This document shows positions 1 to 32,000 of a stretch of 32,000 nucleotides of DNA, one piece after another. The DNA lies in assembly GCA_013141415.1 (NCBI GenBank), contig JABFQY010000003.1:239729-271728 (forward strand), given 5' to 3'. Every line of letters starts with the position of its first letter. Within the stretch, counting starts at the first letter, position 1. The notes under the pieces are model-generated. The model was not told the origin of the DNA. It saw only the letters and a list, made by a program, of their open reading frames with translations, and did not search any database. Both the position numbers and the translations under genes were made by a program. This DNA comes from Kiritimatiellaceae bacterium (GTDB lineage Bacteria; Verrucomicrobiota; Kiritimatiellia; Kiritimatiellales; Tichowtungiaceae).

Positions 1-333
1 GGTGTCGGGCCTTCTGAAATAAGCAACCAGCCCGGCGATAAACTGGCGGTCACCCGGCTCACGGCACTGGACACTCCCGATGCAATCGAAATGCGCTGGA
101 TGTCCTGGAACGTGATCGCCCCGGCCACCGGCGAATACAACATTGCAGTCAAAACCGGCGGCGGCGGACGTTTCGAACTCCTCCTCAAGGAATCTCAGGT
201 CGTTACAGGAAACAGCGGTCAGCCGGTCACTGCAAAACTGAAACTCACTCGCGGTTTACATACGCTTAAAATAAAATGCCTTGATGGATCGTTTAACGTC
301 GGAAGTATTCAGATCACTCAGGGAACTAACTAA
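1..333 (+). CDS. 3' end of a secreted carbohydrate-active protein with a C-terminal CBM6/CBM35-like beta-sandwich module. The 5' end lies outside the window.
   Basis: Frame 1 is open from nt 1 to the TAA at 331-333. The tail ...GEYNIAVKTGGGGRFELLL...GLHTLKIKCLDGSFNVGSIQI has the strand pattern typical of CBM6-type modules. A similar module opens the next gene. Confidence 0.5.
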   Translation, partial: GVGPSEISNQPGDKLAVTRLTALDTPDAIEMRWMSWNVIAPATGEYNIAVKTGGGGRFELLLKESQVVTGNSGQPVTAKLKLTRGLHTLKIKCLDGSFNVGSIQITQGTN

Positions 334-352
334 AAACAATCGGGATAACACC

Positions 353-3300
353 ATGAAAATATCGATCAGGACTCTCCTCGCCGGCTCCGCCATCGCTTTT
401 TCACTTTCGGTTTCCGCCGAATCCATCTGGATTGAATCGGAATCAATTCCGGAAAAACCCGCCGCCGCCTCCACAGGCTGGTCGAAGCCCGAATGGCTTT
501 CCGGCAAAAGCACCCTTACCCTCAATCTCGCAGCAAAAGATGTTGCCGCGACCATTCCCGAAGACGGACTCATTCTTAAATACCCGTTCACTGTAAAAAC
601 ATCCGCTGACTTTACACTCTGGAACCGCCTCGCTTTCGAAAACAACCGTACTCCTTTTGAATGGCGCGTTGACAACGGCTCATGGCAGATCAACTCACAG
701 AAAGAACAACCCGTTTGCAACGTTCAGGAACTTGCGTTCTGGAGCCCCATCGGCTGGTCACGCATGGGAAGTGTTCCGCTTAACGCCGGATCGCACACGC
801 TCGAAATCCGCCTCACCCGTCCAAAGAAAAGCGCTGAAAAAAATTCCGGCGATTTGCGCTATATCTCCGATGCCATCCACATCACCAGCGAAGAGTTTCA
901 ACCGAACTTCCGCTTTAAGCCCGGCGAAAAATTTCAGAATGAGGCCGCTCTCAGTACGTCCACAAACCGCTTCAGTTTACCGGCGGAAAATGCAGCCAGT
1001 CCCCGGCGTACGCTCGACCTGACCGGCCTCTGGCAGTTCGCGCCCTACGACGAAATTGGCGAAATTTCTGAAGCCTCCCGCGTGGCTGGCACGGACATCT
1101 ATCCTGATGTCGCCCGTCTTAGCTGGTACGGCATTCCGGTTCCCGGCGACCGTAACAGTCTGCTTCCGGAAACCCGTTACGCCCACCGCTTTGTTCTCCG
1201 CACTCAGGTGAATGTTCCGGCCGACGCAAAAAACAACGGCTTCCAGCTTGAATTCGAGTGCCTCAGCATGATTTCCACCCTCTTTGTTAACGGTCAGAAA
1301 ATCGGCGACTTCAGCGTTCCGAAAAGCCGCTGGCTAGTGGATGTCACCCAAGCCGTCAAGCCCGGTGCTGCCAATGAAATCCTGCTTGTCGTCAAAGATA
1401 CCTACTACGCCATCGCTCCCAGTAAAAATAACGGCACCATCCGCCGAACACAGTATCTTCCGGATCGTCTGTTCAACGGCAACCAGGGCACCACATCGCG
1501 CATGGACTTCCCCGTTGCCAACGGCCACGACGAAGCAGGCATCCTCGACACCGCACGACTCATTGCGACCCGCGCGCCGGTCGCCGTTGTTGATACCTTC
1601 GTGAAACCGTTCCCGATTACAAAAAAGAAAATCGATTTTGATGTCACCCTGCACAACTCCGGCAGTATGTCCGTCAACGCCACTCTCCGCCTTTTCATCC
1701 GTTCCTGGCCGGAAGGCAAAACGGTTGCCACAGTCGGCGAAACAAAACTTTTCGTTCCCGTCGGCGGCAATGCCGCCACGACTCTGGAAACGCCTTCAGC
1801 TCCGCTCACCCTCTGGTGGACATTCCAGCCCGCATTGTATGAACTGGTGACCGAGGTCTCCGTCAACGGCCAGCCCGCCGATACACACATCACCCGTTTC
1901 GGTAACCGGGAGTGGGAAATCCGGGGCAATAAGTTTTATCTCAACGGCGTCGCCCAGCATCTCCGTGCCGACCTCACTTATGAGAGCGTAAAGAAAAAAA
2001 CCGATCCCGCCGTGATTGTCAAAACGTGGAAAGAAATCGGTGTAAATATGTTCCGCCGCCGTTTCCAGTTTCCATGGAACGGCATGGGGCCCAACCAGAC
2101 CCTTGCGTGGATGGACGAAGTCGGTATGCCGGTACGCATGAACGGCGGAACCTTCGATGGACAGGTTGGTTCCTACGGCCTTGTCGAAGGATCCGGCAAA
2201 GGTAAAGAGCGTTCCGCCCGCAAAGCTCTCTTTGAACGCTGGCGCTCGCAAATGCTTAACGGCGTGAACACATTCAAAAATCATCCGTCCGTCTTCATCT
2301 GGGAACTCGATAACGAGATCGTTTACATCAACTCCCGCAATTTCGGCACACTCGATCAGGTTGAGCCTGAATTCACGACAACCGCCAAAGCGGTTGCCGC
2401 CATGGATCCAACCCGCTCCACCGTTCTCGGCGGTGCCCGCGCCCTCCGCGACGAATCGATGCCCACCTACGGTATTCATTATTTCGAAACGGAAGATCGC
2501 GACTATCCCGACGAAGCCTACACCGGAGATATCGCGCTGAAACTAGAAGGCTCTGACAAGAAACGCACTTGGCCGGTACACTTTGACGCTAAGCCGATAT
2601 TCTTCAGCGAAACAGCCTTTCTCCCCGGACGTAACCCGGCGCAATTCTCCGCCGTCGGTGGCGAAACCACCTTTCTTGGAAAATATGAATCACGTTTCGC
2701 CGCCGGAAAAATTGCCTCCTGGCTGGCCGAGGGCTACCGCTGGAAAGGTTATGCCGCCAACCATTTCTGGTTTGGAAAAGATTTCACAGATGGCAGTTAC
2801 ACCTATGCTTGGCAGCCCGTAGCAATTCTCCACAGAGAATGGAATGCCACCTTCGCCCCTGGCCAGGCCGTCACCCGCAGCCTCCGCGTCTATAACGACC
2901 TGCCCGACACCCGCCCCATCACCGCAACATGGACACTTGAAGTCGGCGGGAAATCTGTCACTACCGAAAGCAAGAATTTCACTGTCGCCCCCGGAACATT
3001 CGAACCTTGGAATATTCAGTTCACCATGCCCGCCAGTGCCGCCGAACGCACGGAAGGCCGACTTCTTCTCACCGCCGTCCGCGCTGGCGAAAAAGTTTTT
3101 GAACACGCACTTCCGGTTACGCTCATCCCCGATCCAAAACCGGCCGCTGTTTCGCTGAAGGGCACCCTTGTCGTTTGGGATCCGAAAGGCACAGCCGTCG
3201 CCCGGCTCCGTGCCAGCGGCTTCCAGCAAATCAAGGAAGTGAGCACGCTCGCCGAAGTGCCGGATCAATTCGGCCTGCTCGTCGTCGGAAAAAACGCGCT

Positions 3301-5455
3301 CAGCCAGAAGGATTCCACCGACCGCCGCTGGCAGGCTCTGGCCGCCGCCGGTAACAAGATTATCGTCCTTGAGCAGGAATATCCGCTCCACTTCCAGGCC
3401 GTTCCTGCCGACTTTGAAACCACCGACCATGACGGTCGCATCAGCTTCGCGCAAAACCTCGAACATCCTGTCTTCAAGGGACTCCGGCAGGATGATCTCT
3501 CGTTCTGGGGCAGCGACCACATCGTTTATCGCCATGCCCTGCGCAAACCAACACGCGGCGCCGTTTCGCTCGTTCAGTGTGACGATCAGCTCGGCGACAC
3601 GGCCTTGGCTGTCGCCGAAGTGGATAAGGGACTGCTCGTAATGAGCCAGCTCGCCATCGGTGAAAAACTGACCACAGAAGTCGTCTGCCGCCGCCTGTTC
3701 GACAACCTTATCGCCTATGCAGCCGGATATCAAAAAGTTGTCCGTTCGGTACAGACAACCATTGAGAACCCGCAGACCGCCGCCGCCATCAGCGCGGTCG
3801 GCGTTTCCTCGAAACCGGCCGCCGATCCGGTCGCCGCACTCAAATCCGGCGGGATCGTCATCGTCGACGGCACCAAAGCCAACCTCGAAAAACTCGGCAG
3901 TGCCGCCGCTGACCTCGCGGCATTTTTTGCCGGAGGAAACTATCTGATGGTCATAAACGTCACGCCCGACTCGCTGGCCGCGTTTAATAAACTGGTCGGC
4001 TACGAACACGTCCTGCGCCCATTCCGGCAGGAACTCGTCCGCTTTCCAGTCGTCCCCAATCCGCTCACCGCCGGCCTTACCCTGCGCGACGTAGTTATGA
4101 CTAACGGAAAACGTTTCCAGGTATTCAACCGCGACGAATGGCCCGCCGACGATGCCTTCGACTACATCGCTGATCTGGATGACATCGCGCCGTTCGCCGA
4201 GTTTCCGTCACCCGATTATTTTGGTTTTAAAGTCACCGGCCCCGGTACCGACCAATGGCCGCTCAATATGGTAAACGGGTTCACCCATGCGACCCATTGG
4301 AAACTGGCCTTCAGTATTTGGGTGGGTGACGGGGTTCCCAAACCCTTCACGCTCACCCTGCCGAAGGAAGAGACCGTCACCGGTTTCACGATCATCCCCA
4401 CACGCACGTATCTCACGATCACCAAGCTCCGCCTCACCTTCGACGGAAATCCCGCCACCGCTCAGGAACTCACACTCTCTGATGATCCTATTTCAAACTT
4501 CCAGCTTAAGCCGCAGCGTGCCAGCAAAATCGAGATCGGCGTGTTGGAATGGACGGGTGACAGTCAACAGCCGCTTGTTGGCATTGATAACATAAACATC
4601 ACAGTTGCGCGCCCGGCCGACTTTACTCAGAAAGTCCGACCCATGCTCAATATCGGCGGGCTCATCGAATATCCGCGCGGCAAAGGCGGCATCATTCTCA
4701 ACCAGTACGTTTTCCGGCCGCAGGAATCCAATCCGGTCAACGCCGAGAAAAAAAGAACCCTGCTCGCCTCCCTGCTGCGCAATCTTGGCGCGGACTTCGG
4801 CGGACAAAAAACCGCCGTGGCCGGTTTTAATCTCGTCTATCAGCCGCTCAGTCTCGAAGGTGCGGCCAATCTTTATCTGACTACAGTTCAAGGCTGGTCA
4901 GCCAAGGGCGGCGACCTGTCCGGCCTGCCGCGCGGCGAAAACACCTTCGCCGGCGTCCGTTACCAGATTCGCGACTTCAGCACATCGCCGCTTGAAAGCG
5001 GAGTAACCCTGAAGCATCCAAAACTCAAGAGCAACGCCGAGAGCGAAACCGTAACCATCCCGGTCAATACCAAGGCCGACAGTCTCTTCTTCCTGCACAC
5101 CTTCCTCCAGACCAAGGAATGGAAATCCACGAAAAACGACGATGAAGCACCGGTGCTCTTTCAATATGTCGTGAGCTATGAAGACGGCACGAAGCTACCG
5201 ATCGAAATCACGCTTAATAGCAACGTCAGCAACTGGCTCCAGGCTAATCCATCCGCTTTGTCCAATGCCGAAGCCGCCTGGATCGGCCCCGCCGCAAGCG
5301 AAGGCGGAAGCCGTCCGACGCTTTATCAGTTCCAATGGAATAATCCACAGCCTGCGAAACAGATTGTCAGCGTGGAGCTTTCCTACGCTGAAAAAGGCAA
5401 AGACTTTGGTGCGCCTGTTCTTCTCGGTCTGACCACCGCTCAGGTTCAGAAATAA
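353..5455 (+). CDS. Giant secreted multidomain glycoside hydrolase (~1700 aa) with a GH2-like core (sugar-binding jelly roll, Ig-like domain, TIM barrel) and a long C-terminal extension.
   Basis: ATG 353 yields a signal peptide (MKISIRTLLAGSAIAFSLSVSAES). The TTG at 281 would overlap the upstream gene. GH2N-like segment: LTGLWQFAPYDE...FQLEFECLSMISTLFVNGQKIGDF...DVTQAVKPGAANEILLVVKD. TIM-barrel acid/base-like motif: HPSVFIWELDNEIVYIN. The C-terminal ~1000 aa contain beta-sandwich/discoidin-like stretches. Confidence 0.7.
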   Translation: MKISIRTLLAGSAIAFSLSVSAESIWIESESIPEKPAAASTGWSKPEWLSGKSTLTLNLAAKDVAATIPEDGLILKYPFTVKTSADFTLWNRLAFENNRTPFEWRVDNGSWQINSQKEQPVCNVQELAFWSPIGWSRMGSVPLNAGSHTLEIRLTRPKKSAEKNSGDLRYISDAIHITSEEFQPNFRFKPGEKFQNEAALSTSTNRFSLPAENAASPRRTLDLTGLWQFAPYDEIGEISEASRVAGTDIYPDVARLSWYGIPVPGDRNSLLPETRYAHRFVLRTQVNVPADAKNNGFQLEFECLSMISTLFVNGQKIGDFSVPKSRWLVDVTQAVKPGAANEILLVVKDTYYAIAPSKNNGTIRRTQYLPDRLFNGNQGTTSRMDFPVANGHDEAGILDTARLIATRAPVAVVDTFVKPFPITKKKIDFDVTLHNSGSMSVNATLRLFIRSWPEGKTVATVGETKLFVPVGGNAATTLETPSAPLTLWWTFQPALYELVTEVSVNGQPADTHITRFGNREWEIRGNKFYLNGVAQHLRADLTYESVKKKTDPAVIVKTWKEIGVNMFRRRFQFPWNGMGPNQTLAWMDEVGMPVRMNGGTFDGQVGSYGLVEGSGKGKERSARKALFERWRSQMLNGVNTFKNHPSVFIWELDNEIVYINSRNFGTLDQVEPEFTTTAKAVAAMDPTRSTVLGGARALRDESMPTYGIHYFETEDRDYPDEAYTGDIALKLEGSDKKRTWPVHFDAKPIFFSETAFLPGRNPAQFSAVGGETTFLGKYESRFAAGKIASWLAEGYRWKGYAANHFWFGKDFTDGSYTYAWQPVAILHREWNATFAPGQAVTRSLRVYNDLPDTRPITATWTLEVGGKSVTTESKNFTVAPGTFEPWNIQFTMPASAAERTEGRLLLTAVRAGEKVFEHALPVTLIPDPKPAAVSLKGTLVVWDPKGTAVARLRASGFQQIKEVSTLAEVPDQFGLLVVGKNALSQKDSTDRRWQALAAAGNKIIVLEQEYPLHFQAVPADFETTDHDGRISFAQNLEHPVFKGLRQDDLSFWGSDHIVYRHALRKPTRGAVSLVQCDDQLGDTALAVAEVDKGLLVMSQLAIGEKLTTEVVCRRLFDNLIAYAAGYQKVVRSVQTTIENPQTAAAISAVGVSSKPAADPVAALKSGGIVIVDGTKANLEKLGSAAADLAAFFAGGNYLMVINVTPDSLAAFNKLVGYEHVLRPFRQELVRFPVVPNPLTAGLTLRDVVMTNGKRFQVFNRDEWPADDAFDYIADLDDIAPFAEFPSPDYFGFKVTGPGTDQWPLNMVNGFTHATHWKLAFSIWVGDGVPKPFTLTLPKEETVTGFTIIPTRTYLTITKLRLTFDGNPATAQELTLSDDPISNFQLKPQRASKIEIGVLEWTGDSQQPLVGIDNINITVARPADFTQKVRPMLNIGGLIEYPRGKGGIILNQYVFRPQESNPVNAEKKRTLLASLLRNLGADFGGQKTAVAGFNLVYQPLSLEGAANLYLTTVQGWSAKGGDLSGLPRGENTFAGVRYQIRDFSTSPLESGVTLKHPKLKSNAESETVTIPVNTKADSLFFLHTFLQTKEWKSTKNDDEAPVLFQYVVSYEDGTKLPIEITLNSNVSNWLQANPSALSNAEAAWIGPAASEGGSRPTLYQFQWNNPQPAKQIVSVELSYAEKGKDFGAPVLLGLTTAQVQK

Positions 5456-5470
5456 CGACCGTCTCCCGCG

Positions 5471-5497
5471 GCGGCGCTTAAGGTTCTTAAGCGTCGC
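5471..5497. terminator. Strong hairpin between convergent genes; possible bidirectional terminator.
   Basis: GCGGCGCTTAAG / GTT / CTTAAGCGTCGC gives a 12-bp stem with one G-U and a 3-nt loop. On the + strand only a weak ATTT follows. The hairpin overlaps the stop codon (5487-5489) of the minus-strand E1-like gene. Confidence 0.4.
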
Positions 5498-6242
5498 ATT
5501 TCCCGCAGACCGGACAGCCGGGGCGGCGGACAGCAGGAATGCGCTGAAAAGTCATGTTGCGTGAATCGTAATAGAGAATCGTTCCCGCCAGCGTCTTGCC
5601 GAACCCGGCGATCACCTTGATTCCTTCCACGGCGGCAATCGCCGCAGCAATGGATGAAACCGCGCCCAGCACCGGGAACTCGCGTTTCCAGTTCGGCGGA
5701 GTTTCCGGATAAATACAGGCGAGGCACGGCGTCTTCCCCGGCAGGATCGTTGTAACCTGCCCTTCGAGTTCAAACATCGCCGCTTCAACCATCGGCTTGT
5801 TCTGCTCAACACAGGCGCGGTTCATTGCAAAGCGTTCAGAGAAAAGCGGAGCACAGTCGAAAACAATGTCGGCCTTCGCTACCAGCGCATCGACATTCTC
5901 TTCAGTAATATTTTCCGGAACCGCCTCAATCTCCATGCGCGGATTAAGTTCCAGCAGACGGCGTTTGGCGCACTCTGCACGCGGCTTGCCGAGCCAGTCA
6001 TGCGTCATCAGAATCTGGCGGTTTAAATCGCTGTGCTTCACATTTCCGCCGTGGGCGATGATCAATTTACCGATCCCCGCCGAAGCGAGGTGATAGCAAA
6101 GCGGCCCGCCGAGTCCGCCGCAGCGGCTCACCAGCGCGGTTGCGCCTTTAAGTTTTTCCTGACCGGCCTCGCCGAGTCCGTCAATCCACATCTGCCACTC
6201 ATAGGTGGCTTTTTCTTCGTCGTTTAATGGAATCGGCTTCAT
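5487..6242 (-). CDS. MoeB/ThiF/HesA-family E1-like adenylyltransferase (251 aa).
   Basis: Gly-rich nucleotide loop VSRCGGLGGPLCYHLASAGIG, then SDLNRQ. Zinc-tetrad cysteines CLAC ... CPVCGKC are at the C-terminus. The ATG at 6242 lies 1 nt after the stop of the upstream MoaD-like gene (GGT TGA T ATG). Confidence 0.85.
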   Translation of the reverse strand: MKPIPLNDEEKATYEWQMWIDGLGEAGQEKLKGATALVSRCGGLGGPLCYHLASAGIGKLIIAHGGNVKHSDLNRQILMTHDWLGKPRAECAKRRLLELNPRMEIEAVPENITEENVDALVAKADIVFDCAPLFSERFAMNRACVEQNKPMVEAAMFELEGQVTTILPGKTPCLACIYPETPPNWKREFPVLGAVSSIAAAIAAVEGIKVIAGFGKTLAGTILYYDSRNMTFQRIPAVRRPGCPVCGKCDA

Positions 6243-6243
6243 A

Positions 6244-6510
6244 TCAACCTCCGGCGACCGGACTGAAAACCTGCACGCAGTCACCATCGTTCAGTTTATG
6301 GTCTGGCGCAACCGGGACTTCATTCACGACGAGAAGAATCACCGGACGGAGCGCGCCGGATTCGTCAAAAAGAAGACTCTTAAATTCATCGCCGTGTTTC
6401 AGCGTTTTCAGCGCGGCAAGCACCGTTGCGCCGTGCGCCACATCGACCGTCTCCGATTCCACCCCGGCTTTCTTCCGGATCTGCGCAAAGTAGGTAATTT
6501 TTATTTTCAT
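6244..6510 (-). CDS. MoaD/ThiS-family ubiquitin-like sulfur-carrier protein (88 aa) ending in Gly-Gly.
   Basis: MKIKITYFAQIRKKAG...LNDGDCVQVFSPVAGG-stop has the classical MoaD layout and a C-terminal GG. It is coupled to the downstream E1-like gene. Confidence 0.85.
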   Translation of the reverse strand: MKIKITYFAQIRKKAGVESETVDVAHGATVLAALKTLKHGDEFKSLLFDESGALRPVILLVVNEVPVAPDHKLNDGDCVQVFSPVAGG

Positions 6511-6552
6511 ATTTATGACCCCTAAGACACTAGAACCTATCCCAAAGCCTCC

Positions 6553-6572
6553 GCCGCGTGAGGGCACGCGGC
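6553..6572 (-). other. Hairpin in the leader of the MoaD-like gene.
   Basis: GCCGCGTG / AGGG / CACGCGGC gives an 8-bp perfect stem. It lies 43 nt upstream of the ATG at 6510. Confidence 0.4.
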
Positions 6573-6593
6573 CTACAGTATAGAAGTTTCCTC

Positions 6594-6625
6594 AAAAAAA
6601 TTGTAGGCCCGGTCCCCGACCGGGC
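6594..6625 (-). terminator. Putative rho-independent terminator after the ThiS-ThiF fusion gene.
   Basis: Minus-strand reading: GCCCGGTC GGG GACCGGGC (8-bp perfect stem), then CTACAA and TTTTTTT. The U-tract is offset by 6 nt from the stem, so this is not a textbook case. Confidence 0.5.
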
Positions 6626-6718
6626 GCAAAACGAGCTTGGAATAGGTTCTGAAGACCAAGATTACAAAATAGCCGACTTCAAGCCATCCCATTGCTTCGT
6701 TTCTTTGGGTCTTTGCGG

Positions 6719-7585
6719 TCATCCTTTTTCCACAATCAGCCGTAGGGCAAGGTTCGCCTGCATGGATGCAGCGATGCCGACCCGCGGAGCCATCAGTCCG
6801 CAGCCGGGCCGTGCGCCGGTTTCCAGATCGCCGACGACATAGATATTCTTTCCCATCTTCTTCACGACGATCGTTTCTTCCGGCCCGTATCCGGCAAGGC
6901 CGGATGCGGTAATCAGCGGAACATCCGGCTTCCGCGCGGCGAACGTCTGCATCAGCATCACCTTCTGGTCGGCGCGGTCGAACGCCTCAATCATTACGTC
7001 CACATTTTCAAACATCGGGAAAAGATTATCCGGCGTCAGTTTTACCGTATGCGCTTCAACTTCGACGTACGGATTGATTTTCCGGAGATTGGCAACCAGC
7101 GCGTCGGTTTTAAGCAGACCGAGCTGATCGACGAAATATTGCTGGCGGTTCAGATTGCTCGGCTCGACCACATCAAAGTCGGCGATAATCAATCGGCCAA
7201 CGCCGACTCGCGCCAGCGCTACGGCAATCGCTGAACCAAGTCCACCGAGCCCGGCAATACCAACGGACGCCGCTTTGACTTTGGCATGAACGCCCGGCGT
7301 ATGACGTGATGCCATCAACGCTTCGAGTTCGTCCGCCGACGGCGCTTCGCCGCGTTTAATCAGACAGACCTCATCGCCACCGGTCAGCGGCGCGTCCGCG
7401 CTCATCGCCGCGCCGTTCAGAATAACGACATCGGCCTCCGGCTTAACGCGCTGACGCAACCCAAACAGCGTCTCGCCCGTACCGACCTCAATCGCCCGTT
7501 CATTGAGTTTTATTTTCACAGCACCATTGTTACCCCGATTAGCCGGTTCTGGCAAACCGTTTGCCTTCCGTAAGTCAGAATGCAA
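6719..7585 (-). CDS. thiF: ThiF family-2 adenylyltransferase fused to an N-terminal ThiS-like beta-grasp domain.
   Basis: The C-terminal ~200 aa (RHTPGVHAKVKAASVGIAGLGGLGSAIAVALARVGVGRLIIADFDVVEPSNLNRQQY ... GLMAPRVGIAASMQANLALRLI) match my memory of the short ThiF of anaerobes. Residues 23-80 (VKIKLNERAIEV...LTGGDEVCLIKRGE) look ThiS-like. The start is uncertain: TTG at 7585 or GTG at 7519, with no in-frame ATG near the N-terminus. Confidence 0.8.
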   Translation of the reverse strand: MHSDLRKANGLPEPANRGNNGAVKIKLNERAIEVGTGETLFGLRQRVKPEADVVILNGAAMSADAPLTGGDEVCLIKRGEAPSADELEALMASRHTPGVHAKVKAASVGIAGLGGLGSAIAVALARVGVGRLIIADFDVVEPSNLNRQQYFVDQLGLLKTDALVANLRKINPYVEVEAHTVKLTPDNLFPMFENVDVMIEAFDRADQKVMLMQTFAARKPDVPLITASGLAGYGPEETIVVKKMGKNIYVVGDLETGARPGCGLMAPRVGIAASMQANLALRLIVEKG

Positions 7586-7698
7586 TCAACACCGCCGAAC
7601 TGCGCGATCCCGGCTTCGGCGAGGCCCGCAAGAGTGTCCTTCCCGCATAAGAGATTACGGTTTTTGCGTTTCAATCCGGGGCCGAGACAGTTAAAAGT

Positions 7699-9078
7699 AT
7701 GCGCATGAGAAAAGAAAAGGATTCCCTCGGCGAACTGAATGTACCGGACGATGCGCTGTACGGCGTACACACCTGCCGGTCGATTGAAAATTTCCACATG
7801 GCGGGCGAAAAACTTCCGCTGGAACTGATTTATGCCATCGTTCAGCTTAAACAAGCCTGCGCCGCCGCCAACGCCCAGCTGGGTCTGCTTCCGCACGAAA
7901 AGGCCGTTGCCATCGCCGCTGCCTGCGGCGAAGTGCTGAGCGGCAAGTTTAACGACCAGTTTCCGATCGATGTTTTTCAGGCCGGCTCCGGTACGTCGAG
8001 TAACATGAACGTCAACGAGGTGCTGGGCAATCTGGCCGCTGAAGCGCTCGGCGGAAAGCGCGGCGACCGCAAGACGGTTCATCCGAACGACGACGTCAAT
8101 ATGGGCGAGTCCACCAACAATGTTTTCCCGTCGGCGATCCGCGTCGCGGCAGTTGAACTGTCCGGCCTTCTTTTCCAAACTCTGGAAGGTCTGATTGCGT
8201 CGCTGGATAAAAAGGCTGACGAATTTTCCAATGTCTGGAAAACCGGCCGGACGCACTTGCAGGACGCGGTTCCGATGACGCTGGGTCAGGAATTCGCCGC
8301 CTGGGCGAATGCGCTGCGCAAAGCGGAACGCCGCGTCGCCTGCGCCTGTATGGATTTGATGGAACTGGGAATCGGCGGCAATGCCATCGGCACCGGCGTG
8401 AACACGCCCGCCGCATTCCGCGGTGAAATCATCAGGGCACTGAATCAGGCGACCGGACAGGAATACCGCGCCGCGACGAACGGCATTGAGATTACGCAGT
8501 TTCTTTCCGACCTCGGCGCGTTTTCCGGCGCGCTGAAAATGCTGGCGCTCGACATCAATAAAATCGTTAACGACTTGCGCCTGCTCGCTTCCGGCCCGAA
8601 TACCGGCTTCGGCGAAATTCTGCTTCCGCCGGTCGAGCCGGGTTCATCCATTATGCCGGGCAAGATCAATCCGAGCATCTGCGAAGCCGCCAATATGGCC
8701 TGCCTGCAAGTCGTCGGCAACGACGCGGCGGTCTCGATGGGCTGCGCGGCCGGTCAGCTGGAGCTGAACACGCATATGCCGCTGGTCGGCACCAATATCG
8801 TTAAGTCGCTCCGGATTCTGACGAAGGCCTGCGACGCGCTGGATAAAAAGTGCGTACGCGGCATCACCGCCAACGAAGCGGTTTGCCGGAAATATTTTGA
8901 GAACAGCGCCGGATTGCCGACGATTTTGAACCCGGTGCTGGGCTACGACAACGTCGCCGAACTGGTGAAAGAAAGTCTCAAGACCGGCAAGACGCTGGCG
9001 GAACTGGTGCGCGAGAAAAAGCTGATGCCGGAAAAAGAGTTCGCCGCCCTGCTAGCCCGATCTAACCGTGCTGGCTAA
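7699..9078 (+). CDS. aspA: Aspartate ammonia-lyase / class II fumarase superfamily lyase (AspA-like).
   Basis: Signature GSSIMPGKINP. The N-terminus (LYGVHTCRSIENF), GRTHLQDAVPMTLGQEF and GQLELN resemble aspartases (E. coli AspA, Bacillus AspB) more than FumC. Superfamily assignment is very confident; the aspartase versus fumarase call is moderate. Confidence 0.65.
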   Translation: MRMRKEKDSLGELNVPDDALYGVHTCRSIENFHMAGEKLPLELIYAIVQLKQACAAANAQLGLLPHEKAVAIAAACGEVLSGKFNDQFPIDVFQAGSGTSSNMNVNEVLGNLAAEALGGKRGDRKTVHPNDDVNMGESTNNVFPSAIRVAAVELSGLLFQTLEGLIASLDKKADEFSNVWKTGRTHLQDAVPMTLGQEFAAWANALRKAERRVACACMDLMELGIGGNAIGTGVNTPAAFRGEIIRALNQATGQEYRAATNGIEITQFLSDLGAFSGALKMLALDINKIVNDLRLLASGPNTGFGEILLPPVEPGSSIMPGKINPSICEAANMACLQVVGNDAAVSMGCAAGQLELNTHMPLVGTNIVKSLRILTKACDALDKKCVRGITANEAVCRKYFENSAGLPTILNPVLGYDNVAELVKESLKTGKTLAELVREKKLMPEKEFAALLARSNRAG

Positions 9079-9129
9079 ATCAAAAAATTGCGGCCGCGTC
9101 TTTTGGATGGTCGCCGGCCTGACGACCAC

Positions 9130-9149
9130 GGACAGCGAGGCCGCTGTCC
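9130..9149 (+). terminator. Hairpin downstream of the aspA-like gene; weak terminator candidate.
   Basis: GGACAGCG / AGGC / CGCTGTCC gives an 8-bp perfect stem, preceded by a smaller GGTCG...CGACC hairpin (9109-9127). No clear U-tract follows. Confidence 0.3.
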
Positions 9150-9347
9150 CTCCATTTCTATCCAGCTCATAGCCTCACCATTTCAAACTCCGGGTGGGTC
9201 TGAATTGGCGCGGAGCGCAGCGGGTTTCTGAGCGCTTAGAAATTATTCATTCGGGTTTTCATGCAATAAATTAGATTGGTAATGCGTTTGTGGCACCTGT
9301 AGAGTCCGCGCCCGACCTCAGTTAGATCAACCATCCGGAGAGTACTT

Positions 9348-12068
9348 ATGTCCCTACGAATGCACCATGATGACCGTCTGTTGTTCGTTTCTTTGCTTTT
9401 CCTGTTCTCAATGGCCTCCGGTCTCCGTGCCGGCCCGCAATCTCCGGCCCAGTTTGAGGTCGGCACAAAGGTTTCTGTACCGGCAGACCGAATGATGCCG
9501 ATCGGGTTTATGAGTTTTTGCGAGCCGACTGGTGCGCTGAAGATACAAAACAATACGATTTTCGATTTCGCCGGCAATGAACCCGGTTTTCATCATGCCT
9601 TTGGTCTGGCCAAGGAAACCGTAGAGAGCGGTAAACGGGTGCGTTTAGACGGTGGGATGCTGAACCGGACGGCGAATTATTATAACGGCTGCTGGGCTCG
9701 CATCTACCGCATTGTGAACAAACAAGGTCAGTCGTTGCCACCGTCTACCAAGCAGAGCACAGATGGATCTTACTACCTTGACTTAAAGGATGCAGATCGC
9801 GTTGTATTCGTTGGCAGACGGCAAATTTTACCCCAAAACGGCTACGTTATTGAATCGAAGTCAAAGCCGTTCGTATCTGCTTTTCACTTTGCTGACGGCC
9901 CGGAGATTAAGCTCTGGGACGGTGTTTTTATCGAAAAAGTAGCTGATGCGAGTCCGTTGACGGATACACAGGACGGCGGTGAACATGTTTTCGTAAAAGA
10001 TGTTGGAGAAAAGAGCGACTGGAGCCCGCTCGATAAAACCGACGCAGAAACACTGCGCATCGACATTGTATCGCATAGCGGCAAGCTCCCGGAAGGAGTC
10101 GATTTCGGCAAGGGTTGCCTGCGTGTGGCGATGACAAACGGGGAACACGGCATTAAGCAGACGCTCTTTGCCGGTATAGACGACAACTGGTACGGGCAGT
10201 TGTATCCCGGCCAGAAATACCGGCTTGAAGTATGGATGAAACAAACCGGTCTCGCCGACGGCGGTACGATTCGCTTCGGCATGGCGGGGAAAATGTATCC
10301 GGATGTGAAAACGGAATTCACCGTGACCGGAGAATGGAAAAAATACACCTACGACTTCATCGGCCCGGAATTCCCCGGGAAAAAAGAGCAGCCCGATGGC
10401 CCGGCGTTCCGGGCCACAGGACCGGGAACCTTGTGGATGGATAATGCCCGCATATTTGCCTGGTATGAACCGGCGGATTTAGAAAAACCGTTTGTGCCGG
10501 TTCGTCAGCTCGTGGAAGAAATGCGCAACTCCCAGCCAGCCACGGGCGTAAAGGGGTTTATCCGGGGCTGGGCCGCCCAACCGTCGCGTTCAATGGACTC
10601 GATCCTTAGCTATTACACGAGCGGATACCCCACCGTTCCTGTCATGAAGTTCATGAAAGAGGAAACGATTCCGGTACATCTAGCCTACTGCGAAGCAACC
10701 GGCATGAATCCATGGATTACAGTTAATGTGTTTTATACCGAAGAGGACTGGCTGGCTTTATTTGAATATCTCGCCGCGCCGTATGATCCGGCCAAGGATA
10801 CGCCAAAGAGTAAGCCATGGGCTTACCGCCGTACACAGCATCGCGGAAATAATACACCGTGGGTCGATACGTTTGACAAAATCCTTTTCGAACTCGGTAA
10901 TGAAAACTGGCACAATCGGGCCAATCCGGAATGGGTTGGATTCGGCCGAGCGGGCTGGGTACATAGCGAAGGATTGCAATACGGCCTGTTTGGAAAATAT
11001 ATGTTTTCGACCGTTACCGAACAATCGCCGTGGTGGAAAACAACCGGACTGGAAAAGAAAGTTATTTTCAATCTGGGCGGTAATTATTCCGCCGCGTTGG
11101 ATAATAACGGGAACCCGTCCGGCTATGGTCCGGATTCTATGCGCGGCGGCTGGCCGATCTCGAAGATGAGCAGTATGGCGCTTTACGTCGGCCCGAAATG
11201 GGAAATGAAGGAGATATCTGAGTCGAGCGCCAGCGATGAAGTGTATCAAAAAACTCTCCTAGCCTATCAAATGGGCATGCGTGAAAACGTGCTGAACACG
11301 GCCAAGGCCAGAGGAAAAATGAAAGAGCTGGGGTTTGATTATGACCTCGTCTCCTATGAAGGCGGCCCGGCGGGATATGGCGGGGGAACAACTAAACCGA
11401 CTCCTGAAGAAAAGAACACCGTCCTTGCTCTAGGCCATTCACTTGCCATGGGTCTGACTGCCATGGATTGCTGGCTGGATGCCTACCGCTACGGCTGGGT
11501 CGCACACTGTCTTTACGCCTCAAAACAGGGCGATGCGTGGTCTAATCACACCATGATGGGCAACGGCTTTCGGCCGACTCCGGCATGGCAGGCGATGACG
11601 CTCAGTAATCATGAATTGCGCGGCGACATGATGGATGTCAAAGACAAGAACGTTCCGACTCTAACCAGACAGGTGTTAGACAAAAAAGGAATTCCTACCA
11701 AAGACGGAAAAACCATGGATTATCCACTGGTGCGTTGCTATCCGTTCCAGCAGGGCGACCGCTGGGCCGTAACGCTTCTCTCGCTGAAGATGCCGGGTCA
11801 ACATGACGGAATGGATTTCGGCAACGGCAGCACACCGTGCAGCATCGCCCTGCCCTTCCAGAAAGCAGCAAAGATTAGTCTTGTCAAATTGCAGGGAAAT
11901 CCCCGGGACACGAACGATCAGGAGTTGAAGGTGAAGCCGGAACGCATTGAACTACCTGCGTCGGTATTGCAAGGCGGAGTTCTGACGGTCAATACCGCCA
12001 GCGGCAGTACACTGGACGGGCTTCCTTGCGGCAGCATGTATGTCTATGTCTTTGAAGGCGTAAAATAA
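9348..12068 (+). CDS. Secreted 906-aa putative glycoside hydrolase with a CBM4/9-like module followed by a clan GH-A-like (beta/alpha)8 domain.
   Basis: GGAGAG Shine-Dalgarno and a hydrophobic signal sequence (LLFVSLLFLFSMASGLRA). CBM-like segment: GKGCLRVAMTNGEHGIKQTLF...YRLEVWMKQ...WKKYTYDF. Catalytic-domain-like layout: MNPWITVN...EEDWLALFEYLAAP...ILFELGNENWH, which looks like an acid/base NE motif as in GH51/GH79-type enzymes. A later SYEGGP is a possible nucleophile region. Confidence 0.5.
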   Translation: MSLRMHHDDRLLFVSLLFLFSMASGLRAGPQSPAQFEVGTKVSVPADRMMPIGFMSFCEPTGALKIQNNTIFDFAGNEPGFHHAFGLAKETVESGKRVRLDGGMLNRTANYYNGCWARIYRIVNKQGQSLPPSTKQSTDGSYYLDLKDADRVVFVGRRQILPQNGYVIESKSKPFVSAFHFADGPEIKLWDGVFIEKVADASPLTDTQDGGEHVFVKDVGEKSDWSPLDKTDAETLRIDIVSHSGKLPEGVDFGKGCLRVAMTNGEHGIKQTLFAGIDDNWYGQLYPGQKYRLEVWMKQTGLADGGTIRFGMAGKMYPDVKTEFTVTGEWKKYTYDFIGPEFPGKKEQPDGPAFRATGPGTLWMDNARIFAWYEPADLEKPFVPVRQLVEEMRNSQPATGVKGFIRGWAAQPSRSMDSILSYYTSGYPTVPVMKFMKEETIPVHLAYCEATGMNPWITVNVFYTEEDWLALFEYLAAPYDPAKDTPKSKPWAYRRTQHRGNNTPWVDTFDKILFELGNENWHNRANPEWVGFGRAGWVHSEGLQYGLFGKYMFSTVTEQSPWWKTTGLEKKVIFNLGGNYSAALDNNGNPSGYGPDSMRGGWPISKMSSMALYVGPKWEMKEISESSASDEVYQKTLLAYQMGMRENVLNTAKARGKMKELGFDYDLVSYEGGPAGYGGGTTKPTPEEKNTVLALGHSLAMGLTAMDCWLDAYRYGWVAHCLYASKQGDAWSNHTMMGNGFRPTPAWQAMTLSNHELRGDMMDVKDKNVPTLTRQVLDKKGIPTKDGKTMDYPLVRCYPFQQGDRWAVTLLSLKMPGQHDGMDFGNGSTPCSIALPFQKAAKISLVKLQGNPRDTNDQELKVKPERIELPASVLQGGVLTVNTASGSTLDGLPCGSMYVYVFEGVK

Positions 12069-12079
12069 AAAGGCGCGGT

Positions 12080-13627
12080 ATGAAACATTGCGACTTTATG
12101 CGAGGTCTGATTGTTGGCGCCGGAGCACTGGTTATTCCACAGTTATCCACGGCCAGCTCGAACCAAAAACCGCCGAACATCATGATCATCGTGGCCGATG
12201 ATATGGGATTCTCGGATCTCGGCTGTTACGGCGGAGAAATTTCAACGCCGAATCTGGATCGGCTGGCCGCCAACGGCCTGCGGTTCACGCAGTTTTATAA
12301 CACCGCCCGGTGCTGGCCGACCCGCTCCAGCATTATGACCGGCTACTATGCCCAGCAGGTCGGAATGGATCCTTCATACGGCCAGTTCCCGGCGTGGGCG
12401 CGCCTGATACCGCAACAGCTTCAGACAGCAGGCTATCGAAACTATCACTCCGGAAAGTGGCATATATTTAACGCCAAAAATCCGGTTAATGACGGCGGCT
12501 TCGACCTGAGCGGCGGTGCATGGATTTCCACAAACCATGGCTCCGACACCATCGCCGAACATGCCATCGAGTGCTTGAAAGATCACGCATCCAAACATGC
12601 GGATGCACCCTTCTTTTCATACGTCTGCTTTACCGCTCCGCACTTCCCTCTGCTGGCAAGCCAGGAGGATATCGCGAAATACAAAGACGTTTACAAAGAA
12701 GGATGGGATGTAATCCGTGAACGCCGCTGGCAGAAACAGCTACAGCTCGGCATTGTAAACTGTGCGCTGTCCACACCTGAAAAAGACCTCCTCCCGCCAG
12801 GATTTAATCCAAGCTGTCTCAAGACCTACGGTCCGGGTGAGATTGAACACGCCGTTCCATGGAACGATCTGACTGACAAACAGAAAGAGTTTCAGGCCAT
12901 GAAGATGTCGATTCATGCCGCGTCGATAGATCGGATGGATCGCGAGATCGGACGGATTCTTGACCAGCTTACTGCAATGAAAGCTCTGGATAACACACTG
13001 ATTTTCTTTCTGTCAGACAACGGCGCCAGCGCGGAAATGATGATCCGTGCCGGCGGGCACAATCCATCTGCCGCGCCTGGTTCTCAGGAAACCTTTCTAT
13101 GTCTCGGCCCGGGCTGGTCAACCTGCGCGAATACGCCGTTCCGCCGTCATAAAATCTGGGTTCATGAGGGCGGCATCTCTACACCGCTGATTGCGCACTG
13201 GCCGAACGGTATCGCCGCCCGCGGTGAGTTGCGGCGCGACATCGGACATTGCGTGGATTTTGCGCCAACGGTTTACGATGCCGCTGGTTGCAACCCGGCT
13301 GATATCGGCGCGCCGCCGTTCCCCGGGCGCAGTCTGCTTCCGGCCTTTGCGCGAGATGGAAGCGTTACGCATGACTACCTGTTCTTCAAACATCAGGGCA
13401 ACTTCGCGTTACGAATCGGCGACTGGAAAGTTATCGAAACCGGTGGCGATAATTGGGAACTGTACGATCTGTCCAAGGATCGCTGCGAAATGGTTAATCT
13501 GGGCGGACAGCAACCGGATCGGCTGAGAGCCATGGTTCAACAGTGGAAGAAGCTGGATGCAGAATTTACCGCGCAGGCCGGAACGCCGCCACCAAAGAAA
13601 CCGGGCGCAAAGAAAAACGAGGAGTAG
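12080..13627 (+). CDS. Formylglycine-dependent (Cys-type) arylsulfatase, exported.
   Basis: PNIMIIVADDMGFSDLGCYGGEISTPNLDRLAANGLRF followed by the C-x-P-x-R core (ARCWPTRSSIMTG). LSDNGA and a hydrophobic N-terminal leader are also present. Confidence 0.9.
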   Translation: MKHCDFMRGLIVGAGALVIPQLSTASSNQKPPNIMIIVADDMGFSDLGCYGGEISTPNLDRLAANGLRFTQFYNTARCWPTRSSIMTGYYAQQVGMDPSYGQFPAWARLIPQQLQTAGYRNYHSGKWHIFNAKNPVNDGGFDLSGGAWISTNHGSDTIAEHAIECLKDHASKHADAPFFSYVCFTAPHFPLLASQEDIAKYKDVYKEGWDVIRERRWQKQLQLGIVNCALSTPEKDLLPPGFNPSCLKTYGPGEIEHAVPWNDLTDKQKEFQAMKMSIHAASIDRMDREIGRILDQLTAMKALDNTLIFFLSDNGASAEMMIRAGGHNPSAAPGSQETFLCLGPGWSTCANTPFRRHKIWVHEGGISTPLIAHWPNGIAARGELRRDIGHCVDFAPTVYDAAGCNPADIGAPPFPGRSLLPAFARDGSVTHDYLFFKHQGNFALRIGDWKVIETGGDNWELYDLSKDRCEMVNLGGQQPDRLRAMVQQWKKLDAEFTAQAGTPPPKKPGAKKNEE

Positions 13628-13688
13628 TCAAATAGGCCTCTAAGCAAATAGTTTGACACTTAGCCAAACGACTAAGTATAAGGGTGGT
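13628..13688 (+). promoter_or_regulatory. Candidate ars promoter with an ArsR operator-like palindrome.
   Basis: TTGACA at 13653-13658 and TATAAG at 13677-13682, with an 18-nt spacer. An imperfect palindrome CTAAGCAAATAGTTTGACACTTAG (13640-13663) overlaps the -35. CAAATAG is also directly repeated at 13629 and 13645. The -10 is very close to the ATG at 13689, so the spacing is uncertain. Confidence 0.35.
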
Positions 13689-14015
13689 ATGAATACACCC
13701 TTGGATGTCATGAAAGCCCTTTCTGACCGCAACCGTCTCCGGGTCGTTGCGGCGCTGATGAATCACGAAGAACTCTGCGCCTGCCACATCATCGAACTCC
13801 TGAAGGTGACCGGTGCCACGGCATCGCGTCACATGGGACTGCTGATCCAATCCGGTCTGGTTCAAAGCCGCAAGGCCGGAAGGTGGGTTCATTACCGGCT
13901 GACCGCCGACTTCCCTGCCCCGCTTTTCCAATGGCTAAAAACCGAATTGCAAAACGATCCCGGCATCAAAGCAGACCGCCGGGCGCTGATCAAAATCACC
14001 GCCTGCAAACATTAA
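13689..14015 (+). CDS. arsR: ArsR/SmtB-family metalloregulatory repressor.
   Basis: LSDRNRLRVVAALMNHEELCACHIIELLKVTGATASRHMGLLIQSGLV is a winged HTH with the ELC-x-C As(III)-site motif. The ATG at 13689 is preceded by AAGGGTGG. Confidence 0.9.
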   Translation: MNTPLDVMKALSDRNRLRVVAALMNHEELCACHIIELLKVTGATASRHMGLLIQSGLVQSRKAGRWVHYRLTADFPAPLFQWLKTELQNDPGIKADRRALIKITACKH

Positions 14016-14026
14016 AAAGGGTGAAT

Positions 14027-15043
14027 GTGAACGTCTGGAGGAACTATCTGGCTTGGAGTATCGCAGGAATCGCGGCTTGGTGGCTGGCATACCAAAGTCT
14101 GGCGCCGCTCGCGGCGTGGTTCACCTATTCACTGCTCGGCATGGCGCACGGCTCGCGTCTCGCCGCCGCGGTGGAGTTTTTCGTTTATGAAGCGCCGAAG
14201 GTTTTGATGCTGCTGGTGCTGGTCGTGTTCGGCGTCGGTATTGTGCGCTCATTTTTTACGCCGGAACGGACGCGGCGGATTCTTTCCGGTAAACGCGAGG
14301 TTACCGGCAATGTGCTGGCCGCACTGCTGGGCATTGTCACGCCGTTCTGTTCCTGTTCGGCGGTGCCGCTGTTTATCGGCTTTGTCACCACCGGCGTGCC
14401 GCTGGGGGTGACACTTTCTTTTCTGATTTCGGCGCCAATGGTGAATGAAATCGCGCTGGTTCTGCTGTTTGGACTGTTCGGCTGGAAGGTCGCGGCGATC
14501 TATCTGGCAACCGGCGTGGGCATCGCGATAGTTTCCGGCTGGGTGATCGGGCGGTTGCGGTTGGAAAAATACGTCGAGGAGTGGGTTTACCAAACGCCAA
14601 CCGGAAGCGGTGCGGTGGATGCAGAACTGGATTGGCCTGCGCGCATCCGGCTCGGTCTTGATGCCGTCAAAGACATTGTGGGCCGCGTGTGGATTTATGT
14701 ACTGATCGGTATCGGCATCGGCGCGGGCATTCACGGCTACGTGCCGCAGAATTTTATGGCTTCCATCATGGGCAAATCGTGGTGGTCGGTGCCGCTGGCC
14801 GTACTCATCGGCGTGCCGATGTACTCAAATGCCGCCGGAATTATTCCGATTGTGCAGGCGCTGCTTGGCAAAGGTGCCGCGCTCGGAACCGTTCTGGCGT
14901 TTATGATGGCGGTAATCGGCCTTTCCCTTCCGGAGGCGATCATTCTCCGCAAGGTACTGAAGCCGCGACTGCTGGCGGTTTTCTTTGCGGTCGTGGCGGC
15001 GGGCATCATGCTCGTCGGCTATTTATTTAATCTCATCATGTAA
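14027..15043 (+). CDS. ArsP-like / PF03773-type permease (multi-TM, vicinal-Cys motif).
   Basis: Eight or more hydrophobic helices. The TPFCSCSAVPLFIGF motif is typical of the predicted-permease family that includes the organoarsenical efflux permease ArsP. GTG starts at 14021 or 14027 lie just after the arsR stop (14013-14015) and AAAAAGG. The longer ORF from 13883 overlaps arsR and is not credible. Confidence 0.7.
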   Translation: MNVWRNYLAWSIAGIAAWWLAYQSLAPLAAWFTYSLLGMAHGSRLAAAVEFFVYEAPKVLMLLVLVVFGVGIVRSFFTPERTRRILSGKREVTGNVLAALLGIVTPFCSCSAVPLFIGFVTTGVPLGVTLSFLISAPMVNEIALVLLFGLFGWKVAAIYLATGVGIAIVSGWVIGRLRLEKYVEEWVYQTPTGSGAVDAELDWPARIRLGLDAVKDIVGRVWIYVLIGIGIGAGIHGYVPQNFMASIMGKSWWSVPLAVLIGVPMYSNAAGIIPIVQALLGKGAALGTVLAFMMAVIGLSLPEAIILRKVLKPRLLAVFFAVVAAGIMLVGYLFNLIM

Positions 15044-15060
15044 GTGAAGGAGACCGAACC

Positions 15061-15291
15061 ATGAAGATTCAGATTTTAGGAACAGGCTGTCCGAAGTGTA
15101 AAAAACTCGCACAGCACGCCGAAGAGGCGGTCAAGGCGCTTGGCCTCGACGCAGAGATCGAAAAGGTCACGCAGATTAATGACATCTTGAAATTCGGCGT
15201 GATGAGTACTCCGGCGGTAGCGATCGATGGCGCAGTGAAGTCTGTAGGTAAATTACTATCGGTTGAAGAAATGAAAGGATTGCTGAAATGA
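15061..15291 (+). CDS. Small thioredoxin-fold protein (redox-active disulfide protein 2 type), 76 aa.
   Basis: MKIQILGTGCPKCKKL carries a CxxC at the N-terminus and matches the family in length and pattern. GAAGGAG Shine-Dalgarno. This family is classically found next to ArsR plus a PF03773 permease. Confidence 0.85.
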   Translation: MKIQILGTGCPKCKKLAQHAEEAVKALGLDAEIEKVTQINDILKFGVMSTPAVAIDGAVKSVGKLLSVEEMKGLLK

Positions 15292-15731
15292 AGATATGGC
15301 AGAAACTTTTGATTGTGATCGCACTGATCGGCGCGGTGGCCTTTGTGATAGAACACAAAAAACAGCAAGGCTTTTCCTGCGCGGGCGGTGTTTGCACCCC
15401 GCCGCCGCGCGATGCCGCTAAACCGGTCGCCGCAGAAACTTCGGCACAAAAACCCCTGCCCCGCCTCGTTGATCTGGGCGCCGGTCAATGCGTTCCCTGT
15501 AAAATGATGGTGCCGATCCTTGATGAACTGAAAACAACCTTCGCCGGAAAGCTGGAGGTCGTATTCATTGACGTCTGGGAAAATAAGCAGGCCGGTGAAC
15601 AATACGGCATCCGCATGATCCCGACGCAGATTTTCTATGATGCCGGCGGCAAGGAACTCTTCCGCCACGAAGGTTTCTTTTCCAAAGAAGACATCCTCGC
15701 CAAGTGGAAAGAACTGGGAGTCAGTCTATGA
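15288..15731 (+). CDS. Membrane-anchored thioredoxin-like protein (TlpA/thioredoxin family).
   Basis: N-terminal TM helix (LLIVIALIGAVAFVI). The thioredoxin domain has CVPC in GAGQCVPCKMMVPILDEL, then IPTQIFY. ATGA overlap with the upstream gene. Confidence 0.8.
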   Translation: MKIWQKLLIVIALIGAVAFVIEHKKQQGFSCAGGVCTPPPRDAAKPVAAETSAQKPLPRLVDLGAGQCVPCKMMVPILDELKTTFAGKLEVVFIDVWENKQAGEQYGIRMIPTQIFYDAGGKELFRHEGFFSKEDILAKWKELGVSL

Positions 15732-16426
15732 ACGAATTATTTAATCAGTTGACCCGTGCCGTCGAAGGCTCGCCGTTGATTGCGCTGAGCGCCGCGCTGA
15801 TCTGGGGCATTCTAAGTGTTCTGCTCAGTCCCTGCCATCTCGCGTCCATTCCACTGATTGTCGGCTTCATTAACGGGCAAGGGCGTATTTCCACCAGGCG
15901 GGCCTTTTCAATTTCCCTGTTGTTTGCCGCCGGCATACTGGTAACCATCACAATCATCGGCGGACTGACCGCCGCCGCCGGACGGATTATGGGAAACATC
16001 GGGCCGTATGCAAATTATGGTATCGCCGTTGTTTTCTTTGCCGTCGGCCTGCACATGCTGGGCGTAATTTCAATGCCGGGAAGCGGCCCCGGTCAGGTCA
16101 AAACGAAACAGCGCGGTGCGCTGGCGGCTTTTGTCCTCGGACTGCTCTTCGGCATTGCGCTCGGCCCCTGCATTTTTGCTTTTATGGCACCGCTGCTCGG
16201 CCTCGTCTTTAAGACCGGAGCCGAAAGGCCGGTTTATGCAGCAAGCCTCCTGCTCCTTTACGGTGTCGGGTATTGCTCCGTTATTGTATTGGCCGGAACC
16301 TTCACGGAAGTCGTTCAGCACTATTTAAACTGGAGCGAAAAATCAAAGGGTTCGCTCATCCTGAAAAAAATCTGCGGCCTGCTGGTACTGCTGGGCGGCC
16401 TCTACTTGATTTATACCGCCGGTTAA
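15728..16426 (+). CDS. ccdA: CcdA/DsbD-type transmembrane thiol-disulfide electron transporter.
   Basis: Six hydrophobic helices with Cys in TM1 (LLSPCHLASIPL) and TM4 (GIALGPCIFAFMAPL), as in CcdA/DsbD-beta. ATGA overlap with the upstream thioredoxin gene. Confidence 0.8.
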   Translation: MNELFNQLTRAVEGSPLIALSAALIWGILSVLLSPCHLASIPLIVGFINGQGRISTRRAFSISLLFAAGILVTITIIGGLTAAAGRIMGNIGPYANYGIAVVFFAVGLHMLGVISMPGSGPGQVKTKQRGALAAFVLGLLFGIALGPCIFAFMAPLLGLVFKTGAERPVYAASLLLLYGVGYCSVIVLAGTFTEVVQHYLNWSEKSKGSLILKKICGLLVLLGGLYLIYTAG

Positions 16427-16438
16427 ACGGAGCGAGTC

Positions 16439-16870
16439 ATGAAAAAACTAAAGATACTTTTCCTATGCACCGGCAACTCCTGCCGGAGTCAGATGGCCGA
16501 AGGCTGGGCGCGGGCGCTGAAAAGCGATGTGATCGAGGCCTGGTCGGCCGGTATCGAAACCCATGGACTCAATCCGAATGCCGTCAAGGTTATGGCTGAG
16601 GCGGGCGTGGATATTTCCGGACACAAATCGGAAAACGTGGCCGACCTGCTGCACATTCCGTTCGATTATGTCATCACCGTCTGCGGCCACGCCAACGAGC
16701 ACTGCCCGCTCTTTCCCGGTAAAGCAAAAGTCATTCACGTCGGATTTGATGATCCGCCGAAACTCGCCGCGCAGGTAACCGGAGAAGAAGAAAAACTGAA
16801 CTGCTACTGCCGTGTGCGGGATGAAATTAAAGCATTTATTAAAACCCTGCCGGAAGGATTGGAAAAATGA
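16439..16870 (+). CDS. arsC: Arsenate reductase, LMW-PTPase family (thioredoxin-coupled type).
   Basis: [19 protein letters not shown] contains the C-X5-R P-loop. The downstream Cys pair ([13 protein letters not shown]) is typical of Trx-coupled ArsC. Confidence 0.9.
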
Positions 16871-17928
16871 ACACTGGAATTATGAACCGTCTCTCGTTCC
16901 TTGACCGGTTCTTAACGCTGTGGATTTTTCTGGCGATGAGTGTCGGCGTGCTGCTCGGTTATTTTGTTCCGGAGTTCGGCAACTGGATCGGCTCGCTGCG
17001 ACCGACAGGAACGCAGACCAGCATACCGATTGCCATCGGCCTCGTTCTGATGATGTATCCGCCGCTGGCGAAGGTGAAGTATGAGGAACTGGGCGATGTC
17101 TTCCGCGACCGCAAAATTCTCGGACTGAGTCTGCTTCAGAACTGGGTCGTCGGCCCGATTCTTATGACGGCGCTGGCCGTTGTATTCCTGCATGACCGGC
17201 CCGAGTTTATGATCGGACTGATTATGATCGGACTGGCGCGCTGCATTGCGATGGTCATCGTGTGGAATGATCTGGCGAAAGGCGATGCGGAATATTGCGC
17301 GGGGCTGGTGGCGTTCAATTCGATTTTCCAAGTGTTTTTCTACAGTCTCTACGCCTGGCTGTTCGTCACAAAACTTCCGCCTTTGCTCGGACTCTCCGGC
17401 GCGGTGGTGAATGTGACGATCCGGCAGATTGCAGTGAGTGTATTCATCTATTTGGGTATTCCGTTTATTGCCGGAATGCTCACCCGCTTCTTTTTGGTGA
17501 AAGCGAAAGGCAAGGAATGGTACCACGCGAAATTTATTCCGAGGATTTCTCCGATCACACTGATCGCCCTGCTTTTTACCATCGTGGTGATGTTTTCCAT
17601 GCAGGGTCAGAAAATTATCGCCAGACCCGGCGACGTATTTCTGATTGCCGTGCCTTTGCTGATTTATTTCGCGGTGATGTTTCTGGTGAGTTTCTGGATG
17701 AGCGCCAAAGCGGGTGCCGATTACGCCAAAGCAGCAACCCTCTCCTTCACGGCATCCGGCAATAATTTCGAACTGGCGATTGCCGTTGCGGTGGGCGTAT
17801 TCGGAATTAATCACGGCGCGGCATTTGCCGCCGTGATCGGGCCGCTGGTGGAAGTCCCGGTATTAATCGGACTGGTGAACGTGGCGCTTTATTTCCGTAA
17901 AAGATATTTCGGAATCCCGCAGGTTTAG
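16867..17928 (+). CDS. acr3: ACR3-family arsenite efflux transporter.
   Basis: [25 protein letters not shown] at the N-terminus, about 10 TM helices, and the R-C-I-A-M-V segment typical of Acr3. ATGA overlap with arsC. Confidence 0.9.
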
Positions 17929-18075
17929 AGCATGTAACGATTTAAGCGCCGCAAAAGGTAAAGCCGGAACTTAGGGCGTATTCGCCCGTATATCCGGCTT
18001 CTTAGCGCTAATAGCCGGATCCACGGCTTCGCCTGAGTTCCGGCTATACCGGCAACTCAATCGCGACATGCTCTA
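17926..18075. repeat. 150-bp nested inverted-repeat element that exactly fills the gap between two convergent stop codons.
   Basis: Outer inverted repeat: TAGAGCATGTAACGATT (17926-17942) against AATCGCGACATGCTCTA (18059-18075), 15/17. Second inverted repeat: TAAAGCCGGAACTTAGG (17959-17975) against CCTGAGTTCCGGCTATA (18032-18048), 15/17. Inner hairpins: GGGCG-TATT-CGCCC (17974-17987) and ATCCGGCT-N13-AGCCGGAT (17992-18020). Confidence 0.6.
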
Positions 18076-19197
18076 ACTGGAACGCTTAATCAGCCAGATT
18101 CCGGAGAGCTGCGCGGCGATCAGCGGAATCCACAGAATCAGATTCGGGTGAAGTGCCGGATACTCAGCCAGCGCTTTGGCGACCACGATGAAAAGATAGT
18201 AGGCAAAGACAATCACCAGACTGAGCACCATGCCGATAGAGGTTTCTTTGCGATGTGATTTAACGCCGAGCGGAATGCCGATCAGCATAAAACTGAAACA
18301 GCCGATTGCAATGGAAACGCGCTGGTTCGCTTCTACGATCAGCTTGGTCTTTTCAATCAGCCGGTCCGCCGCTGAAATCATCGGAAAGTCGCGCTCTACG
18401 TTGCGAATGCGGTCAATCAGCTCACCCATCCGCATCTGCCCGCGCTTCTTCACGGTCGGCTTACCCTTCAGCACTTTTTCAAAATCGAGTTTGATCGGAT
18501 AATACTGGGCATTGACATACGTAGTTTTGGAAACGTCGTGCGGATCTTTGGCGTCCGGAACTTCAATGCGCACATCGTAAAGCTTAACCGTCAGCAGACG
18601 GTTCGTATTATCCGCCGCAATATCCCCGTTTTTGGCGCGCACACTGCGTTTGATGGAGCCCTGTTTATCCAGTTCATAGGCGACCACATCTTTGACCACC
18701 GTGCCGTTTTTCCGTCCGACATAAATCATCAGGCCGGGAAAATCACGAATGAACCGCCCTTCTTCAAGCAGATTGATCGGTTCCTCTACCCCCGCCGTCC
18801 GCAGCAGTTCACGGTTGGCATACTTGGCGGCGGGCGACACTTCGCAATTGATGTAGATGCAAACAAAGCTAAGCAGGATCGAAAGCAGAATCAGCGGAGA
18901 AGTCAGCCGCCATAGACTGATTCCGCAGCTTTTCATTGCGCTGATCTCGCTATCCATCGAAAGCCGGCCGAACAGCAGGAGCGCGGCAAACAGCGTGCTG
19001 ATCGGCATAGAGAACGAAAGGATGTATGGAATATTCAACAGAAAAAACTTCACGATCAGCGCCGGAGAAATGCCGCGCGCCATCAAGTCAACCGCCTTGA
19101 TCAGCGCACCGGCCGTCATCACAAACGTAATGAGGCCCAGCGCGCCCAGAAAAATCACCAGATAATCCAGAACGATATAGCGGTTGAGTGTGCGCAT
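18073..19197 (-). CDS. LptF/LptG-family LPS export permease.
   Basis: MRTLNRYIVLDYLVIFLGAL is the typical N-terminus. The protein has 3 TM helices, a periplasmic beta-jellyroll and 3 more TM helices, with the YjgP/YjgQ length. ATG 19197 lies 5 nt after the folD stop. The longer ORF to 19236 would overlap folD. Confidence 0.8.
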   Translation of the reverse strand: MRTLNRYIVLDYLVIFLGALGLITFVMTAGALIKAVDLMARGISPALIVKFFLLNIPYILSFSMPISTLFAALLLFGRLSMDSEISAMKSCGISLWRLTSPLILLSILLSFVCIYINCEVSPAAKYANRELLRTAGVEEPINLLEEGRFIRDFPGLMIYVGRKNGTVVKDVVAYELDKQGSIKRSVRAKNGDIAADNTNRLLTVKLYDVRIEVPDAKDPHDVSKTTYVNAQYYPIKLDFEKVLKGKPTVKKRGQMRMGELIDRIRNVERDFPMISAADRLIEKTKLIVEANQRVSIAIGCFSFMLIGIPLGVKSHRKETSIGMVLSLVIVFAYYLFIVVAKALAEYPALHPNLILWIPLIAAQLSGIWLIKRSS

Positions 19198-19201
19198 AAG
19201 T

Positions 19202-20089
19202 TTACTTTGCCCCATGACGGCGAATGGCCGATTCAACCGTGTTCGCCAAAAGCATGGTAATCGTCATCGGGCCGACGCCGCCCGGCACCGGCGTAATGGC
19301 CGAGGCCTTTTCAGACACGGCGGCATAATCCACGTCGCCTTTCAGGCGGAATCCGGCTTTCGCCGTGGCATCCGTCACGCGGTTGACGCCGACATCAATC
19401 ACGACTGCGCCGGGCTTCACCATGTCGGCGGTTACCGTGTTCGGACGTCCGACAGCGGCGACGATAATGTCGGCCTGACGGGTCAGTTCCGCCATATTCT
19501 TTGTGCGGGTGTGGCACATCGTCACGGTCGCGTCGCCCAGCTCGCTCTTCTGGCTGAGCAGATTAACCAGCGGACGGCCCACGATATTGCTCCGACCGAT
19601 CACCACCACATGCGCACCGGACGTTTTGATGCCGGAGCGTTTTAGAATTTGGAGAACGCCGTGCGGCGTGCAGGGAAGAAACGCTGGCAAGCCAAGCATC
19701 ATACGGCCCACGTTAACCGGATGAAATCCGTCCACGTCTTTGTTCGGATCAATCGCTTCAATCACCGACTGTTCCATTGAGGAATCCGGCAGCGGAAGCT
19801 GAACAAGAATCCCGTCGATCTGCTTGTCGGCGTTGAACGCTTTAACCACATCCAGAATTTCTTTATGCGAAGCGGTGGCAGGCAGTTTGATCTCGCGGGA
19901 ATACAGACCGGTCTCTTCGCAGGCTTTTTCTTTGGCCGTCACGTAAGAACGCGATGCCGGGTCGTCTCCCACCAGCAGAACGCCGAGGCCGGGCACAATT
20001 CCCTGCTTCTTCAGTTCCGCCACACGGGCTTTAAGTTCGGCGCGGATATCCTGCGCAATCGCTTTACCGTCTAAAATCTTTGCGGCCAT
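19202..20089 (-). CDS. folD: Bifunctional methylenetetrahydrofolate dehydrogenase/cyclohydrolase.
   Basis: MAAKILDGKAIAQDIRAELK..., LVGDDPASRSYV, PLP...DVDGFHP, VIGRSNIVGRP and PVPGGVGPMT are all canonical FolD blocks. Confidence 0.95.
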   Translation of the reverse strand: MAAKILDGKAIAQDIRAELKARVAELKKQGIVPGLGVLLVGDDPASRSYVTAKEKACEETGLYSREIKLPATASHKEILDVVKAFNADKQIDGILVQLPLPDSSMEQSVIEAIDPNKDVDGFHPVNVGRMMLGLPAFLPCTPHGVLQILKRSGIKTSGAHVVVIGRSNIVGRPLVNLLSQKSELGDATVTMCHTRTKNMAELTRQADIIVAAVGRPNTVTADMVKPGAVVIDVGVNRVTDATAKAGFRLKGDVDYAAVSEKASAITPVPGGVGPMTITMLLANTVESAIRRHGAK

Positions 20090-20126
20090 TCACTACTCCT
20101 GTTCAAATTGTGCGATGGAATCTAAC

Positions 20127-20156
20127 CGCGGATGAACACGGATGCACGCGGATAAT
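20127..20156. repeat. Three tandem 10-bp direct repeats in the folD/DUF167 divergent intergenic region.
   Basis: The units are CGCGGATGAA, CACGGATGCA and CGCGGATAAT. C-x-CGGAT is invariant at an exact 10-nt period. Confidence 0.6.
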
Positions 20157-20221
20157 TCAACTGGAGTTGAGAAATTGGCATTGGACATTGGGTTGTTGAG
20201 CATTGAATATTGCTTATTGAT

Positions 20222-20518
20222 ATGGACTGGATTCGAGAAACATCTAAAGGAGTGCTGCTGCCCGTCCGGGCGGTGCCGCGCGCCTCGAAAAACGAGATTC
20301 AGGGGATTCACGGCGACGCCCTGAAAGTCCGCTTACAGGCACCGCCGGTCGAAGGCAAAGCCAATGCGGCGCTCATCCGCTTCCTCAGTGATGCTTTGGA
20401 CATTCCCCGCTCACAGTTCTCCATCGCCTCCGGCGAAACCGGACGGAACAAAGCCGTTCTGGTTGCCGGAATATCAAAAGAAGAGCTGATCAACTTGCTG
20501 AAGCATAAAATGCAGTGA
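20222..20518 (+). CDS. DUF167 (YggU-family) protein.
   Basis: LPVRAVPRASKNEIQGIHGDALKVRLQAPPVEGKANAALIRFLSDAL parallels E. coli YggU ([32 protein letters not shown]). The start is ATG 20222 or TTG 20210. Confidence 0.8.
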   Translation: MDWIRETSKGVLLPVRAVPRASKNEIQGIHGDALKVRLQAPPVEGKANAALIRFLSDALDIPRSQFSIASGETGRNKAVLVAGISKEELINLLKHKMQ

Positions 20519-21224
20519 TGGCTTTCCACGCCGCTTCGGCGGTGTCGCAGAAGGTGAGCAGATCAAGATCGGTCGGGCCGATGAGTCCATATTCGGCCAT
20601 GTAATCCCAGTCCACGATCCGTTTCCAATGTTCGGTGCCGAAAAGAATCACCGGCATCGGCGGAATCTTACCGGTTTGAATCAGGGTCAGCGCTTCGAAC
20701 AGTTCATCAAACGTGCCAAAGCCGCCGGGGAAAATACAAACTGCTTTGGCGCGCAGAAGGAAATGCATTTTCCGCATGCTGAAATAGTGGAACTGGAAAC
20801 AAAGCTCTTCGGTGACATATGGGTTAGGCTCCTGTTCGTGCGGCAGGGTGATGTTAAGCGAAACGGATTTGCAGCCGACCTCTTTGGCACCGCGATTACC
20901 AGCCTCCATAACGCCACCGCCGCCGCCGGTGATGATGACGTATTCACACTTACGGTTGGTCTGGCAGGTGGTACTGACGATCCGCGCCAGTTTACGCGCT
21001 TCTTCATAGAACGGCGTCAGCTCGGCCAGCTTCAGGTTTTCACATGCGTTCGCATCTTCCGGCGCCGGAATCCGCGCACTGCCGAAAAGCACAATCGTGG
21101 ATTTAATCTTCTCTTTTTCCATCATCACTTCCGGATGAAGATATTCGAGCTGAAGCCGCACCGGACGGCAATGTTCGCTGCATAAAAACGGGATATTCTC
21201 ATAGGCTTTCGGCGGGCTTTTCAT
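20490..21224 (-). CDS. LOG-family / TIGR00730 Rossmann-fold nucleotide-binding protein (lysine-decarboxylase-like).
   Basis: ITGGGGGVMEAGNRGA and PGGFGTFDELFEALTLIQT motifs. GGAGAA Shine-Dalgarno before ATG 21224. The 3' end overlaps the convergent DUF167 gene by 29 nt. Confidence 0.85.
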   Translation of the reverse strand: MKSPPKAYENIPFLCSEHCRPVRLQLEYLHPEVMMEKEKIKSTIVLFGSARIPAPEDANACENLKLAELTPFYEEARKLARIVSTTCQTNRKCEYVIITGGGGGVMEAGNRGAKEVGCKSVSLNITLPHEQEPNPYVTEELCFQFHYFSMRKMHFLLRAKAVCIFPGGFGTFDELFEALTLIQTGKIPPMPVILFGTEHWKRIVDWDYMAEYGLIGPTDLDLLTFCDTAEAAWKAITAFYASAS

Positions 21225-21238
21225 TGGGGTTCTCCAGT

Positions 21239-21748
21239 CTATTCGTTCCGGCGGATACTGAAAAAGGTGACGGCGTCATCAATGAGGTCAAGGACGGCGC
21301 AGGACGGATGCATTCCCCGTCCGGCGGCACCCGGATTCACCATGCGCGTCCGGGCATGTTTTTTGTCGTGGCAGACGTGGGTGTGGCCGAATAAAACGTA
21401 GTCATAGTTCTGGGATTCGACCGTTTCAAAAAGCCGCTGTTCATCGTCGCTGTGCAGCATGGCAATTTTCCGTCCGGCCAAATTCAATTCGCCGAAACGT
21501 CCAAGCAGGTTGACACCGATGTTGTCAGGAAAAAACCGGAGGTCGGTGTGGCTGTCGGTGTTGCCAAGCACGACGTAAAGCGGAATATCGATTTCCTGAA
21601 AAAGTGCGGCCATCTCGGTGAGAACCATTTCGGAGCCGACATCGCCGCAGTGGACAACCGCCTCAATCCCGCGGAAGATAAATTCGCGGGCGGCGGCCAA
21701 AGCCAAATCCACCTGACCGTGCGTATCGGATATGATGCCGATTTTCAA
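21239..21748 (-). CDS. YfcE/MJ0936-type metallophosphoesterase.
   Basis: (L/M)KIGIISDTHG, HCGDVGS, GNTDS and FGHTHV motifs. TTG 21748 is preceded by GAGAGGGG and gives the usual ~170 aa. The long N-terminal extension to 21943 overlaps argC and is not credible. Confidence 0.8.
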   Translation of the reverse strand: MKIGIISDTHGQVDLALAAAREFIFRGIEAVVHCGDVGSEMVLTEMAALFQEIDIPLYVVLGNTDSHTDLRFFPDNIGVNLLGRFGELNLAGRKIAMLHSDDEQRLFETVESQNYDYVLFGHTHVCHDKKHARTRMVNPGAAGRGMHPSCAVLDLIDDAVTFFSIRRNE

Positions 21749-21771
21749 CCGCTGTCCCCTCTCTTTAGTTC

Positions 21772-21799
21772 TTGGCACTGCAACCGCAGTGTTTATATT
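21772..21799 (+). promoter_or_regulatory. Candidate argC promoter.
   Basis: TTGGCA (21772-21777), 16 nt, then TATATT (21794-21799), which is 38 nt upstream of ATG 21837. The same bases also read TGGCAC-N5-CCGC, a -24/-12-like spacing. Confidence 0.3.
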
Positions 21800-21836
21800 A
21801 GCGGGAATCGCAACCAAGGCGAGCGGAGATTTCAAA

Positions 21837-22889
21837 ATGAAGAGTGTAAAAGTTGTCGGTGCGGGCGGGTACGGCGGAGTAGGAATCACAGAACTGCTTC
21901 TGCAGCATCCCGAGTTCAAAATTGACTGTCTGGTGGCGGCCACCGAAACCGGTATGAAGATGAGCGATCTTTATCCCCACCTGAAAGGCTTTTGCGACGA
22001 ACTGATCCGGACGCCGGACGACCCGAAGGCGCAGGAAGCCTATGACGCGGTATTTTTCTCCACGCCGGACGGAGTCGGTATGCAGACGGCCGCCGCTGAA
22101 CTGGCCAAAGGCGCGCATGTGGTGGACTACAGCGGCGACTTCCGGTTTACCACGCCGGAAAAATACAGCGCTTACGCGACGTTCATCGGAAAAAATCCTG
22201 TCCATGCCGCACCGGAACTGCTTCCGCAAACGGTGTACGGACTTTCCGAACTGCACCCGTTCGGCAAAAAGCAAAAACTGGCCGGTAATCCCGGATGCTT
22301 CGCTGTGAGCTGTATCCTCGGCCTTGCACCGGCGGCGGCTGGAAAACTGATTGATCCGAAGAGTGTCATCTGTGACTGCAAAACCGGCGTCTCCGGCGCA
22401 GGCAAAAAACCGGCGGCTACATTCCATTATCCGGCGCGGTACGAGCAGATCAACGCCTACAAGCTGGCCGGACACCAGCACATGGTTGAAATCGAGCAGG
22501 AACTGAGCGCGCTGGCGGGCGAAACCATCCGGATCACCATGACGGCGCAGGTTCTGCCTCTCTGCCGGGGAATTCTTTCCTGTCTTTATGCCAATCTGAA
22601 CGAAACCATGAGCGCAAAACAGCTGATGGAAGCCTACAAAGCGTTCTATGCCGACAAGCCGTTCGTACGGATTTTCGATAATAAGGCCAACATCGGCACC
22701 GCGCAGGTCAGCGGAACCAACTTCTGCAACCTGATCGTGGATGTGGATGAAAGGAATAACCGGTTACGGGTAATCTCGCACATTGACAACCTGATGAAAG
22801 GTCAGGCCGGTAATGCGCTTCAGAACATGAACCTGATGTTCGGTTTTGATCCAATGCTCGGACTCAACTTCCCCGGACGCTGTCCGTGA
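21837..22889 (+). CDS. argC: N-acetyl-gamma-glutamyl-phosphate reductase.
   Basis: MKSVKVVGAGGYGGVGITELLLQHPEF, active-site region GNPGCFAVSCILGLAP, and C-terminal DNLMKGQAGNALQNMNLMFG. GGAG lies 8 nt before the ATG. Confidence 0.9.
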   Translation: MKSVKVVGAGGYGGVGITELLLQHPEFKIDCLVAATETGMKMSDLYPHLKGFCDELIRTPDDPKAQEAYDAVFFSTPDGVGMQTAAAELAKGAHVVDYSGDFRFTTPEKYSAYATFIGKNPVHAAPELLPQTVYGLSELHPFGKKQKLAGNPGCFAVSCILGLAPAAAGKLIDPKSVICDCKTGVSGAGKKPAATFHYPARYEQINAYKLAGHQHMVEIEQELSALAGETIRITMTAQVLPLCRGILSCLYANLNETMSAKQLMEAYKAFYADKPFVRIFDNKANIGTAQVSGTNFCNLIVDVDERNNRLRVISHIDNLMKGQAGNALQNMNLMFGFDPMLGLNFPGRCP

Positions 22890-23110
22890 TCAAAACCATC
22901 CATCGGGGACTATGGCTGGCGGCAGGTTTAATTTTCGTACTTCTGGGGATAATCGGCCTGATGCTTCCCGTAGTTCCGCAGATTCCGTTCTTCCTTGCAG
23001 CGGTCCTCTGCTTCATGCGCTGTTCGGGACGGTTTAGCAACTGGATGGAAAAGAAACCGTGGTTTGTCCGCTTTCGCGCCCGTTTTCCGAAAAAAGAGGT
23101 TCGCAGCTAA
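22886..23110 (+). CDS. Short DUF454 (YbaN-like) inner-membrane protein.
   Basis: LAAGLIFVLLGIIGLMLPVVPQIPFFLAAVLCF is the DUF454 N-terminal pattern. The GTG start overlaps the argC stop (GTGA). Confidence 0.6.
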   Translation: MIKTIHRGLWLAAGLIFVLLGIIGLMLPVVPQIPFFLAAVLCFMRCSGRFSNWMEKKPWFVRFRARFPKKEVRS

Positions 23111-23167
23111 GTCTGCGCTGAAAGCCGTTGTCGGCGCAGATTTCTTCCGCTAGACTGCCCGCGTTTT

Positions 23168-24586
23168 ATGGATCCGAAACTACTACTCTTTTCTACTGCG
23201 TTTCTACTCGGGATACCTGCGCTGATCCTGACCGGTCTGGCCGTCCGCCCGTTCCGGAAAGTATTAATGTTTCTGATGTGCTTCGCACTGTGCTATCCGG
23301 AAACATTTTCAATCAACTTCATGTCACGCGAGTCCTACCGTATGGCCACCCGAGGATTCGAACTGGGGCTGTTTGACATGTGCACGATTGCACTTTTTTT
23401 CATTATGGTGCTGCAGCCCCGCGGACACCGCTTCCGCTGGTTTCCGCCGCTAACCATCGCTTACGGAATCTATATTTTATTCGCCGTATTTTCCTGGATA
23501 CAGGCTCCCGGAAGCATCCCAGTACCGGGTGACGTTTATGCCGCGAATACGGCCGGCGGCTATGAATTCTACACCAAATTTGAAACCAGCCTCTATCCGC
23601 TGTTCGAGCTTAGTAAAATCGTTCGCGGCGGTTTTGCCTATCTGGTGATTGTCAACTTCCTGCGGGATGAAGAGCAGTTCCGCACCCTGCTCGGCGCCCT
23701 GCTTGTCGTCGCTTTTGTTATTACAATCGAAGCGCTGATCAGCCGCTACATCCGGGGACACCATCGAATTTCCTCAACGCTCGGCCATCCGAACAGTCTG
23801 GGTACGTTCATGGGAATGATGGGCACGCTCATGTTTGGTGTCGCTCTTTTCCGGACCACTTTTTTCTCCAGCGGAACCTTCGCCATCGCCACGGCCGCCT
23901 CGATCATTTGTGTTCTGCTGACCATTTCGCGCGGCGCGCTTTCCTCGCTGGTGCTGGGACTCTGGCTGGATGTTTCATCGCTCTTTCACCGCTATCTCAA
24001 TCTGAAAAACTTCACCATTCTGTTTATCGGCGCCCTTGTCGTTCTCGGACTTTTCTTTAGGGCAGCCGACACGCTCTCGGCCCGTTTCCTTGTGCAGCAG
24101 GACGCCGTTTCCGACATTGAATACCGCGGGCTTTATAATGAGGAAGCCCGCCTGATGTCACGTGACCATCTTTTTGGCGTCGGCCTCGGAAACTTTTCCA
24201 CCTACTCCTGGCTGAAATACGGACGGGCTGTCGGTCTCAACGAATACGGAACTCCGGCGCACAATCTCTGGTATCTCACTCTCGGCGAACTGGGTGTCCC
24301 CGGCCTGCTGGCTTTTATCTTTTTCTGGCTCCGCTTCTACTCCATCGGCCTGCCATTCCTGTTCCGCCGCCGCACCGCCCTGATTTACGCAATAGCCGCT
24401 TCGGCCACCGCCGCCAGTATGATCGGCCATATTCAGAACATGCTCCAGCTCTCGTACCGCCAGACGTCCATCTATATGTTCAATCAGATATTAATCGCTA
24501 TGGTTGTTGCCGCCTGGTACATCGACCGCGATACCCGCCGTGCGGAACGTGACGCCCGCCGTCTGGCCCGTTCACGAACAGTCTGA
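23168..24586 (+). CDS. O-antigen ligase/polymerase-like (Wzy_C) polytopic membrane protein.
   Basis: About 11-12 TM helices. It carries LTISRGALSSLVLGLWL and a periplasmic loop with AHNLWYLTLGELGVPGLLAFIFF, typical of O-antigen-ligase-like proteins. Confidence 0.75.
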   Translation: MDPKLLLFSTAFLLGIPALILTGLAVRPFRKVLMFLMCFALCYPETFSINFMSRESYRMATRGFELGLFDMCTIALFFIMVLQPRGHRFRWFPPLTIAYGIYILFAVFSWIQAPGSIPVPGDVYAANTAGGYEFYTKFETSLYPLFELSKIVRGGFAYLVIVNFLRDEEQFRTLLGALLVVAFVITIEALISRYIRGHHRISSTLGHPNSLGTFMGMMGTLMFGVALFRTTFFSSGTFAIATAASIICVLLTISRGALSSLVLGLWLDVSSLFHRYLNLKNFTILFIGALVVLGLFFRAADTLSARFLVQQDAVSDIEYRGLYNEEARLMSRDHLFGVGLGNFSTYSWLKYGRAVGLNEYGTPAHNLWYLTLGELGVPGLLAFIFFWLRFYSIGLPFLFRRRTALIYAIAASATAASMIGHIQNMLQLSYRQTSIYMFNQILIAMVVAAWYIDRDTRRAERDARRLARSRTV

Positions 24587-24594
24587 TAAACGCC

Positions 24595-25764
24595 ATGACC
24601 GACCGTAAAAAAATTGTCTGCTACGACGACAACCCCGATTACGGCGGACATCAGATTATGGCCTGTCTCGCTGTTGAAGGGCTCGCTAAATCCGCTGCAT
24701 GGCAACCGACATTCTTTTGCAGCCCGACGAACATTCGGCTCAACAAGCGACTCAAGGAAATCCAGACCGGTACCGGCAACCTTGAAATCTGCGAAACACC
24801 GTTCACCACCCGAAAGCTGCAGGGATTACGCAATCGTTTCGCCGTAAAAACGATTGGCGCCCTGCGCGAACGGCTCGAAGCCAAAAATCCAGATGTGCTT
24901 CTCTGTGTACAGGGAGAAATCGAAGACGGATCCCTTGCCTTATGCGCCGCAGAAAAAATGGCCGCGCCGTGTATCAGCTATATTCCTGTTCCGCACCGCA
25001 TGGCACTCATGGGTGCAAAACTCGGCGCAGTGCGCGACATGCTGAATGCGTACCTTTTCAAAAAACCGGATGGATGGATCACCATCAGCGGCTCGATGAA
25101 AGCACTGCTTGAAGAACGCGGCGCAACTGCACCGATCGAAGTGGTTCATAACGGCATTAATATGAAACGCTTCACGCCGCGTGACAAAACCGCCGCACGT
25201 GCGGCGCTTGGACTTCCGCTGGAAAAAACCATCCTTGGCACAATCGGTCGCATTGAATTCAACCAGAAACAGCAGACCTTCCTTGTCCGCACATTTTTCG
25301 ATCATTTCCAAAACAGTCCGTCGATGCATTTAGTCATCATTGGCGACGGCCCCGACCGCGGACGGCTCGAAGCGCTGATCGGCGAACTGGGTCTGCATAA
25401 ACAAGTCACCCTGCTCCCGTGGCAATCCGACAGTTCCATTGTTTACAGTGCGCTTGATCTTTTGATTATTCCGTCGCGTTTCGAAGGCGTCCCGCTTGTC
25501 ATGCTCGAAGCGCTCGCCTGCGGTACGCCGGTTATCGGCAGTGCCCGCGACGGCATGAAAGATTTGCTTCCCGCCAGCTGGACCTTTGAACACGGGAACA
25601 GTACTGCGCTGGCCGATGTCATCAAATACGTTGTAAAAGACTGGAAAGAGGAACTGCCCGCTCTGCAAACCAGAGTGCGCAATGAATACACCGTCGAAAA
25701 ATTTCAGCAGAATTTTGAAGCGGCGCTCAACCATTTCCTTATAATGGGCCGCCGATGTACCTAG
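24595..25764 (+). CDS. GT-B glycosyltransferase, family 4-like.
   Basis: The C-terminal E-x7-E region is PSRFEGVPLVMLEALACGTPVIGS. Length is about 390 aa. Confidence 0.85.
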   Translation: MTDRKKIVCYDDNPDYGGHQIMACLAVEGLAKSAAWQPTFFCSPTNIRLNKRLKEIQTGTGNLEICETPFTTRKLQGLRNRFAVKTIGALRERLEAKNPDVLLCVQGEIEDGSLALCAAEKMAAPCISYIPVPHRMALMGAKLGAVRDMLNAYLFKKPDGWITISGSMKALLEERGATAPIEVVHNGINMKRFTPRDKTAARAALGLPLEKTILGTIGRIEFNQKQQTFLVRTFFDHFQNSPSMHLVIIGDGPDRGRLEALIGELGLHKQVTLLPWQSDSSIVYSALDLLIIPSRFEGVPLVMLEALACGTPVIGSARDGMKDLLPASWTFEHGNSTALADVIKYVVKDWKEELPALQTRVRNEYTVEKFQQNFEAALNHFLIMGRRCT

Positions 25765-26588
25765 ACTTTTTCCAGCTTAAAGAATTTCCGTTCAACGTGA
25801 CGCCTGATCCGCGGTTCCTTTTCTTTTCTGAACGCCACCGCGAAGCCTTCGACTCCCTGCTCTACGGTGTTGAGCACCGCAAAGGGTTTATTGTCCTCAC
25901 CGGCGAAGTCGGCTGCGGAAAAACCACCATCTGCCGCTCGGTACTGAATAACCTGCCCGGCACCACTCACTCGGCGTTCATTCTCAACCCTTCAATTACG
26001 GCCGCCCAGCTTGTCCGATCCATCCTTCTCGACCTGAATATTGAGCCGAAAGGCGGCGACAAACTGGTACACATCACCCAGCTAAACCGCTTCCTGCTCC
26101 AATGCCTGGAAAAAGGCGAAAATGTCGCCGTCATTATCGATGAGTCCCAGAATCTCGACCCGCAACTGATGGAGCAGGTGCGAATGCTCTCCAATCTGGA
26201 AACGGATCAGCACAAACTCATGCAGATTATCCTTTCCGGCCAGCCGGAACTCAAAGAGCGGATGCGTCAGCCCGGCCTGCGCCAGCTCCGTCAGCGCGTT
26301 ATGGTGCACTGCGACCTCGAACCGCTCAGCGTGGTTGAAACCGCTCTCTATATCCAGCATCGCCTGAAAGTTGCCGGAGCGGCTGACCCCGGCGGCATAT
26401 TCCACGGTGCTTCGATTGAGCAGATTCACGGTCGAGCAGGCGGGATTCCTCGCCAGATCAACACCATCTGCGACCGTTCACTTCTTTCGGCCTACGTCCG
26501 CAAAGATCATCAGGTCACGACTCAGGATATCGCAACGGCTCTGACAGAGCTTGCATCATTAATTGGATTTCAGGGAGATTCACAATGA
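25755..26588 (+). CDS. ExeA/GspA-like AAA ATPase (short form, resembling the PEP-CTERM-locus ATPase family).
   Basis: MYLDFFQLKEFPFNVTPDPRFLFFSERHREAF...LTGEVGCGKTT (Walker A) and VAVIIDESQNL (Walker B). There is no TM or peptidoglycan-binding C-terminal domain. The gene overlaps the GT4 stop by 10 nt. Confidence 0.8.
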   Translation: MYLDFFQLKEFPFNVTPDPRFLFFSERHREAFDSLLYGVEHRKGFIVLTGEVGCGKTTICRSVLNNLPGTTHSAFILNPSITAAQLVRSILLDLNIEPKGGDKLVHITQLNRFLLQCLEKGENVAVIIDESQNLDPQLMEQVRMLSNLETDQHKLMQIILSGQPELKERMRQPGLRQLRQRVMVHCDLEPLSVVETALYIQHRLKVAGAADPGGIFHGASIEQIHGRAGGIPRQINTICDRSLLSAYVRKDHQVTTQDIATALTELASLIGFQGDSQ

Positions 26589-27154
26589 GTTTGATTCAAG
26601 ATGCACTGAGACGGAAATTGGAAGAAACTCCGGTTCCTGATATTCATTCGCCAGTCACCCCCCCGTCCGGTGAAAAAGGCCCGAAAATGCCGCAGGTCTT
26701 TCTCCTGCTGATTTTACTCGCCGTATTCCTTGCCGCACCAATCGGTTACAGCCTCTATCTGATAAAACAAAAGCCGCTGAATCTGCCGCTGATTGGAAAA
26801 AAAACGCACCCTGTTGCTGCCCCTGCTGTTTCTGAACCGGTTGTCGCACCGGCGCCGGTAATTGAAGCTTCTGCTCCGGTTACACCGCCGGTTCAAGCCG
26901 TTGAGACGGTAAAGGTTGAAATAGTTGTCGAACCGGTAAAAAAAGAAGAGCCGGTTCCGGAAATCAAACCGGCGTGGCCCGGATTGAAACTGACCGGTAT
27001 CGCCTCCAGCGGCAGCCAGCGTATCGCGATCATCAATGGAAAAATGCTCACCGTCGGCAGAACGGTCAGCGAAGTGACCGTTCGTGAAGTGCACGAAACC
27101 GATGTCGTCGTGGAATTTTCCGGCGAGCGTCGCGTCCTGCATGTGGACGAATAG
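26585..27154 (+). CDS. GspB/ExeB-like single-pass membrane protein with a Pro/Val-rich linker.
   Basis: The N-terminus MSLIQDALRRKLEE matches the MSxILDALxK motif. It has one TM helix and a PVxxP-rich spacer. The C-terminal LKLTGIASSGSQRIAIINGKMLTVGRTV...VVVEF resembles the GspB C-domain. ATGA overlap with the ATPase gene. Confidence 0.65.
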   Translation: MSLIQDALRRKLEETPVPDIHSPVTPPSGEKGPKMPQVFLLLILLAVFLAAPIGYSLYLIKQKPLNLPLIGKKTHPVAAPAVSEPVVAPAPVIEASAPVTPPVQAVETVKVEIVVEPVKKEEPVPEIKPAWPGLKLTGIASSGSQRIAIINGKMLTVGRTVSEVTVREVHETDVVVEFSGERRVLHVDE

Positions 27155-27159
27155 CAATT

Positions 27160-28677
27160 TCAGCGCCGGCGATAGACATCCACCTGCGTATAAACCGGCC
27201 CCCACGGGTGCTGTCGAACCGGAAGAATCCGTTCCAGCACAAGCGCCTCATTAAGACGGCTGTAAAGCGGTGCCAGACCCTCATACGGGCTGTGGAAAAC
27301 ATAAACCCGACCCGACACATGTTTCAGTTTTTGCACCAGCACGGAAGCTTCCTGCGCCAGATCCTGCTGATCATCCAGCAGTTTTTTCGGGTCGATACAG
27401 GAAGGCCGCGTCATCTGAATTTCCGGAAAAACATAGCGCGGGCCGGTTTGGATTTTCATCTGACCGAAATAGTATTCCGCGGTGAAATGACTGATGCCGG
27501 TCTCAACCACCGCATCAGCAGAAGAGATTTCTGTTCCTAGGCGGGCAATCACGTCGCGCTGTTCCGTCAGCTTCCCGGACATCCGCCAGCCGGTGTAACG
27601 CGCCGCACCGGCTAAATTCACCGCGATCAGCAATGCCAGCACCGCCGCCGGGAAACGAAGTTTTGAAACGGCATAACCAGTCAGCGCACAGACCAGCGGC
27701 AGTCCGATTAAATCCATCTTATCAAGCCAGAAAACCGGACGGAACAGCGAGATCAGCACGATCAGTCCGATTGACAGAAAATGCGCCACAAACAGTTCGC
27801 GCGCGTGCCGGTCGTCGGTTGAATTGTTTTTACGCCGCAGGAGCTGAAAGATAACGAACAGCCATAGGATCAGCGCAACGCCCATGCGTAGCAGCTTCAT
27901 CCCGTCAATCGCCAGCATCTGGCTGGAAATACTGAGCAGATAGGCGCCGATGGCACCATGGTACCGCTCCAGCTCCGGAACCGTTTCCGGTGTCGAACCA
28001 CTGAGGTATCCCGCCGCCTGCAATGCCAGCGACGGCAGCCAAAGCACCGCGCCGGCCAGCAAAAAGAGCGAGACCATAAATCCGGCGCGCAGACGGCGGC
28101 GGTAGAATATCGCCAGCACAAAAAACTGCGAGAGCGGCACAAACAGATAAAACGTGTGCGTGTAAAAACCGGCTACCGAAAAAAGCACAAACAGCATTCC
28201 GTCGCGCATTGTTCCGCGCCGCATCGCCCGGTAGAAAAAAAGCCAGGCCAGCACCGTGCACAGCACCATCAGCGAATAGTAACGCAGATTGGTCGCCTGA
28301 TGCAGACACGGCAGGCAGAACGCCGCGCAGGCCGTTCCGGCAATCCGGATACGCGAATCGGAAAAGAGTTCGCGCAAAAGAAACGGGATCACTGCCAGCA
28401 CTGCGCAGTCCAGCAGTACCGTCAGCGCAGTCAGCACATATTCGCCATCGCCGAACAGCCGCATCCAGCCGTGCAGCAGAAAATAAAAAAGCGGACTGCC
28501 GTTATCTGAACTGAGCGTCTGGACAATCTGCAACAGCGACCCCTTGGCCAGTTTGATGGAAAAGGCCTCGTCCAGCCAAACACAGGAAAACGGAAGCTGC
28601 ACAAAGCGAAACGCAACTCCCGTCAGTACCAGCAGAGGAATCAGCCACCGTTCTGCTTTTTTCCAGTCCTTAAGCAT
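27160..28677 (-). CDS. GT-C fold membrane glycosyltransferase (GT39/GT83, ArnT/PMT-like).
   Basis: About 12 TM helices. The first loop LDEAFSIKLAKGS...SDNGSPLFYFLLHGW contains the DE motif, and there is a soluble C-terminal domain. ATG 28677 overlaps the stop of the upstream small gene (ATGCTTAA). Confidence 0.55.
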   Translation of the reverse strand: MLKDWKKAERWLIPLLVLTGVAFRFVQLPFSCVWLDEAFSIKLAKGSLLQIVQTLSSDNGSPLFYFLLHGWMRLFGDGEYVLTALTVLLDCAVLAVIPFLLRELFSDSRIRIAGTACAAFCLPCLHQATNLRYYSLMVLCTVLAWLFFYRAMRRGTMRDGMLFVLFSVAGFYTHTFYLFVPLSQFFVLAIFYRRRLRAGFMVSLFLLAGAVLWLPSLALQAAGYLSGSTPETVPELERYHGAIGAYLLSISSQMLAIDGMKLLRMGVALILWLFVIFQLLRRKNNSTDDRHARELFVAHFLSIGLIVLISLFRPVFWLDKMDLIGLPLVCALTGYAVSKLRFPAAVLALLIAVNLAGAARYTGWRMSGKLTEQRDVIARLGTEISSADAVVETGISHFTAEYYFGQMKIQTGPRYVFPEIQMTRPSCIDPKKLLDDQQDLAQEASVLVQKLKHVSGRVYVFHSPYEGLAPLYSRLNEALVLERILPVRQHPWGPVYTQVDVYRRR

Positions 28678-28930
28678 GATCGAAAACCATCGACTGAACT
28701 TCGACCCCGTCGATGGCCGTGAGCTTCTTTTTGAAAGCGGCAACCTTGGCGTCATCATCCACCATGTCGAGCAGGATCAGTCCGTTAGGAGAACAGGCAC
28801 CCTTACCGGCTTCGTGCAGGCCGAGCCGCGTACGGATCTGACAGCCGAACTCCGTAAATACCTTCTGGATTTCACCTGCGTGCTTCACCCGCTCCGTAAT
28901 ATGAACTCCGACAACAATATGCTTATCCAT
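28670..28930 (-). CDS. Small ACT/ferredoxin-like-fold protein resembling the TM1266 family (putative iron-only hydrogenase system regulator).
   Basis: This 86-aa protein reads MDKHIVVGVHITERVKHAGEIQKVFTEFGCQIRTRLGLHE...LILLDMVDDDAKVAAFKKKLTAIDGVEVQSMVF. Its length and beta-alpha-beta-beta-alpha-beta pattern match my memory of TM1266-type proteins. An [FeFe]-hydrogenase gene lies 2.5 kb away on the same strand. Strong GAGGAGG Shine-Dalgarno. Confidence 0.5.
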   Translation of the reverse strand: MDKHIVVGVHITERVKHAGEIQKVFTEFGCQIRTRLGLHEAGKGACSPNGLILLDMVDDDAKVAAFKKKLTAIDGVEVQSMVFDHA

Positions 28931-29064
28931 AATATCCTCCTCGATTGCAGGGAGTTTTAGCGGATTCTCTCAAGGGTTGGAAGCCGGACGATTACTTTTC
29001 CAATCGTTTAAAAATTCTCGCGCAAAGCCGCCAAGGCGCTAAGAAGTTTCAATGGTTTGGAAAA

Positions 29065-29424
29065 TCACCGAAGCAGACGCTGAATCTGAACCAACAAACC
29101 GGGCGCGTCTTTCCCCTGAGCAAATCCGGACAAGGCCTCTTTCGCCGCGATGATCTCTGCGTTCAGGATCTCTTTTTTATCCGCCAAAAATTCATCCAGC
29201 TCTGCCGACGAAAACGAATAGCCGAACAGCCGCAACTCCTCGCGTAACTTTGACAAAAACTCCGCAAGGGAAAGTTCCTCGGCGTACCCCGTGATGATTT
29301 GGAACAGGATGTATTCGGCGACCCGCTCATCGCCGTTCAAATGATTTTTAAAACCGGTGTAGTCAAACCGCCGTTTGGCACTCTCCGTAATGGTGCTCCA
29401 CACAATATCCTCAGCTTGCCTCAT
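29065..29424 (-). CDS. Hypothetical 119-aa all-helical cytoplasmic protein.
   Basis: ORF with native GC (55-63% in sampled lines) and a GGGGATGA Shine-Dalgarno-like sequence. I recognise no motif. Confidence 0.5.
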   Translation of the reverse strand: MRQAEDIVWSTITESAKRRFDYTGFKNHLNGDERVAEYILFQIITGYAEELSLAEFLSKLREELRLFGYSFSSAELDEFLADKKEILNAEIIAAKEALSGFAQGKDAPGLLVQIQRLLR

Positions 29425-29509
29425 CGTCAGATCATCCCCTGTTCAGCGATACACCGAATCGCCCCGCCAAAAATTACGAGGTTAGGAGTGACCCCGGTTT
29501 CGGTTATTT

Positions 29510-30004
29510 CTATTCCTTATTTAAAATGGCTTCGACCCGGCTCCGAATGTAGTTCGTCTGCTTTCGATAGGAGTAAATAAACAGCACCAGCAGGCCAACC
29601 AGTCCAAGCAGATATTTGTGAGTGGTAAACCAGTTCCATTTTGTCTCTATGGAGTTAAGTACCATGCTAAAAAGCAGCAGTACAAACATCGCAACTAAAG
29701 TCCGGTAGGTGTTGTTCACCTCAGACAGTACTTCGATTTTTTGGTCGGCGGCAGCGGCTTTGACAAAAGCCTTGTATGGCGCGAATCGGAGAAATTTGAT
29801 CCATTTAAAAACCGGCTCAACAAAAAGCGAACCAACACGACTGATCAACATTCCAACGAAATAGTAAAAAAATGCACCCACAAGGATGTTTTCTTGAATC
29901 ATGTTGTACCCCGTTACTTTGCGGAGCAACACCACGAACACTATTCCCGGAAGCAAATAGTTGAACAAATTGTACGATGACAACTTGCTGATCAACTCAC
30001 TCAT
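29510..30004 (-). CDS. Small 4-TM membrane protein (164 aa); partner of the MBL hydrolase gene.
   Basis: ATG 30004 is preceded by TAAGGAGGCGGTT, and this Shine-Dalgarno overlaps the stop of the upstream gene. Hydrophobic helices: NLFNYLLPGIVFVVLL, ILVGAFFYYFVGMLISRVGSLFV, TLVAMFVLLLFSMVLNSI and YLLGLVGLLVLFIYSY, with a basic amphipathic linker between helices 2 and 3. Low GC. Confidence 0.7.
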   Translation of the reverse strand: MSELISKLSSYNLFNYLLPGIVFVVLLRKVTGYNMIQENILVGAFFYYFVGMLISRVGSLFVEPVFKWIKFLRFAPYKAFVKAAAADQKIEVLSEVNNTYRTLVAMFVLLLFSMVLNSIETKWNWFTTHKYLLGLVGLLVLFIYSYRKQTNYIRSRVEAILNKE

Positions 30005-30014
30005 AACCGCCTCC

Positions 30015-31067
30015 TTATTCTTCAACCATCTCAGAGAAGCTCATCTCTTGCGCTGTAGAGTAGCCTGCTCTTTCTGGCGCCTTATACGGCTGGCGTAGGC
30101 TTTGTCCCTTGGTCGAATAGACTTTCATGTTTCGCCGGATACAAGCATTTACCACTTTCTTCGCAGGGTGCTTTTCTGATTCTTTTGCCGCAGATATAAA
30201 AGCTACACTGGCTTTGATTCTATTCAATATAGATGGGGATATGTTTCTCTTACTCCCATGATGGGGCACTTGGAATAAGCTTATTTTCTCAAGACTGATG
30301 CTCTTTTGATCTGCGTGATAGATCGCATTTTTCATGGCGGGAATCCCGGCATCGCCTGTTAGCAGAATGCGCTCCCCGTCAAACTCTAATAGCGTAACAA
30401 CACTTGAATTATTTTCAGCAGACGTCTCTCCGGATTCATCCAACGTTTCAATATGCAACGCTTCCTTCACCCAATTAACGGCTTCTCTAAGCCCCGCTGA
30501 AAAGGTTTCTGTGGCCGATTTTGCTTCGGGACTTTTTGCAAAACTAGGAATCAGTGAAACATAGGTGCCTTCGCTTGGCCCAAGTATCGTTATTTTAGCT
30601 CCGCCGCCGGTGACGACTTTTCCGGCGAAAGGTTCTTCTATAGGAATATTTTTTTCTTCAGCGATTTCTTGTAGCTCATGAGCAAAGTTGTAAGCCTGTC
30701 TAAGTCGCTCCTCTAAACTGTCATTTGTTATTCTACCGTCTTTAAACATGTGTAGAATTTCATCCGAACGATCCCAAGGCTGATGCATCCACAACCCACC
30801 AACGCCAAGTTCGTTTAATACAACACGCAATCCTGACGAGTGATCACCATCGGGATGAGTGCAGATGACTAAGTTCACAAAGGTTGTTTTGTATGTTTCC
30901 TTAATCAGCTTTACCAGCGCATCGCCAGACTCTGTAGTTCCGCCGTCTATCACTGCAACATATTGTTTGCTGGCATCTGAAAAATCGCCCCATCGGACAG
31001 CAATGGCATCTCCGCTTTTTTCTCCATTCCCAACCGCTAAGAAATCTACTTCAAGACTATTGCTCAT
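30015..31067 (-). CDS. Standalone ComEC-type (COG2333-like) metallo-beta-lactamase-fold hydrolase; putative nuclease.
   Basis: FLAVGNGEKSGDAI...VAVIDGG...LVICTHPDGDHSSGL (H-x-D-x-DH metal motif), ENNSSVVTLLEFDGERILLTGDAG, FQVPHHGSKRN and AFISAAKESEKHPAKKVVNACIRRNMKVYST. The order and spacing of blocks match the C-terminal MBL domain of ComEC/Rec2. Strong GAAGGAGG Shine-Dalgarno. Low GC. Confidence 0.75.
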   Translation of the reverse strand: MSNSLEVDFLAVGNGEKSGDAIAVRWGDFSDASKQYVAVIDGGTTESGDALVKLIKETYKTTFVNLVICTHPDGDHSSGLRVVLNELGVGGLWMHQPWDRSDEILHMFKDGRITNDSLEERLRQAYNFAHELQEIAEEKNIPIEEPFAGKVVTGGGAKITILGPSEGTYVSLIPSFAKSPEAKSATETFSAGLREAVNWVKEALHIETLDESGETSAENNSSVVTLLEFDGERILLTGDAGIPAMKNAIYHADQKSISLEKISLFQVPHHGSKRNISPSILNRIKASVAFISAAKESEKHPAKKVVNACIRRNMKVYSTKGQSLRQPYKAPERAGYSTAQEMSFSEMVEE

Positions 31068-31346
31068 TTCAGACCTCCTTCACTGATCACATGGTAATTT
31101 TCATCACATCAACCTTCCCTATCATGGCTGTGGTGCCGAAGGCGTTGCGGCGCTTCCAACTCAACACGGCGGCGCGAAAAACTTGATGACTTTTACCGGA
31201 TTGTTCAAAGGGCAGGAAGCGTTAAAGACAGGGATCAGCGGTCAGATGTCGGAGGTCCGCATTCCAAATCTTGTAAAAAATCCGACCAACTCTTCCAAAG
31301 CTTGGAAACTTCCGTGCTTTCTGTGTATTCCGTGGTTAAAAATCCC

Positions 31347-31377
31347 AATAAAAAACCCCCACCATTTCCGGCAGGGG
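31347..31377 (-). terminator. Rho-independent terminator of the [FeFe]-hydrogenase gene.
   Basis: Minus-strand RNA: CCCCUGCC GGAAAU GGUGGGGG (8-bp stem including two G-U pairs), followed directly by UUUUUUAUU. It lies 22 nt after the TAG at 31399-31401. On the plus strand the same stem has A-C mismatches, so the structure is strand-specific. Confidence 0.7.
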
Positions 31378-31398
31378 CTCTTTTTGGGCGGCGAATCT

Positions 31399-32000
31399 CT
31401 ACAGCGCCGGTTTGTGCTTATACTTCGTGTGCAGCAGGTGATGCGATTTTTCGCCGAGCGGCGCGCCAAGGAATTCTTTATAGAGCTGCTGGACGGCTTC
31501 GTTTTCGTGCGATTTGCGCAGCGCCTTGCCTTCGTCTTCGGCATAGATGGCACCGATACGCTTCATGCGCACCGAGTCATCCGTCAATCGCGGCTGTCCG
31601 CCGCCGCCGATACACCCGCCGGGACAGGTCATGACTTCGATGAAGTGATAGCTCTTTTCGCCGCGCTTAATGCTTTCAAGCAACCGGCGGACATTGGCCA
31701 GTCCGTGGGCGACCGCCAGCTTCACTTCAACACCTTCGAGGAACGACCACGCCGGAACAGTGCCGGTTATAACGACAGAAGCTTCTTTGATTCCTTCGAG
31801 TCCGGCGACCGGCTTGACGTGCAGATTTTCCATCGGCAACGTGCGTCCGGTGACGATTTCGTAAGCCGTCCGCAAGGCCGCTTCCATGACGCCGCCGGTG
31901 TTGGCAAAAATATCCGCCGCGCCGGAGCCGAGTCCAAGCGGGGCATCCATTTTTTCGTCTTCGAGCGACATGAAGTCAATCCCGGCCTCTTTAATCATCC
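31399..32000 (-). CDS. hydA: [FeFe]-hydrogenase catalytic subunit, C-terminal part. The 5' end lies outside the window.
   Basis: H-cluster motif MTCPGGCIGGGGQP, upstream ANTGGVMEAALRTAYE, and a C-terminal small-subunit-like tail (RIGAIYAEDEGKALRKSHENEAV..LY.EFLG.PLGEKSHHLLHT.Y). Confidence 0.9.
   Translation of the reverse strand, partial: MIKEAGIDFMSLEDEKMDAPLGLGSGAADIFANTGGVMEAALRTAYEIVTGRTLPMENLHVKPVAGLEGIKEASVVITGTVPAWSFLEGVEVKLAVAHGLANVRRLLESIKRGEKSYHFIEVMTCPGGCIGGGGQPRLTDDSVRMKRIGAIYAEDEGKALRKSHENEAVQQLYKEFLGAPLGEKSHHLLHTKYKHKPAL

What the first reader, a model, noticed from the sequence alone, without database searches (positions are those of the whole stretch)
29425..31346. Low-GC two-gene cassette (ComEC-type MBL hydrolase + 4-TM protein) between hydA and its putative regulator: candidate undescribed defence/conflict system
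A ~1.6-kb block lies between the hydrogenase terminator (31347-31377) and a native-GC 119-aa gene, and its composition departs sharply from the rest of the window. Hand counts of 60-nt lines inside it give 22/60 (29641-29700), 24/60 (30241-30300) and 28/60 (30601-30660) G+C. Flanking genes give 37/60 (27181-27240) and 38/60 (29101-29160). GC rises back to flank level near 31130. The block holds exactly two co-oriented genes, each with a canonical AAGGAGG-type Shine-Dalgarno. The TAA of gene 1 (30015-30017) is embedded in the Shine-Dalgarno of gene 2 and the gap is 10 nt, so the two are translationally linked. Gene 1 is a standalone MBL-fold enzyme of the ComEC C-terminal type, a domain generally thought to be a DNA nuclease. 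Gene 2 is a 164-aa protein with 4 TM helices. A predicted nuclease/hydrolase paired with a small multi-TM partner on a compositionally foreign mini-island is the architecture seen in many abortive-infection-style antiphage systems. I cannot place this pair in any named system from memory. I only recall loosely analogous hydrolase-plus-TM pairs from phage-satellite hotspots, and I cannot assert homology. The block contains no integrase, tRNA or convincing flanking direct repeats.
Basis: partly seen in the sequence, partly recalled or inferred. Interest (0 to 1): 0.72.

Follow-up and report, generated by a model that had tools for sequence, protein, structure and literature searches.

The report
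Catalogued MBL nuclease plus membrane-protein defence candidate
A horizontally acquired two-gene cassette, a ComEC-like metallo-hydrolase plus a small four-helix membrane protein, sits in a variable slot next to the hydrogenase gene of a Kiritimatiellaceae bacterium. It belongs to the PADLOC anti-phage candidate family PDC-M48, so it is not undescribed, but nobody has tested what it does.

Summary
Two intact, translationally coupled minus-strand genes form a low-GC block (0.445 against 0.548±0.016, z −6.5) between hydA and a conserved 119-aa gene. They are an MBL hydrolase (31067-30015) and a 164-aa 4-TM protein (30004-29510).

The pair is not undescribed. Both proteins match PADLOC-DB models PDC-M48B (E 3e-98) and PDC-M48A (E 4e-65) over their full length. 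PDC-M48 is an untested "phage defence candidate" from Payne et al. 2024.

The defence reading is well supported by context:
- The closest homologues (91% and 83% identity) lie between hsdS and hsdR of type I R-M systems.
- The window cassette still carries a decayed hsdS 3' end.
- Kiritimatiellales relatives hold other cargo at the same hydA|p119 junction, including IetAS and a helicase-nuclease with a toxin-antitoxin pair.
- Homologous pairs sit in the P2-phage gpA–gpQ defence hotspot of E. coli, in other IMG/VR viral contigs and (the MBL) on plasmids.

The MBL model best matches the ComEC nuclease domain. Its partner is nearly always a multi-TM protein, but the partner family is swapped repeatedly among unrelated 4-TM families.

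My best mechanism is a membrane-associated DNase module, and this is inferred, not shown. Verdict: new member of a known, unvalidated candidate family. Interest is moderate.

The parts
30015..31067 (-). MBL-fold metallo-hydrolase, 350 aa (PDC-M48B type, ComEC-C-terminal-like); predicted metal-dependent nuclease
   Evidence: PADLOC PDLC04676 E 3e-98, residues 1-350 on 1-357/357. Pfam Lactamase_B 3e-8. Sub-threshold NCBIfam hits to Avs1a, ComEC_Rec2 (C-terminal part only) and 6A-MBL. AF2 pLDDT 90.4. Best PDB hit 9ic4, ComEC beta-lactamase-like domain, E 4e-16, TM 0.79. Invariant H71 D73 D75 H76 D239 H269 H270. dN/dS 0.08-0.11 against L001/L003.
29510..30004 (-). 164-aa four-TM partner protein (PDC-M48A type); possible distant Csx27-like relative
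   Evidence: PADLOC PDLC04670 E 4e-65, 1-160/164. AF2 pLDDT 87.8 with helices 2-31, 40-68, 77-86, 89-122 and 124-163. No PDB analogue. Basic residues concentrate in loop 61-102 and tail 147-164. Invariant motifs YN.FN.LPG, SR.G....EP..K, E.NN.YRT and YRKQT.Y...R. Csx27 model hit by 14 of 37 family members, best E 3.7e-4. 100% identical to an NCBI MAG protein from a Kiritimatiellaceae bacterium. dN/dS 0.11-0.15.
30005..30024 (-). Coupling junction: MBL stop codon TAA (30017-30015) embedded in the TAAGGAGG Shine-Dalgarno of the TM gene; 10-nt gap
   Evidence: Read directly from the sequence.
31068..31086 (-). Shine-Dalgarno (GAAGGAGG) and spacer upstream of the MBL start; conserved in the R-M-embedded copies
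31087..31150 (-). Decayed fossil of a type I R-M hsdS 3' end carried along with the cassette
   Evidence: Aligns in register with the last codons of hsdS in L001/L003. The window reads RRNAFGTTAMIGKVDVMKITM* against EYRTALITAAVTGKIDVRGITT*, with the stop at the equivalent position. It is part of the 1648-nt, 84%-identical DNA match to L001.
31161..31278 (-). Conserved host intergenic element immediately upstream of the cargo slot (left border of the hotspot)
   Evidence: 88% identical to L011 2127-2244 and also present in L006; cargo begins just after it in all three. Single copy in the window. Not a stable RNA fold, z +1.65. No Rfam family at threshold.
29425..29484 (-). Right border of the cargo slot: host sequence upstream of the 119-aa gene, where homology with relatives resumes
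   Evidence: blastn homology with L011 starts at 29484 and with L007 at 29472.
29065..29424 (-). Conserved 119-aa flanking gene (p119), host-type GC, no known family; right anchor of the hotspot, not part of the cassette
   Evidence: 64-84% identical in seven Kiritimatiellales/'Verrucomicrobiota' MAG loci. No Pfam, NCBIfam or PADLOC hit. Unrelated to the genes that follow the pair in L001.
31399..31998 (-). 3' part of hydA ([FeFe] hydrogenase, group A6-like), left anchor of the hotspot
   Evidence: NCBIfam FeFe_hydrog_A6 E 2e-77. 95-97% aa identity in L007, L011 and L012.

Best explanation
The block is a horizontally acquired two-gene anti-phage/anti-MGE candidate module of the PADLOC PDC-M48 family. 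It is lodged in a variable cargo slot between hydA and a conserved 119-aa gene of a Kiritimatiellaceae genome.

Shown:
- Family membership of both genes.
- Foreign origin, including a fossil hsdS 3' end that indicates an ancestor embedded in a type I R-M operon.
- Purifying selection on both genes.
- Near-obligate adjacency of this MBL family to a small multi-TM protein.
- Recurrent location in defence contexts.

Inferred mechanism: the cytoplasmic MBL enzyme is a metal-dependent DNase of the ComEC-nuclease type. It works with, and is probably docked on, the conserved basic cytoplasmic loop and tail of the 4-TM partner. On infection the complex degrades DNA at or near the inner membrane. This would either destroy incoming DNA directly or act as an abortive-infection effector. 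The TM protein would supply localisation, gating or triggering.
For: Membership: PDC-M48B E 3e-98 and PDC-M48A E 4e-65, both full length. PDC-M48 is listed as a candidate in Payne et al. supplement file 8.

Foreign origin:
- GC z −6.5.
- 84% nt identity over 1648 nt to the R-M-embedded copy L001.
- hsdS 3' fossil.
- In L003-L005 the cassette is flanked by a 76-nt direct repeat of the hsdS 3' end.

Hotspot: the same hydA|p119 junction carries other cargo in relatives.
- L011: IetA/IetS (PADLOC 5e-71 and 2.5e-61).
- L006: an SF1 helicase-MTES nuclease (PDC-S37 1e-58) plus a UPF0175/DUF3368 TA pair (PDC-S70 8e-48).
- L007: a glycoamylase.
- L012: an unknown 322-aa gene.

Defence context elsewhere:
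- Between hsdS and hsdR.
- Among 117 neighbouring proteins from 24 long loci, 6 are HsdS, 5 HsdM, 3-4 HsdR-type, 5 ThiF, 4 JAB and 3 E2.
- The P2 gpA-gpQ hotspot in E. coli phages and 45 of 5426 E. coli genomes.
- 39 IMG/VR loci and 76 plasmid records for the MBL.

Pairing:
- 36 of 39 viral loci and 71 of 76 metagenome loci have an adjacent multi-TM gene.
- 7 of 9 TM-164 loci have an adjacent MBL hit.

Enzyme:
- The AF2 model best matches the ComEC nuclease domain.
- Catalytic residues are invariant.
- There are profile hits to MBL components of Lamassu (LmuA), DRT and Avs1 systems.
- A protease-linked defence MBL is a Zn-dependent dsDNA nuclease (PMC12642450).
- ComEC nuclease activity is cited there (Silale 2021).

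Selection: dN/dS 0.08-0.15.
Against: - No experiment exists for PDC-M48 in the searched literature.
- Nuclease activity, substrate and any MBL-TM contact are unproven. No complex model could be run.
- The second-best structural match is a phosphorylcholine esterase (Pce/CbpE), so a non-nucleic-acid phosphodiester substrate is not excluded.
- In many E. coli prophages the two genes are convergent rather than co-transcribed, so translational coupling is not a family feature.
- The window holds no other defence gene.
- One relative carries a metabolic gene in the slot (L007), so the slot is not defence-only.
Confidence: 0.6

Rival explanations
1. Abortive-infection pair in which the TM protein is the killing effector, a membrane pore or depolarising channel as with Csx28 and other TM effectors. 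The MBL enzyme would be the sensor or regulator, for example by hydrolysing a nucleotide or other phosphodiester signal.
For: - TM proteins are generally read as suicide effectors in defence systems (Rousset 2022 text).
- There is a weak Csx27/tm_4 relationship.
- The MBL fold also includes phosphodiesterases such as Pce.
- The TM partner is swapped among unrelated 4-TM families, as effectors often are.
Against: - The MBL is closest to the ComEC nuclease domain.
- It also matches MBL components of other defence systems, and a protease-associated defence MBL was shown to be the killing dsDNA nuclease.
- No nucleotide-synthesising partner is present.
- The Csx27 similarity is marginal for this family (hhalign probability 3% to the Csx27-like L062 protein).
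Confidence: 0.2
2. Not immunity. The pair would be a DNA-uptake or DNA-processing accessory (a minimal competence-like module), or an addiction/selfish cassette that simply hitch-hikes in R-M operons and phage hotspots.
For: - ComEC-type MBL.
- RefSeq annotates the E. coli homologue as 'ComEC/Rec2 family competence protein'.
- Csx27-family proteins were reported next to natural-transformation genes (Makarova 2019, as cited).
- The cassette is mobile and low-GC wherever it was examined: the window, L001 and L003.
Against: - The TM protein has no Pfam hit, so no Competence-domain match, and the MBL matches only the C-terminal part of ComEC models.
- No other competence genes are nearby.
- The systematic placement inside R-M operons and phage defence hotspots is the signature of defence cargo.
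- dN/dS of about 0.1 shows a selected function.
Confidence: 0.12
3. The cassette is an inactive passenger in this genome. It would depend on a type I R-M partner that is absent here, in the way PrrC depends on EcoprrI.
For: - The closest relatives are embedded in type I R-M operons.
- The window copy has only a decayed hsdS stub.
- No R-M gene was found among the window ORFs scanned.
Against: - Both ORFs are intact with all invariant residues and with preserved Shine-Dalgarno sequences.
- dN/dS is 0.08-0.15.
- Homologous pairs occur without R-M genes in P2 phages.
- The rest of the 630-kb contig was not seen, so an R-M system elsewhere cannot be excluded.
Confidence: 0.08

Closest known systems
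PADLOC PDC-M48 (phage defence candidate, Payne et al. 2024, guilt-by-embedding in BREX/DISARM/type I R-M)
   Same: Both proteins match the PDC-M48A and PDC-M48B models over their full length with very strong E-values. The closest homologues are embedded in type I R-M systems, exactly as in the discovery approach.
   Different: Here the pair stands alone in a chromosomal hotspot without R-M genes. Gene order is MBL then TM, whereas the supplement writes FAM_01875>>FAM_00178. The candidate itself is untested.
ComEC/Rec2 C-terminal MBL nuclease domain (natural transformation)
   Same: It is the best structural match (9ic4, E 4e-16, TM 0.79). NCBIfam ComEC_Rec2 matches at positions 540-660 of 663. 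Both share the metal-binding HxDxDH-type and HH motifs and an association with a membrane component.
   Different: The window protein is a stand-alone soluble protein. It has no OB-fold or Competence channel domain, and no N-terminal hydrophobic stretch is evident in its sequence. Scores are far below the family cut-off (57.7 against 190 bits). The TM partner has no Pfam hit, so no Competence-domain match.
MBL components of defence systems: LmuA-MBL (Lamassu), RT-associated MBL (DRT), Avs1a, protease-activated MBL nucleases, 6A-MBL
   Same: Profile similarity: LmuA 2e-35, RTasMBL 2e-26, Avs1a 2e-17. A protease-associated member is a Zn-dependent dsDNA nuclease (PMC12642450).
   Different: The partners differ (SMC ATPase, RT, STAND/protease, E1/E2/JAB). 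NCBIfam scores are far below cut-offs (Avs1a 76 against 420; 6A-MBL 35 against 220). No protease or STAND gene is present here.
Csx27 / tm_4 (type VI-B1 CRISPR accessory 4-TM proteins; Csx27-like family of Makarova et al. 2019)
   Same: Small 4-TM proteins. The Csx27 model is hit weakly by the window protein (E 0.0019) and by 14 of 37 family members. One alternative MBL partner (L062) hits Csx27 at 1.6e-8. [quoted passage not shown] E1/E2/JAB and R-M genes are seen among neighbours here.
   Different: The similarity is marginal (hhalign probability 3% to L062). There is no Cas13b or CRISPR array. The 2019 paper could not be read here.
Rousset et al. 2022 'HAD-like hydrolase + transmembrane protein' (P4 hotspot, anti-T7)
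   Same: Two-gene hydrolase plus TM architecture in a phage or satellite hotspot.
   Different: That hydrolase is HAD-like, not MBL. In the PADLOC scan at E up to 1, the TM protein matched only PDC-M48A and Csx27, and the MBL matched only other MBL-type models. The resemblance is analogy, not homology.
PrrC / other genes embedded between hsdS and hsdR of type I R-M
   Same: The ancestral position of the cassette is between hsdS and hsdR.
   Different: The proteins are unrelated. Any dependence on the R-M complex is unknown, and the pair occurs without R-M genes here and in P2 phages.

Membership tests
PADLOC PDC-M48 | Protein matching a PDC-M48B (MBL) HMM | tested here: met
   PDLC04676 E 3.1e-98, 326.9 bits, residues 1-350 on model positions 1-357/357.
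PADLOC PDC-M48 | Protein matching a PDC-M48A (4-TM) HMM | tested here: met
   PDLC04670 E 3.3e-65, 1-160 on 1-160/164. All 37 aligned homologues also match.
PADLOC PDC-M48 | The two genes adjacent in one locus | tested here: met
   10-nt gap, same strand. PADLOC's own system rules could not be run.
PADLOC PDC-M48 | Anti-phage activity | not testable with these tools
   PDCs are untested candidates. No paper in the library mentions PDC-M48.
ComEC/Rec2 (split form) | MBL domain of ComEC type | tested here: met
   Foldseek top hit 9ic4. TIGR00361 match to positions 540-660/663, 57.7 bits, below the 190-bit cut-off.
ComEC/Rec2 (split form) | Competence (channel) transmembrane domain and OB-fold N-domain | tested here: not met
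   The TM protein has no Pfam or NCBIfam hit at E up to 0.1. It has 4 TM helices in 164 aa.
Csx27-like 4-TM family | Significant profile match to Csx27 | tested here: inconclusive
   E 0.0019 for the window protein. 14 of 37 relatives hit at E up to 0.01, best 3.7e-4. hhalign to the Csx27-like L062 protein gives probability 3%.
Avs1 (AVAST type 1) Avs1a | Score at or above the NCBIfam equivalog cut-off, and an adjacent STAND NTPase | tested here: not met
   76 bits against a cut-off of 420. No STAND gene was found among the window ORFs scanned.
6A-MBL system | 6A-MBL enzyme equivalog plus E1/E2/JAB genes | tested here: not met
   35 bits against a cut-off of 220. No E1/E2/JAB genes were found in the window, although such genes neighbour some family members elsewhere.
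Rst Hydrolase-TM (Rousset 2022) | HAD-like hydrolase component | tested here: not met
   The window enzyme is MBL fold. The Rousset system is a HAD-like hydrolase.
Chromosomal defence hotspot (core-gene-flanked variable slot) | Same conserved flanks with different, often defence, cargo in related genomes | tested here: met
   Four relatives share hydA and p119 flanks with four different cargos, two of them known or candidate defence systems.

The most novel reading that the evidence does not exclude
The MBL + 4-TM module would be an 'entry-point' nuclease. A ComEC-type DNase is held at the inner membrane by an interchangeable small channel or anchor protein and destroys invading DNA as it crosses the membrane. 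This would be a defence derived from the logic of the DNA-uptake machinery, and it would complement the type I R-M systems in which it is usually nested.

The repeated swapping of the partner among unrelated 4-TM families would then mean the TM module provides the trigger or gate. The hsdS-3'-end repeats would mark a cassette-exchange mechanism that targets R-M operons.
Probability: 0.2. Interest if true: 0.7.

Novelty: new member of a known kind. Interest (0 to 1): 0.4.

Why it matters
The pair is a widespread, purifying-selected and completely uncharacterised candidate immune module. The TM family alone has about 1,165 clusters at 50% identity. The pair occurs in Bacteroidota, Kiritimatiellota and Proteobacteria, on phages and on plasmids.

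This work adds four things beyond the catalogue entry:
- PDC-M48 as modelled in PADLOC captures only one of at least three or four unrelated 4-TM partner families of the same MBL clade. Most MBL + TM pairs are therefore invisible to current defence finders.
- E. coli P2-like prophages carry a native homologous pair, which makes direct experiments easy.
- The cassette carries hsdS 3'-end repeats, which hints at how embedded genes move between R-M operons.
- A new core-gene-flanked defence slot (hydA|p119) exists in Kiritimatiellales.

If the DNase-at-the-membrane model holds, it would link competence-type nucleases to immunity.

Tried and rejected
- Exact-sequence look-ups of the window's MBL and 119-aa proteins found nothing. 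Only the TM protein is on record (P0121).
- A literature search for 'PDC-M48' gave 0 papers. Makarova et al. 2019 could not be opened by DOI or PMC id.
- The afdb50 fold library was unavailable. A PDB fold search of the TM model gave only noise, with E above 2.
- Rfam on 28900-31500 gave only a sub-threshold Cyano-2 hit (19.7 against 40 bits), which I dismissed.
- The conserved intergenic element is not a stable RNA and is not repeated in the window.
- There are no direct or inverted repeats around the cassette in the window and no tRNA.
- The 119-aa gene as a third component: rejected. It is unrelated to the genes that follow the pair in L001, and it is conserved in relatives that lack the pair.
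- TM-164 and the commoner ~240-aa partner as homologues: rejected by hhalign, probability 0.5%.
- Rousset's Hydrolase-TM as the same system: rejected, because that hydrolase is HAD-like.
- The first attempt at a neighbour-family census failed on the 50,000-residue limit and was repeated with 117 proteins.
Full report
**1. What is there**

Two complete co-oriented ORFs lie on the minus strand.
- A 350-aa protein runs from ATG 31067 to TAA 30017-30015.
- A 164-aa protein runs from ATG 30004 to the stop at 29512-29510.

The sequence shows GAAGGAGG before the first ATG. The first gene's TAA sits inside TAAGGAGG, 10 nt before the second ATG.

GC is 0.44-0.46 across the block and 0.51-0.59 elsewhere. 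Over the cassette (29503-31150) GC is 0.445. The 558 other windows of the same length give 0.548±0.016 with a minimum of 0.515, so z = −6.5. MBL GC3 is 0.41 against 0.59-0.68 for the other window genes measured.

There is no tRNA in the window. No repeats flank the block.

The other large window ORFs scanned encode housekeeping-type proteins: a GH2-type glycosidase, a fumarase-type lyase, a sulfatase, permeases, LptF/G and glycosyltransferases.

**2. Identity of the genes**

Against PADLOC-DB v2:
- The first protein matches PDC-M48B (PDLC04676, E 3e-98, end to end).
- The second matches PDC-M48A (PDLC04670, E 4e-65, starting at the ATG-30004 methionine).

[quoted passage not shown] That study derived 145 untested 'phage defence candidates' from genes embedded in BREX, DISARM and type I R-M systems and added them to PADLOC. 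No paper in the library mentions PDC-M48 by name. Another study excluded PDCs 'because they are unvalidated'.

So the pair is catalogued but not characterised.

The MBL also hits the MBL components of Lamassu (LmuA, 2e-35), DRT (2e-26) and Avs1a (2e-17). It hits the NCBIfam models for Avs1a, ComEC/Rec2 (C-terminal 120 residues only) and the 6A-MBL enzyme, all far below their cut-offs.

**3. Origin of the block**

A genome scan with the 119-aa neighbour (p119) found seven loci in Kiritimatiellales/'Verrucomicrobiota' MAGs. The TM protein is 100% identical to an NCBI protein of a Kiritimatiellaceae MAG on a 630-kb contig.

In four relatives, hydA (95-97% aa identity where the C-terminal part is present) and p119 (77-84%) flank the same junction. 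None of them has the MBL/TM pair. The cargo differs each time:
- L011: IetA+IetS (PADLOC 5e-71 and 2.5e-61).
- L006: a 1533-aa SF1 helicase with an MTES_1575 nuclease domain (PDC-S37 1e-58; also Hhe/MkoA-like), plus a UPF0175/DUF3368 pair (PDC-S70 8e-48).
- L007: a glycoamylase on the opposite strand.
- L012: an unknown 322-aa gene.

blastn places the borders precisely. Host homology ends at 31161, after a conserved ~120-nt intergenic element shared with L011 and L006. It resumes at 29484. The junction is therefore a core-gene-flanked variable slot that often holds defence cargo.

**4. Where the cassette came from**

The closest MBL homologues are 91% and 83% identical. They lie between hsdS and hsdR of type I R-M operons (L001-L005). 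The TM gene is directly downstream in L001/L002. In L003-L005 it follows an extra 323-aa MBL-like gene.

Window 31150-29503 matches L001 at 84% nucleotide identity over 1648 nt.

The first 64 nt of that match (31150-31087) align in register with the last codons of hsdS. The window reads RRNAFGTTAMIGKVDVMKITM* where L001 reads EYRTALITAAVTGKIDVRGITT*, and the stop codon is at the equivalent position. This is a decayed hsdS stub carried with the cassette.

In L003-L005 the whole MBL–MBL2–TM cassette is bracketed by a 76-nt direct repeat (93% identical) of the hsdS 3' end. This suggests, but does not show, that such cassettes enter R-M operons through the conserved hsdS terminus.

The cassette is lower in GC than its flanks in L001 and L003 as well. 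dN/dS against L001/L003 is 0.08-0.11 for the MBL and 0.11-0.15 for the TM gene, so both genes are under purifying selection.

**5. Do the genes co-occur?**

Yes, with a twist.

Metagenome loci. Of 80 loci for this MBL clade (44-61% identity), 76 have a downstream gene:
- 5 have the 164-aa family.
- 61 have a different ~235-277-aa protein with 3-4 TM segments.
- 4 have a ~210-aa 4-TM family.
- 1 has a 249-aa 4-TM protein that hits Csx27 (1.6e-8).
- 5 have a second MBL.

The ~240-aa partner has no PADLOC hit and no Pfam hit better than E 0.005. It is not detectably homologous to the 164-aa family (hhalign probability 0.5%).

On a neighbour-joining tree of the MBLs the partner types interleave. 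This implies at least five swaps. The Payne supplement also shows FAM_00178 paired with other families below their cut-off.

IMG/VR viral contigs. 36 of 39 MBL-family loci have an adjacent multi-TM partner: 24 of the 164-aa type, 10 of the ~240-aa type and 2 of the ~210-aa type. The order is MBL→TM, TM→MBL or convergent. Of 9 TM-164 loci, 7 have an adjacent MBL hit.

The 164-aa family has 1,165 clusters at 50% identity (E ≤ 1e-3). The listed top 150 are nearly all about 160-180 aa, with no large fusion partners.

**6. Context elsewhere**

I scanned 117 neighbouring proteins from 24 long loci. The commonest families were HsdS (6), HsdM (5), ThiF/E1 (5), Prok-JAB (4), HsdR domains (3-4), Prok-E2_A (3), resolvase (3) and KAP NTPase (2).

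tblastn found the MBL on 76 plasmid records. It also found the MBL in P2-like coliphages (Peduovirus P24E6b; phages D8, 11W, 12W) at 38% identity.

In phage D8 the MBL lies just beyond gpA, with a convergent 162-aa protein that is 37% identical to the window TM protein. This is the gpA–gpQ defence hotspot of Rousset et al. 2022. Their supplementary tables list 'hypothetical + Lactamase_B' loci, but the systems they validated there were others.

This E. coli pair is present in 45 of 5,426 complete genomes. It is annotated 'ComEC/Rec2 family competence protein | hypothetical protein'.

Rousset's 'hydrolase + TM' anti-T7 system is HAD-like, so it is only an analogy.

**7. Structure and mechanism**

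MBL protein. The AF2 model is confident (pLDDT 90.4). Its best PDB match is the ComEC beta-lactamase-like domain 9ic4 (E 4e-16, target TM-score 0.79). The next is the phosphorylcholine esterase Pce, followed by RNase J and CPSF73. H71, D73, D75, H76, D239, H269 and H270 are invariant in 45 homologues. Judged by eye, the N-terminus has no hydrophobic stretch, so I take the protein to be cytoplasmic.

TM protein. The model (pLDDT 87.8) has helices at 2-31, 40-68, 77-86, 89-122 and 124-163. K+R residues concentrate in loop 61-102 (7) and in the C-tail 147-164 (5). By the positive-inside rule this gives an N-in/C-in topology, which is an inference. It puts the invariant motifs SR.G....EP..K, E.NN.YRT and YRKQT.Y...R on the cytoplasmic face, where a soluble partner could dock. 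No solved structure resembles it.

Similarity to Csx27 is marginal. E is 0.0019 for the window protein, and 14 of 37 relatives hit at E ≤ 0.01.

Literature. ComEC's MBL domain is a nuclease (Silale 2021). A protease-associated defence MBL is a Zn-dependent dsDNA nuclease (both from PMC12642450). Csx27 was reported in predicted operons with natural-transformation components and was predicted to form channels for ssDNA (Makarova 2019, as cited in PMC7642515 and PMC11662929).

My best reading is a DNase that works with a membrane partner, either at DNA entry or as an abortive effector. Family membership, context and selection are shown. Enzymatic activity, the MBL–TM interaction, the trigger and the phenotype are all inferred.

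**8. Verdict**

The defence interpretation is well supported by context. The claim of an undescribed system is not supported: this is a new member of PADLOC candidate PDC-M48. It is not a split ComEC, not Avs1, not 6A-MBL and not the Rousset HAD-hydrolase/TM system.

The added findings give it moderate interest as an experimental target, but no categorical novelty. They are the hotspot, the hsdS fossil and repeats, the modular partner swapping, and the native E. coli prophage homologues.

Noticed in passing
window 31161-31278 (-); L011 2127-2244; L006 ~230-354: A ~120-nt intergenic element is conserved (88% identical to L011). It lies just upstream of the cargo slot in the window, L011 and L006, and all three cargos are co-oriented with it. 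It is single copy, is not a stable RNA fold and has no Rfam match. It may be a shared promoter or a recombination border of the hotspot.
   Followed up: partly
L003 9892-9967 and 12549-12624 (same in L004, L005): A 76-nt direct repeat (93% identical) of the hsdS 3' end brackets the embedded MBL–MBL2–TM cassette, leaving a 31-aa hsdS-tail ORF after it. This suggests cassette insertion or exchange through the conserved hsdS terminus.
   Followed up: partly
L003 11064-12035 (also L021, L023, L024, L031, L056): A second, divergent MBL-fold gene (323-365 aa; PDC-M48B model PDLC04673, E 5e-30 for the L003 copy) is inserted directly after the first MBL in some loci. In L003 this gives an MBL–MBL–TM variant.
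   Followed up: partly
L013-L092, gene directly downstream of the MBL (e.g. L013 1681-2397, L044 9123-9854): The commonest partner of this MBL clade is a ~235-277-aa protein with 3-4 TM segments. It has conserved GRDKGK, WGG.PT and ENI.YGFRRN motifs. It has no PADLOC hit and no Pfam hit better than E 0.005, so current defence finders would miss these pairs.
   Followed up: partly
L011 2318-5916; L006 454-5985: Kiritimatiellales relatives carry IetAS at the same hydA|p119 junction, or a 1533-aa SF1 helicase–MTES_1575 nuclease (PDC-S37-like) plus a UPF0175/DUF3368 pair (PDC-S70).
   Followed up: yes
window 28670-28930 (-): An 86-aa gene matches the NCBIfam CPF_0552 family (3e-29, above cut-off) and weakly matches the TM1266-like 'iron-only hydrogenase system regulator' models. 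It is conserved next to p119 in relatives (about 90% identical).
   Followed up: partly
window 31300-31345 (-) and L011/L006 equivalents: A short motif (ACCACGGA…CACAGA.AG.ACGGAAG-like) follows the hydA terminator. A related copy occurs a second time, further downstream in the intergenic region, in L011 and L006. Its nature is unknown.
   Followed up: no
window 24595-25764 (+): A GT4 glycosyltransferase also matches Pfam GT4-conflict ('Family 4 Glycosyltransferase in conflict systems', 3e-11). It sits among O-antigen ligase and ExeA-like ATPase genes and is probably ordinary envelope biosynthesis.
   Followed up: no
L012 4981-5949: A 322-aa cargo gene at the same junction has no Pfam or PADLOC hit and host-like GC (0.56).
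   Followed up: no
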